From the NCBI GenBank assembly GCA_947581835.1, contig CANPVV010000005.1, positions 1-63,114 of the forward strand: 63,114 nucleotides of DNA, read 5' to 3'. This DNA comes from an uncultured Bacilli bacterium (GTDB lineage Bacteria > Bacillota_I > Bacilli_A > RF39 > UBA660). Of the stretch, positions 1 through 63,114 are shown piece by piece. Below the pieces are notes generated by a model, which was not told where the DNA came from, did not search any database, and saw only the letters and a list, made by a program, of their open reading frames with translations. The position numbers were made by a program, and so were the translations under genes. Every line of letters starts with the position of its first letter. The first letter of the stretch is position 1.

Positions 1-62
1 TAATTCCTCCAAATTCCATGAGTTTTTTAAACAAAAAAGCTTTTAATTCTCGTTTTTCGACA
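1..62 (-). mobile_element. Possible end of an IS-like element truncating the adjacent permease gene
   Basis: Minus strand reads TGTCGAAAAACGAG...GGAGGAATTA off the window edge (TG terminus, then an RBS). It abuts the start of the permease-like sequence. Confidence 0.3.
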
Positions 63-63
63 T

Positions 64-252
64 GTGTCTTTGGTCGGAGTTATCATGGGTGAATTTTTAA
101 TTAGTACAAAAGGAATTGGTTACTTAATTATTTATGGTACTCAAGTATTTAATCTAAATATCGTAATGAGTGGAATTGTTATATTAATAATAATTTCATT
201 TATTCTCTATAAATTAGTTATCTTTATTGAAAAGAAATTACTAAATAATTAA
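64..252 (+). pseudogene. C-terminal fragment of a NitT/TauT-type ABC transporter permease
   Basis: SLVGVIMGEFL...GIGYLI motif typical of the permease C-terminus. In-frame TAA at 28-30 means the N-terminal part is missing. Confidence 0.75.
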
Positions 253-278
253 CCACGTCTAAAAAAGGCGTGGTTTTA
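251..278. terminator. Intrinsic terminator hairpin between convergent genes
   Basis: AACCACGTCT-AAAAA-AGGCGTGGTT stem followed by a T-run. Confidence 0.75.
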
Positions 279-282
279 TTAT

Positions 283-459
283 TTAATTCTTATTATCTAA
301 ATTATTATACTCTTCATCTGTTACAGGTTCTAACCATTTATTTAAAGTTTCTTCTCCTGGTATTTCTACCGCAATATGACTAAACCAAGAGTCAGGTTGT
401 GCTCCATGCCAATGTTTCACATTTGGTTGTATTACAACAATATCTCCAGGAGATAATTT
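283..459 (-). pseudogene. Orphan second copy of the cupin gene 3' end
   Basis: 300-459 aligns ungapped to 818-977 with 11 mismatches. Encodes KLSPGDIVVIQPNVKHWHG...EEYNNLDNKN* with no start. Confidence 0.9.
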
Positions 460-478
460 TATAGATCGTCAATAAATA

Positions 479-786
479 TTATTCTAATGATTCAATACTT
501 TTTTCAATTAATATTTCATCAAAATAATCTTTACCAAATTTTGGACCATGTTTAATAATTCTGTAGCAGTTATTCGAATTTTTCGAATAACTGAATTTTC
601 ATTTAATTCATTACTGGAAAATACTTCTTTTAAATGATAATTAATTGTATTCACTTTAACATTAAATAATTCTGCCATTGTTTTTTGAGTTAACCAAAAG
701 TCTTCACTATCATATAAAACTTCTATCGTTTTATTAGTGTTTTCACTTTGATATAAAACTAAATCTTTAAGTGTATTCAGTTTCAT
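479..786 (-). pseudogene. RhuM-family (virulence RhuM-like) gene remnant
   Basis: N-terminus WLTQKTMAELF...INYHLKEVF...ELNENSVIRKIRITA. A second frame carries GPKFGKDYFDEIL. Far shorter than intact RhuM proteins. Confidence 0.75.
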
Positions 787-815
787 TATAAGAGCCCCCT
801 TTCTTGCCTTTAAAT

Positions 816-1265
816 TTAATTATTATACTCTTCATCTGTTACAGGTTCTAACCACTCGTTTGAAGTTTCCTCACCTGGTATTTCTACAGCAATATGACTA
901 AACCAAGAATCAGGTTGAGCTCCATGCCAATGTTTAACATTTGGTTGTATTACGACAATATCTCCAGGAGATAATTTCTGTACTTCTTTTCCTTCTTCTT
1001 GATAATAACCATATCCAGCAATACATATTAAAACTTGTCCTCCGCCTGTTTTAGACTTATGAATATGCCAATTATTTCGACAACCTGGTTCAAAAGTTAC
1101 ATTTGCAAAACTAATTCCATTTTCCGTTTTTGCTAATAGTTTCAAATAACTATTACCTGTAAAATACTCTGCATATGCATCATTTGGTTGTCCTAATCCA
1201 AATACATTTAATTTATCAAATTCTTCCTTATTCATGTTTTTCTTCACTCCCATATACTTCCTCAA
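816..1265 (-). CDS. Cupin domain protein (likely start at 1235, MNKEEF)
   Basis: NVTFEPGCRNNWHIH and KHWHGA cupin metal motifs. Confidence 0.9.
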   Translation of the reverse strand: MRKYMGVKKNMNKEEFDKLNVFGLGQPNDAYAEYFTGNSYLKLLAKTENGISFANVTFEPGCRNNWHIHKSKTGGGQVLICIAGYGYYQEEGKEVQKLSPGDIVVIQPNVKHWHGAQPDSWFSHIAVEIPGEETSNEWLEPVTDEEYNN

Positions 1266-1560
1266 TTAAAGGAAATGTACTCCAAGCTTTAGGCCATCCA
1301 GCATAAAATGCCAATTGAGTTACTACCTCAACAACTTCCTCTTTTGTAAGGCCATGTTCTTTTCCAATTGCTAAATGGGCTTTTAATTGAGGATACAACC
1401 CTTGTGCAAATAAGGCTGATATTGTTATCAAACTCCTATCTCTAGGAGACAATTTATCTTCTCGACTCCATACCTCCCCAAATAATATATCATCATTTAA
1501 TTCAGCAAATTTAGGTGCAATCTTACCTAATTGATCTCTACCTGCTGTTTGTTTTTTCAT
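1228..1560 (-). CDS. Carboxymuconolactone decarboxylase family protein
   Basis: LFGEVWSR...LSPRDRSLITI...LAFYAGWPKAW. Confidence 0.9.
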   Translation of the reverse strand: MKKQTAGRDQLGKIAPKFAELNDDILFGEVWSREDKLSPRDRSLITISALFAQGLYPQLKAHLAIGKEHGLTKEEVVEVVTQLAFYAGWPKAWSTFPLIEEVYGSEEKHE

Positions 1561-1867
1561 TATTCATCACCATCCAAACTTTTAAATTTTTCTACTTTCA
1601 TGCTTAAATGATATTTATTTCTTAAATCTGCTATTTGCCTCATCATTTCTGATTTATGATGAATATCTAGTGCCTCTTCATTTTTCCATCTATCAATAAG
1701 CAAAACTGTTTCACTATCATCTAAAGGTAAAAAGTATTCGTATTTTAAATTACCAACTTCTGCTCTTACTCTATCTACAATTCCACTTGAAATCATTTCC
1801 TGAGCAAATTTTTTAGCATCACCATTTTCGCCTTTATATTATAATAAATATTAATCGTTATACTCAT
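1560..1867 (-). pseudogene. Antibiotic biosynthesis monooxygenase (ABM) family gene, frameshifted
   Basis: ATG at 1867 with RBS. A 5-bp tandem duplication (ttata, 1834-1843) separates MSITINIYY from KGENGDAKKFAQEMISSG...GNLKYEYF...ALDIHH. Confidence 0.8.
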
Positions 1868-1875
1868 ACCTTCAC

Positions 1876-2346
1876 CTATATATCTAACCAATCTTTTATA
1901 TCATTATCTGATACATTACTTGCAAATCTTCTAGCACTCACAAAACTAAGATTACTATAAGTATTTTTTAGAGTATTAAAACTGTTTATTACACTTGATC
2001 CACCAGATGTTGCAAATACATATATTTTTTTATTTTCCAAATTATTTTCTTCAATAAATGTATTAATAATAGTTGGTGCTAAATCCCACCATACTGGAAA
2101 TCCAATTAAAACAGTATCATAATCATTTAAATTAGAAACCTTACTTCTAACCACTGGTCTTGATGATGGATTATTCATTTCAATTGATGACCTACTATTT
2201 GCATTATTCCAATCTAAATCTTCACTTGTATATTTATTTACAGGTTCAATTTGAAACAAATCACCACCTATATACTCAGCAATTTTACTTGCTACTCCTC
2301 TTGTTACTCCACTAGCTGAAAAATAACTAACTAAAATTTTACTCAT
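1876..2346 (-). CDS. Flavodoxin
   Basis: YFSASGVT FMN-binding loop, GFPVWW, FATSGGS. Confidence 0.92.
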   Translation of the reverse strand: MSKILVSYFSASGVTRGVASKIAEYIGGDLFQIEPVNKYTSEDLDWNNANSRSSIEMNNPSSRPVVRSKVSNLNDYDTVLIGFPVWWDLAPTIINTFIEENNLENKKIYVFATSGGSSVINSFNTLKNTYSNLSFVSARRFASNVSDNDIKDWLDI

Positions 2347-2379
2347 AAAATCATTCCTTCCTTTTCTATTAAAATTTTT

Positions 2380-3462
2380 TTAGTACCAATCATGTTTTTC
2401 ATTTCTATCCAAAGCATTTATTTCTTTCATTTCATCTTCAGTTAATTCAAAACCATAAATGTCAGTATTTTCTTTTATATGTTCCGGATTAGAAGAGCCT
2501 GGTATAACCACAACCCCTTTTTGCAAATTCCAACGCAAGATAACTTGAGCTGCTGATACATTATGATTATTTGCTATCTTAACTATTGTTTCATTATTCA
2601 ATAATTCACTAGTATGACCTCTTCCTCCAAACGGATACCAACCCTGTACTACAATCCCTAAATTTTGGATATATGGAATAACGTCATTTTCTTGATAATA
2701 TGGGTGTATTTCATTTTGTACAAGAGCCGGCATAATATTTATTTGAGGTAAAAACTCTTCTAATTCCTTAACATACCAATTAGATAAACCTAAAGAACGA
2801 ATTTTTCCACTTTCTACATATTTTTCCATTTCTTTATAAGCACTAATATCATTTTCCCCTGGGTGGTGTAAGAGCATCATATCAATATAATCTATATCTA
2901 ATTTTTTAAGAGCAAGTTCTATTGCTTCTTTTGGTCTATCAAATTGACTAGGATAAATTTTTGTAATAACAAATATTTCATTTCTTGGTATTCCTGAATC
3001 TCTAATAGCTTTTCCTATTTCTTCTTCATTTCCATACATATAAGCTGTATCAATAAGTCTTACACCTGAATCTAAAGCACTCGATACAGCCTTATAACAA
3101 GTATCACCTGTTAAACTATAAGTCCCAATTCCATTTAAAGGCATTTTATACCCACTATTTAAAGTAACCTGTTTAGAATCTATATCAAAATCTATTCCTT
3201 GATAACTATTATCTATATTACTACTTTCCTTATTCATATTCTTACTTTCCTTTACACTATCAAAAACTTTAATTCCTAATATTTTTATAATAACTCCCGT
3301 ATCATAACCACTTTTTGAACTAGTATTTATTTTATGAACATTACTTATCTGATATGTTAATGCTCGATATTCTACTGTACCCCCATCTTTTAAATGAAAA
3401 GGAATAGGTACCAATAAAATTAAAAACAATACTATTAAAATAATTATTAATTTCTTTTTCAT
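2380..3462 (-). CDS. Aldo/keto reductase with N-terminal membrane anchor and extra domain
   Basis: LIDTAYMYGNE, LLHHP, GLSNW, QVILRW, VVIPGS. About 95-aa N-terminal extension starting with a hydrophobic segment. Confidence 0.88.
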   Translation of the reverse strand: MKKKLIIILIVLFLILLVPIPFHLKDGGTVEYRALTYQISNVHKINTSSKSGYDTGVIIKILGIKVFDSVKESKNMNKESSNIDNSYQGIDFDIDSKQVTLNSGYKMPLNGIGTYSLTGDTCYKAVSSALDSGVRLIDTAYMYGNEEEIGKAIRDSGIPRNEIFVITKIYPSQFDRPKEAIELALKKLDIDYIDMMLLHHPGENDISAYKEMEKYVESGKIRSLGLSNWYVKELEEFLPQINIMPALVQNEIHPYYQENDVIPYIQNLGIVVQGWYPFGGRGHTSELLNNETIVKIANNHNVSAAQVILRWNLQKGVVVIPGSSNPEHIKENTDIYGFELTEDEMKEINALDRNEKHDWY

Positions 3463-3472
3463 TTTATCATTC

Positions 3473-4132
3473 CTAATAATCTAAACTATTAACCCAAGCT
3501 TTTACTTCAGCCTCACTTATAGACAATCTTTTCCCATCTTGGAAATTAACATTTTTATAATGACTTTTAAAATAACTTACACTTGCAGATATTCCCGAAC
3601 TTCCTGACGTACAAAATGGAATAACTGTTTTCCCATCTAAATTATGACTATCTAAAAATGTCAAAATAATTCTTGGCGCATCTCCCCACCAAATTGGATA
3701 ACCTAAAAATATAACTTCATAATTATCAGTATTAATATTATTTTTTATTTCTGGTCTAGCACTAGCATCATTTTGTTCTTTTGTACTTCTACTATTACTA
3801 TTATTATAGTTTAAATCCTCTGAGGTATATTCATCTTTTGGTACAATTTCAATTAAATCTCCACCTACCCAATCTTTAATATACCCCGCAACTTTTTTAG
3901 TATTTCCTGTTGCCGAGAAATAAATAATAGCAACTTTTTTATCACTAGTCGTCTCATTATCATTATCATTTGTATTTTCTTCTTGTGTTTCATTACTATT
4001 TTGATTTTCATTTGTATTTGAATTATTATTATTGGATTCAAGTTTATTATTAGAACTTATAACCCAAAAACCAATTCCAGCTCCTACAATTACTACTATT
4101 GCAACAACTAAAACTATTATTTTTTTATTCAT
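3473..4132 (-). CDS. Membrane-anchored flavodoxin
   Basis: N-terminal TM, Asn/Glu-rich linker, YFSATGNT, GYPIWW, FCTSGSS. Confidence 0.88.
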   Translation of the reverse strand: MNKKIIVLVVAIVVIVGAGIGFWVISSNNKLESNNNNSNTNENQNSNETQEENTNDNDNETTSDKKVAIIYFSATGNTKKVAGYIKDWVGGDLIEIVPKDEYTSEDLNYNNSNSRSTKEQNDASARPEIKNNINTDNYEVIFLGYPIWWGDAPRIILTFLDSHNLDGKTVIPFCTSGSSGISASVSYFKSHYKNVNFQDGKRLSISEAEVKAWVNSLDY

Positions 4133-4222
4133 ATATTTTTTCCTTCTCTCTTTAAAACTACCTATTACCTCTCAATTATCTATAATCTTTTATATCCAAA
4201 CTTGCCAAAAATAAGACTATTT

Positions 4223-4840
4223 TCATTTCACACCTCCTAATATTTTTTCTAATCCCATTTTTATCATTTCTTTATCGCTATAAAACTTATATTTAAAATC
4301 TGCTTTATTTATCGCTTCTTTCATTTTATCAGTTATAGAGGTATAAGGATAAATTCCCACCAAAAAAGGTAATATAGTAAATGTAATTTCTTCTGCTTCC
4401 GCTTTTTTAATATTAAAAAATTTACATAAACATTGTTCTAATAAAGAAACAGTTTCTTTAAATACTAACTTAAAATGAGTAATGCTTTCAACTCTACTAT
4501 TTTCTTCCATCTGAAACATATTAATCGAAATAAGTTTAAGTAAAATTTTTCTTTTTATAAGAGAATCAGTAATTTTATTTATTAAATCTTCTTTTGCTAG
4601 TTTTTCATTTTGTAAAAGAATATTACCTAAATCTTCATTCCATTTTAAATATTCCCTTTCAAGAAGCGCCAAAAATATTTCTTCTTTTGTCTGAAAATAA
4701 TTATAAATAGAAGTTCTCCCAACACTTATAAGACTTGCAATAAGCTTAATATTTATATCTTTAAAATCAAACCTTTCATACAACTTTTCACAAGCACTTA
4801 CTATTTCTTCTTTTCTCTCATCAACCAGTCGTTTTTCCAT
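4223..4840 (-). CDS. TetR/AcrR family transcriptional regulator
   Basis: N-terminal HTH ...RTSIYNYFQTKEEIFL. Confidence 0.9.
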   Translation of the reverse strand: MEKRLVDERKEEIVSACEKLYERFDFKDINIKLIASLISVGRTSIYNYFQTKEEIFLALLEREYLKWNEDLGNILLQNEKLAKEDLINKITDSLIKRKILLKLISINMFQMEENSRVESITHFKLVFKETVSLLEQCLCKFFNIKKAEAEEITFTILPFLVGIYPYTSITDKMKEAINKADFKYKFYSDKEMIKMGLEKILGGVK

Positions 4841-4857
4841 TTTATTTTCCTTCTAAC

Positions 4858-4904
4858 TGACCCATTGTCAATATAATAATACACTCATAATGACACTCTG
4901 TCAA
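4858..4904 (-). promoter_or_regulatory. sigmaA promoter with two TGAC-N5-GTCA operator palindromes
   Basis: TTGACA (4904-4899)-17 bp-TATTAT (4881-4876). Palindromes at 4858-4870 and 4891-4903. Confidence 0.75.
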
Positions 4905-4961
4905 TATAAAATCAAACAAAAACAACTAAGATAATTTTATATCCTAGTTATTTTCTATACT

Positions 4962-7900
4962 TTACTCCATTTTCTTTTGTTTCACAATTATTTTATCCAA
5001 ACTTGCTAATACTGCAGGTAACAAAATTAATATTAACAAAACTGAACATAACGTTCCCTGTGAAATCGTTATACAAATCTTTGATGCTATCGCTGATGCA
5101 AAATAACCTACAATCAAAGTAACAATTATAAGGATTGATGCTGAAGTAATAATCGTATGAATTGACTCATTATAAGCCTCAATTACTGCATCTTTAACCT
5201 CCATAGTTCTTCTTAATTCTAAATAATAAGAAGTATACAATATCGCATAATCAATTGTAGCCCCCATTAATATACTTTGAACAATAAGGATTGCAATAAA
5301 GTAAACATTATCTCCCATAAGTGAAAGTATACCCATCGTTAAATAAACTGCACATTGAATAACCAAAACTAAAATAACTGGAATAATTAAAGATTTAAAT
5401 GTAAACGCTACAACCACAAATATTACAATCATTGTTATAATAGTTATATAAGTAAGTTCTTGATTAAATGTTTTACTCATATCATAAGCCATTGGTGAAT
5501 CTCCAATAACATAAAATTTATCCATTCCTTCACTTAACTTATCCCGCAAATTTTCTATAAATTTAAAAGTATTTTTTCCTTCTTTTTCATACTTTGTATT
5601 TAAAACTATTCGTGAATAATTCTTACCTCTAATTAAATTTTTTGCATCACTTATTTTAGTTTTTGCCTCTCTTATTTCTTCTCGCATCTCATCATCAATA
5701 AATTCATTAAATCTCTCATCATTAAGTATATCTTTATTTAAATACTGGACAAATTCTTCAATTGTTAAAACATAATTATAATCATACTTATACTGACTTC
5801 CATAATAAATATATAAAATATCTATTGTATTTTTATCAATATCTTCAGTAAGTTTCTCTACTAATTTATAAATTCCCTCATGAGTATATTTAGCTCCATT
5901 ATCTACCCCTTTTATAATCTCTCTTAAAGCCTGCAATTTACTTATTTTATCTTTACTAAACTCTTTACCATATTCTTTATCACTAACTACCTCATTTAAT
6001 AAATAATTAATAAACTCTTTCAAAGAAACTTTATAATTTTTATCTAAATATTTATAATCATACAATCCATACAACAATTTTAAATCATCTTCATTAACAC
6101 TTGATAATGTTGCCAAATCTTTACTACTATATTTAACCTCACCAATAACCCCTTCCATAACCTGTTTAACCAAATCTAAATCACTTAATGTTTCTTCGTC
6201 TAATTTTCCTTCTAAAACTTCATCATCTTTATGCTCTAAAATAAATGTAACAAAATTAATAGGACTTATAACCGTATCTCCTCTATTATCAATATATAAA
6301 GTATAAATATCTTTAACCATTTTTTCATCTATTCCCAAATATCTTCCAAGTTCATCATAACTAAACTTATCATTATCAAGAGTAGAATCCATTATATCTT
6401 TTAAAAATCCTAAATTACTCCATGTTGCTCCATCTATTTTATCTTTAATAAGCGAATTTTCTTTATTAGCAATAATAAGATTAACAAGTTCACTCAAGCT
6501 AGCTGTCCAATTATTTGTATTACCACCATAATAATTAATTAAAGCATACATATTACAAGCATCACTTTTACTAAGTCCTAAAGTTTCTGCCATTTGAGTA
6601 GCACTAAATTTAGGTGGGTTATCCGCTAGCCCAGAATCAATAGCTAATTGTAGTATTTTTAGTTTATTAATTGTTGCCTCATCTAATCCTCCACTTTCGG
6701 CAAAACTTAAAACAGTTTCAATAAAAGTTTTAGGACTAAATTTTACTCCATCTTTACCAGGTAAATCATAAACCATATCAACCAAACCAGGAGCAAGCTT
6801 ATCAAAAACACCTTTCAACTCATCTTTATTCATTTCTTTATTATCAATACCATCTTTATTTTCTACAAAAGGTTTTAACATTTCAAGTAAACTTATATCA
6901 CTTTCTTTAATATATTCATTTTCAACTAATTTTTCACTACCCAAAATAAATTCATCTAAACTAAATGTCGAACCATCATCTATATCTTTATACTTCAAAA
7001 GTAAAAGCTGTTTTATCATATCTTCTGGAACATTCAAATACCTAGAAAGTTCTAATGCTCCCATATCTTTAGTAATTGTTCCTCTATCACTAAAAGTTTT
7101 TAATAACTGAATACTATCCTTCATTTCTCTATCAAACATATCTTCATATTCTTCATTATTCATTACATTTTTTACTACAAAATTAGCAAACTGATTAATT
7201 GACAATTTTAAATCTATATCACTTAAACTAATATAATATTTATACAAATCTTTAACTGCCATCTCATCTATTGCAAATAAGCTAGCCATTTCTTTATAAT
7301 CCAGTTTTTTTATTATATCTTCTTTATTAATAAACTTTTTTAACTTATCTATTCTCTCCCTTTGTTCTTCATCAATTTTTTCGCCATACTTCTTACTAGT
7401 TAAAACATCTTTATCCATAAATTCCACAAAGTCATTTATGCTCAATTTAGCATTTTTATTTATTGCCAAATAATAAATCATTAAATCTTCAACATTACTT
7501 TTATCTATCTCTAAAATACTTGCTAAATCACTTATTGTTCTTTTCTTATTTACATTATTTTTAGTACTAAAATTCTTTAATCTTTCTATATTATTTTTCA
7601 TATCTTTATCAATTTTATCTTTTAAATCTTCATTATTATACGCTTTATCTTCAATAAAATTAATAAACTCACTTAAAGATATTTTAACATTAATATCTTT
7701 ATTATAATAATTATAATATAATATCTGCAATAAATAATCTGCTATATCCATATCCGAACCTAAATCTTTTACTTTATCCATTAATTTATCATAAGTTAAA
7801 TCTTCATCAATTGTATTTCCATAAGCTAGTACTTCATCAACCAATCTATCATCATCAATTTGGTCCAAATATTTTTTTATTATATCTTCATCTTTATTTT

Positions 7901-9047
7901 GATAAATAATTGCCATCTGATTATTTTCTTGAAAAACCTGAGAAATTTTATCTTCTTCCGAATTAGTATAAAAAAATCCTAAATTTCCTTTTAAAACATA
8001 ACTTCCCACACAAGCTACCAAAAATAATGGTAATGCTATATAACGCATTTTATAACTTGCTTTACCTATTTTATCCATCTTAAATACTGGTGTTTTCTTC
8101 TTAGTCTTAACAATTAATTTATCACACATTAAAATTAAAGTCGGTAAAACTAAAAATATACAAACTAAACTAAATAATACCCCTTTAGCTAAAACTAACC
8201 CTAAGTCTTTTCCAATTGTAAAACTCATAAATACTAAAGCTAAAAGTCCCGCGATTGTTGTAACTGAACTACTAGATATTGCCTGAAAAGCATGATGCAA
8301 AGCCTCTTTCATTGCCTCTACTTTATCCTTATATTTCTCTTTTTCTTGCTCATATCTGGAAATAAGCATAATTGAATAATCCATTGATAAAGCAAGTTGT
8401 AATATTGCACTTATTGATTTAGTTATATTTGAAACATTAGAAAATATAATATTTGTTCCATTATTAAGTAAAACAGCCATCAATATTGCCGTCAAAAACA
8501 AAAAAGGTTCCACATAAGATTCACACATTATAATCAAAATAATTAAAGCACAAAATATTGCCAATAAAACTATCCATATAGGTAGTACTTCTCCATTTGT
8601 CTGAGCAATATCGCCACTTGTATAATAAGTATAATCTTTAAAATGATCTTCAATCTCTGAAAAAACTTCACTAGCCTTCAAAGAATCTTTTTTATCATCA
8701 ACTGTTAAAGTAAACAAAGTATAATTATCTTTATTATAATCTTCACTCTCATCATAAAGTACTTCACTTACCCCATCAATATTTTCTAAATAAAGAATAA
8801 TCTCATCTATTTCCTCTTTTTTTAAATCTTGAAACATTAAATTTAAAGAACTAGTTTGATAATCACTAAACTCTTCGTTCATGATATCCATACCTTGTCT
8901 CGTTAAAGAGGTATCAGGTAAATATTGAGCCATATCATAATTAATTTTAACTTTATTCGCTAAAAAAACCGAAAATATTGTTAAAACTATCATTATAAAT
9001 AATATATAATATCGCTTATCAATAATAAAATCTGTTATTTTTCGCAA
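4962..9047 (-). CDS. MMPL/RND family transporter with large repetitive extracytoplasmic insert
   Basis: TTG start. Two TM bundles with LALSMDYSIML and GATIDYAILY motifs, plus a long central helical-repeat region. Confidence 0.9.
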   Translation of the reverse strand: MRKITDFIIDKRYYILFIMIVLTIFSVFLANKVKINYDMAQYLPDTSLTRQGMDIMNEEFSDYQTSSLNLMFQDLKKEEIDEIILYLENIDGVSEVLYDESEDYNKDNYTLFTLTVDDKKDSLKASEVFSEIEDHFKDYTYYTSGDIAQTNGEVLPIWIVLLAIFCALIILIIMCESYVEPFLFLTAILMAVLLNNGTNIIFSNVSNITKSISAILQLALSMDYSIMLISRYEQEKEKYKDKVEAMKEALHHAFQAISSSSVTTIAGLLALVFMSFTIGKDLGLVLAKGVLFSLVCIFLVLPTLILMCDKLIVKTKKKTPVFKMDKIGKASYKMRYIALPLFLVACVGSYVLKGNLGFFYTNSEEDKISQVFQENNQMAIIYQNKDEDIIKKYLDQIDDDRLVDEVLAYGNTIDEDLTYDKLMDKVKDLGSDMDIADYLLQILYYNYYNKDINVKISLSEFINFIEDKAYNNEDLKDKIDKDMKNNIERLKNFSTKNNVNKKRTISDLASILEIDKSNVEDLMIYYLAINKNAKLSINDFVEFMDKDVLTSKKYGEKIDEEQRERIDKLKKFINKEDIIKKLDYKEMASLFAIDEMAVKDLYKYYISLSDIDLKLSINQFANFVVKNVMNNEEYEDMFDREMKDSIQLLKTFSDRGTITKDMGALELSRYLNVPEDMIKQLLLLKYKDIDDGSTFSLDEFILGSEKLVENEYIKESDISLLEMLKPFVENKDGIDNKEMNKDELKGVFDKLAPGLVDMVYDLPGKDGVKFSPKTFIETVLSFAESGGLDEATINKLKILQLAIDSGLADNPPKFSATQMAETLGLSKSDACNMYALINYYGGNTNNWTASLSELVNLIIANKENSLIKDKIDGATWSNLGFLKDIMDSTLDNDKFSYDELGRYLGIDEKMVKDIYTLYIDNRGDTVISPINFVTFILEHKDDEVLEGKLDEETLSDLDLVKQVMEGVIGEVKYSSKDLATLSSVNEDDLKLLYGLYDYKYLDKNYKVSLKEFINYLLNEVVSDKEYGKEFSKDKISKLQALREIIKGVDNGAKYTHEGIYKLVEKLTEDIDKNTIDILYIYYGSQYKYDYNYVLTIEEFVQYLNKDILNDERFNEFIDDEMREEIREAKTKISDAKNLIRGKNYSRIVLNTKYEKEGKNTFKFIENLRDKLSEGMDKFYVIGDSPMAYDMSKTFNQELTYITIITMIVIFVVVAFTFKSLIIPVILVLVIQCAVYLTMGILSLMGDNVYFIAILIVQSILMGATIDYAILYTSYYLELRRTMEVKDAVIEAYNESIHTIITSASILIIVTLIVGYFASAIASKICITISQGTLCSVLLILILLPAVLASLDKIIVKQKKME

Positions 9048-9128
9048 GATAAATATTCCCTCTTTCTAAAAAGCGTAATACATTATATGACTAACAACTA
9101 AAAAAATAAAGTATAATTTTAAACTAAG

Positions 9129-9165
9129 TGTCTAAATTAAGACAAAAACATAAATTTTGTCTTAA
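9129..9165. promoter_or_regulatory. Inverted repeats, probable TetR operator between divergent genes
   Basis: TGTCT-N6-AGACA (9129-9144) and TTAAGACAAAA-N7-TTTTGTCTTAA (9137-9165). Confidence 0.6.
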
Positions 9166-9229
9166 AATCTTCTAAATATCATGCTATAATAATACTATAA
9201 TAATTCCCAAAAAAGAAAGGAAAATAACT

Positions 9230-9781
9230 ATGAAAGTAAAATGTCTAAATTCTTCTTCCCTAAAAACAAGAGATTCAATAAAAAAAGCTTTTGCCCTCCT
9301 AATTAATGAAAAAAAGGACCTAACTAAAATTACTGTTAAAGCTCTTGTAGCAAAAGCTGGTATCACGAGAAGTACCTTTTACACTCACTACACAAGTCTC
9401 GAAGAAGTGGCTAAAGAATATGAAACAGAAGCCATTGATCTTCTTTGTAACGAAAATCTTCTCTTAGAAACCAAAGAAGACATTATAAACTATTTTAATA
9501 ATATTATAAAATGTCTAAAAGAAAATGAATCAACTTATAAACTGCTAATTTCTACTAATGATTCTTTATTTTTCTTAGAAAAACTAAAAAGAATAGCCAG
9601 TGAAAAAATATACAATGCTTTAAAAAATTTCAACTCTAACCCCTACTTAGAATTAGACGTTTCTTTCTTCATGTCAGGAATTTGCACTGAAATAATAAAA
9701 TACTTTCGAGAATATAATCACTACACCCTAGATGAACTTCTTTTAAATATTCAAAAATGGTTTAAAGAAATCTTTCCTTAA
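9230..9781 (+). CDS. TetR/AcrR family regulator divergent from the MMPL gene
   Basis: KITVKALVAKAGITRSTFYTHY HTH. Confidence 0.9.
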   Translation: MKVKCLNSSSLKTRDSIKKAFALLINEKKDLTKITVKALVAKAGITRSTFYTHYTSLEEVAKEYETEAIDLLCNENLLLETKEDIINYFNNIIKCLKENESTYKLLISTNDSLFFLEKLKRIASEKIYNALKNFNSNPYLELDVSFFMSGICTEIIKYFREYNHYTLDELLLNIQKWFKEIFP

Positions 9782-9784
9782 AAT

Positions 9785-11368
9785 TTAACTACAATATTTA
9801 TTAATTATTGCCTCCGCCACTTTTATTCCATCTATAGCACTCGTCATAATTCCTCCTGCATACCCAGCTCCTTCTCCACTTGGATAAACACCTTCAATAT
9901 TTGCCTCTAACATTTCATTTCGAACAATCCTAATTGGTGATGAACTTCTTGCCTCAACTCCAGCCATAACCATGTCATCTTTATCAAACCCTTTAAGTTT
10001 TAAACCAAAATTTGGAATAGCCTCCAATATTGCTTCGTTTATCTCTTCTGGAAAAATTTCTCTTAAATTACCAAACTCATATTCTCCTTTAATCATTGGC
10101 AAAATATCTCCTAATAAAGAAGATTTTTTATTTGCTTGATAATCTTTCCATAACTGAATAGGAATTTTTCCTCTACCTAACTGAAAAGCTTTCTCTTCCA
10201 ACTTTCTTTGAAATTCTAAACCCCCAAATAAATCATCAACAAAATCTTTATTATTAACTGTTACAATAACTGCACTATTAGAAACTCCACTATCTCTTTT
10301 ATAATTACTCATTCCATTTGCAACTAATCTTTCTTGTTCACTTGAGGCATTAACTACATATCCACCCGGACACATGCAAAATGTATAAACCCCTCTATTT
10401 TTCTTAGTTGTATATGTAAGCTTATAACTAGCATTTGGAAGTTTATCATAAAACTTTCCATATTGAGCCATATTAATATCCTCTTGTCTATGCATAACTC
10501 TTAAACCAACTGCAAAAGCTTTCGCTTCCATCTCTAAATTATTATTTCTAAGCATCAAAAAAGTATCTCTTGCACTATGTCCAATTGCTAAAACTAAACA
10601 CTCACAATCCCATTTTTTTTGCTCATTAACTATAATTCCTTCTAATCTATTATTTTTAATTATCAAATCTGTTAATTTTGTTTGATACCTAAACTCTCCC
10701 CCTTTACTTATAATATATTCCCGCATATTTTTAACCACGTCTCTTAAAATATCTGTTCCAATATGAGGATTATGTTCATACAATATTTCTTTTGGTGCTC
10801 CAAATTTTACAAAAGTCTCCAAAACAAACTCACCCAAATGTCTTTTATCTTTTATCAAAGTATTAAGTTTACCATCAGAAAAAGTCCCTGCTCCTCCTTC
10901 TCCAAATTGCACATTACACTCTGTATCTAAAACTCCAGTATTCCAAAATTTTTCGACAATTTCTGTTCGTTCCTCTACTTTTCTTCCTCTTTCAATAATT
11001 AAAGGTTTATATCCCATCTCAGCTAAAATATAAGCACAAAATAAACCAGCTGGCCCACTACCTACAATTACTATTCTTGATTGAAGCTTTTTCTCGCCTT
11101 TTTCTGGCCATTTATATCTCTCTATAGGACTTTCTAAAATATCTTTATTTCTATTATTTTGCAAAATCGCATCTTCATTACTAACTAAAGCATCTACTTC
11201 ATACACATAATAAATATTATTTTTATCTCTTGCATCAATGGCTTTCTTATTTATCTTTAAATCTAAAATATCTTCCCTCTTTATTTTTAATATTTTACTT
11301 ACTTTACTAATTAATAATTCTTCTTTATCTTCTAAAATATTAATTTTTACCTGTCTTACTCTAATCAT
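9785..11368 (-). CDS. Uncharacterised FAD-dependent oxidoreductase
   Basis: GSGPAG, QFGEGGAGTFSDGKL, FCMCPGG, GEGAGYAGGI. Confidence 0.88.
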   Translation of the reverse strand: MIRVRQVKINILEDKEELLISKVSKILKIKREDILDLKINKKAIDARDKNNIYYVYEVDALVSNEDAILQNNRNKDILESPIERYKWPEKGEKKLQSRIVIVGSGPAGLFCAYILAEMGYKPLIIERGRKVEERTEIVEKFWNTGVLDTECNVQFGEGGAGTFSDGKLNTLIKDKRHLGEFVLETFVKFGAPKEILYEHNPHIGTDILRDVVKNMREYIISKGGEFRYQTKLTDLIIKNNRLEGIIVNEQKKWDCECLVLAIGHSARDTFLMLRNNNLEMEAKAFAVGLRVMHRQEDINMAQYGKFYDKLPNASYKLTYTTKKNRGVYTFCMCPGGYVVNASSEQERLVANGMSNYKRDSGVSNSAVIVTVNNKDFVDDLFGGLEFQRKLEEKAFQLGRGKIPIQLWKDYQANKKSSLLGDILPMIKGEYEFGNLREIFPEEINEAILEAIPNFGLKLKGFDKDDMVMAGVEARSSSPIRIVRNEMLEANIEGVYPSGEGAGYAGGIMTSAIDGIKVAEAIINKYCS

Positions 11369-12557
11369 TAATATGTTCTCCCACTATCATACCACTAATC
11401 CATGCAAACCCTAAATTATAACCTCCACAATCGCCATCTACGTCTAATACCTCTCCACACAAATACAAGCCTTTAACTTTCAAACTCTCTAAAGTTTTTG
11501 GATTAACCTCTGTAAGTCTAACTCCACCTGAACACACTTGCGCATTACTAAAATCTTTAGTATTCTTAACTCTAAATTTAAAACTCCAAAGCATATCAAC
11601 TAACCCTTTTTTATCAATGTCTTGATATTTAGCATCTTCTTTAATTTTTAGCAATTTTAAAATAACTTTAATTAATTTATAATTTAAAAAGCCTTCCAAC
11701 ATTTCTTCTATTCCATAATTTTTAAATTCCAAAGCTCTATTATCTAACCATTTTTCAAACTCACTCTTACTACCTTTAAACCATGAAACTAAATTAATTT
11801 CTACCACCAATTCTTTTTCTAAAGCTAAAGATCTTGCTACTATTCCACTTAAATTAAAAACACAAATTCCACTTATTCCATAATCTGTAAACTGTACCTC
11901 TCCTGCCTCTTCTTTTATAACCTCTGCACCTTGAATTAATTTTAACTTAGCCTCACTTCTAACTCCTGCCCAATCCTTATAATAATTATCTTTCCCCACT
12001 AACTGCACTAAAGAAGGACTTACCTGAATTAATGTATGACCTAAATCTTCCACTAAACTATAAGAACCACCTTCTCTTATTCCAGCTTTACTTCCCACAG
12101 CCATAACAACCTTATCGCAAATATAAGTATTACTATCAGTAACTATCTGAAATATCGTACTCTTACTAATTTTCTTAACAGTCTCTCCCAAAACTACATT
12201 AATTCCCAATTTCTGAATTTTAACCTCTAAGACCCTTAAAATACTACTAGCTTGCATAGAATAAGGATAATAATATCCATTAATCTCTTTATAAACTATT
12301 CCCAATTTATCAAAAAAATCCAAAACCTCCTTATTTTTAGCCTCATATATTTCTTTAAAAATATCCATATCATTAGAATGATATTTATTTATATCTTGAT
12401 TTTTATTCCAAAAATTACAATGTCCATTACCTGTAACGAGTAATTTCTTTCCTAACTTATTATTTTTTTCAATAATCGTAACATTAGCTCCAGCCTCTCT
12501 CATCTTTATTGCTGCAACTAAACCTGAAGCTCCTCCCCCAATAACTATAACGTCCAT
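11361..12557 (-). CDS. HI0933/YhiN-family flavoprotein
   Basis: GGGASG, GKKLLVTGNGHCN, GEVLDVDGDCGGYNL. Confidence 0.9.
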   Translation of the reverse strand: MDVIVIGGGASGLVAAIKMREAGANVTIIEKNNKLGKKLLVTGNGHCNFWNKNQDINKYHSNDMDIFKEIYEAKNKEVLDFFDKLGIVYKEINGYYYPYSMQASSILRVLEVKIQKLGINVVLGETVKKISKSTIFQIVTDSNTYICDKVVMAVGSKAGIREGGSYSLVEDLGHTLIQVSPSLVQLVGKDNYYKDWAGVRSEAKLKLIQGAEVIKEEAGEVQFTDYGISGICVFNLSGIVARSLALEKELVVEINLVSWFKGSKSEFEKWLDNRALEFKNYGIEEMLEGFLNYKLIKVILKLLKIKEDAKYQDIDKKGLVDMLWSFKFRVKNTKDFSNAQVCSGGVRLTEVNPKTLESLKVKGLYLCGEVLDVDGDCGGYNLGFAWISGMIVGEHIND

Positions 12558-12700
12558 CTAAAACACCGTCCTTTCTTCTAATCCTAAATCTTCAACTAAC
12601 CTCATTGTAACATACGAACAAATATATGTCAAGAATAACTTTAAAACCAAAATAAAAGATTGTTAAAACCCAAAAATAAAAAGATAACTAAAAGCTATCT

Positions 12701-13450
12701 TTATGGTCTAAGTCCTGTTCCTCCCTGCAAAGTAATAGTCTCTCCCGTAATATATGATGCCCCTTCACTTGCTAAAAATAAACAAGTAGCTCCAATATCT
12801 TTTTTCGCATCTCCAAATCTTCCCATTGGAATACTACCAATTGTTTTATTATAAATATCCGGATTTTCTTCCTTCCATTTAGCTAACTCTTGAGACATAA
12901 CCAAAGGACAAACAACATTTACATTAATATTATCTGGTCCCCATTCAGTTGCAGCTACTCTACTTAAACCTCTAATTCCTTCTTTACTTGCCGCATAACT
13001 AGATTGAGCAATTCTCCCAAATAATCCAGCCCCACTAGCAAAATTAATAACTGACCCCTGTGTTTCTTTTAAATAAGGAAAGCACTCTCTCATATAATAA
13101 AATGTTGCATATAATCCACTCTCTATAGCTAAATAAAAATCTTCATCGGTATGTTCTACTAGCATTTTCCCAGACTTAGAAGCTTGAGCATTATTTATTA
13201 AAACGTCAATTCTCCCAAATTTTTTAATTGTCTCACTAACAACCATTTTAACATTACTAACTTTAGTTCCATCAGCCACAATACTTAAAACTTCCCCATT
13301 ATATAAACTCTCTAATTTTTCTTTAGCTTTATCTAAACTTTCTTGGTGCCTTCCTGTAATAACAACTCTATAACCTGCCTCTAAAAAAGCTTCTGCTACT
13401 CCAAAACCTATTCCTTTACCTCCACCTGTAATAATTACTACTTTTTGCAT
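12701..13450 (-). CDS. SDR oxidoreductase, 12alpha-hydroxysteroid dehydrogenase-like
   Basis: TGGGKGIG, NNAQAS, SGLYATFYYMREC, YAASKEGIRGLSRVAATEWG. Resembles clostridial 12alpha-HSDH as recalled. Confidence 0.75.
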   Translation of the reverse strand: MQKVVIITGGGKGIGFGVAEAFLEAGYRVVITGRHQESLDKAKEKLESLYNGEVLSIVADGTKVSNVKMVVSETIKKFGRIDVLINNAQASKSGKMLVEHTDEDFYLAIESGLYATFYYMRECFPYLKETQGSVINFASGAGLFGRIAQSSYAASKEGIRGLSRVAATEWGPDNINVNVVCPLVMSQELAKWKEENPDIYNKTIGSIPMGRFGDAKKDIGATCLFLASEGASYITGETITLQGGTGLRP

Positions 13451-13534
13451 TTATCATTCTCCTAACTATCTCTATTATAATAAAACTTAACTAAATATTC
13501 AATTAAAATTATTATTTAATTTTAAATAAAAAGA

Positions 13535-13560
13535 AAGACGAGAGGTTAAAGACTCGTCTT
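13535..13560 (-). terminator. Terminator, copy 1 of 3 identical
   Basis: AAGACGAG-N10-CTCGTCTT stem, U-rich tail on the minus strand. Confidence 0.85.
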
Positions 13561-13585
13561 AAAAAGTTATTAGGTTTTTTTTAAA

Positions 13586-14992
13586 TTATTTTAGAACTTT
13601 TTTAGTTGCAGTTCCAACAACGCCTAAACTAGAGATAGCCATTGTAACTAAGCTTCCAATTGCATCAAAAGTTTTAGGATTTTCACTTGGTTGATTATCA
13701 CCAGTATTAGGTTTTTGCTCATCACTTGGTTGTTGATTATCACCAGTTGATGGATCTTCAGTAGTAGCTCCATTTTTAACAACTACAGTATCATTATCTT
13801 TATTAATAGTATAACTTGAAGTAGTTGCAATTAATTCCTTAATCGTTTCTTCATCATCATCTGGAGTTCCAGCTTGACCAGTAGTTGTACCTCCTAAAGC
13901 AACTAAACCATAGTTAAATATACCAGCATAAATAGATCCTTTAAGATCATCTTTGTCAGTATTAATATAAACAGCAGGTTGATCATTTCTACCAGCACTA
14001 CCACTAGTAAATTCTCCACCTTTAATAACTACACCTTTACCACCTAAAACTAAAGCATAACCATTACCACTAGTAACATTTTTACCCTCATGAGTAAATT
14101 TACCACCTTCAATAGTCATATTAGTTTCAGCATTAACTAAAACTGTATTTACAGTGTTATCTTTACTAACAAATTCACCATCTTTAATAGTAATATTTGC
14201 ATATCCATCAACTTTTACAGCTGCCTTACTTGTAGAAATATATTTACCTCCATTAATTGAAACAGTAGATACATTTCTCTTTGAAGTATTAGAAGCAACT
14301 AAAACAGATTGATCAGTTGTTTCAAATTCAGCATCTAAAGCAACATTAGAATTTAATGGATCAACACTAACTCCAACTTTAGCTTTTACTGAAGCACCAC
14401 TATTAATAGTAACTGTTGCAACACCACTTCCTGTAACACTTGTAGTACTTACAAAAGTCGCACTTGAAACATCATACTCTACTTCATAACTAGAAGTAAA
14501 TTGGCCTCCTCTTTCAACTTCTACCATAGATCCAGAACTAATTGAAGTTCCTGTTACTTTACTATCATCAGCACCAACAATACTTAAAGCACCTTTGTTT
14601 AGTACTTTAAATCCAGTAGATGGTAATGTTAATTCATAACCATTTAATTCAATAGTAGTTGGAACATCAATTCCAGTACCACTTGGATTAACATCTGTAG
14701 TTATAGCAGTTGTTAAAGAATTATCTTCTAATAACTTGATTTTGATACTATAAATATCAACGCCATCAGTTAAAAGTTGATTAATTTCAGTTTGAACAGC
14801 ATCAATGTCTTCAAAATATGCACTTTCATTACGTTTTTCTTCATTATCAATTACAGCATGAACAGTACATTCTTGATTTTTTCCAGAACCACAGTTTGTT
14901 GGATTATCAGTTGCAGCATCAACATTTCCCATTGTTACAAACGCAACAACAGAAATAATAACTAAACCCAATAATTTTTTTAGATTTTTCAC
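13586..14992 (-). CDS. Cell-surface beta-helix-like protein, cassette 1
   Basis: GTG start, signal peptide, I.GG.F/YT repeats, C-terminal NPKTF + hydrophobic segment + KKVLK. Confidence 0.85.
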   Translation of the reverse strand: MKNLKKLLGLVIISVVAFVTMGNVDAATDNPTNCGSGKNQECTVHAVIDNEEKRNESAYFEDIDAVQTEINQLLTDGVDIYSIKIKLLEDNSLTTAITTDVNPSGTGIDVPTTIELNGYELTLPSTGFKVLNKGALSIVGADDSKVTGTSISSGSMVEVERGGQFTSSYEVEYDVSSATFVSTTSVTGSGVATVTINSGASVKAKVGVSVDPLNSNVALDAEFETTDQSVLVASNTSKRNVSTVSINGGKYISTSKAAVKVDGYANITIKDGEFVSKDNTVNTVLVNAETNMTIEGGKFTHEGKNVTSGNGYALVLGGKGVVIKGGEFTSGSAGRNDQPAVYINTDKDDLKGSIYAGIFNYGLVALGGTTTGQAGTPDDDEETIKELIATTSSYTINKDNDTVVVKNGATTEDPSTGDNQQPSDEQKPNTGDNQPSENPKTFDAIGSLVTMAISSLGVVGTATKKVLK

Positions 14993-15017
14993 AATCTATT
15001 TCTCCTTTCCGACATAT

Positions 15018-15049
15018 AGTATAACACATACCCCCCCCCCGTCTGTCAA
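15018..15049 (-). promoter_or_regulatory. sigmaA promoter with G10 tract in the spacer
   Basis: TTGACA-GAC-G10-TATGTGT-TATACT, spacer 20 bp. Confidence 0.85.
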
Positions 15050-15182
15050 TAGGTTTTTTTACTAATTTTACAAAATTCAAATTTTATAAAAAATAATAAT
15101 ATTATTACTGTTAAACTAAGCCTAATAAAAAAACTACTAAAATAAACTACTATTAAAATATACACTTTTTAACACAAAAAGA

Positions 15183-15208
15183 AAGACGAGAGGTTAAAGA
15201 CTCGTCTT
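15183..15208 (-). terminator. Terminator, copy 2
   Basis: Identical to 13535-13560. Confidence 0.85.
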
Positions 15209-15233
15209 AAAAAGTTATTAGGTTTTTTTAAAA

Positions 15234-16850
15234 TTATTTTAGAACTTTTTTAATTGTAGTTCCAACAACACCTAAACTAGAGATTGCCATTGTAACTAAA
15301 CTTCCAATTGCATCAAAAGTTTTAGGGTTTTCACTTGGTTGATTATCACCAGTACCAGGTTTATTATCATCACCAACACTAGGATCTTGAGTAGCAGATA
15401 CAATAGATAATGTAATAGTTACGTCACTATTAGGCATTACAAACTTACCATCAGTTAAAGCAACTTCTTTATTGTTAGCATCTAAAATTGTATATTTAAC
15501 TACATATCCTTCATTAGCAACTACTTTAACAATATCTTCAATACTAATAGGTTGTCCAGCAACAACATTTTTTGGAGTAGATAATGATTCAACTTTACCA
15601 TTTAAAATAGTTTGATCTTCATTAACACCATTTAAAGTTACAGTATGTTCTTTACCAACATAAGTTACTCCATCAACAGTAATACTATCTAAATCTTTAG
15701 CTAAAGCTTTACCACTTGCTAAAGCAGAAGTTTTACCTTCAAATGTTCCTCCATAAACAATGCCATTAAGATTAGAAACTATACTAGAAGTTCTGAAAAG
15801 TGCTTCTTGATCTTCTGGACTAACAAAAGTACCATCATTTACTTTTACAGAAGTATATTGAGAATTTTGTCCATCAAAATATAAAGCATTTCTCTTTTCG
15901 CTAGTAAATTTACCTCCATCAATTTCTAATTTAATTTTTCCAGCATAACTAGCATTTCCAACTACTGCAACAGCAGCTCCAGTCCAACCAGCATTACTTT
16001 GTACACTACCATCTAAACCAGTATCAGCTTGTCCATCACCATTAGCAGTAAATTCTCCACCTTTAATAGTAACAGTACCACCTTTAACTACTAAAGCCTC
16101 AGTACCAGTAACTTTAGCATCAGTAATTGTCCAGTTTCCAAGACCAGATGCATATAAAGCAGTATTATGCTCAGAAGTATAAGAACCTCCATTAACATTA
16201 ATAACAGTTGGTCTTGATGCATTTTTAATTACACCTTGAACTTGAATTACATAACTTGTAGTATTCCAAGTACCATTTAAATCAATAGTTACATTATTAG
16301 CAGTATTACCTTTTATACTAGAACTATCACTATCTTCAGGATAAACAATTAAACCAGCGTATCCTTCAACTTTAGCTTTAGAACCAATACTAACAGTAGT
16401 TTTATTAGTTGTAGTATTATCGCCATAAACAGCAATTACAGCTTGAGTTGGTTTACTTAAACTTGTTGTTTCAGAAATAATACTAACATTATCTGCTGTT
16501 AAACTTCCTCCTTCTTTTACAATTAATGTATTAACACTATCTTCATCTACGTCCTTAATAGTTCCACCATTACCATTAATTTTTAGGGAACCAGTAATAG
16601 TTATATGTTCTTTTAATGTTAATACAACACCTTCTTTAAGATTTAAAGTAACATTTCCTGTTACAGCAACATCACCATCAATTTCTTGACTTTCAGTTAA
16701 AGTACATACAGCAGTTGTATCTTTAGCACTTTTTAAACAACTAGCTACATCTTTGCCTACAACTGTAGTTGTTGCAGAAACATTACCAGCAAATCCAAAA
16801 GCAATTCCAGATATTGTCATTAAACCCAATATTCTCTTTAGATTTTTCAC
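15234..16850 (-). CDS. Cell-surface beta-helix-like protein, cassette 2 (extra domain before the linker)
   Basis: Same N- and C-terminal blocks as its neighbours, plus an ANEGY...FVMPNSDVTIT module. Confidence 0.85.
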   Translation of the reverse strand: MKNLKRILGLMTISGIAFGFAGNVSATTTVVGKDVASCLKSAKDTTAVCTLTESQEIDGDVAVTGNVTLNLKEGVVLTLKEHITITGSLKINGNGGTIKDVDEDSVNTLIVKEGGSLTADNVSIISETTSLSKPTQAVIAVYGDNTTTNKTTVSIGSKAKVEGYAGLIVYPEDSDSSSIKGNTANNVTIDLNGTWNTTSYVIQVQGVIKNASRPTVINVNGGSYTSEHNTALYASGLGNWTITDAKVTGTEALVVKGGTVTIKGGEFTANGDGQADTGLDGSVQSNAGWTGAAVAVVGNASYAGKIKLEIDGGKFTSEKRNALYFDGQNSQYTSVKVNDGTFVSPEDQEALFRTSSIVSNLNGIVYGGTFEGKTSALASGKALAKDLDSITVDGVTYVGKEHTVTLNGVNEDQTILNGKVESLSTPKNVVAGQPISIEDIVKVVANEGYVVKYTILDANNKEVALTDGKFVMPNSDVTITLSIVSATQDPSVGDDNKPGTGDNQPSENPKTFDAIGSLVTMAISSLGVVGTTIKKVLK

Positions 16851-16875
16851 AATCCATTTCTCCTTTCCGACATAT

Positions 16876-16908
16876 AGTATAACACATACCCCCCCCCCCG
16901 TCTGTCAA
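16876..16908 (-). promoter_or_regulatory. sigmaA promoter with G11 tract in the spacer
   Basis: TTGACA-GAC-G11-TATGTGT-TATACT, spacer 21 bp. Confidence 0.85.
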
Positions 16909-17096
16909 TAGCTTTTTACTAATTTTACAAAATTCAAAAATTTATAAAACTCAATATCTACTAAACTATATAATTAAGGAAACTTAAATCAATATCCAAA
17001 TAAAAATAAATAAACATTTATAATACATAAAGTTTACATTTTATTTAAAAAATAAAACAATAAAACTTTTAATTAATTATTATTCCAAAAAAAAGA

Positions 17097-17122
17097 AAGA
17101 CGAGAGGTTAAAGACTCGTCTT
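17097..17122 (-). terminator. Terminator, copy 3
   Basis: Identical to 13535-13560. Confidence 0.85.
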
Positions 17123-17147
17123 AAAAAGTTATTAGGTTTTTTTTAAA

Positions 17148-18491
17148 TTATTTTAGAACTTTTTTAATTGTAGTTCCAACAACACCTAAACTAGAGATTG
17201 CCATTGTAACTAAATTTCCAATCGCATCAAAAGTTTTAGGATTTTCACTTGGTTGATTATCACCAGTATTAGGTTTATTATCATCACCAACATTAGGATC
17301 ATTTGGTTCAGTTGTTCCTGGATCTTCGGTTCCTGGATCTTCAGTTTTTTCAGTTCCAACAGTTACAACACCATTTTCATTAGTAATTTTTGAATTGCCA
17401 ACTAATACTTTAGTTGCTTCTTCAACATCATATGTTACAGTCCCAACTTTTGTATCTTCAACAATTCCATTAGTAAACGAACCACCTGTAATAATTTCAG
17501 ATTGTTCATCTAGGAATTTAATATCACTAATAGAAATAGCAGCCTTATCTCCAGAACTTGTAAAGTTTCCACCAGAAATTGCAAATTTTCCAATATAGGC
17601 ATCTGCAATAGACATACTATAACTCTTGCTTGAGCTAATTGTTCCATCAGAAATATTTAAAACAATATTTTCACCATGAGCATTACGACTTCCATCAACT
17701 TTAATAGTAGCTACACTACTCTTAGTAGCACTTATTGTACCGCCAGTAATATTTAATGTTCCACTTTTTAATTCAAAAGCAGGAGCACTTGCACTCGTAG
17801 TAGTATATGAACCTCCTAGAACATTAACAACACTTTTACCAGCATCAATTCCTACTAATTGACCAGTTCCGCTTACTTTAGCATTAAGATTTATAGTTTC
17901 CTTTCCAGATACAGCACAATCAACTAATTCAACTCCAAGATTAGTCCATTCTCCACCAATATTAACTTCAACATTATTATTAGTAGAATTAGTAATACCA
18001 ATCACAGCTTGAGTTCTAACATTAGTACCATCAACTTTAACACTATCATCAATAGTTAAAGTTGCATCATTTGAAGTTGCATTAAGAGTTAAAGTACTTG
18101 TTGCAGTAGATGTTGCAAAATTAATATAACCATTTTTAATAGTTAAATTAGTACCATTTGCAGCAGCTATACTACCAATAGTACCACCAGTACCTCCAAG
18201 AGTTAAAATTTTGCCATTCAAATCAAGAACTATATCCTTATCTGTAATTGTCAAAGCATTAGTTAGTGTTACACTCTTTGAAAGAGTAATAGTACCGCTC
18301 TCGTCAATGGCATTAGCAGCAGCTACAAGTGTAGAATAACAACCATATCCTGTATCAAACTTAACGTAAGCTACATCAGAAGCACTACATGAATCAGGAC
18401 TAGATACAGTAGTAGCATGAACATTCATAGTTCCAACAAATCCTAAAGTTGAAACAACCAATAAACCTAACATATTTTTTAGATTTTTCAC
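17148..18491 (-). CDS. Cell-surface beta-helix-like protein, cassette 3
   Basis: Signal peptide, LDLNGKILT and I.GG.FT repeats, TEDPG tandem linker, NPKTF tail. Confidence 0.85.
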   Translation of the reverse strand: MKNLKNMLGLLVVSTLGFVGTMNVHATTVSSPDSCSASDVAYVKFDTGYGCYSTLVAAANAIDESGTITLSKSVTLTNALTITDKDIVLDLNGKILTLGGTGGTIGSIAAANGTNLTIKNGYINFATSTATSTLTLNATSNDATLTIDDSVKVDGTNVRTQAVIGITNSTNNNVEVNIGGEWTNLGVELVDCAVSGKETINLNAKVSGTGQLVGIDAGKSVVNVLGGSYTTTSASAPAFELKSGTLNITGGTISATKSSVATIKVDGSRNAHGENIVLNISDGTISSSKSYSMSIADAYIGKFAISGGNFTSSGDKAAISISDIKFLDEQSEIITGGSFTNGIVEDTKVGTVTYDVEEATKVLVGNSKITNENGVVTVGTEKTEDPGTEDPGTTEPNDPNVGDDNKPNTGDNQPSENPKTFDAIGNLVTMAISSLGVVGTTIKKVLK

Positions 18492-18516
18492 AATCCATTT
18501 CTCCTTTCCGACATAT

Positions 18517-18547
18517 AGTATAACACATACCCCCCCCCGTCTGTCAA
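18517..18547 (-). promoter_or_regulatory. sigmaA promoter with G9 tract in the spacer
   Basis: TTGACA-GAC-G9-TATGTGT-TATACT, spacer 19 bp. Confidence 0.85.
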
Positions 18548-18709
18548 TAGGTTTTTCACTAATTTTACAAAATTCAAATTTTAACTATCATCCAATATTT
18601 AATTCCAAAAAAAACACATAAAAAAAAGCCCTATATTAAATCTATAGTGCTTTCTTCATCTATCTAAGACTTAAAAGAAGTTAAACTTTACATATTTTTA
18701 ACATACTTT

Positions 18710-19246
18710 TTAAACAGTTTTACTAACTTGATAAACTTCTACTTCTACTGGTGTTTCTTGACCAAACAAATCAATTAATACATTAAGACGATTATTTTCT
18801 AAATCAATACTATCAACAGTTCCCATCATACCTTTAAATGGTCCATCAACAATACTAACTTTATCTCCAACTGCCATTTCTGACTCAATATTAACTCGAC
18901 TCATTCCCATATTCGCTAGTATCTTATCAATTTCTTGTGGAAGTAAAGGCGTAGGCTTAGCTCCTTTTCCAGAAGAACCAATAAAACCTGTAACTCCCGG
19001 TGTATTTCTAACTATATACCAAGCCTCATCACTCATAACCATTTCAACTAAAACATAACCTGGAAACATTTTCTTAACTTTTTCTTTTTTTACTCCATCT
19101 TTAGTTTCAATTTCTACAGTCTCTGGAATAATTATTCTATGAATATAATCTTGCATTCCCATAGATTCTGCTTTAGCTTCCAATTTTTCTTTAACTTTAG
19201 CTTCATGTCCTGAATAAGTATTAACTACATACCATTCTTTTTCCAT
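18710..19246 (-). CDS. nusG: Transcription termination/antitermination factor NusG
   Basis: WYVVNTYSGHE, FPGYVLVEM, VRNTPGVTGF, KOW GPFKG, LFGQETPVEV. Confidence 0.98.
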   Translation of the reverse strand: MEKEWYVVNTYSGHEAKVKEKLEAKAESMGMQDYIHRIIIPETVEIETKDGVKKEKVKKMFPGYVLVEMVMSDEAWYIVRNTPGVTGFIGSSGKGAKPTPLLPQEIDKILANMGMSRVNIESEMAVGDKVSIVDGPFKGMMGTVDSIDLENNRLNVLIDLFGQETPVEVEVYQVSKTV

Positions 19247-19250
19247 ACCT

Positions 19251-19532
19251 CTAAATTCCCCCTTTTATTACAGACATAAGTAAATCTAATAAAATAAAGA
19301 ATACTACTAAAATAACAACAAACACAATAGTTGCTACTGTATATTTTAAAACCTCACTTTTAGTAGGCCATTTTACTTTAGATAATTCATTTTTAACTCC
19401 TGTAAAATAACTTTCTTTCTTTACTTTTTGTTTTTTCTCTTTTTTGTTATTTTTCTTAGTTTCATTTTTGTTAACTTTCTTTTTTTCTTTAGTATCCTTT
19501 TTAATCTCTTTTTTAACTTCTTTTTCTGCCAT
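19251..19532 (-). CDS. secE: Preprotein translocase subunit SecE
   Basis: ELSKVKWPT followed by a TM, directly upstream of nusG. Confidence 0.95.
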   Translation of the reverse strand: MAEKEVKKEIKKDTKEKKKVNKNETKKNNKKEKKQKVKKESYFTGVKNELSKVKWPTKSEVLKYTVATIVFVVILVVFFILLDLLMSVIKGGI

Positions 19533-19679
19533 TTTAATTCTCCTTATTTCTTCTAAATAAAAAACACTTTCGTGTCATCTATAATTTACCATAAAACCTT
19601 TAAAAAAGCAAGCCTAATTTCTTTATGTTTAAATTTTTTCATCTAATTTCTAAAAAAAATATCTAAATACTTCAAATTA

Positions 19680-20441
19680 CTATCTTTCAAATAAATATCC
19701 CATAACTACCCCTATTAAAAAAAATATTAATACTTCCCAATTAAAATAACCAATCACTCTTGTAAACAAAATAAATATTGACCCTATCATAAAAGCTAAA
19801 ACTCCACTATAAACCTCATTTCTATATCTTTTAAGTAAATAATTCATGAGAACACAAGTAACAATTATCCCCAAAAATAACCCCATACTATATATTATAA
19901 ACTCTTTATTAAAAGGATTTCCTAATATTTTTAATACTTTATCATAACTTCCTAGCATCATATAAATAACTGTTCCACTTATTCCTGGAATAATCGATGT
20001 CAAAGCATCTATAAACCCTAAAAATACAATATAAAATACATTTTCATTTAAACTATTATTTAAACTAACTTTATTAAAACAAACTCCCAAAGTTACCAAT
20101 AAAAATATTAAAAAAACTACAATATTTTTCTTATTATACCTTAAATCTTTCATAAAAATCATTAAAGTTCCTATAATTAATCCTAAAAACAAATACATAA
20201 CTTCTTGATAATAATTATTTAATAAAAACAAAATTAACTTACTAAAAAATACTATAGCTAAAACTAAACCTATTCCAAACTTTCCTAAAAATTTTAAATT
20301 ATTTTTAATATCACCAAAAAAATTAGTTACAGCATCTATCAATTTTTCATATACACCCAAAGTTAAAGCAAGCATTGCTCCACTTACTCCTGGTATAATT
20401 TTTCCAATACCCACTATAAAACCAATTAAAACTAATTTCAT
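19680..20441 (-). CDS. DUF368 family membrane protein
   Basis: Duplicated IIPGVSG / IIPGISG motifs, multi-pass TM. Confidence 0.85.
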   Translation of the reverse strand: MKLVLIGFIVGIGKIIPGVSGAMLALTLGVYEKLIDAVTNFFGDIKNNLKFLGKFGIGLVLAIVFFSKLILFLLNNYYQEVMYLFLGLIIGTLMIFMKDLRYNKKNIVVFLIFLLVTLGVCFNKVSLNNSLNENVFYIVFLGFIDALTSIIPGISGTVIYMMLGSYDKVLKILGNPFNKEFIIYSMGLFLGIIVTCVLMNYLLKRYRNEVYSGVLAFMIGSIFILFTRVIGYFNWEVLIFFLIGVVMGYLFER

Positions 20442-20505
20442 AATTCACCCCTAAATTATATGAAAAATAAAAACAATTTAAAATAAAAAGAAGACTTAAA
20501 TCTTC

Positions 20506-20865
20506 TTAACAGCATCTATTATTTTCATAGACATTTTGAACTTCATTTTCCTCACAACAAGAATAAGTTGGTGTAAAAGTATGTCTATAAATATGATGAT
20601 TTATAATTCTTGTATTACAAGGTTGAATATGAGGTACTTCATGACAAATATATCTATGACAAACTGTTTCTCTTGGTGCCTCATAAACTGGTGGACAAAC
20701 ACAACCTGGAATTGCCTCTCCCATCATTCCCATATTTTGTTCGCCCATACCATAACCATAACCCATATTATTCATATTTTGTCCCATATCCATCGCAGGC
20801 ATCGCATCACTATAATATGCAGCCTCACTATAAGCTTCACAATCTCTTGTTTTATTTATTTTCAT
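20506..20865 (-). CDS. cotD: CotD-like spore coat protein
   Basis: PPVYE...HEVPHIQPCNTRIINHHIYRH, Cys/His-rich, with a Met/Gly/Asn-rich N-terminus. Confidence 0.65.
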   Translation of the reverse strand: MKINKTRDCEAYSEAAYYSDAMPAMDMGQNMNNMGYGYGMGEQNMGMMGEAIPGCVCPPVYEAPRETVCHRYICHEVPHIQPCNTRIINHHIYRHTFTPTYSCCEENEVQNVYENNRCC

Positions 20866-20966
20866 AATAAATCACTTTTCCTTTCTATCATATTTTATTC
20901 TTAAATATATAGAAGGTTTAGGTAATTTATCCTAAAATTATTTAAAAATCTTATTTAAAACCAATT

Positions 20967-22274
20967 CTAAAAAGGCATTTTCATATTACCATTACTAAAA
21001 CTCTTCATCATTTTTTTCATTTCTTCAAACTGATTTAAAAGTCTGTTTACCTCTTCAACACTTCTTCCACTTCCCATCGCAATTCTCTTTTTTCTACTTG
21101 CTTTAAGAATCTCTGGGTGTTTTCTTTCATATGGTGTCATCGAAAGTATTATGGCCTCCACATATAAAATCTGTTTTTCATCAACTTGAACATTATTAAG
21201 TCCCATTTTTCTAGCACCCGGCAGCATTTTTAAAATATTTTCTAAAGGTCCTAATTTTTTAATTTGTTTCAAATTATTTAAAAAGTCCTCCAAATCATAA
21301 CTACCCTTTTTAATTTTTATCATTTCTTCTTTAGCTTCATCTTCACTAATTAAATCTTCAACTTTTGAGGCTATTCCTAAAATATCCCCCATATCTAAAA
21401 TTCTCTCAGCCATTGCTACCGGATAAAACTCTCTTAAGCCATCCATTTTCTCTGATTCTCCAACAAACTTAATAGGAATATTCGTTAAATGCCTTACAGA
21501 TAAAGCTACTCCACCTTTAGTATTACCATCAAGCTTTGTTAAAATAGTACCTGTAATTTTAAGAGCCTTATTAAATCCTTCAATAACGTTTATAGCATCT
21601 TGCCCCATCATGGCATCTATAACCAAAATGGTTTCATCTATCTTAAAATTACTTTCTATATCTTTAAGTTCTTGCATTAATTCTTCATCAATTTGTAACC
21701 GCCCTGCTGTATCTATAATTATATAATCTAAATCATTTTCCTTCGCATATTCTAAAGCATCTTTAATTATTTCTATAGGACTAATCTTTCCCTTAGTAAA
21801 TACTGGTATATCTAAACTTTTTCCAATTTCTACTAATTGTTCAATCGCCGCTGGTCTATATACGTCACAAGCTACAAGTAAAGGCTTTCTTTTATGTTTC
21901 TTTCTAAGAAAACTTGCAAGCTTTCCCGCCGTTGTTGTTTTACCACTTCCCTGTAACCCACAAAGCATCAAAATTGTTAAATCATTGTTAATTGTTAAAG
22001 GAACATAATCTCCCCCTAAAAGTTCCACTAACTCATCTTTTACCAACTTAATAAATAACTCATCAGGTTTAACATTATTAGAAACATCCATTCCTAAAGC
22101 TTTTTCTTTAACATTTTGAATAAACTCTTTTACAACTTGATAATTTACGTCAGCCTCTAATAAAGCAAGTCGAATTTCTCTCATTGCCTCACTTATATTT
22201 TCTTCAGTAATTCTTCCCATACCCCTAATATTTTTAATTGCTCTACTTATTCTATCTCCCATGTATTCAAACAT
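20967..22274 (-). CDS. ffh: Signal recognition particle protein
   Basis: GLQGSGKTT, DTAGR, TKLDG, M-domain RKKRIAMGSG. Confidence 0.98.
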   Translation of the reverse strand: MFEYMGDRISRAIKNIRGMGRITEENISEAMREIRLALLEADVNYQVVKEFIQNVKEKALGMDVSNNVKPDELFIKLVKDELVELLGGDYVPLTINNDLTILMLCGLQGSGKTTTAGKLASFLRKKHKRKPLLVACDVYRPAAIEQLVEIGKSLDIPVFTKGKISPIEIIKDALEYAKENDLDYIIIDTAGRLQIDEELMQELKDIESNFKIDETILVIDAMMGQDAINVIEGFNKALKITGTILTKLDGNTKGGVALSVRHLTNIPIKFVGESEKMDGLREFYPVAMAERILDMGDILGIASKVEDLISEDEAKEEMIKIKKGSYDLEDFLNNLKQIKKLGPLENILKMLPGARKMGLNNVQVDEKQILYVEAIILSMTPYERKHPEILKASRKKRIAMGSGRSVEEVNRLLNQFEEMKKMMKSFSNGNMKMPF

Positions 22275-22413
22275 AATGTATCATCTCCAATATCTAAATT
22301 ATAACATAACAAACGCTTTTAAGTAAAGAAACTTTATTTTCTATTAAATATAACTTTATATAAACTAAAAGATAGTCTTAAATCTAAGACTATCAAATAT
22401 AAAAATATAAAAA

Positions 22414-22455
22414 CTTGCCTCTAGTTAGAGATAATAGAAAAGCACTAAAGGCAAG
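22414..22455 (-). terminator. Hairpin downstream of the DGR-target-like gene
   Basis: CTTGCCTTTAGT...ACTAGAGGCAAG stem followed by a T-run on the minus strand. Confidence 0.6.
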
Positions 22456-22462
22456 ATAAATA

Positions 22463-23902
22463 CTAACTTAATTGAACTACATAAGGATTAGTACTACTTC
22501 CAGCCTCTCCACTTGTACCAGCTCCATCAATAGTAAACTTTGTACCAGCTTTGAGATTTATTACAGGTCGTACACCAGGAGCAGACCAATCCACGCCAGA
22601 GTAGTAATTGGCAAGATAACCAGTATTGTACACAACAAATACTTGAGCGCCACTTCCATTAAAATGAGATGGAGATATTGTCCAGTAATATGCACCTGAA
22701 CATAACCAAAAATCACCATTAGTTGCACCAGCAAAACCACCAGCATATATTACTTCATCACTTGTAATCAAGCCAACTGGTACAGGTAATGCTTGATTTC
22801 CTTTTTTCTCATCATTTGTAACAGTATACAAATCATTTTGATCTTCACACTTAAATGTTGCTTTTTGTGTTCCATTATAACTTTCTCCTGATTTTGTCCA
22901 TATTCTATCGGCTGGTCCATAAGCAGTTTTATTTGTAGCACCACTTCCATATCCAGTATCATTATAATCACTTCCATGTTTATTTTTTGCAATAGTTCTA
23001 TCTCCACAAAATCCTGTTGTGCCATCTATCTTATCTCTATATTCTTCTGCTATTCCTTTACCTTTACTTATAAAATCACCTGTTCCATTATACCAATTCT
23101 CTACTTGAATTAATACACTACTTTTATTTTCATTTTTATGAGCATTTACATAACTATCTGATTTTGTTCCATACATATAGCCTACATATTTATTATCATA
23201 ATAACTATTAAATACATAACTTTTTCCATTTATTATTGTACCTGTTCCAGTTTTTACAGGCCCTGTATCTCCTGAATAAATAAGCCTAATAGATCCATTT
23301 CCATTTATTCTAATTATTCGCCAATATGTACTTCCTATTTTTACCCAATTCTTATCTACATTTCCTCTAAAATAATAAGTTTCGCCATAATCATCATTTC
23401 CTTTACATAATAAATTATCACTCGACTGACTCATTGCTTTAATGTTAGCATTCCCTTCAACATCTAAAATTGGACAAGCTTTTTCATCTGATGGAGTTAA
23501 ATTTAATTCAACCAAAGTATCTTCTGCTGTAGGTTCTTTTACTTTCTTTAAATAAACAAAACATTTTAAACTACTACTATCTGCTTTTATATATACTTTA
23601 TTTTCTTTATATTCCATAGTTGGTGTAGGATTTATATGACCTTTACTTGTTCCATTTGTACAATAACTTTCATTTGTATCTACTTCATAATTGCCTTTTG
23701 GAATAGTATCTGTATCTTTATATTCCTCATTATCACTATCTTTATAAAGTATTGCAATTCTTTTACTTTCTATTTCCTGCAAATTAACAATACTATCTAA
23801 CTCATATACTTCTTCTCTTTTACTATTTATCAATCTTATTGATAATAAAACTGCACCTAAAAACACCCCTATTACTACTATACTTTTATTACTTTTTTTC
23901 AT
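22463..23902 (-). CDS. Membrane-anchored protein with C-terminal C-type-lectin-like (DGR-target-type) domain
   Basis: N-terminal TM, YYFRG...WRIIRINGNGSIRLI, VGLITSDE, YWTISP...GVRPVINL. Confidence 0.7.
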   Translation of the reverse strand: MKKSNKSIVVIGVFLGAVLLSIRLINSKREEVYELDSIVNLQEIESKRIAILYKDSDNEEYKDTDTIPKGNYEVDTNESYCTNGTSKGHINPTPTMEYKENKVYIKADSSSLKCFVYLKKVKEPTAEDTLVELNLTPSDEKACPILDVEGNANIKAMSQSSDNLLCKGNDDYGETYYFRGNVDKNWVKIGSTYWRIIRINGNGSIRLIYSGDTGPVKTGTGTIINGKSYVFNSYYDNKYVGYMYGTKSDSYVNAHKNENKSSVLIQVENWYNGTGDFISKGKGIAEEYRDKIDGTTGFCGDRTIAKNKHGSDYNDTGYGSGATNKTAYGPADRIWTKSGESYNGTQKATFKCEDQNDLYTVTNDEKKGNQALPVPVGLITSDEVIYAGGFAGATNGDFWLCSGAYYWTISPSHFNGSGAQVFVVYNTGYLANYYSGVDWSAPGVRPVINLKAGTKFTIDGAGTSGEAGSSTNPYVVQLS

Positions 23903-24022
23903 TTCCTATTCTCCTATCAGAAATTCCTAGTTTATAAATAAATTATAATCTGTGATAGTGTAAATGTCAAGAAAAATGTTTAAAATTACCAGACAAAACA
24001 ATTTTTAAACAATAAATATGTA

Positions 24023-24499
24023 ATGATATACATGGTGATAAAAATGAATATTGAAAAATTAAAAGATCTCCGTGAAAACCAAGAATTAACCATGCAAGAT
24101 TTAGCTAACCAATTAAATATTGCCAAAAGTTCTTACAGTTTATGGGAAGAAGGTATAGAACGAATACCACTAGAAAGATTAATATCAATCTGTGATTTTT
24201 TTAATGTAAGCCTAGACTATCTCATGGACAACACTAATACTCCTAAATACCAAAACTCTCAAAAAGGATTAGATAAAAACATTTTAAAAAACAACCTAAA
24301 AATTCTTAGAAAAGATTTAAAATACACTCAAGATGCTTTTGCCAAACTTTTAAATCTTAATCGTACAACTATCATAAACTATGAAAAAGGACTAACTATT
24401 CCCCTTTTAGATCATTTATTATTTATCTCTAAAAACTTTAATATATCTCTCGACTATCTCTTAGGTAAAACTAAAGAACCCAAATATCTAAAAAAGTAG
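24023..24499 (+). CDS. XRE-family regulator with two tandem HTH domains
   Basis: Two LR...TQ/TM...A..LN...E.G...P...FN.SLDYL units. Confidence 0.88.
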   Translation: MIYMVIKMNIEKLKDLRENQELTMQDLANQLNIAKSSYSLWEEGIERIPLERLISICDFFNVSLDYLMDNTNTPKYQNSQKGLDKNILKNNLKILRKDLKYTQDAFAKLLNLNRTTIINYEKGLTIPLLDHLLFISKNFNISLDYLLGKTKEPKYLKK

Positions 24500-24539
24500 C
24501 AAAACTGCTACTTAAACTATTTACAATATAACTTACATT

Positions 24540-25745
24540 CTACTTATCTAACAACCAATCTAAAACATTTCTAATTTTTATTCCTTCTTCATTAGCAAGT
24601 GGTATTTTATCAAAAGTTAAAATCAATTTTTCATAATTATCATCTATCTTCTTTAATGATTTTAGCTCTCTATCTAATATTCTATTATCTTTTTCATCTA
24701 TCCCCTTTAAAGTATCAGCCACTTGAATATATAATCTTCCATCTTTATTTATTGCCACAAAATCAACCTCATAATCTTCTACTTTCCCTATAAATACGTC
24801 ATAACCCCTTCTTAATAACTCTAAATAAACCACATTTTCTAATATATGTCCATAATCTCCTATTTTACGTCCTAATATAAAATATCTTAATCCTAAATCT
24901 GAAACATAATATTTTTCTCCAGTCTTCAAATATTGTTTACCCTTTATATCATATCTTGATGCTTTATATAAGAAAAAACATTCTGTAAAGCCCTCTAAAT
25001 ACTTTTCTACTGTTCTAACATTTATATCTCGTCCATCACTTGTCATCGAATTAGCTATATTATTAACAGATACAAGATTACCTATATTATCCATTGCAAA
25101 ATTAGCTACACTTCTAAGCATTCCCTCATCAGTTATTTTCTTTCGCATCATGACATCTTTTATTATTATATCGTTATATATACTACTAAGATATATACTT
25201 ACATCATCCTCTGTTTCTAATGAAGTTGTATATGGTAATGAACCAAATGATATATATTTTTGATATAACTCATCATTACTTAAATTTTTATAAGCATCTT
25301 TATATTCCTTAAAAGATAATGGTAACATTTTAATTTCTATATATCTTCCTGATAATAATGTTGCAAGTTCACTTGATAAAAAATAAGCATTAGAACCTGT
25401 TATATATAAATCAATATTTTTATTAATATAAAGACTATCAACTGCTTTTTGAAATTCAGCAATTTTTTGAACTTCATCTATAAACACATAATTTTTCTTA
25501 TTTGCTTTTATATTTTCATTTACATAATTATACAAAGCCATATAATCTCCAATAAAGTTATACTTTAAATCTTCTAAATTAATACTTATTATCTGTTCCT
25601 GTGTTACTCCATTATTTAATAAATAATCTTTATATATTTCAAGCAATGTTGATTTTCCGCATCTTCTAATTCCTGTAATTACTTTAATTAACTCTTTATC
25701 TTTAAATCTTTTTAATAAATTCAAATATTCATTTCTCTCTATCAT
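24540..25745 (-). CDS. AAA-family ATPase (AAA_14/DUF4143 type)
   Basis: GIRRCGKS, FIDEVQ, TGSNA, KYYVSDLG, EVDFVA...YIQV. Confidence 0.88.
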   Translation of the reverse strand: MIERNEYLNLLKRFKDKELIKVITGIRRCGKSTLLEIYKDYLLNNGVTQEQIISINLEDLKYNFIGDYMALYNYVNENIKANKKNYVFIDEVQKIAEFQKAVDSLYINKNIDLYITGSNAYFLSSELATLLSGRYIEIKMLPLSFKEYKDAYKNLSNDELYQKYISFGSLPYTTSLETEDDVSIYLSSIYNDIIIKDVMMRKKITDEGMLRSVANFAMDNIGNLVSVNNIANSMTSDGRDINVRTVEKYLEGFTECFFLYKASRYDIKGKQYLKTGEKYYVSDLGLRYFILGRKIGDYGHILENVVYLELLRRGYDVFIGKVEDYEVDFVAINKDGRLYIQVADTLKGIDEKDNRILDRELKSLKKIDDNYEKLILTFDKIPLANEEGIKIRNVLDWLLDK

Positions 25746-25800
25746 CTAAAATCCTCCTTTATTAATAAACATTATACCTCTTTTTAATAAAAAAGTAAAG

Positions 25801-25823
25801 TTTTTGTATTACTAGTACAAAAA
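25801..25823. promoter_or_regulatory. Inverted repeat upstream of the ATPase gene
   Basis: TTTTTGTA-N7-TACAAAAA, with a half-site repeated near 25842. Confidence 0.4.
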
Positions 25824-25917
25824 CTTATGATTTTTAGACAATTTTTGTATTATTATTTAATAATATAAATTACTATATTATCTAAATAAAAAAATAATAC
25901 TTAAATTTAAGTACTAT

Positions 25918-26649
25918 CTATTTAAAAAACAAATCATTTAAAGCTCCACTTATAATATCACTCATACTATCCACCACTTCTGATGCATTAACCGACGTAT
26001 ATAAATGTTTATCTTTATCCAGTACCAAAGGTACCCCTATCGCAATAACAGGAATATTAAAAGTTGAAGCATCTATTTTTTTATTATCTTTAATAGCGCT
26101 CCCAGGTATAATTCCCGTATTATTAATCTCTAAACAATTATTTAAATACTCATCATTATTTGTTGCCAAAGTATCAATCATAATAATTACTGTCGGTTGA
26201 AGTTTTTTAACTACCATCTCTATCAAACTATAAGAACTTATTCCCGTTTTTTCTGTTACTAAAGGATTAAACAAAGCTACTTTTGGTAAATTAAGAAAAT
26301 CTGTAAAATGATTAGTTGCCATCACTTTATTAGTTGTATTAACCCCCAAACTATCACAAACAATACCAGAATTACCTAATCCAATAATTAAGGGTTTAGC
26401 TGGATTCATATCTTTAAAAAATAATCTAAGAATTTTCATCAATTCTTTTTTTATTCCTTTGCCAATTTTATTTATATCCTTATATTCATAACCAATAACA
26501 AAATAATCTCCCTTAATTCTTTTTAGCTTTTTCTCATTATCCGTCGTAACCTTAAAATGATTTACTTTATAATTCTTATATTTAATCTCATCTAATTTCA
26601 TTAAATTATCCTGAATAATATGCGAGGCATCCATAAAAACTTTTTTCAT
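25918..26649 (-). CDS. gpr: Spore germination protease GPR (shortened)
   Basis: GLGN...DSLG, TGI, IDTLA, TGIIPGS, IPVIAIGVP. Confidence 0.85.
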   Translation of the reverse strand: MKKVFMDASHIIQDNLMKLDEIKYKNYKVNHFKVTTDNEKKLKRIKGDYFVIGYEYKDINKIGKGIKKELMKILRLFFKDMNPAKPLIIGLGNSGIVCDSLGVNTTNKVMATNHFTDFLNLPKVALFNPLVTEKTGISSYSLIEMVVKKLQPTVIIMIDTLATNNDEYLNNCLEINNTGIIPGSAIKDNKKIDASTFNIPVIAIGVPLVLDKDKHLYTSVNASEVVDSMSDIISGALNDLFFK

Positions 26650-26663
26650 AACTTCACCTCTAA

Positions 26664-26692
26664 TATTATTCCAAAATAATTTTCAAATATAC
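26664..26692 (-). promoter_or_regulatory. sigmaF/sigmaG-type forespore promoter of gpr
   Basis: GTATA-15 bp-GGAATAATA just upstream of the RBS. Confidence 0.6.
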
Positions 26693-26709
26693 TTACTTAT
26701 TCTTTATAA

Positions 26710-28560
26710 TTATCTTTTTAAAGTATCTGTAACAATCATTTCTGTTGGATAAATTCTAAACAATTCCTCTATCCCCATCATTTCATCTCTTTTTAAAATC
26801 TCTTTTAACTTATTAAGCATCAAATATTTATATTCTTCCTTTTTCATATTATCACTACAATACTTATATTCAATCACATTAAATAAATCTTCATACACAT
26901 TTTTCTTTTCTTTACTCAAATTCTTCCACTCTAATATCAATCTTTCGCTTCCTAACAACTCCAATATCTCTCCTACTTTGATATGTTTAAAAGTTGTAAT
27001 TTTCCTTAAAACACCCATCTTTAACCAATAATCATAATGTATTCTAATATCATAAAGTTCTTCTTTTACTATTTCCTCATTTTCTACTTCATCTTTATTA
27101 AGATATTTTCTCATTTCATCTCTTCTATAAGAATTAAAATAACCCAAAAGCTCATCTAAAATATCTCTTCTAACTATATTATCCTTATCACTATCTAAAA
27201 AATACTCATAAAAAACTTCATAATCTTTACTACCTAATTCATTTATCAAGATCTTATGATATTCCAAATTTAAATCATCTATCAAAAATCTTAACTTTTT
27301 CTTTTCTTCTTTACTCAAATCTTTTCCATTTAAAAACTTTTTAACTAACCTTTTATTATCTATAGAAGAACTTTCTATTAAACCATCTATATACTTCTTT
27401 TTAGTACCTTTACAAACTCTTTTAGTATCTAAAAAATAACCATATATTCCTTTAAACTTATTATTCGGTAAAACTCCCGTCTTAACCCAATTATCATAAT
27501 AATTAACCAAATCTTTTAAAGTATATATAGCCGTATTTTTCTCTCCACTCGTTAAAAAATAATTATTAACCAAAGCTTTAACTAATCTTCTTGTCTTCGA
27601 ACTTAAAGCCATCAATAAATAATCTACTATCTCTTTTTTATCCTGTTTTAAAACACCATCTATATCTACAAAATAATCATATATTTCTCTTTTAGGATAT
27701 TTTAAAATCTCTTCTTCCAAACTTAATTTTAACTCTCTATTTTTATTCTTTAAAACTATCTCTTTTAAATTCTTAAGATATACCAAATTATTAATATTAT
27801 TTTTAAGTTCTTTTAAATCATCCAAAGAAAAATTATATATCACTTTCCTAATATCCTCTAATTCCAAATTAAAACCTAAATCTTCCATCGCTTGAAACAA
27901 TACTACATCGATATCCATATTATCTAACAAAAATTTCAATTTAGCTAAATATGAACTCTTATTTTTTACATCTATATCCAACATAATTGGATTATAATCT
28001 AAAACCTGACACAATCTATTAAAATTAGTAATAGTCCAATTTAAATCTTTACTTTTTGGCTTTATAGCTAAATAAGAATCATATTCTCCCTTACATATCC
28101 CTATTATTTCTTCTAAAGTAAAAGATTCTATATGTAACTCTTTAACCAATTTTTTAAAATATAAAGACTTCTCATTTAATCTCGCAATAAGCTGTTTATC
28201 TAATTTAATTAATTTACTATCTAACTCTTTATATAATCCTTTTAATACTTCCCAACCATTACCACAATTTCTACTTAACTTAATCAAAAAATTATTTAAT
28301 AAACGCATATCTTCTCTATTATAATTTCTAAAAAAATATTTTCTAACTTCTTCCTCTAAATAAAAAGTTAAAGCTAACCTAAAATTATTTGATTTTTTTC
28401 CAACTTTTACTCCTCGATCAAAAAGTTTAAACCAAGCCTCTTTTCTTAATCCATAATAATCATAATTAGTTAAATAATCATCAAATAAAGTCAATAAAAA
28501 GTTTTTATCATCTTCTTTTACTATTCCATCTATAATTAAATGTTCTACATACTCCTGCAT
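26710..28560 (-). CDS. Hypothetical helical-repeat protein (paralog of upstream gene)
   Basis: 616-aa ORF with three Y.YF.D...YD.W.K.G.L-type units. Confidence 0.75.
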   Translation of the reverse strand: MQEYVEHLIIDGIVKEDDKNFLLTLFDDYLTNYDYYGLRKEAWFKLFDRGVKVGKKSNNFRLALTFYLEEEVRKYFFRNYNREDMRLLNNFLIKLSRNCGNGWEVLKGLYKELDSKLIKLDKQLIARLNEKSLYFKKLVKELHIESFTLEEIIGICKGEYDSYLAIKPKSKDLNWTITNFNRLCQVLDYNPIMLDIDVKNKSSYLAKLKFLLDNMDIDVVLFQAMEDLGFNLELEDIRKVIYNFSLDDLKELKNNINNLVYLKNLKEIVLKNKNRELKLSLEEEILKYPKREIYDYFVDIDGVLKQDKKEIVDYLLMALSSKTRRLVKALVNNYFLTSGEKNTAIYTLKDLVNYYDNWVKTGVLPNNKFKGIYGYFLDTKRVCKGTKKKYIDGLIESSSIDNKRLVKKFLNGKDLSKEEKKKLRFLIDDLNLEYHKILINELGSKDYEVFYEYFLDSDKDNIVRRDILDELLGYFNSYRRDEMRKYLNKDEVENEEIVKEELYDIRIHYDYWLKMGVLRKITTFKHIKVGEILELLGSERLILEWKNLSKEKKNVYEDLFNVIEYKYCSDNMKKEEYKYLMLNKLKEILKRDEMMGIEELFRIYPTEMIVTDTLKR

Positions 28561-30203
28561 TCTCTCATCTCCTTTATCTCTTTCTGACTTATCTCTCCAT
28601 ATTTTTCTAACATTTCTAAAAAACTATACGAAGATTTCAACTCTTCCATCTTTTCTTTTAAATACCTCAAGTACTCTTTTCTTTTCAAGCCAATACCTCG
28701 ATATTCTATCTCTATTAATTTATACTCCCCAATTAAAAGTTTAAGCCTCTTTTCTCCAATTTCTTCAAAATAACCTAATAATTCTTCTTTAGTAAAACCT
28801 ATATCCATAAATAAATCCATCAAATAATAATCTTGAGGTAACAAACCAGTTCTCTTCCATATATCATATTGTTCCTTAATCTCCTCATGTATAGCTCTAA
28901 GTTCTTTTAAATCTCCATTATTTACTAATCCATACCAATAATCTTTCATTAATTTTTGCTTTCTTATTGCCAAAGAACTTAATAATTTTCTAATAACTTC
29001 TTTTTGAATATCTAAAGGATTATCTTTATCTAAAGTAAAATCTAAATCTAAAGTTGTATCAAAATCTGGTAATTCTTTAGTCTCTAAATACTTATTTAAA
29101 GCGAGTTTAATATTATCTATATCTCTTCTAGCTATCTTGGCCTCTTTAGTTCTTCTAACTAAAGAATAATCTAAAAAACCCTTAATATTTTCTATTCTCT
29201 CAGGATTTTCTTTTTCTATTTTCTCTAATTCTTTATCTACAAAAGCTCTTTTTAACCCCACATTAATTGTATAATCAAAAAAATAATCATATCTATTCTC
29301 CCAAGTTATTATCTTAATACTATTTTTTGGTTCTCTAAAACCTTTATTACTCTCACTTAATTTATCTGCAATAATATCTAAATAAAGGGTATCACTTTTA
29401 TTCCCACTTATATAATCTTGATAAGAGAAAAATAATCTCTTTAATTCTTCTTCTTCTAAATTAAATAATATTCTCTTAAAACTATCTCTTAAAATAACCC
29501 CATATTTTCTAATATACAACCCATAAATATCTTCTATATAATCATATTTACTTAAAATAAATTTTATTTTCTTAACAACTCTTTTATTATAAATAGGTTT
29601 TGTAAAGAAAACTTTATCTATAAGTAAATTATTTACCTCATTAAATAGCTCTAAAGTCTCTCTTAAACTTTTATCTTTTCCGCGACAAAACAAATATACT
29701 TCATACTTATTATTAATAACATCTAAATACTCTTTATATGAAAAATCACTTATTCCTAAACCTTCTAAAAGCATTTTAAATGAAACTACATTATTTTTAT
29801 AAAACTCATAATCTTCTTCCCCTAAACTAATATTAAACTCCCTTAATTCTTCATTAATATATCTTAAAATATCTATTTTAGTATTAGTCATACTTTTAGC
29901 TTTAATAATTAAATTACCAAAAAAATTCTTATCTTTCTTCGCCAATTTCTTTCTTATAAATACCTCTACTCTTTTCCTCATCTGTTTTTTAAAATTACTC
30001 TTAAAAGGAATTAAATCTATTGTTTCTTTAAATGTTTCTATTATAGCTTTATCTATTACTTCTTCTCTAAGTCCTAAATAATCATATCTATTCATTAAAT
30101 AATCTTTTTCTTTTTGAACAAATAAAATAATATCTTGTAAAACACTTACTGTTTTAACTTTTCCTCTTAATAATCTTTCTAATTCTTCCTTCATAATTAT
30201 CAC
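28545..30203 (-). CDS. Hypothetical helical-repeat protein
   Basis: 552-aa ORF sharing YDY.GLR.E and YD.W..TG.LP motifs with its neighbour. Confidence 0.75.
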   Translation of the reverse strand: MIIMKEELERLLRGKVKTVSVLQDIILFVQKEKDYLMNRYDYLGLREEVIDKAIIETFKETIDLIPFKSNFKKQMRKRVEVFIRKKLAKKDKNFFGNLIIKAKSMTNTKIDILRYINEELREFNISLGEEDYEFYKNNVVSFKMLLEGLGISDFSYKEYLDVINNKYEVYLFCRGKDKSLRETLELFNEVNNLLIDKVFFTKPIYNKRVVKKIKFILSKYDYIEDIYGLYIRKYGVILRDSFKRILFNLEEEELKRLFFSYQDYISGNKSDTLYLDIIADKLSESNKGFREPKNSIKIITWENRYDYFFDYTINVGLKRAFVDKELEKIEKENPERIENIKGFLDYSLVRRTKEAKIARRDIDNIKLALNKYLETKELPDFDTTLDLDFTLDKDNPLDIQKEVIRKLLSSLAIRKQKLMKDYWYGLVNNGDLKELRAIHEEIKEQYDIWKRTGLLPQDYYLMDLFMDIGFTKEELLGYFEEIGEKRLKLLIGEYKLIEIEYRGIGLKRKEYLRYLKEKMEELKSSYSFLEMLEKYGEISQKEIKEMRECRSM

Positions 30204-30314
30204 CCCTAAATAACTTTATTTATTCTACCACAATTAAAAAAAATGTCAACTCATGCTTATATTTTATAAAAATGCTAAAATTATCTTAAATATTAACATT
30301 TATACTTAAAAAAC

Positions 30315-30343
30315 TTGCATTATTAAAAGTTTTTTGATAGAAT
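30315..30343 (+). promoter_or_regulatory. sigmaA promoter of rpsT
   Basis: TTGCAT-17 bp-TAGAAT with extended TG. Confidence 0.7.
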
Positions 30344-30373
30344 TGATACTGAAATCAAGGAAGGAGTGTTCCC

Positions 30374-30637
30374 ATGGCCAATATTAAAAGTTCAAAAAAA
30401 GCCATTAAAGTAATCGCTAAAAAAACTGAAAATAACCATGAGCTTAAAGCTCGCGTTAAAAATTTAATTAAAGAAACAGAAAAAGCAATTGCCAGTGGCA
30501 ATATTGAAGAATCTAATACTTTATATAAAGATGTTCAAAAAAACTTAGACCAAGCAACAAGCAAAGGCCTTATCAAAAAAAATACATCTGATAGACAAAA
30601 AAGCAGATTATCAAATAAAATTAAAAATATGAAGTAA
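30374..30637 (+). CDS. rpsT: 30S ribosomal protein S20
   Basis: MANIKSSKK...KGLIKKNT..RQKSRL. Confidence 0.97.
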   Translation: MANIKSSKKAIKVIAKKTENNHELKARVKNLIKETEKAIASGNIEESNTLYKDVQKNLDQATSKGLIKKNTSDRQKSRLSNKIKNMK

Positions 30638-30680
30638 CATTTATTGTGAACTTCTTTTTTTTTTGCTATACTCTAAATAG

Positions 30681-31655
30681 GTGTTATTTATGAAAAAATT
30701 AATTATTCCCTTTATCTGTATATTTAGTATCCTTTTAGTCTTATTAAATATAAATTCTATCTGTGATAAAATTATCAATATATTATATCACTCCAACTCT
30801 CCTAAATTAGCTATTAATAATATATATTATAAAGATTATCCCTATAAATTTGTTTCTAATACTACTAATCTTACTCCCTATAGTAAACAAGATTTATTAA
30901 ATATCTTTTATACTACTATCAACACTAAAAATGAAAACTTTACTTTTTACTGTCCTAAAGTTTATCAAAACTGTTTAAAAGATATCAATACCTTTAGTAA
31001 TGATGCCAATCTCTTAACTCACCTAAACAACTATGTTCACCCTTTTAATTCTTTTACGAGTATTAATACAACTATCAGTGATTCTGGTGAAATATCCCTA
31101 AAAATAAAATATCTCTATACAGATGAAGAAATAACTAAAATTAATGCTGAAATAACCAAATTACTTCCAACCCTTTTAGAAGAAGCCTCTAAAATAAATG
31201 AAAATGAAACTGATGCTTTTACTATTGAATACAATAAAATAAAAGTAATACATGACTATATTATAAACAATACCAAATATGATTTACAAAACAATAAAGA
31301 AAATAAAAGTTACAATGCTTATGGTGCTTTATTTAACCATTTAGCTACCTGCAATGGTTATACTGATTTAATGGCTATATTTCTAACAAATATGAACTAT
31401 GAAAATTTTAAAATAGCTACCACTGGTACTGAGGATAGTAAAGAAGGTCATGTCTGGAATGCAGTAAAAATAAATGATGAATGGCTACACTTAGATTTAA
31501 CTTGGGATGATCCCGTAAGTAGTGATAATAAAGATTATCTATATCATAAATATTTCTTAATAAATACTGAAGAATTAATGACTGCCGATAGTAATATTAC
31601 CTCTAATGAACACAACTTTGATTATGCTATTTACCAAGAATTAAAAAACTCTTAA
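30681..31655 (+). CDS. Exported transglutaminase-like domain protein (likely start 30690)
   Basis: Cys-His-Asp triad motifs ATCNGY, GHVWN, HLDLTWDD, plus an N-terminal TM. Confidence 0.88.
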   Translation: MLFMKKLIIPFICIFSILLVLLNINSICDKIINILYHSNSPKLAINNIYYKDYPYKFVSNTTNLTPYSKQDLLNIFYTTINTKNENFTFYCPKVYQNCLKDINTFSNDANLLTHLNNYVHPFNSFTSINTTISDSGEISLKIKYLYTDEEITKINAEITKLLPTLLEEASKINENETDAFTIEYNKIKVIHDYIINNTKYDLQNNKENKSYNAYGALFNHLATCNGYTDLMAIFLTNMNYENFKIATTGTEDSKEGHVWNAVKINDEWLHLDLTWDDPVSSDNKDYLYHKYFLINTEELMTADSNITSNEHNFDYAIYQELKNS

Positions 31656-31670
31656 AAAAAGAGTTTTTTT
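31642..31670. terminator. Bidirectional terminator
   Basis: AAAAACTCTT...AAGAGTTTTT between convergent genes. Confidence 0.65.
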
Positions 31671-33561
31671 AAAAGCCATGACCTGAAGAACCTCCCCCAC
31701 CAAATCCTCCTCCAGAAGAAAATCCTCCTCCAAAACCACCTCCACTAGAAGAACTTGAGTGAGTATTCGCATAATTTGCTGCTTGTCTATTATAAGCATT
31801 AGTTACTGCTCTATTTACATTAGAACAAATTATATCTCCTAAATCAAAATATATATAAGAAGGCATATAATCATAACCAACCATTGATGCATCTATTTCT
31901 TTAATCTTAACATTCATACTCTTTTGAAGTTTACTAGCAAGACCAAAAATAGTCGCATAAACTAAATATCTTTCCCATAAAATAATCTCTGGTAATTCTT
32001 TTAATTCAAAAGAACCAAAATCATCTAAAAAGTTCCTAAAAGCCTTCCATTTATCATAATGTTCACTACCTCGAGGAGTTTTCTTATGTAAAAACAAAGT
32101 AAATACTAAAAAAACTACTCCTAAAACTATTAATAAATAAGTTAAAACAAAATCAACACCATAACTAATTCCATAATAAAATACAAAAACACAAAGCATT
32201 AACACTACTACTCCAATTATTTTAGGAACATTAGAATCTTCATAAAACTTCTGTTCTTTCCCCTTCATAACTATATCATTTTGCCAACTTGTATAACTAT
32301 TTATAAATGTTGAACAACTCTTAGTCCCATTCGCATAATTTTTTAAATCCAATGTTGAAAAAATCTTTCCTCCCTGCGAATTAGTATTCCCTTTTCCTAC
32401 TTTATCAAACAAGAAATTAATAAGTAACTGTTCACTATCATTTATATTTTCTGTATTTATTAAAGTAAACAAATAATGTTTCTTTTTTTCTCCCGGTATT
32501 TCTTCAACTTTAATATTTTTCTTATAAACTAAATTCATAATTGAAGCACTCATCGCATTTGGTGTAATCTTTCTATTCATTAAATAATCAATTACCTCAA
32601 CATTATATTCATCAATAAACTCTCGATTATATTTTGAATAATACCCCGATTTAGGACTTTTACCATATTTAAAATAAATTAATATTCCACCCCCAAATAT
32701 TACTATATATAATCCCACCGTTAAAACAATCGTAGTATTTCTCTTCTTTTTTAAGTTTTCTCTTAACTCATTTGCAACTCTTGCTCTTGCCTCTTCAACT
32801 TCCAAAATATCTTCTAAACTATCTTCACTTACTTTATCATAACTAATATTTGAAACTAAATCATCATCAAAAGTTAAACGAATATCTAACACTGAGGATT
32901 TAGTCACTAAAGGAATACTAGCAATAATTCCTCGATTATCTTCATATTTTTTGACCTCACCTGCTAAATCACCATGCGCCCAAACTCGAAAATAATCTGA
33001 ACTATCACTTTTTGGCAATACTACTTCTACCACTACATTATTTATATCATCATAATCATTTGGGGTAATAAAATTCCAATAAAACTCGGCAAAATCTTGA
33101 TGCTTAACTACTCCTTCAATTATCTGATAAGATACTAAAAATGCTACCTTTTTATTATTCGCTGGATAATAAAAACGATAAGTATATCCTTGATATTCTC
33201 TAACTTTCGTATATTTTGCTTTATCTCCATTATAAGCATTACTAACCTCTGTAAAGTAATCAAAATCTGTATCATTAAATGTATCAAGTGTTACATTATC
33301 TACATATTTAGCTTTAACATTTAATAATTTAATATCTGAAGCATTATAAATATAATCATTATCTACTAAATCATTCGCATATCTTAAAGTTTTCTCATAA
33401 CCATTAAATATTCCATTCATTACAATTAATTCTGTAATATTTACATTTCCATTATCTAAAATTTCAGCTTTAATTAATTGATCAGTAATCTTATAATTTG
33501 CAGCATTTACTGTCACTGGAAACATTAATAAAATAAATATTGTATAAATAATCTTTTTCAT
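31669..33561 (-). CDS. DUF2207 family membrane protein
   Basis: EFYWN, VWAHG, WKAFRNFL, WERYLVYA, Gly/Ser-rich tail, downstream of lemA. Confidence 0.9.
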   Translation of the reverse strand: MKKIIYTIFILLMFPVTVNAANYKITDQLIKAEILDNGNVNITELIVMNGIFNGYEKTLRYANDLVDNDYIYNASDIKLLNVKAKYVDNVTLDTFNDTDFDYFTEVSNAYNGDKAKYTKVREYQGYTYRFYYPANNKKVAFLVSYQIIEGVVKHQDFAEFYWNFITPNDYDDINNVVVEVVLPKSDSSDYFRVWAHGDLAGEVKKYEDNRGIIASIPLVTKSSVLDIRLTFDDDLVSNISYDKVSEDSLEDILEVEEARARVANELRENLKKKRNTTIVLTVGLYIVIFGGGILIYFKYGKSPKSGYYSKYNREFIDEYNVEVIDYLMNRKITPNAMSASIMNLVYKKNIKVEEIPGEKKKHYLFTLINTENINDSEQLLINFLFDKVGKGNTNSQGGKIFSTLDLKNYANGTKSCSTFINSYTSWQNDIVMKGKEQKFYEDSNVPKIIGVVVLMLCVFVFYYGISYGVDFVLTYLLIVLGVVFLVFTLFLHKKTPRGSEHYDKWKAFRNFLDDFGSFELKELPEIILWERYLVYATIFGLASKLQKSMNVKIKEIDASMVGYDYMPSYIYFDLGDIICSNVNRAVTNAYNRQAANYANTHSSSSSGGGFGGGFSSGGGFGGGGSSGHGF

Positions 33562-33608
33562 AGACCTATACCCTTCTAATATACTAAAATAAGGCTTAAT
33601 ATTAAGCC

Positions 33609-34172
33609 TTAGAATTTAACTTGTACATTTTCTCTTTCAGTCTCATTAGCTTGAAAGAAAGTCTCTTTAGTAAATTTAAACATACCCGCTACAATATTTG
33701 ATGGAACCATTTCAACTTTATTATTATATTGCATTACAATATCATTATAAAATTGTCTTGACATAGCTACTTTATTCTCCGTTTCATTAAGTTCATTTTG
33801 CAAATCTAAAAAATTAGTATTAGCTTTCAAATCAGGATAGTTTTCTGTTAAAGCAAATAATTTATTAATTGCTTTAGTAAGCTCTCCATCTGCTTTCATT
33901 TGATCTTCTGGTAGAGTTGCACTTAAATATGTATTTCTTGCTTTAACTACATTTTCTAAAGTTTCACTTTCATGTTTTGTATAGCCTTTAACTGTTTCCA
34001 CTAAATTAGGTATTAAATCAAATCTTCTTTTTAATTGAACATCAATTTGACTCCAAGCATCTTTAACTCTATTTCTTAAAGATACAAGTGAATTATAAGT
34101 TCCAATAACCCATAATACTAATAAAACAACTATTACTATAACTACAATTAAAATTATTGTTCCTGTACTCAT
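33609..34172 (-). CDS. lemA: LemA family protein
   Basis: WSQIDVQLKRRFDLIPNLV, ENYPDLKAN. Confidence 0.95.
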   Translation of the reverse strand: MSTGTIILIVVIVIVVLLVLWVIGTYNSLVSLRNRVKDAWSQIDVQLKRRFDLIPNLVETVKGYTKHESETLENVVKARNTYLSATLPEDQMKADGELTKAINKLFALTENYPDLKANTNFLDLQNELNETENKVAMSRQFYNDIVMQYNNKVEMVPSNIVAGMFKFTKETFFQANETERENVQVKF

Positions 34173-34252
34173 TATATCCTCCTTATATAATTATATTATC
34201 ACAAAGACTAATTTATCTCAAGAACTTTTCCTCTTATTAACTAATTTTTTAC

Positions 34253-37200
34253 TTAACTAACCTCTAATACTTCTACCTCTCTAATTCTATTATCCATAAT
34301 TGAATATAAATATAAACTTATCTTCTTATTACTTACACTTCTTATATATTTATAATAAACATTAAGTTGTTTATTATATTCTGTATCATCAATATTTTTA
34401 AGCTTATAATCAATTATTTTAATCTCATCATTATATTCAAGCATTAAATCAATTATTCCATGATACTCTATTTCTTCATCTTCAAATATAAACTCTAATT
34501 CTTTATAAATAACTGCATCATCCATTGAAAAATTATTTTTTAAATTATTAATATATTTATTACTACTACTCTTCTTAAAATCTGTTAATTCTAACATTTC
34601 ATGCATTTTAGTTCCATACTCTAAAACCAAAGCCTCTTCTTTAGTTATAATATTTTTAATACTCTTTGATGCTCTTTTATTTAAAATTAATTTACTATCT
34701 ATTTGAAGATTTCTAAAATCTATACTTGTATCATCTCCACTTATTTCATAATTTTTAAACTTTCCATATTCATAATCTTTACTAATATCTAAACTATTAA
34801 TATCTACATACTTAATATATTTACTTAAATTTAAACTAATAGATGCCATTATATCATAAAAAGACCGATACTTTAAACCTACTGCTTCCCTTATTGCTCC
34901 TTTTTGTTTTTTAGGATTTTTAAATTCTGGTACTACCATTATCATTTTTTCTTGAGCTCTTGTTAAAGCAACATATAAAAGTCTAATCTTTTCTGATATT
35001 TCTTCTTTTAAATAATTTCTCTTTACCAAAGTTTTAGTAAATAAAGTTCCAATACCATCTTTATAAAAAGGTGTAATTATCCCATAATTTTTATCAAACA
35101 TAAATCTATTAGTTAAATCACCTAAATTAAAACTCTCTAAATAACCTGCAAAATAACAAATAGGAAACTGTAACCCTTTAGATTTATGAATATTCATTAT
35201 TTTTACACAATTAAGACTACTCTTTGCCTCTTTATATCTAATCTCAAAATTATTATTTAATATATTTTCTAAATAATCTTTAAAATCTCTAATTGTAAAA
35301 CCTAAATCTTCTGCCACTTTAATTAAATCTCCTAAAGCATCTAATCTAATTATTGCTCCTTCTATATCTCCTACTGTAATTAAATTCTCATAAAAATTAA
35401 AATCCTTTAGTATTCTTTCATAAAGCATAACAGGTGTCATATTATCTATATCTTTAACTATTATTTTACACTTTTCATATATTTCACTCTTAAAATAAGT
35501 ATTTTCATTTATATAATTAAATATTAAAACATCACTTAAATTACCCACAAAACTTCTAGCAATACTAACAAAATAATAACGAGCCTCTGTATCATATTCT
35601 TCATTTTTAATCTTTAAAATTAACCCAATTATATTCTTAATAATAAGTATATCATTAGCCATTACTAAATTATCATCTTTATATACATCCATAGGTATAT
35701 TTAAATATAAAAATATCTTCTTATAAGTATTCATAGTTTTATTTCTATCTAAAATAATACAAAAATCACTATATTTAGCATCTCTTAAACTTTTTGTTTT
35801 AAAATCATAAACCTGATATTTATTCTCGACTTTTTTAATTATATCTCTTGCAATAGTAAAAGCTTCTATTTCTAAATTACTATACTTTTTATCTTCATTA
35901 TTATATTTAAATATTTCTAAATTATTATCATAACCATTATCTCCATATTTAAGATAATCTAAATTACCATAAATCATTTCATGATTATTATTATAATTTA
36001 CACTCCCTATCTCATCTGTCATAATTAAATCAAATATTTCATTAATATTATCTAAAACTTCTTTTCTTGATCTAAAATTCTTAAATAAATCTATCTTTTT
36101 ACCCTTAATATTTTTCGCATAATTATCATATTTTTCTTTAAATATTTTAGGATTAGCATTTCTAAAACGATAAATAGACTGTTTTATATCCCCTACCATA
36201 TAAACATTATTATTTTCAATATTTGATATAAATATCTCTTGTAAATCATTTGTATCTTGATATTCATCAATTAATATCTCATTATAATAATTCTTTAATT
36301 CTTCCTTTATCTCTTTATTTTCACTAACTATCTTAATAGCCATATTAGCAATATCTAAAAATTCAAAAGCCTCATTTTCCCTTTTATATTCCTCTAATCT
36401 TTCATTTACTAAATTAATAACTCTAATTATTGCTCGTACATATCCCAAAGTACTTTTATACTGTTCTTTTAACTCTTCTTTTGAATACTCTGTTAATTCC
36501 ATTATTTCTTTAGCAACATTTTTTAAATTCTCTTTTATCTCTATTGCTTCTTCTGAAATATTCCTAAATTGAACTCTACCTAATTCTTTAACTTTATAAA
36601 TATCTTCATAAGTTTTTGGTTTAATTAATTTAGAATATGTATCATATACCTTTATATATAATTCTTCATCTAATAAATCTTCTAAACTATATAAATTATC
36701 CTCTACTTCTAAACACAAATCTTTAATATAAAGAAAATACTCTTCTAAAATACTATCTATATAATTATCACTATAAAACTTATCTATATAACTATCTAAA
36801 TATTCTTTTTTATCATATTTTAAATCCAAACTTTTTTTAATATTTAAAATAGCATCTTTAATTATCTCATCATCTCTTGTTGTAAAATCCCCGATAAGTT
36901 TTAAAAAATCTTCATCTTTTTCTTCATACAAACTCTGAAATACCTGCTCTATTACTCTTATCTTTTCTAATTCCATAATAGAAGAATCCACAATTCCAAT
37001 ATTTTTACTAATATTAAGTAAATAATGATATTTTTTAACTATTGCTAAAGCATAAGCATCAAAAGTTGTAATATAAGCTGAATCAATAAGTTCTAAAGCT
37101 TCTTTAAAATTATTTTCTTCTAATAAATCTCTAATTCTATTTTTCATTTCTAAAGCTGCTTCATTAGTAAAAGTTAAAACTAATATTTTTCGAATATCTA

Positions 37201-37345
37201 CTCCATCTTGAACTTTTCTTAAAACTCTTTTTGAAAGTACGGCTGTTTTACCTGAACCCGCGCCTGCTGAAACAATAATATTGCTACCTTCCTCATAAAC
37301 TGCTTGTCTCTGTTCCTCTGTTAGATTCAATTTTCTCCCCTCCAA
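34253..37345 (-). CDS. addA: Helicase-nuclease AddA (likely TTG start at 37330)
   Basis: SAGAGSGKT, DEYQDTN, VGDIKQSIYRFR, HKSKGL, YVALTRA, C-terminal GIIDL...IIDYK. Confidence 0.9.
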   Translation of the reverse strand: MEGRKLNLTEEQRQAVYEEGSNIIVSAGAGSGKTAVLSKRVLRKVQDGVDIRKILVLTFTNEAALEMKNRIRDLLEENNFKEALELIDSAYITTFDAYALAIVKKYHYLLNISKNIGIVDSSIMELEKIRVIEQVFQSLYEEKDEDFLKLIGDFTTRDDEIIKDAILNIKKSLDLKYDKKEYLDSYIDKFYSDNYIDSILEEYFLYIKDLCLEVEDNLYSLEDLLDEELYIKVYDTYSKLIKPKTYEDIYKVKELGRVQFRNISEEAIEIKENLKNVAKEIMELTEYSKEELKEQYKSTLGYVRAIIRVINLVNERLEEYKRENEAFEFLDIANMAIKIVSENKEIKEELKNYYNEILIDEYQDTNDLQEIFISNIENNNVYMVGDIKQSIYRFRNANPKIFKEKYDNYAKNIKGKKIDLFKNFRSRKEVLDNINEIFDLIMTDEIGSVNYNNNHEMIYGNLDYLKYGDNGYDNNLEIFKYNNEDKKYSNLEIEAFTIARDIIKKVENKYQVYDFKTKSLRDAKYSDFCIILDRNKTMNTYKKIFLYLNIPMDVYKDDNLVMANDILIIKNIIGLILKIKNEEYDTEARYYFVSIARSFVGNLSDVLIFNYINENTYFKSEIYEKCKIIVKDIDNMTPVMLYERILKDFNFYENLITVGDIEGAIIRLDALGDLIKVAEDLGFTIRDFKDYLENILNNNFEIRYKEAKSSLNCVKIMNIHKSKGLQFPICYFAGYLESFNLGDLTNRFMFDKNYGIITPFYKDGIGTLFTKTLVKRNYLKEEISEKIRLLYVALTRAQEKMIMVVPEFKNPKKQKGAIREAVGLKYRSFYDIMASISLNLSKYIKYVDINSLDISKDYEYGKFKNYEISGDDTSIDFRNLQIDSKLILNKRASKSIKNIITKEEALVLEYGTKMHEMLELTDFKKSSSNKYINNLKNNFSMDDAVIYKELEFIFEDEEIEYHGIIDLMLEYNDEIKIIDYKLKNIDDTEYNKQLNVYYKYIRSVSNKKISLYLYSIMDNRIREVEVLEVS

Positions 37346-39641
37346 TCATTACCTCATCTTTTTTACTTACATAACAAATATCTCTAAATTTACAATAAGT
37401 ACATGAAATATTTATTTTATTCATTACTTTAGGATTTATTCTAAAATCACCATCTAAAATATTTCCTACACATTTATCTATTTCCTCTTCAACCTGATAA
37501 GTTAACTCTTCCATTTCTTCATTACTTAAAACTTGAGCTCTTGTAGAAATACTCCCATCTTTTTTATATTTTAAATTCTTTATAAGTGTACTATTTTGAT
37601 ACTCTTCATCTAATAATTCTAATATTTTCTCATCACTATTAGAAAAACCTTGTAATCTTAAATTTTCTTTTATTTGTATCTCTTTACTTTTATCACTTAC
37701 ATCTGGTATCTTATTTAATACTTTTTGAATATAAAAACCACCAATTATTGCCTCTTTAAATCTTTCTGATTTTTTAAGTAAATAAAGATAAATCGGTAAC
37801 TGTAAATTAAGTCCAAACTCTAAATTAGTTAAATCAACTTTAGCTCCTCCAGTTTTATAATCAACTACTGCAAGTACTTCCTTTTCATTCCAAATTGTAT
37901 ACATAACTTTATCGATAAGTCCTTTAAAAGTTACAGCAATATTTCCATAATCTTTATAAACATATAGCTCTTCTTCAAATAAATAATTATTTAGCTTTGT
38001 CTTCTTCTCTTGCTCTTTTATTACTTTAATAATTAACTCTAACTCTTTACTTAACTTTTCTAAATAGAAAAACTCCTTAGCTCCTAAAGCATAATCTTTA
38101 TCTTTAACAAACTGCATTATCTCTGCATCGATATTTATTTCTTTTTTTAAAGCTATCTCTAAAATATGATGAACTATCGTACCTATAATAGTTTTAAAAC
38201 TTTCTTCATAAATATCTATTTTTAAAACTTTACTAAGATAATAATGAAAAGCACACTCATTATACATTTCCATATTTGTATAAGCTAAAACTAAACCCTT
38301 CTCTAAACTTGCTAAAAACTTATCATTATTTATTCCTCTAAATTCATTACTATATTCTCGATATTTAATATTTAAATTACTCTTAAATAAACTCAAATCA
38401 TTCCCAATTTTATTAAATTTATAAAGTTCATCTAACTCTTTCGCATACTTAATACTAGAATTTAACTTTGAATAACTTATCTCTTCATTAGGTTCTATTA
38501 AAACAACTTCCATACCCATTTCTTTAACCAAAAATGATGGAAAACAATTACCATTTCTACTACTTAATTTATAAGTTAGAACTAAATTTTTAATATTTCC
38601 TAACTTTAAAATTAAATCATTTTTATTTATTCTATTTTCTAATATACTTGTATCAATACCTAACTTTTCTTTTATATCATCACTTAAATAATCTTCATCT
38701 TTTTTAATAACCGGATAATTATTAATATTAAATCCTAACCAAAAAACATAATCATCTTCTAAAAAGTCTTCTGAAGAATTCCCAATTCCTACTGCTTTAT
38801 CATAAATTTCCCTTTTTATTTTAGTTCTCTTTAAATCATGAATAATAAACTCTTTTCGTAAAGTCTTATTTTTAACGTCAACAGATTTATTAATTATAGT
38901 TATTAAATCATCTATATTTCCATACTTTTCCTTTAAACTCTCAATTAACTCTTCAAGTAATTCATTATCATATCTCATCAAAAATTCCTGACTTAATTCC
39001 AAACTATAATAAGAATTATCACCATCTATATTATAAGGTATTTTATATATTTCTAAATATCTTTTTAATATATTGGTGTATTCTGAGGTCTTAACTATTC
39101 TAATTTTATTTAAAGGTACACCCTGATAAATTAATTCACATATTTTTTTAATAACAAAATCTACTTCTTCTTCTATATTTTTTGCCTCATATACAATATG
39201 CTTATAATTATTCATCTTTTTACTATTATACTCTAATTTAGTATCTAAGCTATTTAAAACAATCTCCATTTTTTTACTTATATTATTATAACCATAAACA
39301 ATAACTCTTTTATTTTTAATATACTCTTTAAACAAATCATCTTTTATCAATAAGTCATTGTCTTCCAATTCTTTTTTTAAGCTATTCAAAAATTTAATTT
39401 TCTCATTATCTAAATCTTTCAAATAATATAAATTATTTAAATATATTTTAGCTACATTAATATTAACTTTATACTTAGCCATAACATATTCTAAAGCCCT
39501 ATTATCATAACTAAAAAATATTTTATTTTTAATCTCATCAATTGTATAAAACTTTAAATTATATAATAATTTATTTTTACTAAGTTCTCTTAAAATATTT
39601 TTTTTATTACTATTACTTGTTATTACAATTACACTTTCCAT
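37293..39641 (-). CDS. addB: AddB-like PD-(D/E)XK nuclease subunit
   Basis: CAFHYY, GLIDKV...VVDYKTG, LQLPIY, CTYCKFRDIC Fe-S cysteines, overlaps addA. Confidence 0.85.
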   Translation of the reverse strand: MESVIVITSNSNKKNILRELSKNKLLYNLKFYTIDEIKNKIFFSYDNRALEYVMAKYKVNINVAKIYLNNLYYLKDLDNEKIKFLNSLKKELEDNDLLIKDDLFKEYIKNKRVIVYGYNNISKKMEIVLNSLDTKLEYNSKKMNNYKHIVYEAKNIEEEVDFVIKKICELIYQGVPLNKIRIVKTSEYTNILKRYLEIYKIPYNIDGDNSYYSLELSQEFLMRYDNELLEELIESLKEKYGNIDDLITIINKSVDVKNKTLRKEFIIHDLKRTKIKREIYDKAVGIGNSSEDFLEDDYVFWLGFNINNYPVIKKDEDYLSDDIKEKLGIDTSILENRINKNDLILKLGNIKNLVLTYKLSSRNGNCFPSFLVKEMGMEVVLIEPNEEISYSKLNSSIKYAKELDELYKFNKIGNDLSLFKSNLNIKYREYSNEFRGINNDKFLASLEKGLVLAYTNMEMYNECAFHYYLSKVLKIDIYEESFKTIIGTIVHHILEIALKKEINIDAEIMQFVKDKDYALGAKEFFYLEKLSKELELIIKVIKEQEKKTKLNNYLFEEELYVYKDYGNIAVTFKGLIDKVMYTIWNEKEVLAVVDYKTGGAKVDLTNLEFGLNLQLPIYLYLLKKSERFKEAIIGGFYIQKVLNKIPDVSDKSKEIQIKENLRLQGFSNSDEKILELLDEEYQNSTLIKNLKYKKDGSISTRAQVLSNEEMEELTYQVEEEIDKCVGNILDGDFRINPKVMNKINISCTYCKFRDICYVSKKDEVMIGGEKIESNRGTETSSL

Positions 39642-39870
39642 CTTTAATCCTTCCCAGCCTTTTTTATATAAAAAAATAGCCTAAAAACTATTCCAATAAT
39701 CTAATTTTATTGTACAATAAAAAACCTATTAATTCAAGTAAGTAATTTTTTCCAACAAAAAAATTATATCAACCAATAAGAATATTACTAAATATCAACA
39801 AAAATAATTAATTTAAACTTTTAATTACTTTTTCTTTATTATATAATAATTAAAAAGAAATGAGGTTTTT

Positions 39871-40365
39871 ATGATAAGAACAGCTATAAGTCCCCGTTTA
39901 GAAGGCACAATAAAAAAAGATGAAAAAATTGAAAAAAGAAATATATCTGATATAGAATATCAAAAGCAAGCTGCTTATATAAAAGCATCAGTGAGCAATT
40001 TTAAATATAATAATTGGACCGTTTATGATTTCTTACAATTATTTTGTAATGTATGTCAAGATTATTCAATAACGTCATTTGACATAAACAAATTAATTAA
40101 TCTTATCAAAAACTGTTTTAAAAATGGTGAATTTTCTAATTTACTTACTTTTACAAAAGATTATAATTTTGAATTTAAACTTTTAGATTGGATATCTAAA
40201 AATTTAACAATAGATAATAATATAGCTTATATTAATAAAATTTATTTTGATTCTGATTTTAATCAAGAAATAGATTACTATAAAAATGAAATGAACTATT
40301 TTGTACAATTATTTAATTCCTTAAATAAAGAACAAAATAATATCAAATTAAAACGATTCATTTAA
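39871..40365 (+). CDS. Hypothetical protein
   Basis: 164-aa ORF with GAGG RBS, no recognised motif. Confidence 0.6.
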   Translation: MIRTAISPRLEGTIKKDEKIEKRNISDIEYQKQAAYIKASVSNFKYNNWTVYDFLQLFCNVCQDYSITSFDINKLINLIKNCFKNGEFSNLLTFTKDYNFEFKLLDWISKNLTIDNNIAYINKIYFDSDFNQEIDYYKNEMNYFVQLFNSLNKEQNNIKLKRFI

Positions 40366-40614
40366 TTACTTATTAAATACAACTTTTAAATACTTAGTAA
40401 GTTAGCATCAATTTTAACTTCATTTAATATAGTTTTAAAATACTATTCATTTTTTTAAATCAATTTAAAACTAATCTCTTTATTTTAAAATCTGCCAAAA
40501 AAATTTTTGCGACACTTTCACGAGTATTCTTAAAAAAAGCTATCGTAAATACATATACTTTTGGATATAAAAAAACAAACCCTTTACTTATAAGGATCTG
40601 TTTAATATTCTAAA

Positions 40615-40690
40615 TGGCGCCCAATGTAGGACTCGAACCTACGACCTAACGGTTAACAGCCGTGCGCTCTACCGACTGAGCTAATTGGGC
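40615..40690 (-). tRNA. tRNA-Asn(GTT)
   Basis: GCCCAAT/ATTGGGC acceptor stem, CT-GTT-AA loop, GGTTCGAGTCC T-arm, encoded CCA, 76 nt. Confidence 0.97.
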
Positions 40691-40770
40691 ATTACTACTA
40701 AATTATAGTATTTATTATTTCTCTTGTCAATAATTTTATACATAATTTAGTAAAAACTTTTTAAAATTTA

Positions 40771-41133
40771 TTATCTTTCAGATGCAGCTGCTTCACATTC
40801 CTCACCAGGATGAGATATACAAGTTGCACAAATACCATATTCAGTTTTATATGGTTCCTCAGTAAATTCTGTAACCAAACTAAATACAGCCCCAACTATA
40901 ATAGGTACAAAGAAAATAACTATACCAGCGACTGCTCTCATCGCTAATGATTTAACAGACTTTTTAATTTCATCATCTTTACTAGCTACTACTGCTTTTC
41001 CTAAATCAATTACTCCAAAAAGGATAATTATAAGCGGAATAACTATTTTAAAAACAAATAATACCCAACCTATAATTTGCCATACTTCCCATAACTCAGA
41101 GCATATTGAAGGTACCATAATTAACATACACAT
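40771..41133 (-). CDS. TrbC/VirB2-like pilin-type membrane protein
   Basis: Two hydrophobic helices joined by a KAVVASKDDEIKK loop, Cys near both ends. Confidence 0.6.
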   Translation of the reverse strand: MCMLIMVPSICSELWEVWQIIGWVLFVFKIVIPLIIILFGVIDLGKAVVASKDDEIKKSVKSLAMRAVAGIVIFFVPIIVGAVFSLVTEFTEEPYKTEYGICATCISHPGEECEAAASER

Positions 41134-41159
41134 TTCCTCGCTTTCCTCTGTATATTTAT

Positions 41160-41188
41160 ATTTTAAACTATAACTCCTATATTGTCAA
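41160..41188 (-). promoter_or_regulatory. sigmaA promoter of the pilin-like gene
   Basis: TTGACA-17 bp-TAAAAT. Confidence 0.7.
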
Positions 41189-41223
41189 GTTTTTAATGTC
41201 AAATCATGTCTAATAAGAAAAAA

Positions 41224-41253
41224 AGTAATGATTACTAATTTATTATCATTACT
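41224..41253 (-). terminator. Terminator of the Tad operon
   Basis: AGTAATGAT-N12-ATCATTACT, T-run on the minus strand. Confidence 0.65.
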
Positions 41254-42042
41254 CTATACATTCATAAGCATTATAACCGCTAAAAGTAACAAAACCATAA
41301 CTCCTAAACCGGTTGAAATAAGCATACTTGTAGTTTTACCTTCCATCTTCTCCAAACGGTTTTTATACTTAGTCTCTCTCGCCTTTTGTTGTAAGTTAGA
41401 TATAGTCTTTGAAAAAGCTAATAATTGTTCTTGCTTTCTTTCCTGTCTACCTAAACTTAAACGATAAAGAAGACGCATCATACGCATTGAATCACGAACA
41501 GGATATTGTCTAGCAAATTCCATATAAGGTTCAATTGTATCATCACCAGCATTAATCTGATTTATCAACTGTTTTAAACCATCTTTAAATATTTCAGGAG
41601 CATCTTCCAAAGATTTACCAATTGCTACTGGAACCGTATAATGTTGAATCAAAATCTCTAATCCCTTTAAATAATAAGGAAGCATAGTATCAATATCATT
41701 TAAATGTTTTTTATAATATGACTTTAAATTCATATAATCTACTTTAAAATAAGCAAAACCAATAACTATACAAGCTACTGCATAAACATAAGACATATTT
41801 TTAAGCAATAAACAAAAAGCCAAACCCATAACAATTAAAGCGTTTTGAACTCTTTTATTAAACAAAATATCCGGATTTACTCTATCTCCATATTTTGCTT
41901 TAACATAAAAATCCCAATCACTTTCTTTCAATCTTCTTAAATACATTTCATTATCAGCAATTAACTTACTTATACTAATTTTACCTGTTTTAGTAAAAAT
42001 ATAAAATATAATAATTGCTACAAGAGCTATTTCTATCTGCAT
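41254..42042 (-). CDS. tadC: TadC-like platform membrane protein
   Basis: T2SSF-like topology, second platform gene after the ATPase. Confidence 0.65.
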   Translation of the reverse strand: MQIEIALVAIIIFYIFTKTGKISISKLIADNEMYLRRLKESDWDFYVKAKYGDRVNPDILFNKRVQNALIVMGLAFCLLLKNMSYVYAVACIVIGFAYFKVDYMNLKSYYKKHLNDIDTMLPYYLKGLEILIQHYTVPVAIGKSLEDAPEIFKDGLKQLINQINAGDDTIEPYMEFARQYPVRDSMRMMRLLYRLSLGRQERKQEQLLAFSKTISNLQQKARETKYKNRLEKMEGKTTSMLISTGLGVMVLLLLAVIMLMNV

Positions 42043-42938
42043 TATTCTACCCCCACATCATCATTGTAATATTTCTCACCCGTAAGTAAAAAATAACAAT
42101 TTACAATTATAATCGCATGAAGTATTAAATGCACATACCATAAATCTAAAAGTTCTAAATAACTATCTCTACCTAACAATAACTGCATTACTAAAACAAG
42201 TAAAAATAATACCAAAGCAAATGTTAAGAATTTAGTATGGAATTGTTTTCTATCCATTTGGTCACGATAAACACCTTCAACTAAAGCATCTATATCCATA
42301 CTCATATTTTCTAGTGCTTCTCCTGAATCTTTTGCACCCTCTTTAGTAATTTGTAAAAATAATTGATGCATATTCTTAACCATATAATAAGGATATTTTT
42401 GATTAAAATAAATTATAGACTCATCAATTGTTCCATTTTGATATGACATATCAATCATCATTTTAATATCACTCAAAACTGGATCCTCAACAATTCCTGA
42501 ATCTCTAACACCCTCCAGAGATTTAACAAAACTTTGAGTCGTATTAAATTCCATTATAACATTTGTTGTATATACTTGTATTTGCTCAAATATATATTCA
42601 CTATAAAGCCTTTTACTTCTTAAATAAGCTAAATAAGGAATAAAGGCAATTGCTATTCCACCATAAATTGCCACCATAATTATACTATAAAAATACAAAA
42701 AAGCAATTCCACCAGCTAACCCACCTAAAATAACAATTTGCATAATATAATCTTTAAGCGTATAATCTTGTTTTAACTCTTTCATTTTAGCACTCATCGC
42801 TTGGAAACTATATGGAGCATAACGACTATATACAGCCCCAATTTGCTTCTTTGCAAAATTATAAACCGAATCCGTACCATTACTCTGTCTATAAGCAAAT
42901 ATAAACAATGCTATCGCAATCCAAATTACAAGCTCCAT
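42042..42938 (-). CDS. tadB: TadB-like platform membrane protein
   Basis: TM pair, cytoplasmic helical domain, C-terminal TMs, follows the CpaF ATPase. Confidence 0.65.
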   Translation of the reverse strand: MELVIWIAIALFIFAYRQSNGTDSVYNFAKKQIGAVYSRYAPYSFQAMSAKMKELKQDYTLKDYIMQIVILGGLAGGIAFLYFYSIIMVAIYGGIAIAFIPYLAYLRSKRLYSEYIFEQIQVYTTNVIMEFNTTQSFVKSLEGVRDSGIVEDPVLSDIKMMIDMSYQNGTIDESIIYFNQKYPYYMVKNMHQLFLQITKEGAKDSGEALENMSMDIDALVEGVYRDQMDRKQFHTKFLTFALVLFLLVLVMQLLLGRDSYLELLDLWYVHLILHAIIIVNCYFLLTGEKYYNDDVGVE

Positions 42939-42950
42939 AAATACCTCCTA

Positions 42951-44051
42951 CTATAATGCTTCTACTACTTCATCTGTTTTTTTATCATTTAAATGAAATA
43001 AATCATCATCCAATATAACTCCCTGAATTGCTAAATAACTCTTTAGATACTTAGTTGGATTATTTAAAGTAAACTTCCCATCTAAAGTCTTTTGATATAT
43101 TGTATTAACTTGAGGTTTATTATCATCATCAACATAAAACTCACATATTTCCATAATCTCTCTTTGAAATCTTCCAAGCCTTTCACTCATATAACCTTTA
43201 ACATAAATTCCTATTTGCACATATCTGTGAATTGTTGTTACAAATTGTTCAACATCAATATTTGACTCAATCAAACTATACATACGCATTGGAATTAAAG
43301 CAGCTTTATCAGAGTGAATTGTTGAAATAATATGGTGTCCAGAAGAAATAGAGTTACGAACAGCCATAACGGCCTCAGCACTACGAACCTCGGAAAGCAA
43401 TATCCAAATAGGGTTCTGTCTCATACAAGTAACTAAAACATCTGAATAAGAAGCAATATTATTAGTTTTCATCGCTACTATATCTCGATATGGAAAAATA
43501 CGATCTAAGTGTAACTCCAAAGTATCCTCAATTGTAATAATTTTTTCATTTTCTTTTGTTGTACTAGCAAGATACTTAACAAGCTCAGTTTTACCTGAAC
43601 CAGTTTCACCACTAACAATTATATTGGCGTGTCCTTGAACACATTTAAGCAAAAAGTCTAATAAATCAGCACTAACATATTCTTCATTAAGTAATTTTTC
43701 TCTATTTAACCGAATCTTAGCCGGAGTTTTACGTATAACCAAAGCAATTCCATTCGTAGCAATTGAATCATGCACGAAATTAAGACGTAACTCTGTACTT
43801 TCAGCATCCAAAAAAGGATGTGCCATATTGAATGTTTTTCCCATAACGTTTGAACACTGAAAAGCAAGTTTTTCAATTAATGGATTATTGATATCTGGTC
43901 TATCTACTCTATAAACACCTTTAGATAAACTCTTTAACCAAATCTGTCCTCCATTAGTATAGGAAATATCGGTTATATCATCAATATCCAAAAACTCTTT
44001 TATTGGCCCAAAATCTATTTGAGAAAATATTGCATCATTCAAATATGTCAC
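42951..44051 (-). CDS. cpaF: CpaF/TadA (VirB11-family) ATPase (likely TTG start at 44042)
   Basis: GETGSGKT, TIEDTLEL, MRQNP...SEVRS, His-box SSGH...STIH. Confidence 0.88.
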   Translation of the reverse strand: MTYLNDAIFSQIDFGPIKEFLDIDDITDISYTNGGQIWLKSLSKGVYRVDRPDINNPLIEKLAFQCSNVMGKTFNMAHPFLDAESTELRLNFVHDSIATNGIALVIRKTPAKIRLNREKLLNEEYVSADLLDFLLKCVQGHANIIVSGETGSGKTELVKYLASTTKENEKIITIEDTLELHLDRIFPYRDIVAMKTNNIASYSDVLVTCMRQNPIWILLSEVRSAEAVMAVRNSISSGHHIISTIHSDKAALIPMRMYSLIESNIDVEQFVTTIHRYVQIGIYVKGYMSERLGRFQREIMEICEFYVDDDNKPQVNTIYQKTLDGKFTLNNPTKYLKSYLAIQGVILDDDLFHLNDKKTDEVVEAL

Positions 44052-44078
44052 CTCCTTTACTTATTCTTATTACTATTC

Positions 44079-44924
44079 TTATTGTTCTAAATTAGGATTT
44101 GTATATACTTCTTCATCAGGAATACTAGCAGTATAATCCATAATTTGATCTTTTATCCATTCACTATTAACTCGAGTTTCACCTTTTTCACTAGAATAAG
44201 CAGCATTCTTAGGAACCGGAATAATCTCAACTACTCTATTTCCTAATAAGATTGCTTTACTTAAAAGCAAATATAAATTTACTCCATCAACTTCATAGTT
44301 AGGAACCGCAAATGTTAACAATGAAGGAACTTTACTAGCCGTTGTATCATAAAATACACTTTTAGCACTTGAATCTCTTACATCCAAAATCGGCAATTTT
44401 GATATAAATAAACCATAAACAAGTTTTCCCGCACTATCTGTCATTTTAGCATATAAATCAATATAATCTCCAGGGAACATTGAATTACCATATGTCTTTA
44501 ATAAATCAACAGGTACAGAAACTGGTTGATAACCTTCAGGCATAGTTCTCAAAATATTATTTGTAACACTAGTACAAGGTTTAACTTGTTCTTGATAAAA
44601 GAAACCACCTTGCGGAATACTAGTCATTTCTGAAACACAAAAAGCTTGAGAAGTGCTTACAACACTATTTACATTGGAAATAATCGACTTATTACTAGTA
44701 ACCATCGATCTTAAAACTTCCATTGTACCAACTGCATCAGCCGTAATTGCCGTCGTAGAAGTAAGAGTTTTCTTCGCATAAGGAATAGACACCTTTTCTA
44801 CTGCGTGCTCAACTCTGTAATTATAACCTACAAACAACACTACTAATCCAAGTAATACACCCAAAATAGTTACAGTATTCTTATTTCCTAAAAATCTCTT
44901 AAATGTATTTACTATATTTCCCAT
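44079..44924 (-). CDS. cpaB: CpaB/RcpC-like SAF-domain pilus assembly protein
   Basis: N-terminal TM, IPYAKK SAF-like start, GNSMFPGDYIDLY. Confidence 0.7.
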   Translation of the reverse strand: MGNIVNTFKRFLGNKNTVTILGVLLGLVVLFVGYNYRVEHAVEKVSIPYAKKTLTSTTAITADAVGTMEVLRSMVTSNKSIISNVNSVVSTSQAFCVSEMTSIPQGGFFYQEQVKPCTSVTNNILRTMPEGYQPVSVPVDLLKTYGNSMFPGDYIDLYAKMTDSAGKLVYGLFISKLPILDVRDSSAKSVFYDTTASKVPSLLTFAVPNYEVDGVNLYLLLSKAILLGNRVVEIIPVPKNAAYSSEKGETRVNSEWIKDQIMDYTASIPDEEVYTNPNLEQ

Positions 44925-44940
44925 TTTATCCTACCTCTCT

Positions 44941-46284
44941 TTATTTAGCCCAAAAAGTTGCTCCTGTAGAAGAAACACCTGTTATTCGATGATGACAATC
45001 ATTATCTTGATAATGCCACCACTCTGATGACAAATCTTTTAATTCTGTACCATTCGTCATAATATTATGTAATTTTAAAACGTCAGAATTAGTAGATAAT
45101 TTGCTTTTATCAGGGCGTAAAGCCGCCCAAGGCCCCAATTCATGCATAGCAGATGGAGTACTAGCACCTTCAAAAACAATATCAACCGCACAAGCAGTAT
45201 TATGAGCTGAAGTTCCTAATGCAACGAAATCTCCAGTTGCAAAAGTATCATCATTTACATAAGCATTTACTACCGGATCAGACTCAACTAAATTTTCAAA
45301 AGCACTTTTTAACTTAAGAGTAACACTATGTGGCCTATAAGCGTCATTAATAATCAACTTAACCCCTGCCGCATCAGCATTCTGCTTAGCCGTTAGTAAT
45401 TTTTTAGCAAAAGAATACACTGCAATAGGTTTATAACTACTATTATATAACTGTCCTAAATTCAAAGGCTTATTATGTGATTGATACTTACTAGTAGAAG
45501 CATTAAATATAGAAGTAGTAATTCCTGTAAAGGCAGTTATATCAACTGCTACATAATTACTATCAATCCAACCACAATCATAATTATCGGATTTAACAGC
45601 CCACCATCTGGAATCAGAATCACTCATACCTAAAATTTCAAACTCTTCAGTATCAGTATTATTCGTTTTAGTAGTACCAATCTGATTATTATGCTCTTTG
45701 GAATCATAAACTGCAATAGCAGACATAGGATAAGCCTTTAGCCCTTTAGCATCTAAACTTGTATCAATACCATCTTTACAAGCAGAAGTAACCTCCGGCT
45801 CAGGTTCATCTGGTTCATCACTAGGTTCATCTGGAGTAGGCTCTGGTTCAGCTTCGCCGCTACCACTAGAACCAACTTCAGCCGCATGTACAAGTATTAT
45901 AGCATCATATCTAGTAACTGTATCATATTCATCTCTACCAGGAATATAATTAGCACCACTATTACTTAATACTTCAACACTAACCTTTGGAGGAGCCTCA
46001 TATATACCATAAAAATTAACTTTATAAGTACCATTAGCATTTTGATTATTCATTGAAAAAGCTTCAAGGAAAATCTCCATAAATTTTTCTTTATTCATCT
46101 TAATTTCGTTATAATCACGATAATAAGCATAATCAACTGCTAAAAGCATAGCTTGCTCCGCAGTTTCTTTTATATTTAAATAATCTTGGGTAGAGGTAGT
46201 TGTTAATCCGTTAACAGCCATCATTAAACCAACGATTGAAACACCCATAACAATTAACCAATATCCCCAATAACTATGTGACAT
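44941..46284 (-). CDS. Pilin-like (DUF5411-like) N-domain + Pro/Glu linker + SH3-like + M15 (VanX-type) peptidase
   Basis: N-terminal TM, EPEPTPDEP linker, WWAVK...GWIDSNYV, DAYRP, SAHNTACAVD, EWWHY. Confidence 0.78.
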   Translation of the reverse strand: MSHSYWGYWLIVMGVSIVGLMMAVNGLTTTSTQDYLNIKETAEQAMLLAVDYAYYRDYNEIKMNKEKFMEIFLEAFSMNNQNANGTYKVNFYGIYEAPPKVSVEVLSNSGANYIPGRDEYDTVTRYDAIILVHAAEVGSSGSGEAEPEPTPDEPSDEPDEPEPEVTSACKDGIDTSLDAKGLKAYPMSAIAVYDSKEHNNQIGTTKTNNTDTEEFEILGMSDSDSRWWAVKSDNYDCGWIDSNYVAVDITAFTGITTSIFNASTSKYQSHNKPLNLGQLYNSSYKPIAVYSFAKKLLTAKQNADAAGVKLIINDAYRPHSVTLKLKSAFENLVESDPVVNAYVNDDTFATGDFVALGTSAHNTACAVDIVFEGASTPSAMHELGPWAALRPDKSKLSTNSDVLKLHNIMTNGTELKDLSSEWWHYQDNDCHHRITGVSSTGATFWAK

Positions 46285-46300
46285 TTTCTACCTCTCCTTT

Positions 46301-49300
46301 CTACTTCCAAGCTGGTCCTAACATTTCAAGATCATTTATTGTACCAGACCATAAAGTAAAGTATTCATTAACATTTGGTCTATCAAAATTTCTACCTCTA
46401 TCTCTTACAGCAGGTCCACTAGCACTACTAGATGCTTCAATATATTTGTCCAAGTAATCACTATAGCAAACGGCCTTTTCATAAGTATTACCACTAGCAT
46501 CACTAATATCTACACAACGCATAGTCTTCGAATTAGCATATCCACTATCATCTAAATCTTTCTCAACATTTTCTTTCATTTTTCTAGTTAAAGCTGGATC
46601 AACAGTAATACTTAAAATTGGATCAGATTCATAAATACCATTACCAATTTCCTCAATTTCTTCTCTAGTAGCAGAACCTTTTTCATTGCTCCAGTTATAT
46701 GAAGCAGGTTCTTCCGAATCATCTAAACTTGGGAACATATTATTTAACGAAATAGGCTTCTCATAATAAGTATCTCCATCATCATATATACATCCTATAG
46801 AAATACATTCTGAAATACAATCATCGCCTTCACAAGGAGGACCACATGGTGGAATACAACCACTTGGACAATCAGGACAACTAGGATCTTCCTCATCTTC
46901 ACAAGTAAATGTTTTACCATCAATTACAATATTAACTAAATACTTACAATTATAAGCCAATTTACCAGCCATATCATCAGTAGCAAAATAATCTACATAT
47001 CTACCATAGGTACCAACACGGCCTGCTTCATAATATTCTCCAATACCTTCAAGATTTATATAATAATTAAATACACCTTTTCTATCAGAAGTTCCATCAG
47101 AAGTAAAATGATCACGTGCTACTGGCAATGCTCCGTTACCGTCTTTATCATCTACTTTTGTAAAGCTTACTTCACTTGGATCTGGCTCATCAACAACTAC
47201 AGAACCATCTGGGTGAATTTGATAGAATAATATTTTTGGTACATACTTAGCTGTAATTTTAGTTTCTATCTTTTTATATCTAGCATCTGATACTTCTTGA
47301 GTTCCTTCATTTAATCCTGCCTCACACTTGCTTTCATCGCATGATACAAATTTAATAGGAGTTTTCCGTTCAGCAGAACCAGGATCTTTAGTACACTCAG
47401 TATAACCATCGTCACCTTTATCACTTATTTCAGCTGTAGACTCATTACCAGTACCAGGAGTAACAATAGAATTACAATACCACTCTTCTGGTGAACCCTT
47501 AGTTACAGTTGCTTCCATATTTTCAGTATTGCCTCTAATTAAATCCATATATTCTTCATCATATTCATAAGATACAGTACCATTATAATTATATTCATAA
47601 GTCCATTCAGAACATAAATTAAACTCTTTTGTAATTGTATTTAAACGTTCCTTAGCTGTATTAAGATGAGCCAATAAAGAACTTAACTTATTCTTTAAAT
47701 CATCTTGCATTTTAGTAGGATTACCATCATCAGCAGCATCATCTACACCACAACCATCATCAGAATAATCAGTATCAGTATGATAATCATCACCCTTTAT
47801 ATGTTCATCATCTTCACCGACTGTTAATGAACCATATTCAGTTTCGTGTGACTCAGCAGCAATTTCAACTACACCAGTATCTTCATGTTTTGCAGTAATC
47901 CTATAATAAGTATAAGTAGCCTTAGCATAATATTCATTCCAGTCATCAGTTGCAGGCATTCCTTCACAACCTTCTGTTCCATCACCATCAGCATCTGCTA
48001 AGCAACAACCAGAAGAACTAGATTGAGGATTAGCTGTATAACTAGCAGGATCTACCTTAGATAAAGCCAAATATTTAGCATATTCATTATAAGCATCAAT
48101 TATAGCTTCTTGAGCTTCTATCATATCTTTATTATAAATTTCTCTTTGAATAGTATTAGTATAACATGTTTGTGTACCCTCTACTTTTGCTCTAAATGAG
48201 AAATATCTTCCGGCATTTACTAACTTAGCTGTAGGCATCTTCATTAAATAATCTTCCTTACAAGATACAGTACAGTATTTATTACCGCCACCGCTACTAC
48301 CATTATTAGCCATTACCTGTGTAATATAAGTATTATCTTTACTATCAGCACTAATTTCTGGATGAGTTTCAACCTCAGAACATCCATTATCGCCTTGACA
48401 GTTTTTATCAATTATATCAACAAAACAAGCATAATTCGAATGAGGCCCATATATATAAGCATCTTGATAATCTTTAACTTGATTACCACCACCAGCACCG
48501 CCTCCGACAGTACCAGTAACTTCACTTTCGGCATCTAAAGCATCTGGATCTCCAGCATTAACAGTTGAAGAGAAAATTACATTATTATTTTCATCGCAAC
48601 AAGCAAACTGACTCATTTCTGGATCACAAGTAATTGTTAAAGGTTCACCATCACACTCATCTTTATAATCTTGACAATATTCACTACTTGGATCACCACT
48701 TGCATTACATAAAGCCTGTAAAGAATCACATCTATCACAAGTTCCATCTTCAGCATAATCATCAAGTGTCTGACACATTGGATCACTTAAATCTCCAGCT
48801 GCAGTACACTCATCAATTAATTCTTCACAAGTAACACATTTTTTCGCTGGATCCTTAAATTTTTGACAATTTTCATCAGTATCTGGATCATCAGCATTCT
48901 CACAAAGGGCTTCCCACGTAGTACAACTCTCTGGACAATCATTATCTGGATCCTTTAATTCATCACATGCATCGGTATCGCCATCTTTACAATCTTTCTC
49001 CCATGTTTTACAACTAGGACAATCATTATCATCAAACTTTTTGCAATTTTCATCGTTATCTGGATCATCAGCTTTTTCACAAAGTACTTCCCATGTAGTA
49101 CAATCATCAGGACATAATTCTTCTAAATCATCGCACGCATCACTTTCAGGATCTTCATCACATTCATTTACTAAATCAGTACAACAACCGTTATCTTCAT
49201 CTTTAAAGTTTTTACAATTTTCGTCATTCTCTGGATCATCTGAAATCTTACATAAAGCTTCCCACACGATACAATCAGGACACTCTCCGTCTTTTTGTGC

Positions 49301-50887
49301 ATCCTTTAAGTCATCACATGCTTCAGTATCGCCACCAACACAATCTTCAGCTAATTCTTCACATTCAGCACAATCTCCAGTTAAATTAATTTCACCAGTA
49401 AGTGAACCAGTGTAATCCTCGCCATCCTTATCACTATCTTCGTCGGTCTTAGCATCAGGAGTATATGTCAAAAATCTTTGACGACTATTTTTAGCAGAGT
49501 CATAATCACCAGCGCCACCAACAGTATCATCAGTGCTACGCCATACTACACCAACATCATCAGAAAATTCATTTGTAGAATTAGAATCATCTCCAGCACT
49601 ATAAACATAATTCAAAGTATATTTCATTGGTTGTTTATCACATAATAACTTATCAAGAGTTACACCATCATTCAAAGATTTATAACCTTTAAATTCAATA
49701 GTTATTGTAATAGTCATTTCTTCAGTAATAGTAACTCCATCAGCTTTTAACAAATTTTTATCTTCGCCGAGCCATTCACTATTACAACTTCCACTTGAAG
49801 GCTCACTTTCACTACCTCCAACCTCATCACAAACAACTTTACCACCAACATCAATTTTTACTATTGCTGGTTCTTCTGAGGCACCATACTCTTTAGCACC
49901 TCCATCATAAGTTAAATCCTTAAGAGCAAATTTAAGTTTATCATTATCTGGGTCCAAACCTTTTAAAGTTAATTTATGTTCAACTCTTTGAAAAAGCATT
50001 GTACCATTTGAATCTTCAAATGGAGTGGCTTTAGTTCCAGTAGAAGTTGCAGTTTCAGCTTTAACTTCCATTTTTCCACCATTTTTAGCTTTTTTAGCAT
50101 ACTCTAAAGCAGCTGTTAAAGCAGAAGCATAATAACTCTTAGCTCCTGATACAGTCTGATCAGTATTAGAAGCTTCAACCCATACATAATCATTCCAACA
50201 ATAATCATTTTCAGATTTACATGTTTTATATTGATCACCATAAGCATTAGTTTTTAAACCACCAACTAAACCATTTAACTCTTCATATGTTGAACGTAAA
50301 CTTGCATCATAATGTAACCAATTATTTACGTTATTATAACAAGCACGAAGTAGCTCTTTAGCCAAATCGCCAGATTTACGTTTACTTTGTAAAGATTGTG
50401 GAGTATCCAACATACCAAATGTCGCAGCAATGCCTCTAATTGCTAAACTACGATTTACATAATCAGAACTACTTGTAGTAGCATCTTTTAAAAGATACAT
50501 TAAAGCGTAATCAGCAACATCCCACTTACTGCCTGGAGTAGTTGGCCCCAAAGTTGTAACATCTGTAAATAAAAATCTTTCAGCATACATACTTGATTTT
50601 GAAGTTAACGGAGCATCCAAACAAAAAGCAGGCTTACCATCTATTGTATGTATATAATATAATGGTTTCTGATAACCCATATCACTTATATAAAGCACAA
50701 CGCCAAATTTATCAGAAGTATCTTTATTTACGACAGTCTTACTCTTTTGAGTCGGGCCTTCGCTCATACTCGTTGCAGCAGTATAAGGCCCCCATGTCTT
50801 CTTAGCAGCCCATACATTTTTTTGCCAACCAAAACTTATTGTAAGTAAAATAAGTATCAAGCTTAATAATCTTAAACTTTTTTTCAT
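46301..50887 (-). CDS. Giant secreted Cys/Asp-rich protein
   Basis: Signal peptide, 1528 aa, central Cys repeats, no C-terminal anchor. Confidence 0.85.
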   Translation of the reverse strand: MKKSLRLLSLILILLTISFGWQKNVWAAKKTWGPYTAATSMSEGPTQKSKTVVNKDTSDKFGVVLYISDMGYQKPLYYIHTIDGKPAFCLDAPLTSKSSMYAERFLFTDVTTLGPTTPGSKWDVADYALMYLLKDATTSSSDYVNRSLAIRGIAATFGMLDTPQSLQSKRKSGDLAKELLRACYNNVNNWLHYDASLRSTYEELNGLVGGLKTNAYGDQYKTCKSENDYCWNDYVWVEASNTDQTVSGAKSYYASALTAALEYAKKAKNGGKMEVKAETATSTGTKATPFEDSNGTMLFQRVEHKLTLKGLDPDNDKLKFALKDLTYDGGAKEYGASEEPAIVKIDVGGKVVCDEVGGSESEPSSGSCNSEWLGEDKNLLKADGVTITEEMTITITIEFKGYKSLNDGVTLDKLLCDKQPMKYTLNYVYSAGDDSNSTNEFSDDVGVVWRSTDDTVGGAGDYDSAKNSRQRFLTYTPDAKTDEDSDKDGEDYTGSLTGEINLTGDCAECEELAEDCVGGDTEACDDLKDAQKDGECPDCIVWEALCKISDDPENDENCKNFKDEDNGCCTDLVNECDEDPESDACDDLEELCPDDCTTWEVLCEKADDPDNDENCKKFDDNDCPSCKTWEKDCKDGDTDACDELKDPDNDCPESCTTWEALCENADDPDTDENCQKFKDPAKKCVTCEELIDECTAAGDLSDPMCQTLDDYAEDGTCDRCDSLQALCNASGDPSSEYCQDYKDECDGEPLTITCDPEMSQFACCDENNNVIFSSTVNAGDPDALDAESEVTGTVGGGAGGGNQVKDYQDAYIYGPHSNYACFVDIIDKNCQGDNGCSEVETHPEISADSKDNTYITQVMANNGSSGGGNKYCTVSCKEDYLMKMPTAKLVNAGRYFSFRAKVEGTQTCYTNTIQREIYNKDMIEAQEAIIDAYNEYAKYLALSKVDPASYTANPQSSSSGCCLADADGDGTEGCEGMPATDDWNEYYAKATYTYYRITAKHEDTGVVEIAAESHETEYGSLTVGEDDEHIKGDDYHTDTDYSDDGCGVDDAADDGNPTKMQDDLKNKLSSLLAHLNTAKERLNTITKEFNLCSEWTYEYNYNGTVSYEYDEEYMDLIRGNTENMEATVTKGSPEEWYCNSIVTPGTGNESTAEISDKGDDGYTECTKDPGSAERKTPIKFVSCDESKCEAGLNEGTQEVSDARYKKIETKITAKYVPKILFYQIHPDGSVVVDEPDPSEVSFTKVDDKDGNGALPVARDHFTSDGTSDRKGVFNYYINLEGIGEYYEAGRVGTYGRYVDYFATDDMAGKLAYNCKYLVNIVIDGKTFTCEDEEDPSCPDCPSGCIPPCGPPCEGDDCISECISIGCIYDDGDTYYEKPISLNNMFPSLDDSEEPASYNWSNEKGSATREEIEEIGNGIYESDPILSITVDPALTRKMKENVEKDLDDSGYANSKTMRCVDISDASGNTYEKAVCYSDYLDKYIEASSSASGPAVRDRGRNFDRPNVNEYFTLWSGTINDLEMLGPAWK
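48650..49375 (-). repeat. About eight tandem Cys-rich acidic repeats
   Basis: CxxWExLC...DDPxxDENCxxFxD alternating with CxxLxxxC...xxACDxL. Confidence 0.85.
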
Positions 50888-50888
50888 A

Positions 50889-51680
50889 TTATACTACTCT
50901 CCTTTTTCTTACTATTATCACTACTGCTGTAGCCACCCCTGCAACAATAATTACAACACTTGTCGCAATTATTGTGTTTTTATTCTTTTCAAAAAATCCC
51001 TTTTCTTTCTCTTTTTCTTCCTCTTTTTCTTGATTTTCTTTATTAGCTCTATAAGCATCCATTCGATTAATCATTTCCTCAGCTGAAAGAGTTTGTTCAT
51101 ATTCTACATACTCATGACACAAATAATACTCAGAAATGCCTTCACATACTCCATAAGTACTAAACTCATTACGCCTAGGAAGAGTTTTTTTAATCGTCCT
51201 TATATTATTTCTAATGCAATCACTATCAACTGCTTTTACATCAATAGTAAATGTATTTATACGAGACAAATCATAATCTTTTACAATAACAGTACCATTT
51301 TCACTATCCTCGTAAGTATATTTCTTAGTTTTCCCACTAAAAGAATCCTTAACTTCTACATAAATATTTTCCGTTAAATTAGTTATATAAATCTTAAAAA
51401 AAGTTACATAAGAAACATAATTTTTTTCGCCTTCCTCAGTAAGACCATCTGGTGGAGTATAAGAATCCTTAGGCTCCTCTTCTTGTGTCACTTCATAACT
51501 CACTTGTACTTTATAGGCTTCATTTCTAATTTGATTAGACACTGATGCCTCACACGCTGCTGATACTTTTGTTACTGACATCATGAATACCATCATGAAA
51601 ACCACTAACATTCTAATTTTTTTCATAGTATACACCAACCTCATAACTAAGATTATAGCACGTTGTAAACATTTTTTCAA
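50889..51680 (-). CDS. Exported protein with C-terminal TM anchor, first gene of the Tad operon (likely start 51626)
   Basis: Signal peptide ...VSA, C-terminal TM + RKRR, 1-bp gap to the next gene. Confidence 0.8.
   Translation of the reverse strand: MKKCLQRAIILVMRLVYTMKKIRMLVVFMMVFMMSVTKVSAACEASVSNQIRNEAYKVQVSYEVTQEEEPKDSYTPPDGLTEEGEKNYVSYVTFFKIYITNLTENIYVEVKDSFSGKTKKYTYEDSENGTVIVKDYDLSRINTFTIDVKAVDSDCIRNNIRTIKKTLPRRNEFSTYGVCEGISEYYLCHEYVEYEQTLSAEEMINRMDAYRANKENQEKEEEKEKEKGFFEKNKNTIIATSVVIIVAGVATAVVIIVRKRRVV
51652..51680 (-). promoter_or_regulatory. sigmaA promoter of the Tad operon
   Basis: TTGAAA-17 bp-TATAAT with extended TG. Confidence 0.75.
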
Positions 51681-51720
51681 GTATTAATATTGCACTTAAA
51701 AAGAAGGCCCTAAAGCCTCT

Positions 51721-53169
51721 TTAAATAATTGTCATTAATATGAAGATTATCATTAAACAAATAAACATACCAATTAAGAATTTAAATATATACTTTAACC
51801 AGTCACTATATTTAACATTTAAACTAGTAAGACCAATTCCTAAAACTATACTTGTTGGAATAAATAATTGAACAAATCCATAAGTAGATACAAGCATTAC
51901 ATATATTGGATTAACATAATCAACATATTCACTAACTAAGAAATTACCAATAATATAACCAGTATAACCTAAATCTGTATGGAATATATTAAGGATAAAT
52001 GTACTTAAAGTCATAGTCGCTAGATTAAATCCATCTGTTAAAGTTAATAATTTATTAATAATAGTTGCGATATAAGGAGACATATAAACTACAACCATCA
52101 ATATAAATGCTGCTAAAGTACATAATATTGGATAAAGCATTTTTTTAGCTCCTGCAACAAAGTTTTCTAAAAACTCATTAAATGAAACTCTATAACAAAC
52201 CCCAATTAGAATTGTTAATAAGAAAACTATCGAACCAATTGAGAATAAATCCCAATCTCCAAAAGCTCCCATATTAGTACCTAATATATCTCTTATAATA
52301 TAAAATTGATTACCTATCTTTAAATTTGTAAGTGTCTCATGGAAAGTATCAAATATTCCAATTCCAAAATTAGTATTCCATGCAACATAACCTAATATAA
52401 TTAAAATAAATGTAAATAAACCAATAATAATCAATGGTATAGTACTTCTTTTTTTAGTATCTTTAATATCTTCAACTAAAAACATATCTGTACTTTCCAT
52501 ATTTTTTTCTTTTTTATTCATATGTGTTATTGTAAAGAAATTAAATAATACTAAAGCAATTCCTAAAATTCCAAATCTAATCAACACTGCCGCATTAATT
52601 AATTCTCCTTCACTTTGAGTTCCCACAAGCATATATTGATTTAAATATTGAATGCCCTCAGTTCCATATGTAGCCCCAAGCGTACCTATTAAAATAGAAC
52701 CAAAAGTTACTGCCATAATAGTCATTTTATCTAATTTCATTCTATTAAGTATTGCAATTATAAATGGTATAAATACCAAAAGAACGAAACAATTTGTTAA
52801 AATACTTGTAAGCAAAGTAATTATTACTGAAATAATAACCACAAATAATTTTTTATGCTTATCTAAAGCTTTAGCAATTCCTGAGACTATTCTTTCATAT
52901 GCCTCTAGTTTAACTAATACTCCATAAAGTCCCCCAACTATTAATAAAAGCATAATTTTATCTAAAGCAAAATATGCACCGTAATAAAATAACCATGCAA
53001 GATCATTAATACCTACTCTTGACATTAATCCCTCAGTTATATATTCTCCTTCATATGAACCATTAGGAATTAACCAAGATAAAACAATAGCTATTAAAAT
53101 AAAAACCATAATGGCTTTAAATAAACCATATTTCTTTTCTTTTTTCTTCATTAAAATTCCCTCCTTCAC
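51721..53169 (-). CDS. YfcC/ArcD-like multi-pass transporter
   Basis: LSWLIP.G.Y start, many TMs, PTS...L....Y..WLKY end. Confidence 0.65.
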   Translation of the reverse strand: MKEGILMKKKEKKYGLFKAIMVFILIAIVLSWLIPNGSYEGEYITEGLMSRVGINDLAWLFYYGAYFALDKIMLLLIVGGLYGVLVKLEAYERIVSGIAKALDKHKKLFVVIISVIITLLTSILTNCFVLLVFIPFIIAILNRMKLDKMTIMAVTFGSILIGTLGATYGTEGIQYLNQYMLVGTQSEGELINAAVLIRFGILGIALVLFNFFTITHMNKKEKNMESTDMFLVEDIKDTKKRSTIPLIIIGLFTFILIILGYVAWNTNFGIGIFDTFHETLTNLKIGNQFYIIRDILGTNMGAFGDWDLFSIGSIVFLLTILIGVCYRVSFNEFLENFVAGAKKMLYPILCTLAAFILMVVVYMSPYIATIINKLLTLTDGFNLATMTLSTFILNIFHTDLGYTGYIIGNFLVSEYVDYVNPIYVMLVSTYGFVQLFIPTSIVLGIGLTSLNVKYSDWLKYIFKFLIGMFICLMIIFILMTII

Positions 53170-53520
53170 TCATTATAACACAAAATTTTCTAAATAAAAG
53201 CCCATTTTTTATTAAAAACATGAAAAAAAGTCTAAAATTTACCAAAATAAGCCCTTAAAACCCTCAATTATCCTCAAATCAAGTGTTTTTATCTAACATA
53301 TTTTCAAAATTTTAAACTCTAAATTTCACCAAATTTTACAATCTTTAAAATAATTCAAAATATCTTAATATCTTTATCAAATATCTTTATCTTTAAACGA
53401 ACCATATACTACAACCATATATTTCAAATAGTTATCTAAATAATTATCTATCAAACAACCAAAACTTAAATCCATTTTATTTATCTTTATTTATTTTATA
53501 TATATCTATATTATCTATCT

Positions 53521-55026
53521 TTACTCTCTTGGCTTCATTGTTGGAAACAATATTACTTCTCTAATTGTATCACTTTCTGTCATAAGCATAACTAATCTAT
53601 CAATACCATATCCTATTCCTCCAGCTGGTGGCATTCCATATTCAAGTGCTTCAATAAAATCTTTATCGATATCATTAGCCTCTTCATTACCTAAATTTTT
53701 TTCTTTTAATTGTTCCTCAAATCTTTCTAATTGATCATCAGGATCATTAAGTTCTGTATAAGCATTTGCAAATTCTTTTCCCCCAATAAACAATTCAAAA
53801 CGGTCAACAAATCTTGCATCATCTTTATTCTTTTTAGTTAAAGGTGATATTTCTATTGGGTGTCCATATAAAAACGTTGGTTGAATAAGAGTCTCTTCCA
53901 CATATTTCTCAAAAAACAAATTAATTATATGTCCCACACTCTTTTGGTGTTCTTCTACATGAATATCATGTTCTTTTGCTAATTCTAAAGCCTCTTCTAC
54001 CTTCATTTCCTTTTTAAAATCAATTCCCGTTTTCTCTTTTATAGCGTCTACCATACTAATTCTCTTCCATGGTCCTTCTAAATTAATTTCATTACCACAC
54101 CAATTAAAGATCATTTTTCCAATAACATTTTTAGCAATAGTCTGATACATTGCCTCAGTAAGTTCCATCATACCTTCTAAATCTGAATAAGCCAGATATG
54201 CCTCCATCAAAGTAAACTCGGGATTATGTTTAGGATCCATCCCTTCATTTCTAAAAGTTCTACCAATCTCATAAACTGCTTCCATACCTCCAACTAATAA
54301 TCTTTTTAAAGGAAGTTCCAAAGCAATTCTAAGATACATATCAATATCCTGAGTATTATGATGCGTCACAAAAGGTCTAGCTGATGCTCCGGTAAGTAAA
54401 CTAGTTAAAATTGGTGTTTCCACTTCCACAAATCCTCTGTTATCCATAAAATTTTGAATGCATCTAATAATTTTTGGTCTAACAAAAGCAATTTCTCTAG
54501 CCTTATCGTTCATAATTAAATCAACATATCTTCTTCTGTATCTTTCCTCAACGTCCGTAAGTCCATGAAATTTCTCTGGAAGTGGTCTTAATGCTTTAAC
54601 CAAATGGGTATATTTTATCGCATGAACACTTATTGCTCCTGTATTAGTTTTACAAACCCAACCTGTAATTCCAATAATATCTCCTAAATCACAAGCTTTA
54701 TAAAGTTCATATTCTTCTTCTCCAACGTCACTAATACTTATATATATTTGAATTACCCCAAATTTATCTTGAATATCCATAAAACCAGCTTTACCACTAC
54801 GTCTTTTAGATACAATTCTTCCTGCAATAACAACTTCATTTTTGGCTTCTTCTAACTCTTCTTTTGAAAATTTATCAAATTTATCTTTAATTTCTTTTGA
54901 ATTACTTGAAACATCAAATCTATGTCCAAAAGGATCTATTCCCATATTTCTTAAATTAGCAGCTTTTTCTCTTCTAACTAGCTCTTGTTCTGTATACTCT
55001 CGCATAAAATCAACTCCATTAATCAT
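53521..55026 (-). CDS. lysS: Lysine--tRNA ligase (class II)
   Basis: [23 protein letters not shown]...[22 protein letters not shown]. Confidence 0.98.
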
Positions 55027-55082
55027 AATATATCATAAATTTTTAAAAGTAGCAAACAAAATATCACTAAAACTAAATATTT

Positions 55083-56090
55083 TTATTTCTCTATTTCTAA
55101 CTTTTCTAAAACATTTAAATAATCATCTAATATTTTTAAAAATTCTTCTTCACTCTTAGCCTTACAAATAAGTTCTTTATATATTTTTGCTTTAGGCATA
55201 CCTTTTAAATAATATAAAGCATGAGTTCTAATCTGCAATACTGCTGCCTTTACTCCTTTATCTTCTTTTATAAGTTCATAATGTTTCTTAATCATTAAAA
55301 TCTTTTCTTTATCAGTTGGCCTATCTATTATTTTTCCTTCTTCTAAATATGCCAAACACTCTTTAAATATCCATGGATTACCTAAAGCACCTCTTCCAAT
55401 CATTATTGCATCACAACCTGTCTCATCAAGCATTTTTTTGGCCTCTATCGCACTAGTTACATCCCCATTTCCAATAACGGGAATTTTTACAGCATCTTTA
55501 ACACTTTTTATTATTTTCCAATCAGCCTTACCTGTATAACCCTGTGCTCTAGTTCTTGCATGCACTGTTATAGCTTTTGCTCCATTTTCTTCCGCAATCT
55601 TTGCTACTTGAACAGCATTTATACTATCTTTATCCCAACCACTTCTAATTTTAATTGTAACTGGAACATTTACTGCTTTAACAACTTCTCTTACAATCTC
55701 TCCAATCTTTTGAGGATTTTTAAGTAAAGCACTACCCGCTTGAGCCCTCAAAGCTACTTTTGGTACTGGACACCCCATATTAATATCTATTATATCTGGT
55801 CTTTGCTTCTCCATAACAATCTTTGCAGCATCAACAAAAGTTTCAATATCACTCCCAAATATCTGTTGTACTATTGGTCTTTCACAATCTAAAGTCTTTA
55901 ATAAACTCAAAGTTTTATCATTTTCATAAACTAAAGCATTAGAACTAACCATTTCTGCAAAAATAAGCCCTGCTCCCATCTCTTTAACTATCCTTCGAAA
56001 AGCCGAATTAGAAATACCAGCCATAGGAGCTAAAACCAGTCTATTATCAATTTCTATATTACCTATCATCCATTTCATATCCATCACCAA
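55083..56090 (-). CDS. dusB: tRNA-dihydrouridine synthase B
   Basis: LAPMAG, DINMGCP, HART, GNGD, GRGALGNPW, upstream of lysS. Confidence 0.95.
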   Translation of the reverse strand: MVMDMKWMIGNIEIDNRLVLAPMAGISNSAFRRIVKEMGAGLIFAEMVSSNALVYENDKTLSLLKTLDCERPIVQQIFGSDIETFVDAAKIVMEKQRPDIIDINMGCPVPKVALRAQAGSALLKNPQKIGEIVREVVKAVNVPVTIKIRSGWDKDSINAVQVAKIAEENGAKAITVHARTRAQGYTGKADWKIIKSVKDAVKIPVIGNGDVTSAIEAKKMLDETGCDAIMIGRGALGNPWIFKECLAYLEEGKIIDRPTDKEKILMIKKHYELIKEDKGVKAAVLQIRTHALYYLKGMPKAKIYKELICKAKSEEEFLKILDDYLNVLEKLEIEK

Positions 56091-56099
56091 AATTAAAAA

Positions 56100-56128
56100 A
56101 GAATATCTAAACTCTTAAAGATATTCTT
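56100..56128 (-). terminator. Terminator after pduL
   Basis: AGAATATCT...AGATATTCT stem, T-run on the minus strand. Confidence 0.6.
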
Positions 56129-56175
56129 AATTATACTCTAAACTAAAGATTATTGCAATTATTTCTCTATCTCTA

Positions 56176-56754
56176 TTATTTCTCAATTTCTACTGTATCT
56201 CCAGTATTAAGCATAAAGCAATTAGCATCATCTTTATCAATATGTATTTCAAAGTAACCATTATCTGTTACTTTTACAAAAGCCTCCATAACTCCACCTT
56301 TATCATTTTCAACTTTAAGTTTAACTAAATCTTCATGTTTAAGTCCTAACTCTATTGCTTTACTCTGATTCATATGGACATGTCTTTCAGCTTGAATACA
56401 ACCTGTATCTAAATGTAGTTCGCCCTTAGGTCCAATAATTGTTATAGCCTCACTATCTTCAACATCTCCACTTTGTCTTACTGGGGGATTAAGTCCTAAT
56501 AATATTGCATCACTTCGTGATATTTCTACCTGATTATACTTTCTAAGAGGCCCAATTAATCTTACGTGTTCAATAACTCCTTTTTCAGTCTTAAGCGTAA
56601 CTGTCTGCATTGCAGCATACTCTCCTACCTGATTTAATGGCCTTTTAATAGATATTGGCTCATCAAATAATTTTTCATAATTTTCTTTCGTAAGATGCAC
56701 ATGTCTATTACTAACTGCAATAGTCCCGTATATTTTTTCTTTTCCCTGTTTCAT
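56176..56754 (-). CDS. pduL: Phosphate propanoyltransferase PduL
   Basis: VSNRHVHL, QVEIS.SD, RHVHM, HIDKDDAN. Confidence 0.93.
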   Translation of the reverse strand: MKQGKEKIYGTIAVSNRHVHLTKENYEKLFDEPISIKRPLNQVGEYAAMQTVTLKTEKGVIEHVRLIGPLRKYNQVEISRSDAILLGLNPPVRQSGDVEDSEAITIIGPKGELHLDTGCIQAERHVHMNQSKAIELGLKHEDLVKLKVENDKGGVMEAFVKVTDNGYFEIHIDKDDANCFMLNTGDTVEIEK

Positions 56755-56827
56755 TTTAAAACCTTCCTTCCTCTATATTTTACCATTAATTAATACAAAA
56801 AAATAGTTAAAAACTAAAAAATGAATC

Positions 56828-58291
56828 TTAAAGACCCATTTCTTTTCTTACCTCATCTAATACTTCTAACTCATTAAAATATATTTTTTCTCCCTTAATA
56901 TCCTGATATTCTTCATGACCTTTTCCCACTAATAATATCAAATCTCCATCTAATGCATTTAAACAAGCATATTTTATTGCATCTTTTCTATCAGGTATCA
57001 TAATATATTTAGCACCTACTCTATCTAAACCTACTTTTATATCTTTATTAATAAGTTCTATATCTTCAAAGCGGGGATTATCTTCAGTAATAATACATAA
57101 ATCACTTGCTCCTCCGATTATTTCTCCTAAATTATACCGTCTTTCTTTAGGGCGATTTCCTCCACCTCCAAAAACACTAACTAATCTCTTAGGTTTATAA
57201 TCTCTTAAAGTTTTAACTAACCCCCTCATTCCATCCTCTGTATGGGCATAATCAATTAATACTTTAAACTTAGGTGCAACTAAAGCTATCTCCATTCTTC
57301 CTCTTACACTAACATTTAGTAAAGCATCTTTTATCTTATCTAAATATACACCTAATTCCCTAGCAACCATTATTGCACATAAAGCATTATAAACATTAAA
57401 CTCTCCTGGCATACTTATTCTAAATATATCATTAACTAAACCTGAAGTCTTAAATTCTGTTCCTAAAAATTCTGAATCATTTAAAAATTTAATCTCATCT
57501 ACTTTTAATTGAGCATCATTTTTTATCGCATATGTTTTAATCGGTACCTCTACATTTTTAAATACCATCTCTAAATACTTAGAATCATTATTACTAATTA
57601 TTTTTTTACTATTTAAAAATAATTTATTTTTACACATAATATATTCTTCTTGACTTTCATGCTCACCAGGTCCAATATGATCTGTAGTTAAATTAGTCAA
57701 AACCCCTATCTCAAAAGTTATACCCGCAAGCCTATTAAGTTTAAAAGCTTGACTAGATGTTTCCATAGCAACATACTTAATTCCTGCATCAACCATTTCT
57801 CTAAAAGCTTTATGTACCTCATAAGACTCTGGTGTTGTATTATCTGTATGAATAACTTTATCTTTATACTTTATTCCAATACTTCCAATTAAACCACATG
57901 GATATCCAGCATTATTTAGAATATCTTTAATCATATGTGTAGTAGTAGTTTTACCAGTTGTTCCTGTAACTCCAATTTTCACTAATTCAGTATCTGGATT
58001 ACCAAAATAATTACTTGCCATATAAGATAAAGCAATTCTTGTATCATCAACTTTAATAACTGTAATATCTGAATCTATCTCTAAAAATTTAGAAATAACT
58101 ATAACTGTAGCTCCTTTTTTTATTGCATCTTTAATATATTCATGTCCATCAGTATTATAACCAACTAAAGCTACATATATATCCTTACTAGTTACTTTCC
58201 TACTATCATATTTAATATCATTTATTTCTTTATCTAAACTTCCTTTAATTAAAGTATAACTAACATTCTTTAAAATTTTTTCTAACTTCAT
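56828..58291 (-). CDS. murE: UDP-MurNAc-dipeptide--meso-diamino acid ligase
   Basis: GTTGKTT, TTPES, ETSSQ, DYAHT, DNPR, GKGHE. Confidence 0.95.
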   Translation of the reverse strand: MKLEKILKNVSYTLIKGSLDKEINDIKYDSRKVTSKDIYVALVGYNTDGHEYIKDAIKKGATVIVISKFLEIDSDITVIKVDDTRIALSYMASNYFGNPDTELVKIGVTGTTGKTTTTHMIKDILNNAGYPCGLIGSIGIKYKDKVIHTDNTTPESYEVHKAFREMVDAGIKYVAMETSSQAFKLNRLAGITFEIGVLTNLTTDHIGPGEHESQEEYIMCKNKLFLNSKKIISNNDSKYLEMVFKNVEVPIKTYAIKNDAQLKVDEIKFLNDSEFLGTEFKTSGLVNDIFRISMPGEFNVYNALCAIMVARELGVYLDKIKDALLNVSVRGRMEIALVAPKFKVLIDYAHTEDGMRGLVKTLRDYKPKRLVSVFGGGGNRPKERRYNLGEIIGGASDLCIITEDNPRFEDIELINKDIKVGLDRVGAKYIMIPDRKDAIKYACLNALDGDLILLVGKGHEEYQDIKGEKIYFNELEVLDEVRKEMGL

Positions 58292-58296
58292 TTATA

Positions 58297-59160
58297 TCAC
58301 TCACCTATAATATGTGAAACATCGATTTCACTTTCAAATACAAAATGTGATGGTCCCTTCATATATAATTCTCCTGTTTCTATTTCATATAAAATCTCTA
58401 AAGGTCCCCCAATTTGTTCTACCACACATTTATTAGAAGTTAACCCTAATTTATAACCAAAAACTACTGCTGAGGCACAACCTGTTCCACAACCAATTGT
58501 CTCTCCTGTACCTCTTTCCCATTCTCTAATCTTAATATATTCTCTATTTACTATTTGGGCAAAAGTAACATTAGTCTTCTTAGGAAATACCTCTAATTTA
58601 TGTTCAATCGCTGGTCCATATTTTTCTACCAAAAAGCTATCTACATCATCTACAAATATCACGGTATGAGGATTACCCCAAGATAAACTATTCACCTCAA
58701 AAGTTTTATCAAGTACTTCTATTTTTTCTTGCATAAAAGTATCTTTATCTGTCTTAACTGGAATTAAAGCACTATCAAAAATTGGTTTTCCAATATTTGC
58801 TTTAATATTACTAACTACTCCATCCTCTACTGTTAATTCCAACCGTTTTATTCCACCCAAAGTTTCAATAGTAAACTCTGTTTTATCCGTCATTTTATGA
58901 TCATAAACATATTTTCCTACACTTCTAAGCGCATTCCCACACATTTCAGCTTCACTTCCATCAGGATTAAACATACGCATTCGAAAAAAAGCTTTAGTCG
59001 ATGGACAAATAAGTACCATTCCATCACTACCTACTCCAAAATGACGATCTGAAACAAATTTAGCTAATAAATTTAAATTAGGAAGTTTCTGATTAATCGC
59101 ATCAATATACACATAATCATTCCCATAAGCCTGCATTTTTGTAAATCGCATTAATTTCAC
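58297..59160 (-). CDS. dapF: Diaminopimelate epimerase
   Basis: GNDY, EMCGNA, GNPH, ERGTGETIGCGTG, both catalytic Cys present. Confidence 0.93.
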   Translation of the reverse strand: MKLMRFTKMQAYGNDYVYIDAINQKLPNLNLLAKFVSDRHFGVGSDGMVLICPSTKAFFRMRMFNPDGSEAEMCGNALRSVGKYVYDHKMTDKTEFTIETLGGIKRLELTVEDGVVSNIKANIGKPIFDSALIPVKTDKDTFMQEKIEVLDKTFEVNSLSWGNPHTVIFVDDVDSFLVEKYGPAIEHKLEVFPKKTNVTFAQIVNREYIKIREWERGTGETIGCGTGCASAVVFGYKLGLTSNKCVVEQIGGPLEILYEIETGELYMKGPSHFVFESEIDVSHIIGE

Positions 59161-59163
59161 CTC

Positions 59164-60354
59164 TTATTTTAAAGCTTGTTCTAAATCATCAATAATATCT
59201 TGAGCATCTTCAATTCCCACTGATAAACGAAGTAAAGTATCTGTAATTCCTAATTTTTCTCTTATTTCTTCTTTAATCTCTGTATGTGTTCTACTAACTG
59301 GATGGGTAATTAAAGACTCAACTCCCCCTAAACTTTCTGCAAAAGTAATTAATTTAACTTTAGTAAGTAATTTATTTACTGTTTCCATACTATCAACTCT
59401 AAAAGATATCATACCTCCAAAACCTGTAGTTTGTCTTTTAGTAACTTGATAATCTTTATGATCTGGAAAACCTACATAATAAACTTTTTCAACTTTAGGA
59501 TGATTTCTTAAATATTCTGCCACCTTCATTGCATTTTCACTATGCTTATTCATTCTTAAAGCTAAAGTCTTAATTCCTCGCAGTAAAATCCAAGAATCCA
59601 TAGGTCCTAACCCAGCCCCATTTATATACATTTGAATTTCTAACTTTTCTCCAATACTTGCATCTTTAACTACTACAATACCCGCTAAAACGTCATTATG
59701 TCCTCCTAAATACTTAGTTCCACTATGAAGAACAATATCTGCTCCTAATGTTAAAGGCTTTTGATAATAAGGAGTTAAAAAAGTATTATCAACTACTACT
59801 AATGCTCCTACCTCATGACCAATCTTTGAGATTAATTCAATATCTGCTACTTTCATCATTGGATTAGTTGGTGTTTCAATTAAAATCATTTTTGTATTAG
59901 GTTTAATTGTTTTTTTAAGTAAATCTATATCTGATAAATCAATACTATCGTTTTCTATTCCATAAGGCTCTAAAACTTCATTAACGCATCTATAAGTTCC
60001 ACCATATACGTCATCGGAATAAATAATATGTTCTCCAGGATTTAAAAGTGAAGTTACTAACGAAACTGCTGCCATACCTGAAGTTACTGCAAAAGCTCTT
60101 TCTCCTTCTTCTAATATACACATTGTTCTTTCTAATTCTTCTCTCGTTGGATTAATACATCGTGAATAATTATATGGATCTGTCTTCTCTAAACCATGAT
60201 GCATAAAAGTTGCTGTCTGATAAATTGGATAACTAATTGAACCTGTATAAGGATCAACTCCATTTGCCCCATGAACCACTTTTGATTCAAACTTTAAATT
60301 TTCCTTTCTTGAATTTTCTTTGTAATCTTTAAAATTTTTCATATTTACCTCCAT
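59164..60354 (-). CDS. PLP-dependent trans-sulfuration enzyme (MetB/MetC/cystathionine gamma-lyase family)
   Basis: YSR..NPT, SGMAA, ETPTNP, DNTF, SGTKYLGGHND, ESLGGVESL. Confidence 0.92.
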   Translation of the reverse strand: MEVNMKNFKDYKENSRKENLKFESKVVHGANGVDPYTGSISYPIYQTATFMHHGLEKTDPYNYSRCINPTREELERTMCILEEGERAFAVTSGMAAVSLVTSLLNPGEHIIYSDDVYGGTYRCVNEVLEPYGIENDSIDLSDIDLLKKTIKPNTKMILIETPTNPMMKVADIELISKIGHEVGALVVVDNTFLTPYYQKPLTLGADIVLHSGTKYLGGHNDVLAGIVVVKDASIGEKLEIQMYINGAGLGPMDSWILLRGIKTLALRMNKHSENAMKVAEYLRNHPKVEKVYYVGFPDHKDYQVTKRQTTGFGGMISFRVDSMETVNKLLTKVKLITFAESLGGVESLITHPVSRTHTEIKEEIREKLGITDTLLRLSVGIEDAQDIIDDLEQALK

Positions 60355-60741
60355 TTCAAGGATTTCCCTTAAACTAAGTATACCGATAATAATTGTTATT
60401 TGTCAAGTAAATGCCTATCAAACTTTACACTTAAATCTAAAAATTTTTGTAATTTCCAGTACTATTCCTTATCTAAATTATATTCTAAAAACCCAAATAA
60501 GTACCCAAATAAAAAAAATACTTCTTATTTCAAATCCTAAAATTCAAAATATTCGTATTTTCTAATCATTATCTTTTATTTATTATTCTTTTTATTTTAT
60601 CCCTTTTATCTATTATCTCTTATATCTCTTGTTTACTATTTATTATATATCATTTAATATATTTATTATTTATCATATATTAATTTTTATTTATTGTATA
60701 CATAATTTAATGTATTTATTAGTCTATATTTATTATATCTC

Positions 60742-61311
60742 TTATCTATTATTTATTTGAAACAATCTATCTATCTTCTCATAAGCCTCATCAAAATTAT
60801 CCATTGCTAACTCTAAAACTTTTATATTATCCAGTTTTTTAACCTCAGTAAGTACCTTTTTATAAGCTTCCTGCTGTTTAACACTACTCTCCAAACTAAA
60901 AGCCTGATAATTATGATGCACTCTCTTTAATCTCTCACTATATATATTAACGTCTTCTAAATATAAAGATATATAATACATTTCATAGTCTAAACCTCCA
61001 AACATTTCTAACAATTCTTGAAAAGTATCATCATAATCATATTCTTTATATCCCAATTTCGCATAAACATAATCTGAGAAAAAAGTTCTATCAAAAATTA
61101 AATTAACCTCACAATCTTCCATTTTCTTCATATATTCTAGTAAAGCTAAATACATTCTTCTACTTTTTTCTTTTCCACTTTTAGTTTTATCTTTATTACC
61201 TGTAAGCCTATATAAATTAGAAGCTTCTAAATTTTCTCTTAAATAATTTGCCAAAGTTGTTTTACCACAACCTTGAGGCCCCTCAATAATAATACATTTC
61301 ATTACAAACAC
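60742..61311 (-). CDS. Deoxynucleoside monophosphate/thymidylate kinase-like P-loop protein (likely start 61302)
   Basis: IEGPQGCGKTT, IFDR. TAATG overlap with the thyX stop codon. Confidence 0.75.
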   Translation of the reverse strand: MFVMKCIIIEGPQGCGKTTLANYLRENLEASNLYRLTGNKDKTKSGKEKSRRMYLALLEYMKKMEDCEVNLIFDRTFFSDYVYAKLGYKEYDYDDTFQELLEMFGGLDYEMYYISLYLEDVNIYSERLKRVHHNYQAFSLESSVKQQEAYKKVLTEVKKLDNIKVLELAMDNFDEAYEKIDRLFQINNR

Positions 61312-62822
61312 CTAGCTTTCTTATCTTTCTTTTTTAATTCCAAAATTTGCTTGATTCTACCACAAGACTCTTTACCTTCCCCACAAAACATTTCGGTAAC
61401 ACAAGTAGGCCCTAAAACTTTACTAAATATTTCACAACCTAACTCTTTATTTAACTCTTCATGCATTCCATAAGCCATTTCTCTAGTCTCCCATTGTGCT
61501 TTAGTGCATTCTCTAAGTCTTAAAATATGCTCCAAAGTCTTACCATTCATATTAGTTACAACATTAACCATATTACCTGAAAGAGTAAAGTAAATTAAAT
61601 CTTCTTCTCTTATATTATAATCATTTTTAAAATGTAAAAATACCTCATTATTTTTCCTAAATATCTCCTCATATTCCTCTAAACACTTAAACCTTACTTT
61701 AGGTGGTATCTTATATTGTTCTAAATCAACTATCGGTACAAAATCAGGTATTAAAATATCATGTGTTCTGTGTCTTGTTAAATGAGTCAAAACTGCAAAA
61801 GATATTGGTATTTGAAACTGAAAATTAACCTGGGTAAGTTCAAGCTTATCTCCCTGAAAAACAATTTTTCTCATAAGTTCGTAACTAAATTCTTTATTTT
61901 CATCCTTTAAATTTTTATAAACTTTAACTGCCTCATCATAAGAAAACTGATATCTTCGCATTATTGCTCCAATTAAAATAGTATCATCAATATTTTTACT
62001 ACAACTAATTAATTTAGGTTTATCTAAAATCTTATACTCTCTATTGCTTATTTGTTTATTTAAATATTCTAATACTTCATCTTTATCCCTTATCGGTTTA
62101 TCTTCTATTAAATCCATAATATAAGGCACATTTTCTCTGGCAATATCTTTTAACTTTTCCCCAAACTCTTTTATTTCACTAATCCTAGCATACTTAGTTT
62201 TCGTAAATTTAATAATCATATCTTTTAAAACATGAGCATCTATTCCCATCATAATATTTGAGTGATATGCATAAGGTAAAACAAATCTTGCATCTTCTAA
62301 AGGAATACCTAACTTAACTAAATCATCATATTTTTTAAATAAATATCTCATATATTCTTGATATTCTTCTCTAACTTTATCATTATCTTCAATTAAATTA
62401 CCCAACTTATCATGAAAATTAGGTGTATAAAAACCTACTTTTGAAAAATCTACTTCTCTTCTTGATTTAATTGTAAAAGAAGCAAATCTCTCAGCAATAA
62501 TTGTTTGCTCTATAATTGGTGAAACGTCTTTTATTGCAAATACTAAATAATCATGATCAGTAATTGAATCATGTCCCATCTTAATAACTCTTTTAGCAAA
62601 TTTAACATTATCATCAAAACTTGCTTCTTGATTTATTTTTAAAATATCAAAAACACTACCCGGAAATCTTGATAATTTCCCTGCCGTTGCTACTTTTAGT
62701 GTTCTCTCATATTTTTCTAAATTCTTAATTTCCTCAATTACCTCTGGATTATCTATTCCTTTACTCTTTAATAAATCTTCTATTTTTTTATAATCAAGAG
62801 CCCCAAGCAATTCTATTTCCAT
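61302..62822 (-). CDS. thyX: FAD-dependent thymidylate synthase with two ThyX domains
   Basis: GHDSITDH, SRR, EDARFVLP in domain 1. LTRHR and LRECTKAQWETR in domain 2. Confidence 0.88.
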   Translation of the reverse strand: MEIELLGALDYKKIEDLLKSKGIDNPEVIEEIKNLEKYERTLKVATAGKLSRFPGSVFDILKINQEASFDDNVKFAKRVIKMGHDSITDHDYLVFAIKDVSPIIEQTIIAERFASFTIKSRREVDFSKVGFYTPNFHDKLGNLIEDNDKVREEYQEYMRYLFKKYDDLVKLGIPLEDARFVLPYAYHSNIMMGIDAHVLKDMIIKFTKTKYARISEIKEFGEKLKDIARENVPYIMDLIEDKPIRDKDEVLEYLNKQISNREYKILDKPKLISCSKNIDDTILIGAIMRRYQFSYDEAVKVYKNLKDENKEFSYELMRKIVFQGDKLELTQVNFQFQIPISFAVLTHLTRHRTHDILIPDFVPIVDLEQYKIPPKVRFKCLEEYEEIFRKNNEVFLHFKNDYNIREEDLIYFTLSGNMVNVVTNMNGKTLEHILRLRECTKAQWETREMAYGMHEELNKELGCEIFSKVLGPTCVTEMFCGEGKESCGRIKQILELKKKDKKARCL

Positions 62823-62954
62823 ACCTCTAACCTCTACTCTCTACCAATTATTATATCGATAAACACTAACCATTTCAACAAATTTGACAATTATTTACAA
62901 TCATCTATTCTTAAAAATTAACTTTTTTAAAATTTTTTAACTTTTTTTAATATC

Positions 62955-62998
62955 GTCGACATGGTTCGACATTTTTCGACATGGACTTGTGTTATAGT
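62955..62998 (+). promoter_or_regulatory. Three tandem Spo0A-box-like heptamers with an extended -10
   Basis: GTCGACA, TTCGACA, TTCGACA at a 10-bp period. TG-T-TATAGT at 62990-62998. Confidence 0.6.
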
Positions 62999-63041
62999 AG
63001 AATCATTTCTTTTATTTAAAAGAAATTAGAAAGGAGATTTT

Positions 63042-63114
63042 ATGCCAACAAAAGAAAAAATTTTTATTAGTTTGAGTGATGATTTATTATTTAAAGAAAC
63101 TTTCTCTAATATCT
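63042..63114 (+). CDS. 5' end of a probable Rpn/PD-(D/E)XK family nuclease gene (partial)
   Basis: AAAGGAG RBS, MPTKEKIFISLSDDLLFKETFSNI contains the D..FK..F motif, runs off the window. Confidence 0.55.
   Translation, partial: MPTKEKIFISLSDDLLFKETFSNI

Follow-up and report, generated by a model that had tools for sequence, protein, structure and literature searches.

A tandem array of three surface-protein genes with poly-G promoter tracts, a candidate contingency locus in an uncultured gut Bacilli bacterium

The 63,114-nt stretch of DNA from an uncultured Bacilli bacterium that we analysed (the window) carries three tandem genes for surface proteins, each with a run of 9 to 11 G residues between the −35 and −10 boxes of its promoter. 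We favour, with moderate confidence, the reading that this is a contingency locus of a known kind (as in porA, tpr and bab) in a new lineage and a new protein family: a three-gene array of sortase-anchored beta-helix proteins in which G-run switching is joined to gene conversion of the ends. The sequence suggests a capacity for random variation of the surface coat in an uncultured gut bacterium. Each unit would consist of a near-identical module of promoter, 5′ untranslated region and start, which holds the G run; a signal-peptide core and mature beta-helix domain, of which there are three old and different types; and a near-identical module of linker, sorting signal and terminator. Replication slippage would alter the length of each G run, and because this changes the spacer, the expression of each gene could rise or fall on its own (phase or volume variation). 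Within the array, gene conversion would keep the switch and anchor modules alike and, over evolutionary time, may let copies be gained, lost or exchanged.

Gene anatomy and conserved ends

All three open reading frames (ORFs) lie on the minus strand, as do their neighbours: an SDR-family gene (12701–13450; Pfam adh_short_C2, 9e-51), which forms the right boundary of the insertion site, and the nusG ORF (18710–19246), which forms the left. The first gene, g1 (13586–14992), encodes a 468-aa surface protein with a signal peptide, beta-helix-type repeats, a linker and a sorting signal. The product of g2 (15234–16850) has 538 residues and combines a beta-helix with an extra beta domain at about residues 400–487, and that of g3 (17148–18491) is a 447-aa beta-helix surface protein. 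Whole-protein identity among the three is 30–36%, and about 30% when the middles alone are compared.

The ends of the genes are far more alike. A repeat finder returned a 211-nt 3′ family (13528–13738, 15176–15386 and 17090–17300; 90–97% identical) and a 5′ family (14909–15040, 16767–16898 and 18408–18539) that runs on upstream to 15087, 16944 and 18583. In BLASTN searches of the whole 1.29-Mb genome, there were three matches to the 5′ block (92–94% over 124–131 nt, E 3e-47). The 3′ block likewise had three matches in the array (95–96% over 187 nt, E ≤ 1e-82) and a fourth, more diverged one on contig C32 (84% over 163 nt). When whole units were aligned and scored in 40-column windows, identity was 87–100% between about −82 and the start codon, and 90–100% over the last ~130 nt of coding sequence plus ~40 nt of 3′ flank; between these ends it ranged from 2 to 82%, mostly 30–60%. 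The ORFs, repeat families, BLASTN and windowed alignment thus all bear out the original prediction of an array with near-identical ends and divergent middles. The mosaic linkers that it described (TEDP, VGDDNKP and NTGDNQ-type) are likewise visible in the whole-protein alignment, where TEDP occurs, VGDDNKP is common to g2 and g3, and GDNQQPS/EQKP is common to g1 and the paralogue on C32.

Read directly, the 5′ block has the same order in each copy: TTGACA, a run of 10, 11 or 9 G, TGtTATACT, a GGAG ribosome-binding site (RBS), a GTG start codon and the start of the signal peptide. The signal peptide reads as Sec-type, with a basic MKNLK, a hydrophobic stretch of about 15 residues and V-x-A, and AlphaFold2 modelled it as a detached helix at residues 3–21. 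The 3′ module of g1 (13528–13738, minus strand) contains the end of the linker, an NPKTF sorting signal (13586–13681), the stop codon, a terminator hairpin (about 13535–13560) and a T-run. The corresponding minus-strand modules of g2 (15176–15386) and g3 (17090–17300) have their sorting signals at 15234–15329 and 17148–17243 and their hairpins at about 15183–15208 and 17097–17122. The hairpin common to the modules folds at −9.6 kcal/mol (z −3.1); with its 10-nt loop it escaped a consensus terminator scan, which returned none at the array. Every copy comes with a promoter, an RBS, a start codon, a sorting signal and a terminator. Judged by these elements, the three are complete genes, each predicted to be separately transcribed, and are not silent cassettes.

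In all three proteins the sorting motif is followed by a hydrophobic segment and a basic tail, DAIGSLVTMAISSLGVVGT(A/T)(T/I)KKVLK. Positions 1–4 of NPKTF fit NPxT(G/N), and position 5 is F; in characterised class B sortase substrates the fifth motif residue is G or N. Relatives have NPQTY, SPATF, SPKTF, SPETG or NPQTG in place of this motif, and other proteins of the same genome (G000) end in NPQTG or NPETG followed by a hydrophobic stretch and a basic tail. In the C32 paralogue the anchor peptide is almost unchanged, at 84% DNA identity, and the 3′ flank is unrelated. Directly downstream of this paralogue lies a class B sortase gene (TIGR03064, 175.9 bits; cut-off 153.75), two further sortase paralogues are present in the genome, and the gene–sortase pairing is repeated in seven loci of relatives. 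A class B sortase probably anchors the g1–g3 proteins to the cell wall, and the locus appears to indicate an unusual sortase B motif, NPKTF/NPQTY.

Poly-G tracts in the array and in sister species

Sequence reading and pattern matching placed the g1 core promoter at 15018–15049 on the minus strand, as TTGACA-gac-G10-tatgtgt-TATACT with a 20-nt spacer and a TGn extended −10. Those of g2 (16876–16908) and g3 (18517–18547), also on the minus strand, are the same except that they have G11 and a 21-nt spacer and G9 and a 19-nt spacer, respectively. The tracts themselves occupy 15031–15040 (10 G, read as C10 on the plus strand), 16889–16899 (11 G) and 18530–18538 (9 G). From the −35 box to the RBS, the length of this run is the only difference between the three copies. 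All three have a homopolymer of at least about 8 between −35 and −10 boxes that match consensus, and an A-rich block is conserved upstream of the −35. The tract in each promoter had gone unmentioned in the original prediction.

None of the three has the optimal spacer of ~17 nt at its assembled length (20, 21 and 19 nt), and since these lengths fall outside the 16–18 nt accepted by the consensus promoter scan, that scan did not list them. The extended −10 could lessen the importance of the −35 box and of its spacing. A search for inverted repeats found only weak AT-rich pairs, none recurring at the three promoters as would be expected of an inverton, and no Rfam family matched at the locus.

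Runs of this kind are rare in the genome (1.29 Mb, 27% GC). Four G/C runs of at least 8 were observed against 0.27 expected by composition, and four of at least 9 against 0.04; three of the four runs of at least 8 are the g1, g2 and g3 promoters. Public reads comprised four runs from one low-depth sample (depth 3–8, kept as contigs of 160–2500 nt), whose contigs end at or beside the G runs, with none of those listed bridging a tract. One read-contig joint, from 14664 to 19002, was disregarded, its shorter side being only 20 letters. An excerpt of PMC9187656 describes G-run lengths in short-read assemblies as unreliable.

Loci were also taken from 13 sister species with family matches. Eight of the 13 have poly-G tracts at these loci, 20 in all and 8–13 G long, and 19 of the 20 sit between TTGA(C/T)N and TAnnnT hexamers; the remaining one is cut by the end of its locus. 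The bases flanking the tract differ between relatives, as does its length. Paralogues that have no G run have 17-nt spacers (both of the two with readable boxes). Of 17 distinct promoters with a poly-G run in the family (two assigned by eye), one has a 17-nt spacer and two fall within 16–18 nt, so an ON length is not evident.

Beyond these species, a sample of 150 other genomes, drawn from across the family at one per genus, had no instance of the promoter pattern, and the protein profile gave weak partial matches only, in 9 of the same 150. Scans of metagenome_contigs with the promoter pattern and with the protein profile returned no match and no second strain. A search of g2 against 5.8 billion protein clusters yielded only 12 proteins at E ≤ 1e-10, none of them named; the nearest is 59% identical, so this search found no strain-level relative.

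Divergent middles, near-identical ends and alternative readings

No Pfam or NCBIfam model scored above cut-off in any of the three proteins; the strongest match was Flg_new_2 on g2 (E 0.03). AlphaFold2 modelled g2 with a pLDDT of 83.5 and g3 with 81.8. In VIA-align, the g2 model matched right-handed beta-helix proteins with Z 19–28 (up to 27.8) and the g3 model matched beta-helix adhesins, lyases and tailspikes with Z 18–23. These matches span 280–318 residues and include Vag8, PfbA, AlgE4, PL6 lyases and tailspikes. With Foldseek, no PDB entry matched at E ≤ 0.001, the E-values being weak (0.01 or higher). The middles are predicted to be right-handed beta-helices, and we infer that the proteins either act as adhesins or bind or cut glycans.

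The middles and the ends of these genes have different histories. The g1 middle is closest to genes of another species (37–38% aa; clade support 99), the g2 middle is 62% identical to a gene of species G177, and the g3 middle is 54% identical to a gene of species G174. They fall into three different well-supported clades, each with other species' genes, and a single clade for all three was rejected (delta lnL 306, p-AU 0.00018; AU test). The 3′ modules group by genome, and for them the middle-domain groupings were rejected (p-AU 0.00013 and 0.0005). At the DNA level, the 3′ modules are 93–96% identical within the array and 43–49% identical to those of the genes with the closest middles. The conflict between the two trees points to recombination or gene conversion at the ends. 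Because the flanks are only 43–49% identical between species, the middle types look old and inherited, with the ends homogenised afterwards.

The occupancy of the site also varies. Between nusG and the SDR gene there are no copies in sister species G138, where the two genes directly adjoin, one in G180, two in L004 and three in the window; the nusG orthologues of these three relatives are 91–96% identical. Cassette number thus differs at this site across sister species, where the original prediction had proposed a comparison across strains, and the common beta-helix fold that it offered for checking by structure prediction emerged in the models of both g2 and g3. Its proposal that the flanks serve as recombination handles stands in part. 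The incongruent trees and the 0–3 copies per site agree with recombination, but the ends are a promoter, RBS and signal start on one side and a sorting signal and terminator on the other, not mere handles. The poly-G tract is more likely to be the device for fast variation.

That the genes are ordinary tandem paralogues, their ends alike by functional constraint only, the G run a fixed spacer and recombination no longer continuing, is in our view unlikely. Every conserved block does have a plain function, the extended −10 may not need a correctly spaced −35, and the one-sample, low-depth contigs that stop at the tracts show no heterogeneity of tract length. However, peptide constraint alone is seen to leave 84% DNA identity in the C32 paralogue, against 93–96% and an identical non-coding terminator in the array, and the trees of middles and ends conflict significantly. 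A fixed spacer would also have to explain why runs of at least 9, expected 0.04 times, occupy all three promoters and recur as 20 tracts in relatives with differing flanking bases, and why run length alone differs across the core promoters. The near-identical flanks around divergent middles, the incongruent trees and the variable copy number at one site could also suit programmed cassette switching, in which the flanks would serve to move copies of variant middles frequently into or out of an expression site, in the style of pilE/pilS or vlsE. We regard this as very unlikely, since none of the three copies lacks a promoter, RBS, start, sorting signal or terminator of its own, and the same is true of all the relatives examined; there are neither silent cassettes without a promoter nor one shared expression site. 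Nor do inverted repeats recur at the promoters, no recombinase gene was seen in the list of ORFs next to the array, and flanks that are 43–49% identical to those of the genes with the closest middles make the middles look inherited.

The G run might instead be a protein-binding or structural promoter element (for example for activator spacing, as in Bordetella fim promoters) or in part an assembly artefact, with conventional and not mutational regulation. Spacers of 19–21 nt exceed what a plain sigma-A promoter allows, the A-rich block upstream of the −35 is conserved, and contigs break at the tracts, all of which would fit. Yet an artefact is excluded by the independent assemblies of eight other species, in which the tract sits at the same place in the promoter, and a length of 8–13 G among varying neighbouring bases is a poor fit to a fixed binding site. 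We judge this explanation improbable as a whole; its activator-spacing form would still depend on tract length and so would itself be phase-variable.

Mutational switching at the G runs remains the reading we prefer, and a much broader version of it is conceivable though doubtful. A whole genus of uncultured small-genome gut Bacilli might use a poly-G contingency system like those of Campylobacter and Mycoplasma, with G9–G13 in the promoter spacers of many surface-protein and other genes. Most copies would be off at over-long spacers of 19–21 nt, and rare slippage events would activate the beta-helix adhesins one by one. Any cassette could receive the switch and sortase-anchor modules by gene conversion, and a walled Gram-positive commensal would thereby have a coat that is combinatorial and, though heritable, reversible.

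Comparison with known systems

For pathogens (Neisseria, Treponema, Helicobacter, Mycoplasma) there is ample evidence that mutation switches surface proteins on and off. There is far less for walled low-GC gut commensals, where the literature that we found is dominated by inversion switches. If the G runs switch, these uncultured bacteria would vary their adhesin coat stochastically, with a bearing on colonisation, phage escape and host immunity; and because assemblies break at poly-G tracts, this would also affect how metagenome bins are read. The locus is a clean natural example of recombination keeping switch and anchor modules alike around old, divergent cores.

Among proteins of similar fold, the Streptococcus pneumoniae adhesin PfbA (PDB 4mr0, 3zpp) has a right-handed parallel beta-helix that matches the g3 and g2 models with Z 22.2 and 25.2–25.6, respectively (rmsd 3.0–3.4 Å over 296–318 residues), at a sequence identity of 10–11%. 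PfbA is anchored via LPXTG, and it is not known to belong to a multigene phase-variable family. The vlp genes of Mycoplasma hyorhinis, which encode surface proteins, form a tandem family whose promoter and signal region are conserved and in which a promoter-spacer homopolymer switches each gene independently. Unlike the array described here, they have a poly(A) tract and encode lipoproteins with repetitive C-termini, in an organism with no cell wall or sortase.

In Neisseria meningitidis, porA, fetA and opc encode outer-surface proteins and have an unstable homopolymer between the −10 and −35, thought, according to excerpts of two papers, to alter sigma-factor binding (PMC2791445, PMC7864442). 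The array shares with these genes a homopolymer between the −35 and −10 of a surface-protein gene, but they are single genes of a Gram-negative bacterium, whereas ours are three tandem paralogues in Gram-positive-type Bacilli, each with a tract. The porA ON state has a 17-nt spacer, against assembled spacers of 19–21 nt here. Surface-protein genes of Treponema pallidum, tp0126 and tpr, each have an upstream poly-G of 7–11; the tract varies in length in vivo, and in most molecules its length allows little transcription (passages of PMC7864442). Here too a surface-protein gene family has a poly-G in each promoter. Treponema is a spirochaete and its proteins are in the outer membrane, and length variation and reporter effects were measured there, whereas our array was read from sequence alone.

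Disagreement between the phylogenies of ends and middles links the array to babA, babB and babC of Helicobacter pylori, in which inter-locus gene conversion produces chimeras and moves a slippage repeat between paralogues (PMC4552749, in part). The bab genes are at dispersed loci, have a CT dinucleotide repeat inside the coding region and encode outer-membrane beta-barrels, whereas the array would encode sortase-anchored beta-helices. In the gut commensal Bifidobacterium breve, G11/G12 tracts control sortase-dependent surface structures through replication slippage, as a section of PMC9187656 describes. There the tract lies inside the coding sequence and acts as a frameshift switch that controls pilins in a high-GC actinobacterium, whereas in the array it lies in the promoter.

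Layout and conserved ends of the array

The ORFs of three tandem surface-protein genes, g1 (13586–14992; 468 aa), g2 (15234–16850; 538 aa) and g3 (17148–18491; 447 aa), lie between an SDR-family gene (12701–13450; Pfam adh_short_C2, 9e-51) and the nusG ORF (18710–19246), all on the minus strand. The original prediction described units with near-identical ends and divergent middles, and the repeat finder and BLASTN confirmed this. A 5' block of about 125 nt (promoter to signal-peptide start) is 92–94% identical among the units, and a 3' block of 187–211 nt 90–97%. Identity per 40-column alignment window is 87–100% inside both blocks and mostly 30–60% between them; the whole proteins are 30–36% identical. 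By BLASTN of the whole 1.29-Mb genome, each block has three copies in the array; outside it there is only a single, diverged copy of the 3' block, on contig C32.

The 3' block codes for the last part of a Pro/Asp/Gly-rich linker, NPKTF-D, a hydrophobic segment some 20 residues long, KKVLK and the stop codon, beyond which lie a hairpin of −9.6 kcal/mol (z −3.1) and then a T-run. Contig C32 carries a fourth paralogue (492 aa) with almost the same C-terminus, and the gene immediately downstream of it codes for a class B sortase (Pfam Sortase, 1.2e-12; TIGR03064, 175.9 bits, cut-off 153.75). This pairing was found again in seven loci of relatives, and the source genome carries two further sortase paralogues. 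At the position of the motif, relatives have NPQTY, NPNTY, SPATF, SPKTF, SPETG or NPQTG, and some other proteins of the source genome have C-termini in which NPQTG or NPETG precedes a hydrophobic segment and a basic tail. The motifs that class B sortases use are of the NPQTN or NPKTG type. The sortase beside the C32 paralogue, the relatives' motifs and the other C-termini lead us to read the 3' block as a predicted sortase sorting signal whose fifth residue is unusual.

Just downstream of the C32 sortase gene come two neighbouring ORFs of the PD-(D/E)XK transposase family, in part duplicates of each other (locus L001, 710–2000; Pfam PDDEXK_2, 8.5e-18 for the longer). Three ORFs at L001 5127–8664 resemble, by eye only, a GerA/GerC/GerB-type spore-germination receptor operon.

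Poly-G promoters in the array and the genus

On the coding strand, each unit reads TTGACA, gac, a G run, tatgtgt and TATACT, with GGAG about 12 nt further on and then GTG-KNLK; the bases ahead of TATACT form a TGn extended −10. The runs of 10 (g1), 11 (g2) and 9 G (g3) give spacers of 20, 21 and 19 nt, and from the −35 to the RBS run length is the sole difference among the three copies. Because none of the three spacers falls in the canonical 16–18 nt range, a consensus promoter scan missed these promoters. The genome has 27.1% G+C, and composition predicts 0.27 G/C runs of at least 8 nt and 0.04 of at least 9 genome-wide; four were observed, three of them being the array's promoter tracts.

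The fourth, of 9 nt (contig C20:13358–13366; locus L002, 2358–2366), codes for GGG within a small ORF whose 87-aa product has a hydrophobic segment at its N-terminus. A one-base slip there would alter the last 20 residues; a long alternative frame after the run is absent. Upstream of each array −35 is an A/T-rich block, some 35 nt long (TTTGAATTTTGTAAAATTAGT...; window 15050–15087, 16909–16944 and 18548–18583), conserved in the three copies and partly in relatives, which may serve as an UP element or as the site of a regulator.

The protein family is narrow. In a library of 5.8 billion clusters, g2 matches only 12 proteins, none named and the nearest 59% identical. In a sample of 150 other genomes, one for each genus, none had the promoter pattern and nine gave weak partial matches to the protein profile; within the source genus, the profile matches 13 of 43 other species, often three to six times each. 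Loci fetched from species with family matches held 20 tracts of 8–13 G, 19 of them between a TTGA(C/T)N and a TAnnnT hexamer and the last truncated by its locus end. Seventeen distinct poly-G promoters were measured, the window's three included and two assigned by eye after the script mis-picked the −10. Their spacers were 15 nt (two), 16 (one), 17 (one), 19 (six), 20 (five) and 21 (two); two paralogues with no G run both had 17 nt.

Of 44 genomes of the genus, 33 have runs of at least 9 G, species without the array protein family included. Of 15 tracts examined in two species without it, at least 7 lie in TTGAC-N-G10/11-N-TA...T promoters (spacers 17 or 19 nt) that precede unrelated genes, and several others fall inside ORFs. 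Poly-G contingency loci seem, from these sequences, to characterise the genus as a whole. Loci L058, L061, L063–L066 and L069, from species G138 and G158, which lack the family, hold G10 or G11 in TTGAC-...-TATAAT spacers of 17 or 19 nt, and the genes behind them include zinc-ribbon-like and membrane proteins. Contigs starting or ending in a G run are common in relatives' assemblies (the end of L005, G173:C47:1–9, G173:C70:1–11, and contig ends in G171 and G167), so poly-G tracts fragment bins. Some of these terminal runs may be sequencing artefacts.

Origin and fold of the middles

The closest middle to g2 belongs to a gene of species G177 (62% identical) and that to g3 to one of G174 (54%); those closest to g1 are three genes of one relative (37–38%). 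In the maximum-likelihood tree of middle domains, g1, g2 and g3 fell in three separate starred clades, and forcing them together cost 306 log-likelihood units (p-AU 0.00018). The 3' modules cluster by genome (window, 93; starred, the L004 pair, 96, G173, 99, G177, 100, and G175, 96), and forcing g2 with its G177 partners (p-AU 0.00013) or g3 with its G174 partner (p-AU 0.0005) was rejected; groups for the AU tests were chosen after the BLAST results, which somewhat weakens the formal p-values. The 3' DNA is 93–96% identical within the array but 43–49% to the genes with the closest middles. The C32 paralogue serves as a control from within the genome. It has nearly the array's anchor peptide, but with a DNA identity of only 84% and an unrelated 3' flank, so the array's 3' identity goes beyond peptide constraint alone. 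The conserved flanks had been proposed as handles for swapping. Recombination is borne out by the conflict between the trees of ends and middles, but import of middles through the flanks is not the simplest reading, and flanks are not alike between species. On the simplest reading, the types of middle are old, and homogenisation within each array has kept the ends alike.

Site occupancy differs among sister species. In G138, about 105 nt separate the SDR gene from nusG, with nothing in between; at this site G180 carries a single gene, whose tract is C9/G9, the syntenic locus L004 two, with G11 and G10, and the window three. G177 and G175 have arrays of at least three beside sortase genes, not at this site. 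The copy-number variation is between species; the collections searched yielded no second strain of the source species. A small Cys/His/Met-rich ORF (119 aa) between ffh and a membrane-protein gene is conserved between the window (20506–20865) and L004 (6533–6862). L004 has an extra 227-aa gene (7733–8416) between the membrane-protein gene and secE, with no counterpart in the window.

AlphaFold2 models of g3 and g2, made from alignments with 26 and 23 members of the family, were confident over the mature parts (pLDDT 81.8 and 83.5). Foldseek matches were weak (E at least 0.01). VIA-align, against about 48,000 chains, gave Z of 18–23 for g3 and 19–28 for g2 over 280–318 residues (rmsd about 3 Å). 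The matches named here, all right-handed parallel beta-helices, are the Vag8 passenger, the pneumococcal adhesin PfbA, AlgE4, PL6 lyases, polygalacturonases and phage tailspikes. The g2 model has an additional beta domain (about residues 400–487). The proteins may be adhesins or act on glycans, although a fold shared with known proteins gives no function.

Proposed switching and known systems

The anatomy, fold class, sortase link and recombination signal are direct results. Changes in G-run length within the promoter spacer would in addition switch the array genes, as in other promoter-spacer homopolymer switches, and we regard this as moderately probable. Three points count against it: the contigs of the four sequencing runs, all from one low-depth sample, stop at the array tracts and hide any length heterogeneity; the spacers lie outside 16–18 nt; and the extended −10 may lessen the spacing dependence of these promoters. 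We therefore infer switching rather than observe it.

Searches of the literature, mostly at listing or abstract level, turned up no account of poly-G promoter switching in this group of bacteria. The promoter-spacer homopolymer design is that of porA, fetA and opc, with a tract between −10 and −35 (PMC2791445), and of Treponema pallidum tp0126 and tpr genes, where tract length is poorly permissive in most molecules and variable in vivo (PMC7864442). The end-homogenised architecture resembles Helicobacter bab, in which conversion also carries the slippage repeat from paralogue to paralogue (PMC4552749). Bifidobacterium breve, whose study cautions that G-tract lengths in databases may be in error, is likewise a gut commensal with G-tract control of sortase-dependent surface structures (PMC9187656); however, its tract lies within coding sequence, whereas those of the array lie in promoters.

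Follow-up and report, generated by a model that had tools for sequence, protein, structure and literature searches.

The stretch of DNA that was analysed (63,114 nucleotides, hereafter the window) comprises the whole of contig C5. ORF calls reveal seven co-directional genes on the minus strand (51626-41254), separated by intergenic gaps of -1 to 27 bases, and all reading frames of the module are intact (Table 1). One promoter-like site, found just after the terminator of an upstream transporter gene, precedes them. The operon is followed by a gene for a small two-helix VirB2-like protein with a promoter-like site of its own. Both features agree with a previous sequence-only reading of this locus, which proposed seven tightly packed genes driven by one promoter and a separate promoter for the two-helix gene. 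The promoter scan as a whole was not enriched (87 sites found vs 84 expected from shuffles), and promoters were therefore assigned by position and not by statistics. The hairpin at the end of the operon is missing from the terminator scan because it has too few G-C pairs.

Table 1. Features of the seven-gene operon and the adjacent VirB2-like gene in the window.
Feature	Position	Strand	Basis or characteristics
Terminator-like hairpin of upstream DcuC-type transporter gene	51719-51704		promoter of seven-gene operon just downstream
Promoter-like site, seven-gene operon	51652..51680	-	TTGAAA, 17 nt, TATAAT, extended TG
Exported, C-terminally membrane-anchored protein, 245 aa	50889..51626	-	signal peptide, charged EK-rich stretch, TM helix, RKRRVV tail
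Giant secreted acidic Cys-rich protein, 1528 aa, 70 Cys	46301..50887	-	ORF call and sequence
DUF5411+M15 fusion, modular pilin-like protein	44941..46284	-	PF17424 and PF01427
CpaB/RcpC-like protein	44079..44924	-	N-terminal TM helix, SAF-like and RcpC-like domains
Secretion ATPase, CpaF/VirB11/FlaI clade, 366 aa	42951..44051	-	PF00437; Walker A GETGSGKT
Platform protein 1, TadB-like, 298 aa, polytopic	42042..42938	-	GspF/PilC-fold cytoplasmic domain, about 115-225
Platform protein 2, TadC-like, 262 aa	41254..42042	-	BLASTP cluster with platform protein 1
AT-rich hairpin and T-run, terminator-like, end of seven-gene operon	about 41217..41253	-	by eye
Promoter-like site, VirB2-like gene	41160..41188	-	TTGACA, 17 nt, TAAAAT
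VirB2-like / T4SS_pilin-like two-helix membrane protein, 120 aa	40771..41133	-	PF18895, sub-threshold

The first gene starts at the ATG at 51626 and not at the TTG at 51680. Its anchored product has no Pfam or NCBIfam match above cut-off, while homologues at the same position share 31-42% identity within the genus and are also present in other genera (cluster ANCH, 19 members). The giant protein contains four C..C..WE.LC...DDP.NDENC repeats (residues 536-760) and ends in GPAWK, a form of the C-terminal GP[SA][WF][KR] motif common to the genus and the nearest genera. It belongs to no Pfam family, and in a separate scan none of 20 big proteins encoded at the corresponding site in relatives gave a Pfam hit at E ≤ 0.001. 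An Atlas lead to a thioester domain-containing protein, at 0.76, is below reliability. Within the genus, giant proteins are 22-32% identical, compared with about 90% for the ATPase.

The third gene encodes a fusion of a DUF5411 domain (residues 1-131; PF17424, 145.6 bits, cut-off 30), an acidic Pro-rich linker and a Peptidase_M15 domain (D-Ala-D-Ala / cell-wall peptidase, about 266-429; PF01427, 32.3 bits, cut-off 27), in which the zinc/catalytic motifs SAHNTACAVD and EWWH were recognized by eye. The fusion is present in two of the five genus copies compared, that is, in the window and in one of four relatives (L043). DUF5411 starts with MKESFWG; the N-terminal pattern is M.(E/S)S(F/Y)WG and continues into a hydrophobic helix. 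In the AF2 model (pLDDT 77) the DUF5411 domain consists of a helix (5-48) and a three-stranded sheet. Its modelled build, with a short leader, a long hydrophobic N-terminal helix and a small sheet, is pilin-like, and in the fold search pilins scored Z 5.0-5.4, beneath unrelated alpha/beta folds at 6.6. The gene preceding the ATPase is assigned as a CpaB/RcpC homologue: the window copy reaches 23.8 bits with PF16976, under the 28.8 cut-off, and 26.9 bits with TIGR03177, and 23 of 24 orthologues match PF16976 at E ≤ 0.01 (best 5e-9), while 5 match SAF.

The ATPase (PF00437, 94.2 bits, cut-off 24.9) has its best solved relatives in CpaF (63.8 bits), VirB11 (56.5) and FlaI (56.3). It belongs to the CpaF/VirB11 clade and reaches 159 and 149 bits with the plasmid-borne "CpaF/VirB11 family" ATPases of pZB18 and pDSYZ, compared with 84 bits for TadA and 45 bits for the PilB-like ATPase of the same genome. 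For platform protein 1 (AF2 model, pLDDT 82), the top five VIA-align matches are all of GspF/PilC type: 2whn (Z 9.7, rmsd 2.7, 101 aligned), 3jc8 PilC (9.4), 2vma EpsF (9.2), SpoIIIAB (8.1) and TcpE (7.1), followed by a next match at 5.7; for helical domains, Z of 7-10 is a range that the tool warns can be common. The model thus assigns a GspF/PilC-fold cytoplasmic domain to this protein, the one of the pair that was modelled. The two platform proteins are paralogues, their families being aligned by hhalign with a probability of 67% (E 5e-5). None of 24 orthologues matched Pfam T2SSF, and one of 41 distant relatives did so at 20.4 bits, under the cut-off; hhalign against TadB and TadC of the same genome was weak or null (probability 21% and 0.3%).

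The operon constitutes the assembly half of a type-IV-filament module of divergent type, made up of DUF5411, a CpaB-like protein, a CpaF/VirB11-like ATPase and two GspF-fold platform proteins.

This module is widespread among related gut bacteria. Of 24 other genomes in the genus, 23 have the TadB-like gene. Of 49 other family genomes, 42 encode DUF5411; these represent many genera and are only 0.7-1.6 Mb in size. In two further families DUF5411 was found in 2/3 and 4/38 genomes (only two of those four reach the cut-off). The core DUF5411-CpaB-ATPase-TadB-TadC is kept in all 17 ATPase-holding loci compared from the family (20 with the two further families). In most related genera it is followed by pilins with a MKEAxG leader (c7, c3), a 330-aa protein (c8) and one to several VirB2-like genes, and then by VirB6-like, VirB3-sized, split VirB4, wall hydrolase and VirD4 genes. 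By Pfam and NCBIfam names, the continuation c7-c3-c8-VirB2-like-VirB6-like-k12-k13-VirB4-like-hydrolase-VirD4 is found in 7 of 8 loci extended downstream. VirB4 is split alike in every relative looked at, and in most related genera the composite block has no relaxase. Linkage of the Tad-like module to a VirB2-like gene, which the sequence-only reading had proposed to check, is conserved in 50 of 66 related loci with enough downstream sequence; the other 16 have no VirB2-like gene after the module. In a third family (L090, L091), the Tad-like core is accompanied by a c3-like gene and a big secreted protein, and no VirB2-like or T4SS genes lie near it. The filament module can therefore stand alone, and we infer functional coupling of the two halves from linkage only.

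In the studied genus, the composite block is broken up into several chromosomal segments that persist at separate loci. This genome has c7, c7, c3, c3 and c8 at C18:19812-22410, a second VirB2-like gene and a VirB6-like gene at C23:19622-16580, and k12, k13 and a VirB4-like gene at C23:6476-3846, while the VirD4 homologue of the block lies on C32. Of 30 other genus genomes, 27 retain the separated c8 (about 80% identity), which is off the contig of the ATPase locus in every genus genome where both contig numbers were compared. Separation without loss of either half fits coupling as well as independence. Whole-genome searches located VirD4 (PF02534) on C28 and C32, VirB4-type P-loops on C23 and C28, Peptidase_A24 only on C3, beside PilC, and Flp only on C16, within a canonical Flp/TadE/TadZ/TadA/TadB/TadC locus; a PilB/PilC/peptidase set is encoded as well. 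A PF03432 relaxase occurs just once in the genome, on C28, where it is next to a second VirD4/VirB4 pair, and PF02486 was not found. The initial observation that the window is devoid of Flp, prepilin peptidase, VirB4, VirD4/coupling protein and relaxase therefore holds. Two findings had been named in advance as speaking against a hybrid machine: a canonical flp does exist elsewhere, on C16, but relatives do show linkage of the VirB2-like gene.

Among known systems, the operon is closest to genes 36-40 of the conjugation operons found on Gram-positive plasmids of the pLS20 family and the pMG1-like type, with which it is collinear and shares detectable homology. Among plasmid sequences, the ATPase best matches genes annotated as "CpaF/VirB11 family" on Gram-positive conjugative plasmids (31-33% identity). 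When profiles were compared with 496 ORFs of two plasmid loci, the syntenic ORF was the best match for DUF5411 (E 5.8e-5), the TadB-like protein (2e-8), the TadC-like protein (2.3e-6, the gene-39 equivalent of pDSYZ) and c3 (8.8e-4), while c7, c8 and VirB2-like profiles had no match in the two plasmids. The published table of pLS20 genes 34-54 gives an order collinear with the window operon and annotates genes 36 and 38-41 as "unknown" (PMC8557374). The part of a 2025 review that concerns Gram-positive T4SSs describes them as being without VirB11 homologues (PMC12857230).

Compared blocks were genes 34-41 and 45-54 of the pLS20 family (Bacillus) and their equivalent in pMG1-like enterococcal plasmids such as pZB18. 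Their order starts with a large adhesin and gene 36 (roughly 125 aa, N-terminal helix; the DUF5411 match), and continues with the gene 37 "VirB11" ATPase, polytopic genes 38 and 39 (roughly 240-280 aa; TadB-/TadC-like) and gene 40 (120 aa, N-terminal helix; the c3 match), followed by tiny one-helix proteins, a two-helix VirB2-sized protein, VirD4, VirB6 (pLS20_p028 family) and VirB4. Unlike these mobile operons, which have a relaxase, the system in the window is chromosomal and has none attached. It adds the CpaB/RcpC homologue and c8, carries the small-pilin leader MKEAxGE instead of MLDQNTDR, forms VirB2-like arrays and occupies several loci in this genus.

With the Tad (Flp) pilus, a type IVc filament (CpaF/TadA, TadB, TadC, CpaB/RcpC, TadZ, Flp, TadE/F, TadV), the module shares a CpaF-clade ATPase, a CpaB/RcpC homologue, two paralogous single-domain GspF-fold platform proteins and several small proteins in which a short Gly-ending leader precedes a hydrophobic helix. 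It differs in having no match to Flp, TadE or T2SSF models and no dedicated peptidase, and in pilins without the G/xxxxEY motif (Glu is at +1 in c7); moreover, the canonical Tad locus of the genome lies elsewhere, and its TadA is only 26% identical to the window ATPase. Chromosomal relaxase-less T4SSs described in Patescibacteria also occur in reduced genomes; they likewise have an MPF-FATA-type VirB4/VirB6/VirB3 set and variable PF18895-type pilin genes in tandem, and type IV pili are encoded alongside them (PMC12102498). They belong, however, to another phylum than the window (Bacillota, class Bacilli). In the system described here, the filament module is joined physically to the T4SS block and there are relatives on plasmids. 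The VirB2-like PrgF of pCF10 and its counterparts are, by description, small two-helix membrane proteins encoded beside a VirB6-like gene, and VirB2-like proteins of Gram-positive plasmids are predicted there to form a pilus on the VirB6-like protein (preprint 10.64898/2025.12.18.695078). In contrast, the VirB2-like copy in the window is apart from the VirB6-like gene, which has the second copy (contig 23) beside it, and proteins of this family carry two invariant Cys residues outside the pair of helices. IncI plasmid R64, also compared by description, encodes a type-IV-filament machine together with a Dot/Icm-like T4SS, its pilus serving mating-pair formation (PMC12857230, PMC12102498), but it resides in a diderm host, its type IVb pilus carries PilV adhesins, and it presumably shares no homology beyond superfamily level.

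With a probability of roughly 0.55, we consider the window to carry the assembly core of a Tad-like module that is one half of a composite machine, the other being a Gram-positive T4SS of the pLS20 / mycoplasma-ICE kind. This retains the idea of a hybrid filament/secretion machine from the sequence-only reading, given the linkage in relatives, where VirB2-like genes lead to VirB6-like, VirB4 and VirD4 genes. A less probable explanation, to which we give about half that weight, is that two independent machines are neighbours by descent: an adhesion pilus showing the giant variable protein, and a separate T4SS that owns the VirB2-like gene. The giant protein would then bind mucus, host cells or other bacteria. 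Such independence would suit the third family, the retention of all pieces on different contigs in this genus, and the promoter of the VirB2-like gene behind a terminator-like hairpin. It also suits CpaF, PilC/GspF and DUF5411 operons of Clostridia, which a gene-context study presents as a predicted pilus/secretion system, T4SS genes being unmentioned in the part describing them (PMC9523054). Against it, many genera and a second family share the order filament module, VirB2-like gene, T4SS; plasmid genes 36-40 sit within a conjugation operon, between the adhesin and VirD4/VirB6/VirB4 (PMC8557374); and the ATPase resembles its plasmid counterparts more closely than it does the canonical TadA encoded in its own genome.

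The question of which pilin the module uses bears on another proposal, that the Tad-like motor and platform polymerise the VirB2-like protein in place of Flp. The window has no Flp-type gene, and the VirB2-like gene of this genus comes immediately after the second platform gene, an arrangement seen in 16 of the best 80 species loci. However, the module comes with pilin-like genes of its own, c7 and c3, which in most genera sit between these two (34 of the best 80 loci have TadC-c7-c3-c8-VirB2-like) and in this genome are on contig 18. Their leader, M[KR]E..G, is followed by a hydrophobic helix; M1, A4, E7 and T11 are invariant in c7, and G6 is present in at least 90% of sequences in both families, with S or N instead of G in some copies, including two of this genome's own. 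The VirB2-like protein (PF18895, 19.1 bits, under the 26.6 cut-off; 13 of 24 family members match at E ≤ 0.01) has no class III leader in the alignment, and is characterized by invariant Cys11 and Cys102 flanking a helical hairpin and by an IDLGKAV loop motif; hhalign found no relationship between this family and the pZB18 gene annotated as TrbC/VirB2. In relatives, its genes form arrays just upstream of the VirB6-like gene, abutting it in 17 of 27 arrays with enough sequence, as reported for Gram-positive plasmids (preprint 10.64898/2025.12.18.695078). Replacement of Flp by a VirB2-like pilin, the other part of the hybrid claim, is thus not borne out and seems very unlikely. Least probable of all is that a formerly integrated conjugative element is decaying here and no longer has a function: in this genus the block is in fragments, lacks a nearby relaxase and has VirB4 split in two, but all frames are intact, the VirB4 split is identical in all relatives looked at, the ATPase and platform proteins are about 90% and 80% identical across the genus and 54-77% across other genera of the family, the module is retained in most of the small genomes surveyed from the family, and the separated c8 in most of those from the genus.

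In the composite machine that we favour, the ATPase and the platform pair would assemble c7 as major and c3/DUF5411 as minor pilins into a short wall-crossing pilus or pseudopilus, their leaders presumably being removed by the single A24 peptidase of the genome. The M15 wall peptidase may be a module grafted onto the DUF5411 pilin in the window's species. The anchored protein and its giant, rapidly evolving Cys-rich partner would be displayed by, or delivered through, the filament as a contact/adhesion element. The VirB2-like protein would polymerise on the VirB6-like protein of the secretion half instead of the Tad-like platform. As the system has no attached relaxase and is inherited vertically, it probably works for its host cell and not for the self-transfer of a mobile element. 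Together, the two halves would make cell-to-cell contact and may move DNA or protein between cells.

Eight minus-strand genes occupy positions 51680-40771 according to the ORF calls, in a window that represents one entire 63-kb contig (C5) of a genome of 1.29 Mb, 27-30% G+C and 99% completeness. Seven of them, with intergenic gaps of -1 to 27 bases, make up an operon in the order anchored protein (characterized by a signal peptide and a C-terminal membrane anchor), giant protein, DUF5411-Peptidase_M15 fusion, CpaB/RcpC-like protein, T2SSE-family ATPase and two polytopic proteins, termed here platform proteins 1 and 2. The eighth, coding for a two-helix, VirB2-like protein of 120 aa, follows behind its own promoter. 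Because the first gene opens at ATG 51626, the TTG at 51680 given by the ORF calls falls within the promoter. Signals around the genes are collected in the table, together with the related blocks discussed below. In at least five genomes of the genus, the contig ends about 1.4 kb past the first platform gene, and a repeated sequence may therefore lie near the tRNA-Asn region there.

Positions of the operon, its signals and related blocks in this and other genomes
Feature	Position	Strand	Remarks
Terminator-like hairpin of DcuC-type transporter gene	window 51719-51704		upstream of the operon
Extended -10 promoter, near-consensus	window 51680..51652	-	followed by ribosome-binding site and ATG 51626
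Seven-gene operon	window 51626-41254	-	anchored protein to platform protein 2
C-terminus of giant protein	window 46301-46330	-	GP[SA][WF][KR] ending
AT-rich hairpin and T-run			3' of last operon gene, before second promoter; read by eye
Second good promoter	window 41188..41160	-	ahead of the 120-aa two-helix gene
VirB2-like (two-helix) gene	window 40771-41133	-	120 aa
tRNA-Asn (GTT)	window 40573-40730		directly after VirB2-like gene; perfect TTGACA-17-TATAAT promoter, own terminator
c7, c7, c3, c3, c8 in a row	C18:19812-22410		source genome
VirB4-like gene, 594 aa	C23:3846-5630		source genome
Detached N-terminal part of VirB4	C23:5630-6220		source genome
PilB/GspE-like ATPase of third filament set	C23:7562-8779		source genome
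PilC/GspF platform and adjoining A24 peptidase of third filament set	C3:43714-45924 (L009:5714-7924)		source genome
Canonical Tad locus	C16:20526-25384 (L007:6526-11384)		source genome
Split VirB4 of a relative	L099:2944-5322		two genes
Second unsplit copy	C18 of G004 (L039:33-7019)		DUF5411 through c8, VirB2-like
Copy lacking the ATPase gene	C19 of G030 (L038:1572-5137)		CpaB-like, both platform genes, c8

The sequence-only reading had proposed a Tad-type operon paired with a VirB2-like protein in place of the Flp pilin. Its description of the window is borne out, since ORF layout and whole-genome family searches agree and Flp, A24 peptidase, VirB4, VirD4 and relaxase are all located on other contigs; the observation stands, and the interpretation is supported in part only.

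By its sequence, the ATPase clearly belongs to T2SSE. It matches PF00437 with 94.2 bits (cut-off 24.9), carries the Walker A motif GETGSGKT, and its best match among solved structures is CpaF (63.8 bits, residues 5-260), with VirB11 and FlaI just behind. Scores of 159 and 149 bits were obtained against plasmid ATPases, compared with 84 against TadA of its own genome. The CpaB-like orthologues match PF16976 (RcpC/CpaB) in 23 of 24 cases at E<=0.01 (best 5e-9), the window copy scores 23.8 bits, below the cut-off of 28.8, and a PDB profile search with this family returned nothing.

The two polytopic proteins are paralogues, according to clustering and to hhalign (probability 67%). Sequence-level proof of their identity with TadB and TadC failed, all approaches being weak or null: none of 24 orthologues matches Pfam T2SSF (PF00482) at E<=0.1, one of 41 distant relatives has a match of 20.4 bits, under the cut-off of 25.2, the PDB profile search with the family gave nothing relevant, and hhalign of the platform families against TadB/TadC of the same genome was weak or null (TadB probability 21%). 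A profile search of 1.84 billion representatives disclosed 517 relatives, some of them 480-570 aa long with two matched stretches; among these, P0203, P0212, P0229, P0242 and P0253 represent fused two-domain forms, as in PilC/GspF.

The fold of platform protein 1 was addressed with an AlphaFold (AF2) model of pLDDT 82. Compared with 48,161 chains, its top five matches are PilC, PilC, EpsF, SpoIIIAB and TcpE, with Z from 9.7 to 7.1 and the next at 5.7. They align with rmsd 2.7-3.5 Å over nearly whole crystal domains, except for the PilC chain of the 3jc8 machine model (8.2 Å over 168 residues). In Foldseek, EpsF reached a probability of 0.84 and a target TM-score of 0.67, yet with E of 2.6, and no match was found at E<=0.001. 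As helical bundles may reach Z values of this level by chance, the model is good support, not proof, for a GspF/PilC-type cytoplasmic fold of platform protein 1.

The DUF5411 domain covers residues 1-131 of the fusion protein (PF17424, 145.6 bits, cut-off 30). Its alignment begins with MKESFWG followed by a hydrophobic stretch, and in the model a 44-residue N-terminal helix is packed on a three-stranded sheet. This arrangement suggests the "lollipop" build of pilins; Foldseek and VIA-align searches with the model gave no decisive match. The second domain matches PF01427 (32.3 bits, cut-off 27) and contains, as read by eye, S-x-H-x-x-x-x-x-x-D (SAHNTACAVD) and E-x-x-H (EWWH), the zinc/catalytic motifs of Peptidase M15 (VanX/VanY-type). 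With DUF5411 ahead of M15, the protein resembles a "modular pilin". The fusion is shared by only one of the four collinear relatives in the genus. An SH3b-like stretch noticed by eye in the fusion was discarded, having no Pfam SH3 match at E<=0.1.

In related loci, two clusters of small pilin-like proteins, c7 and c3, start with a six-residue leader M[KR]E.xG and continue with about 20 hydrophobic residues. Positions M1, A4, E7 and T11 are invariant in c7, and 90% or more of the sequences in each of c7 and c3 have G6. These leaders look like class III (prepilin) signal peptides with putative cleavage, and the mature end of c7 differs from that of the Flp pilin in having Glu at +1. No match to the Flp, TadE or Class_IIIsignal models was obtained for c7, c3 or DUF5411. 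Peptidase_A24 is absent from the window and from the related superclusters examined, and the source genome has one copy, on C3, adjoining a PilC gene. The 330-aa protein c8 shows weak similarity to TadZ of the same genome (hhalign probability 21%, E 1e-3). Sequence searches of Pfam, NCBIfam and PDB found no match for c8, and no Walker A lysine motif was seen by eye.

The VirB2-like protein is characterized by two hydrophobic helices on either side of a basic loop. In the window it scores 19.1 bits against PF18895 (T4SS_pilin), below the cut-off of 26.6; 13 of 24 family members match this model at E<=0.01 (best 1.8e-5), a precomputed match exists in 5 of the 120 close homologues listed, and a PDB profile search with the family found nothing. 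Cys11 and Cys102 (window numbering), just outside the helices, are invariant in all 24 members (alignment A7), which suggests that they may form a disulfide staple tying the ends of the protein. Such a disulfide would compare with the cyclisation of some VirB2/TrbC pilins. In relatives, 17 of the 27 arrays of VirB2-like genes with enough sequence lead into a VirB6-like gene, and then into VirB4 and VirD4. Some species have as many as six VirB2-like genes one after another ahead of the VirB6-like gene (L129-L190, e.g. L130 and L133), and these arrays recall the variable pilin arrays reported in Patescibacteria. One paper describes patescibacterial chromosomal T4SSs without relaxase and with PF18895 pilin arrays (PMC12102498, 2025), and a December 2025 preprint places a VirB2-like gene beside VirB6 in most Gram-positive conjugative plasmids (10.64898/2025.12.18.695078).

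The giant protein, secreted and 1528 aa long, contains 70 cysteines and four acidic C..C..WE.LC repeats. None of 20 big secreted proteins at the equivalent position in relatives has a Pfam match, and none was found for the 694-aa protein on C18 or the 847-aa VirB6-like protein. The GP[SA][WF][KR] ending occurs throughout the genus and in the nearest genera, and more distant giant proteins end in a short Cys-bounded loop; this C-terminal motif may be a recognition or sorting signal. The idea of a thioester adhesin was dropped, as it had only an Atlas value of 0.76 and a non-significant match to a SpaA-like adhesin of plasmid pZB18 (E 0.07). At the upstream side of the locus, the anchored protein is replaced in some genera by a 520-aa polytopic protein, a surface protein of Ig-like type and a sortase.

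All eight genes are collinear in the four relatives of the genus with enough sequence. Identities within the genus are about 90% for the ATPase, about 80% for the platform pair, 52-71% for the two-helix protein, 46-61% for CpaB, 31-42% for the anchored protein and 22-32% for the giant protein. Of 24 other genomes in the genus, 23 have the 298-aa platform protein, one of them in a second copy, and it occurs in two other families of the class as well. Within the family, 42 of the 49 other genomes contain DUF5411; they belong to many genera and measure 0.7-1.6 Mb. Two further families have it in 2 of 3 genomes and in 4 of 38, only two of these four reaching the cut-off. Related records, labelled "uncultured Bacilli/Tenericutes bacterium", "Mycoplasma sp. 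CAG:776", "Candidatus Coprovivens" etc., come from animal and human gut metagenomes.

We have also addressed gene order outside the genus. In 20 loci of other genera, platform 2 is mostly followed by c7 (one or two copies, 47-93 aa), c3 (one or two, ~150 aa), c8 and then one to several two-helix genes. Species-representative genomes were also compared; of their 80 best loci, 34 show c7-c3-c8 and then a two-helix gene after platform 2, 16 have the two-helix gene directly after platform 2 as in the window, and in 8 c7-c3-c8 is followed by something else; the contig ends right after c8 in 8, nothing was recognised after platform 2 in 8, and 6 are too short at this point. One genome of the genus (G004) has, alongside the split system, a second unsplit copy with 30-68% identity to the first, and in a distant variant (G030) no ATPase gene separates CpaB from platform 1.

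Seven of eight loci that extend further downstream continue with genes for a 630-850-aa polytopic protein, proteins of ~105 and ~185 aa, a 595-aa VirB4-type ATPase, a wall hydrolase (M23, or CHAP and lysozyme) and VirD4, and the loci end in housekeeping genes (RmuC, RNase R, rhodanese). According to NCBIfam, the ATPase is the Mbov_0397-type VirB4 of mycoplasma ICEs (359 bits), the 185-aa gene is the detached N-terminal part of VirB4, and the big polytopic protein gives weak matches to the VirB6-like MMCAP2_0566 and pLS20_p028. The coupling protein of a relative belongs to the CD1115 family (293 bits, cut-off 250). Neither relaxase nor integrase was seen in the eight extended loci.

In the source genome the same components are dispersed. 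The c7, c7, c3, c3 and c8 genes were located by tblastn in the middle of contig C18, where the neighbouring genes are unrelated. Another two-helix gene, which encodes a signal peptide, adjoins the 847-aa VirB6-like gene at the end of C23, and a trio of 104-aa, 196-aa and 594-aa (VirB4-like) genes is found elsewhere on the same contig. The VirB4-like protein scores 47.6 bits against PF19044 (cut-off 25.8), 358.8 against NF045975, under the equivalog cut-off of 590, and 173.5 against CD1110. VirB4 is split in two genes in every relative examined; on the mycoplasma-ICE model, the 185-197-aa gene (cluster k13) covers positions 92-276 and the 594-aa gene 295-891. VirD4 is on C32 (PF02534, 188.5 bits), and behind it lies the rhodanese gene that also follows VirD4 in relatives. 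Of 30 other genomes in the genus, 27 have the c8 gene, with about 80% identity, and wherever both contig numbers were compared, its contig differs from that of the ATPase locus. The genus thus split an ancestral block and kept the pieces.

Other filament and secretion systems coexist in this genome. The canonical Tad locus comprises Flp (76 aa, PF04964 27.9 bits, with Class_IIIsignal), TadE, a TadG-like protein, TadZ-type ParA, TadA (471 aa), TadB and TadC; it is located at the end of C16, so a TadV gene could lie beyond. A third type-IV-filament set includes a PilC/GspF platform, with 265 bits to GspF, next to the only A24 peptidase, and a PilB/GspE-like ATPase on another contig. Of the two relaxase families searched, PF03432 has its only member on C28 (L110), together with a 604-aa VirD4 and a 772-aa VirB4, and PF02486 was not found in the genome. 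C28 resembles an ICE or plasmid, and its type IV secretion system is a second one, distinct from the dispersed components above.

When the ATPase was compared with 72,556 plasmids by tblastn, the best hits were "CpaF/VirB11 family" genes of Gram-positive conjugative plasmids, with 31-33% identity. In pZB18 (E. faecium) and pDSYZ (B. velezensis, pLS20 family), the gene order of the operon is large adhesin, a ~125-aa protein with an N-terminal helix, the ATPase, two proteins of ~240-280 aa, another protein with an N-terminal helix (120 aa) and tiny one-helix proteins. Further on there are a 76-92-aa two-helix protein (TrbC/VirB2 in the pZB18 annotation), VirD4 and pLS20_p028 (VirB6). A paper on the pLS20 family has these same genes as 34-54 in its list, with gene 37 as putative VirB11 and genes 36 and 38-41 as unknown (PMC8557374). 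Profiles were searched against 496 stop-to-stop frames of these two plasmid loci, and for four profiles the syntenic ORF is the best match wherever there is one.

Matches of family profiles and of the ATPase to genes of the pLS20 type in plasmids pDSYZ and pZB18
Query	Gene	Match
DUF5411 profile	36	E 5.8e-5 (pDSYZ), 7.8e-4 (pZB18)
ATPase	37	149-159 bits
Platform 1 (TadB-like) profile	38	E 2e-8 (pDSYZ), none (pZB18)
Platform 2 (TadC-like) profile	39	E 2.3e-6 (pDSYZ), 0.023 (pZB18)
c3 profile	40	E 0.068 (pDSYZ), 8.8e-4 (pZB18)

The c7, c8 and two-helix profiles matched nothing among the 496 ORFs of the two loci, and hhalign of single plasmid proteins against the family alignments was weak, and null for the VirB2-like family. 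As far as profiles and gene order in two plasmids can tell, collinear homologues of pLS20 genes 36, 37, 38, 39 and 40 are present. In a 2025 review, Gram-positive T4SSs are presented as being without VirB11 homologues (PMC12857230), and a 2022 gene-context study predicts a secretion or pilus system from clostridial operons with CpaF, PilC/GspF and DUF5411 (PMC9523054). A limited literature search returned no paper on the pLS20-type platform and pilin-like genes as a type-IV-filament module, nor on this chromosomal system or its occurrence in the RF39 clade. Our verdict is that a plasmid-type machine, known but poorly understood, occurs here in a new chromosomal version, and that one of its components is a type-IV-filament not recognised before.

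In the mechanism we propose, the ATPase and the platform pair would assemble a polymer of c7 that has c3 and DUF5411 at its tip or base, the CpaB-like protein would act as an envelope-spanning collar, and the leaders would be processed by the single A24 peptidase of the genome. The contact surface would consist of the variable giant protein together with its anchored partner, and the M15 module would cut peptidoglycan, either the cell's own for passage or that of a partner. The two-helix proteins would form a tube of the VirB2 type on the VirB6-like protein, with the split VirB4 supplying energy and VirD4 feeding the tube. In the main rival explanation, the filament module serves as an adhesion pilus in its own right, and a third family that carries this module with no T4SS genes nearby supports this; in seven of the eight extended loci, VirB4 and VirD4 genes lie downstream of it. 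Self-transmission is the less favoured role of the combined machine, because absence of a relaxase and vertical inheritance in tiny genomes speak for a host function in cell-to-cell contact and transfer.

Taken to its full extent, the composite-machine reading would make the relaxase-less, vertically inherited fusion of filament and T4SS the cell-to-cell interaction organ of these reduced-genome gut Bacilli, and we put the probability of this full reading at roughly 15%. A filament tipped by the hypervariable giant Cys-rich protein would seize and breach another bacterium, with the modular pilin of this species carrying the wall-cutting M15 peptidase, after which DNA, nucleotides or proteins would pass through the VirB2/VirB6/VirB4/VirD4 channel. 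These Bacilli would then have a dependent or epibiotic lifestyle, in parallel with Patescibacteria.

In the textbook view, Gram-positive conjugation involves neither VirB11 nor pili; current reviews deny Gram-positive T4SSs a VirB11-type ATPase and, until recently, denied them pili. Contrary to this view, a corollary of the full reading is that the "VirB11" region of pLS20-type plasmids would encode a conjugative type-IV-filament that has so far escaped recognition. If the composite machine holds, the unknown pLS20 genes 36-41 would gain a testable identity as motor, platform and pilins of such a filament. A large uncultured gut clade with genomes of about 1 Mb keeps the composite machine on the chromosome without a relaxase. 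This would indicate a function for the host, such as contact, uptake or delivery, and the machine would then give a handle on the lifestyle of these gut bacteria. The giant proteins and the VirB2-like arrays evolve very fast, as expected of surface molecules under diversifying pressure, and could serve as markers of strain-level interactions in the gut.

What the first reader, a model, noticed from the sequence alone, without database searches (positions are those of the whole stretch)
56828..60354. Trans-sulfuration enzyme-dapF-murE operon: candidate pathway for lanthionine/cystathionine peptidoglycan
Seen: a MetB/MetC-family gene, dapF and murE are co-oriented with 3- and 5-bp gaps. No dapA/dapB/dapL/lysA or other met gene is nearby, and no T-box or SAM riboswitch is evident. 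MurE has the DNPR motif for meso-diamino acids, and DapF shows non-canonical residues (QAYGND, ETIGCGTG). Known: Fusobacterium uses lanthionine in peptidoglycan, and in engineered E. coli meso-lanthionine or L-allo-cystathionine, involving MetB and DapF, can replace DAP. Inference: a natural three-gene shortcut in which the PLP enzyme makes the L,L-thioether diamino acid, DapF epimerises it and MurE ligates it, bypassing DAP synthesis.
Basis: partly seen in the sequence, partly recalled or inferred. Interest (0 to 1): 0.85.

Follow-up and report, generated by a model that had tools for sequence, protein, structure and literature searches.

The report
Candidate DAP-free cell-wall cross-linker cassette
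Three tightly linked genes (a sulfur-amino-acid PLP enzyme, a special copy of the diaminopimelate epimerase and a special copy of the cell-wall ligase MurE) form a conserved cassette in gut bacteria that probably lets them build cell wall with a sulfur-bridged amino acid instead of diaminopimelate, but no chemistry has been shown.

Summary
PLP enzyme (59164-60354), DapF (58297-59160) and MurE (56828-58291) lie on the minus strand, separated by a few bases. The 1.29-Mb, 99%-complete genome gave no dapA, dapB, asd, lysA or DapL, yet it has MurC, MurD, MurF and Ddl.

New here:
- The same PLP-DapF-MurE order holds in 80 of 80 related loci, from small uncultured gut Bacilli and from Clostridia/Lachnospiraceae.
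- In Clostridia the cassette's DapF and MurE are second copies. A canonical pair sits elsewhere, in one genome as dapA-dapB-dapF-murE-murF.
- In 21 loci the cassette's DapF and MurE are fused into one protein.
- The Bacilli keep only the cassette.
- Cassette DapF keeps every DAP-contact residue and carries its own signature (QAYGND).

Best reading (about 0.5): the PLP enzyme makes an L,L-thioether diamino acid, lanthionine more likely than cystathionine. DapF epimerises it and MurE ligates it.

Caveats:
- No product is shown.
- In some Lachnospiraceae the cassette DapF is the only DapF with both catalytic cysteines beside a full DAP pathway, so it probably also handles DAP.
- The window's genome gave no alr, murI or Dat either, so scavenging, or moonlighting racemase roles, are live rivals.

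No paper in the searched library describes the cassette.

The parts
60377..60406 (-). Promoter-like site (TTGACA, 18 nt, TATACT), about 23 nt upstream of the PLP gene's ATG
   Evidence: 11 of 12 consensus matches, the best of 37 sites found. The region as a whole has no more sites than its shuffles (mean 32.8), so this is a weak pointer only.
59164..60354 (-). Cassette PLP enzyme, Cys/Met-metabolism family (fold type I), closest to cystathionine gamma-lyase/homocysteine desulfhydrase. Proposed synthase of the L,L-thioether diamino acid.
   Evidence: PF01053 at 505 bits; below the cut-off of every listed NCBIfam equivalog; best solved relative is 7d7o at 430 bits. The catalytic Lys motif (SGTKY), YGGT and LRLSVG are kept; in 76 cassette PLPs the family's usual SR[ST]GNPT has lost its Gly, GHSD reads GHND, and MTHAS is replaced.
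58297..59160 (-). Cassette DapF ('DapF2'), a PLP-independent two-cysteine epimerase. The probable true start is the ATG at 59151.
   Evidence: TIGR00652 at 258 bits; the only DapF in the genome; both catalytic Cys and all 11 DAP-contact residues named for Anabaena DapF are kept; clade signature QAYGND in 77 of 79 copies, plus WGNPH, NVTF and IGCGTGC; one clade with SH-aLRT 100.
56828..58291 (-). Cassette MurE ('MurE2'), the only MurE of this genome, a meso-diamino-acid type ligase
   Evidence: NF001126 at 488 bits against a cut-off of 373; single copy. DNPR motif, P-loop GTTGKT and GKGHE present; the 74 cassette MurE rows (73 from related loci plus the window's own) form one clade (SH-aLRT 99), apart from the co-resident MurE copies.

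Best explanation
The three genes are a self-contained cassette that supplies and installs the third-position cross-linking amino acid of peptidoglycan without the aspartate-derived DAP pathway.

Proposed steps, all inferred:
1. The cystathionine-gamma-lyase-like PLP enzyme condenses sulfur amino acids into an L,L-thioether diamino-dicarboxylic acid. The most likely reaction is two L-cysteine to L,L-lanthionine plus H2S. Less likely is cystathionine, made from cysteine with homocysteine or methionine.
2. The cassette's own DapF paralogue inverts one alpha-carbon to give the meso (D,L) form.
3. The cassette's own MurE paralogue ligates it to UDP-MurNAc-L-Ala-D-Glu.

In Clostridia the cassette runs beside a normal DAP route. 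In the window's small-genome Bacilli it is the only route left.

Shown: gene identities, linkage, paralogy, fusion, and the failure to find DAP genes. Inferred: every chemical step.
For: 1. Linkage. PLP is directly upstream of DapF in 80 of 80 loci. MurE is downstream in 78 of 79 loci that continue past DapF. The loci come from two classes: 29 Bacilli-type and 51 Clostridia-type records. The PLP tree disagrees with the DapF tree, yet the adjacency is kept.

2. Paralogy. 37 of 40 Clostridia carriers have a second DapF and 38 of 40 a second MurE. The second copies are only 27-51% and 36-45% identical to the window's. Cassette copies form their own clades, SH-aLRT 100 and 99. In one carrier (G031) the canonical copies lie in dapA-dapB-dapF-murE-murF. 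DapL often sits next to the canonical DapF.

3. Fusion. In 21 loci one ORF of 772-790 aa encodes DapF2 joined to MurE2. The fusion has a single origin (SH-aLRT 98) and occurs in a record titled as a circular hifiasm assembly.

4. The cassette stands alone where no DAP pathway was found.
- The window's genome gave no dapA, dapB, asd, lysA or DapL, but it has MurC, MurD, MurF and Ddl.
- All 10 related Bacilli searched lack dapA over the cut-off and lack DapL, and each has one DapF and one MurE.

5. Distribution in the window's own order. 142 of 151 sampled genomes show no DapF. The cassette-type DapF and MurE were found only in the window's genus, 4 of 4. This fits acquisition of the whole unit into a background where most genomes lack DapF.

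6. Association in a second family. In a 201-genome sample of one carrier's family, all 11 genomes with cassette DapF have the cassette PLP adjacent. One genome, G326, has a 58%-identical PLP without DapF2 or MurE2 in the 9.5-kb stretch fetched.

7. Substrate pocket. DapF2 keeps all DAP-contact residues, so its substrate should be a DAP-like diamino-dicarboxylate. It has the Gly (Anabaena Gly47) and the Glu-Met loop of the DapFs that epimerise L,L-lanthionine as fast as DAP (PMC12039745, passages read).

8. Precedent. E. coli lysate epimerises L,L-lanthionine only when dapF is present, and lanthionine can replace DAP in its wall (Richaud 1993, as cited in the passage; the title of Mengin-Lecreulx 1994 was seen). 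Human cystathionine gamma-lyase making lanthionine from two cysteines is my recollection, not from any call.

9. No S-box, T-box or other leader lies upstream, unlike what I recall for typical Met/Cys genes of Firmicutes.
Against: - No chemistry. No muropeptide data exist for any carrier, and a review table leaves Roseburia and several other Lachnospiraceae genera blank.
- DapF2 may be an ordinary DAP epimerase. In G015, G030, G040 and G047 the only other DapF copy found has both catalytic Cys changed to Ser. G018, G023 and G044 probably have the same, judged from their score band only. All 7 carry dapA and DapL, and 5 of the 7 (not G018 or G044) a lysA-level match. There DapF2 probably epimerises LL-DAP.
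- MurE2 keeps DNPR and the other motifs examined (P-loop, GKGHE), with only small changes beside them. Sequence cannot tell DAP from lanthionine.
- Six small Clostridia have dapA split into two frames and two show none, yet 6 of these 8 keep both a second DapF and a second MurE (G016 and G036 show one MurE). DAP salvage may therefore exist in these lineages.
- The window's genome also gave no alr, murI or Dat. It must import D-Ala and D-Glu or make them in an unknown way, so importing DAP is not far-fetched. A published survey proposes muropeptide scavenging for RF39 (PMC10868615, passages).
- The closest characterised relatives of the PLP enzyme are degradative lyases.
- One carrier (L041) has PLP-DapF2 without MurE2.
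Confidence: 0.5

Rival explanations
1. DAP salvage. DapF2 and MurE2 are ordinary DAP enzymes. The small-genome Bacilli import LL- or meso-DAP, or wall fragments, from the gut. The PLP enzyme does an unrelated sulfur-amino-acid job, such as cysteine or homocysteine desulfhydration, and is merely co-transcribed.
For: - DapF2 keeps all DAP-contact residues, and MurE2 keeps DNPR.
- DapF2 is the only Cys/Cys DapF in at least 4 Lachnospiraceae that have dapA, DapL and lysA.
- The genome gave no alr, murI or Dat, so it already depends on outside D-amino acids or on unknown enzymes.
- Scavenging has been proposed for RF39 (PMC10868615).
- The best solved relative of the PLP enzyme is a lyase.
Against: - An importer of meso-DAP needs neither DapF nor the PLP enzyme. 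Yet both are kept next to MurE in all 29 reduced Bacilli loci, in genomes of 1.0-1.5 Mb.
- It does not explain why the PLP gene stays adjacent in 80 of 80 loci despite an incongruent PLP tree.
- It does not explain why Clostridia keep a second DapF and MurE pair.
- MurC, MurD and MurF are kept, and the MurC-like protein scores as MurC (430.9 bits, cut-off 335.1), not as Mpl (184.6 bits, cut-off 388.7). The stem peptide is therefore built stepwise, not from recycled tripeptide.
Confidence: 0.2
2. D-amino-acid supply. In the reduced Bacilli the MetC-family PLP enzyme acts as the alanine (and/or glutamate) racemase and DapF as a glutamate racemase. The operon would then feed D-Ala and D-Glu to the Mur ligases, not a new diamino acid.
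For: - The window's genome gave no alr (TIGR00492, PF01168), no murI (TIGR00067, PF01177) and no class IV aminotransferase (PF01063), although it has MurC, MurD, MurE, MurF and Ddl.
- Among 10 related Bacilli, only 1 has alr and 4 have murI.
- Precedents, from passages read: overexpressed E. coli MetC rescues a D-Ala auxotroph, and Wolbachia MetC substitutes for alanine racemase (PMC3935232). Wolbachia and Thermotoga cystathionine beta-lyases show glutamate racemase activity, and Chlamydia DapF is a bifunctional D-Glu racemase (PMC5885031).
Against: - The cassette is kept in relatives that do have alr (G002) or murI (G001, G003, G005, G006). It is also kept in Clostridia, of which 28 of 40 have alr and 33 of 40 have murI.
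- A fusion of DapF to MurE, not to MurD, points to the diamino acid.
- The DapF scores 92.5 bits against a cut-off of 350 for the chlamydial bifunctional model NF038284.
- It leaves the source of the position-3 amino acid unexplained.
- It could still be true as a second, added function.
Confidence: 0.12
3. The cassette makes and installs some other non-DAP diamino acid, or a product that is not a wall precursor in the Clostridia, for example for a sporulation-specific or condition-specific wall.
For: - There are two parallel DapF and MurE sets in most Clostridia carriers.
- A DpaA-like gene lies downstream in 13 fusion-type loci.
- The window's order shows many MurE motif variants (DDPR, EDPR, DNSR, DNNR), so position-3 chemistry is labile in this group.
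Against: - In the window's genome, and in 10 of 10 related Bacilli searched, the cassette MurE is the only MurE, so there it must serve the ordinary wall.
- The distal-site residues of DapF2 demand an alpha,alpha'-diamino-dicarboxylate.
- The PLP family's known chemistry is C-S bond making and breaking.
Confidence: 0.1

Closest known systems
Lanthionine peptidoglycan of Fusobacterium nucleatum (lanthionine synthase CysK1/FN1220; FN1732 'DapF' = HisR)
   Same: It is a natural wall with meso-lanthionine in place of DAP, in an organism without the DAP pathway. A PLP enzyme makes lanthionine from cysteine and releases H2S (PMC11602996, introduction and discussion read).
   Different: In Fusobacterium the synthase is named cysK1; that this means the CysK/CBS kind, fold type II, is my recollection. 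The enzyme here belongs to PF01053, the fold type I cystathionine-lyase/synthase family. The Fusobacterium DapF homologue turned out to be a histidine racemase, its knockout is not lethal, and no dedicated epimerase is known. Here a DapF paralogue with all DAP-contact residues is linked, and in 21 loci fused, to a dedicated MurE. I could not compare Fusobacterium sequences directly.
Engineered E. coli with lanthionine or cystathionine in place of DAP (Richaud 1993; Mengin-Lecreulx 1994)
   Same: The logic has the same three steps: a transsulfuration-family enzyme supplies the thioether, DapF epimerises it and MurE installs it. The DapF dependence of lanthionine epimerisation, and its incorporation into the wall, are quoted in PMC12039745.
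   Different: That case used laboratory mutants and the housekeeping MetB, DapF and MurE. The cassette here is natural and conserved, with dedicated paralogues.
Canonical DapL-type DAP pathway with DapF and MurE
   Same: The same enzyme families carry out epimerisation and ligation. Both cassette proteins pass the curated DapF and DAP-type MurE models. In G031 the canonical genes are also clustered, as dapA-dapB-dapF-murE-murF.
   Different: In the cassette a PLP enzyme stands where dapA and dapB stand. The cassette proteins form separate clades with their own motifs. The cassette persists in genomes where no dapA, dapB, DapL, asd or lysA was found.
MccB-type bifunctional cystathionine gamma-lyase/homocysteine desulfhydrase
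   Same: These are the closest characterised relatives by sequence: 7d7o at 430 bits and 7mcb at 376 bits. The same catalytic Lys and PLP-site motifs are present.
   Different: The enzyme scores below the curated cut-off (496 against 594). The cassette clade has replaced conserved active-site-region motifs. It sits in a cell-wall context, not a sulfur-metabolism one.
Moonlighting racemases of reduced genomes (Wolbachia/E. coli MetC; Chlamydia DapF)
   Same: The same two protein families are involved, in genomes without alr and murI that still make peptidoglycan precursors.
   Different: Those enzymes are the organism's ordinary MetC and DapF, not a conserved three-gene cassette. The cassette is also kept where alr and murI are present.

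Membership tests
Diaminopimelate epimerase family (DapF, TIGR00652 / PF01678) | Profile score over the curated cut-off | tested here: met
   258.8 bits against a cut-off of 114.65. PF01678 scores 183 bits in two stretches.
Diaminopimelate epimerase family (DapF, TIGR00652 / PF01678) | Two catalytic cysteines, and the residues that bind both ends of DAP | tested here: met
   The alignment to Anabaena DapF 9mro shows all residues named in PMC12039745 conserved: Asn13, Asn66, Cys75, Gly76, Asn77, Asn164, Asn197, Glu215, Arg216, Cys224, Gly225, Thr226.
Diaminopimelate epimerase family (DapF, TIGR00652 / PF01678) | Epimerises LL-DAP to meso-DAP within a DAP pathway | not testable with these tools
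   No DAP pathway was found in this genome. Activity on DAP is indirectly likely, because 4 Lachnospiraceae have DapF2 as their only Cys/Cys copy.
meso-DAP-adding MurE (NF001126) | Profile score over the curated cut-off | tested here: met
   488 bits against a cut-off of 373. The L-lysine-type model NF010628 scores 338.8 against a cut-off of 536.
meso-DAP-adding MurE (NF001126) | DNPR motif and ATP-binding P-loop | tested here: met
   TEDNPRFE and GTTGKT are present. DNPR is described as the key motif of authenticated DAP-type MurE in PMC3681970.
meso-DAP-adding MurE (NF001126) | Substrate is meso-DAP rather than an analogue | not testable with these tools
   The motifs do not separate DAP from lanthionine. 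The cassette clade differs only slightly: T[EMC]DNPR against TSDNPR, and GGGGNR against GCGG[DN]R.
Cys/Met-metabolism PLP enzymes (PF01053) | Pfam score over the gathering cut-off, and the catalytic lysine | tested here: met
   505 bits against a cut-off of 27. The SGTKY lysine motif aligns with the solved relatives.
Named equivalogs within PF01053 (CGL/MccB, CGS/MetB, CBL/MetC, MGL) | Score over the curated equivalog cut-off | tested here: not met
   All 25 listed NCBIfam models are below their cut-offs. The best is NF005810 at 496.1 against 594. It should therefore not be filed as any one of these enzymes.
Fusobacterium-type lanthionine synthase (CysK1/FN1220) | Same protein family as CysK1 (the gene name is; fold type II membership is recalled) | tested here: not met
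   The cassette enzyme is PF01053, and its lesser Pfam matches are other aminotransferase-type families. If it makes lanthionine, it does so as an analogue, not as a member of that family.
Lanthionine- or cystathionine-type peptidoglycan | Thioether diamino acid found at position 3 of the stem peptide | not testable with these tools
   No wall chemistry is available for any carrier. A review table is blank for Roseburia and other Lachnospiraceae genera.

The most novel reading that the evidence does not exclude
A horizontally mobile three-gene cassette gives gut Clostridia and small-genome Bacilli a DAP-independent, sulfur-bridged peptidoglycan. Its parts are a fold-type-I lanthionine or cystathionine synthase, a dedicated epimerase (DapF2) and a dedicated ligase (MurE2). 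In the most reduced carriers, which show no alr, murI or Dat, the same PLP enzyme and DapF2 may also supply D-Ala and D-Glu. Two enzymes would then cover all the unusual amino acids of the wall.
Probability: 0.4. Interest if true: 0.88.

Novelty: new variant of a known kind. Interest (0 to 1): 0.78.

Why it matters
- Position 3 of the stem peptide decides cross-linking chemistry and recognition by host NOD1. A review passage and a title seen indicate that meso-lanthionine peptides are NOD1 ligands too.
- The wall type of several Lachnospiraceae genera, and of all RF39-like Bacilli, is unknown. A published survey left the DAP-type walls of RF39 with "steps missing" and invoked scavenging or "unidentified redundant genes". 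This cassette is a concrete candidate for those genes.
- If the reading is right, it would be the first genetically defined lanthionine or cystathionine wall pathway with a dedicated epimerase. That step is still missing in Fusobacterium.
- It would explain how lineages can lose the DAP/lysine pathway yet keep a meso-diamino-acid wall.
- It would add an H2S-releasing wall-synthesis reaction to gut sulfur metabolism.
- It is directly testable with three proteins and an E. coli DAP auxotroph.

Tried and rejected
- Chance synteny: rejected on the conservation counts.
- Regulatory leader upstream of the operon: none found in the window or in 13 related loci. The one Rfam hit was a TwoAYGGAY RNA on the opposite strand between PLP and DapF in L077.
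- A further conserved partner gene (cysteine or cystine transport, cysE/cysK): clustering of 400 flanking ORFs from the 80 loci gave no family shared by both host groups. The commonest Clostridia neighbours are a pyrophosphatase, a TPR protein, a DpaA-like protein, HlyIII, an AraC regulator and Ldh.
- Binding of DapF2 to MurE2: the complex-prediction job gave no verdict. It counts neither for nor against.
- Expression: no RNA holder was listed. The runs holding at least half of the sampled words are DNA runs X1-X4 of one study.
- Comparison with Fusobacterium MurE or lanthionine synthase sequences: not possible.
- Mapping the DapF2 signature residues onto a structure: not done, because no tool returns coordinates.
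- Reading Mengin-Lecreulx 1994 (PMC205645): not held.
Figure S1 of PMC12039745 (DapF alignment) and the per-family gene tables of PMC10868615 could bear on the residue and RF39 statements; I did not see them.
- The name 'RF39' for the window's order is my inference from record titles (uncultured Bacilli, Mycoplasma sp. CAG:776, Tenericutes, Candidatus Caccenecus). No tool states it.

Full report
WHAT IS THERE

On the minus strand lie three ORFs: 59164-60354 (396 aa), 58297-59160 (287 aa) and 56828-58291 (487 aa).
- The first is a Cys/Met-metabolism PLP enzyme (PF01053, 505 bits). Its best curated model is the bifunctional cystathionine gamma-lyase/homocysteine desulfhydrase, at 496 bits against a cut-off of 594. 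None of the 25 listed NCBIfam models reaches its cut-off.
- The second passes the DapF equivalog (258.8 against 114.65).
- The third passes a DAP-type MurE equivalog (488 against 373).

The junctions look translationally coupled. The PLP stop is followed by AAGAGGTG and an ATG at 59151, a likelier DapF start than the GTG at 59160. The DapF stop is 5 bp from the MurE ATG. The best promoter-like site of the region, TTGACA-18-TATACT, ends about 23 nt before the PLP ATG, but the region has no more such sites than its shuffles. No Rfam family matches in 56000-63114 at E<=1.

THE GENOME AROUND IT

The window is contig C5 of a 1.29-Mb, 59-contig genome rated 99% complete. Family searches of that genome gave:
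- no dapA, only a 28.7-bit partial dapB-like match, no lysA, no asd;
- a single true PF01053 gene, a single DapF and a single MurE.

tblastn with clostridial DapL, DapA and DapB taken from fetched loci also found nothing at E<=1e-3. MurC, MurD and MurF are present, as is Ddl, next to MurF. The cell therefore builds a stem peptide stepwise but shows no known source of DAP.

It also gave no alanine racemase, no glutamate racemase and no class IV aminotransferase.

Record titles of the closest relatives read 'uncultured Bacilli', 'Mycoplasma sp. CAG:776', 'Tenericutes' and 'Candidatus Caccenecus'. I take the organism for one of the small-genome gut Bacilli (RF39-like), but no tool says so. The four runs holding at least half of the sampled words (X1-X4, one study) are DNA runs labelled rabbit gut metagenome.

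CONSERVATION

A scan of one genome per species with the DapF protein returned 290 relatives, of which the best 80 were kept. Of these, 29 are Bacilli-type (DapF 74-82% identical) and 51 are Clostridia/Lachnospiraceae-type (63-68%).
- In 80 of 80 the PLP gene lies directly upstream on the same strand.
- MurE follows in 74 at 60% coverage or more. A truncated MurE start is seen at the contig end, or after an insert, in 4 more.
- One locus ends inside DapF. One (L041) truly lacks MurE and continues with a glucan phosphorylase.
- So 78 of the 79 loci that go on past DapF have MurE.

Flanking genes differ between the two host groups, and no fourth gene travels with the three.

THE CASSETTE COPIES ARE PARALOGUES

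I profiled 50 of the 80 genomes: 10 Bacilli-type and 40 Clostridia-type. The other 30 were not searched.
- All 10 Bacilli-type genomes have one DapF and one MurE, the cassette ones.
- 37 of 40 Clostridia have a second DapF and 38 of 40 a second MurE.
- The second copies are 27-51% (DapF) and 36-45% (MurE) identical to the window's proteins.
- In trees the 79 cassette DapF rows form one clade (SH-aLRT 100, stem 0.49), split into a Bacilli branch (96) and a Clostridia branch (98).
- The 74 cassette MurE rows form one clade (99), with the Bacilli (100) placed beside the small-genome Clostridia.
- In carrier G031 the other copies sit in dapA-dapB-dapF-murE-murF. DapL often lies next to the canonical DapF.

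In such genomes there are thus two parallel units: [DAP synthesis genes - DapF1 - MurE1] and [PLP - DapF2 - MurE2].

In 21 loci DapF2 and MurE2 are one ORF of 772-790 aa. The fusion has a single origin (98) and is present in a record titled as a circular hifiasm assembly (L043). A fusion to MurE, rather than to MurD, ties this epimerase to the position-3 amino acid.

WHERE THE DAP PATHWAY STANDS IN CARRIERS

| Family | Bacilli-type (of 10) | Clostridia-type (of 40) |
|---|---|---|
| dapA | 0 over cut-off | 32 intact; 6 split into two frames, 5 of them at about the same position; 2 none |
| DapL | 0 | 31 |
| lysA-level scores | 0 | 16 |

Within the window's own order (151 genomes sampled):
- Only 9 show any DapF-like match at E<=1e-20. 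The cassette type (68% identity or more) occurs only in the window's genus, 4 of 4.
- 139 of 151 have a MurE, but apart from those four the listed matches are 50% identical or less (41 matches were not listed). Those fetched carry DDPR, EDPR, SDNPR or TEDN[SN]R in place of TEDNPR.
- One genus member (G174) still has both a cassette MurE and a native-type MurE.

This pattern, together with a PLP tree that mixes Bacilli and Clostridia in three places, fits transfer of the unit between lineages. A meso-diamino-acid ligase arriving with a DapF in an order where most genomes have no DapF makes sense if the unit brings its own substrate supply.

In a 201-genome sample of carrier G031's family:
- 10 genomes had cassette-type DapF at E<=1e-95.
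- An eleventh (G362) was found through its PLP gene.
- In all 11 the cassette PLP (54-65% identical) is adjacent.
- One further genome (G326) has a 58% PLP without DapF or MurE in the 9.5-kb stretch fetched.
- The other 48 PLP hits are 46-56% identical.

WHAT THE PROTEINS SAY

DapF2 keeps both catalytic cysteines and all eleven contact residues listed for Anabaena DapF with bound aziDAP. These include the Asn/Asn/Asn/Glu-Arg set that holds the distal amino-acid end. Its substrate should therefore be a DAP-like alpha,alpha'-diamino-dicarboxylate, not histidine or a simple amino acid.

DapF2 has Gly at the Anabaena Gly47 position and an Ala-Glu-Met loop. These are the two features that PMC12039745 links to DapFs epimerising L,L-lanthionine as fast as DAP, whereas Haemophilus DapF, with Gln44, manages about 20%. 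The co-resident DapF1 copies share these two features, so they do not single out DapF2.

The features that do single out DapF2:
- QAYGND in 77 of 79 copies, against [HTQ]G[LC]GND in the others;
- WGNPH against MGNPH;
- NVTF against NVEF;
- Gly before, and Cys after, the second catalytic-cysteine motif.

MurE2 keeps DNPR, the P-loop and GKGHE, with small clade-specific changes.

The cassette PLP enzymes keep the catalytic lysine. They have lost the Gly of the family's SR[ST]GNPT motif in all 76 full-length sequences and have replaced GHSD and MTHAS. These are marks of a separate subfamily. What they do to specificity I cannot tell.

MOST LIKELY MECHANISM

The PLP family makes and breaks C-S bonds at the beta and gamma carbons of amino acids. 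The epimerase needs a substrate with two alpha-amino-acid ends, and the ligase is of the meso-diamino-acid kind. The simplest chemistry joining the three is a thioether diamino acid.
- L,L-lanthionine from two cysteines is isosteric with DAP, needs no homoserine (the genome gave no asd), and has the Fusobacterium and E. coli precedents.
- Cystathionine is second.
- That cystathionine gamma-lyases make lanthionine from cysteine as a side reaction is my recollection, not from any call.

I put this reading at about 0.5.

WHAT SPEAKS AGAINST IT

- Nothing chemical is known for any carrier.
- In G015, G030, G040 and G047 the only other DapF copy found has both catalytic cysteines replaced by serine. 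Three more genomes fall in the same score band but were not checked. All 7 carry dapA and DapL, and 5 of the 7 (not G018 or G044) a lysA-level match. There DapF2 probably serves the DAP pathway and may be a generalist.
- Of the eight small Clostridia with split or missing dapA, six keep both a second DapF and a second MurE; G016 and G036 show only one MurE. This hints at DAP salvage.
- The window's genome must obtain D-Ala and D-Glu in some unknown way, so a scavenging lifestyle, as proposed for RF39, is plausible.

THE RACEMASE RIVAL

MetC-family enzymes and DapF are exactly the proteins that replace Alr and MurI in Wolbachia and Chlamydia, and this genome gave neither alr nor murI. As the main function of the cassette this fails, for four reasons:
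- The cassette is kept in relatives that have alr (1 of 10) or murI (4 of 10).
- It is kept in Clostridia, of which 28 of 40 have alr and 33 of 40 have murI. Among the eight with split or absent dapA, all 8 have murI and 5 have alr.
- The fusion is to MurE.
- The source of the position-3 residue would stay open.

As an added function in the reduced Bacilli it remains attractive and is cheap to test.

NOVELTY

Full-text searches were run for:
- lanthionine with Fusobacterium, peptidoglycan and epimerase;
- lanthionine with peptidoglycan and Lachnospiraceae;
- meso-lanthionine, murE, dapF;
- lanthionine with 'diamino acid' and 'sp. nov';
- RF39 with peptidoglycan;
- lanthionine with MurE;
- cystathionine with murE and dapF.

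None found a description of a PLP-DapF-MurE cassette, of DapF or MurE paralogues in these groups, or of thioether walls outside Fusobacterium. The library lacks most subscription journals, so this is not proof.

I file the finding as a new variant of a known kind. Thioether walls and the three-step logic are known. The gene set, its dedicated paralogues and fusion, and its hosts are not.

Noticed in passing
whole genome G000 (window = C5); Ddl at C3:35051-36064, MurF at C3:36082-37443: The genome has MurC, MurD, MurE, MurF and Ddl. It gave no match to alanine racemase (TIGR00492, PF01168), glutamate racemase (TIGR00067, PF01177) or class IV aminotransferase (PF01063). The source of D-Ala and D-Glu is unexplained. 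GlyA (C3) and a 409-aa PLP protein on C16 with only a weak methionine-gamma-lyase-like match are the other PLP candidates seen.
   Followed up: partly
L108:4053-4910, L109:3927-4832, L110:3975-4835, L111:4068-4928: Some Lachnospiraceae carry a DapF-like protein that still scores 229-243 bits on TIGR00652, although both catalytic cysteines are replaced by serine (motifs KSGNG and ASGTG). It forms its own long branch in the tree. Its function is unknown.
   Followed up: partly
L138-L143 (genomes G186, G057, G138, G133, G149, G077 of the window's order): These MurE proteins are 45-50% identical to the cassette MurE, but DNPR is changed to DNSR or DNNR. Their genomes gave no DapF match, and no PLP gene lies within about 1.5 kb. 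They may be an offshoot of the cassette ligase that has changed substrate.
   Followed up: no
G017:C1:708635-709466, with similar places in G011, G013, G014, G016, G019: dapA is split into two overlapping frames, with in-frame stops in four of the six genomes. Five of the six break at about residue 155-165. One of them is a record titled as a circular hifiasm assembly, so this is probably a real inherited break and not an assembly error.
   Followed up: partly
L077:4508-4670 (minus strand): A TwoAYGGAY RNA (RF01731, 80 bits) lies between the PLP gene and DapF2, on the opposite strand, in one Lachnospiraceae locus. In this locus the PLP-DapF gap is about 550 bp.
   Followed up: no
L077:6008-9073 and L078:6087-9113: In two large Lachnospiraceae genomes two MurE genes follow DapF2 in tandem. 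The second groups with the canonical (non-cassette) MurE type in the tree, so there both ligases sit in one locus.
   Followed up: partly
window 60742-62822 (minus strand): Upstream of the cassette are a 506-aa ThyX-like protein with two Thy1 stretches and an overlapping 189-aa P-loop kinase-like ORF with weak thymidylate-kinase matches. The pair recurs in the Bacilli-type loci only.
   Followed up: no
window 56176-56754 (minus strand): A PduL-type phosphate propanoyltransferase (206.9 bits, just under its cut-off of 209) follows MurE after 73 nt with no terminator-like site. It recurs downstream in the Bacilli-type loci, followed by dusB. It may be co-transcribed, but it is not found next to the cassette in Clostridia.
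   Followed up: no
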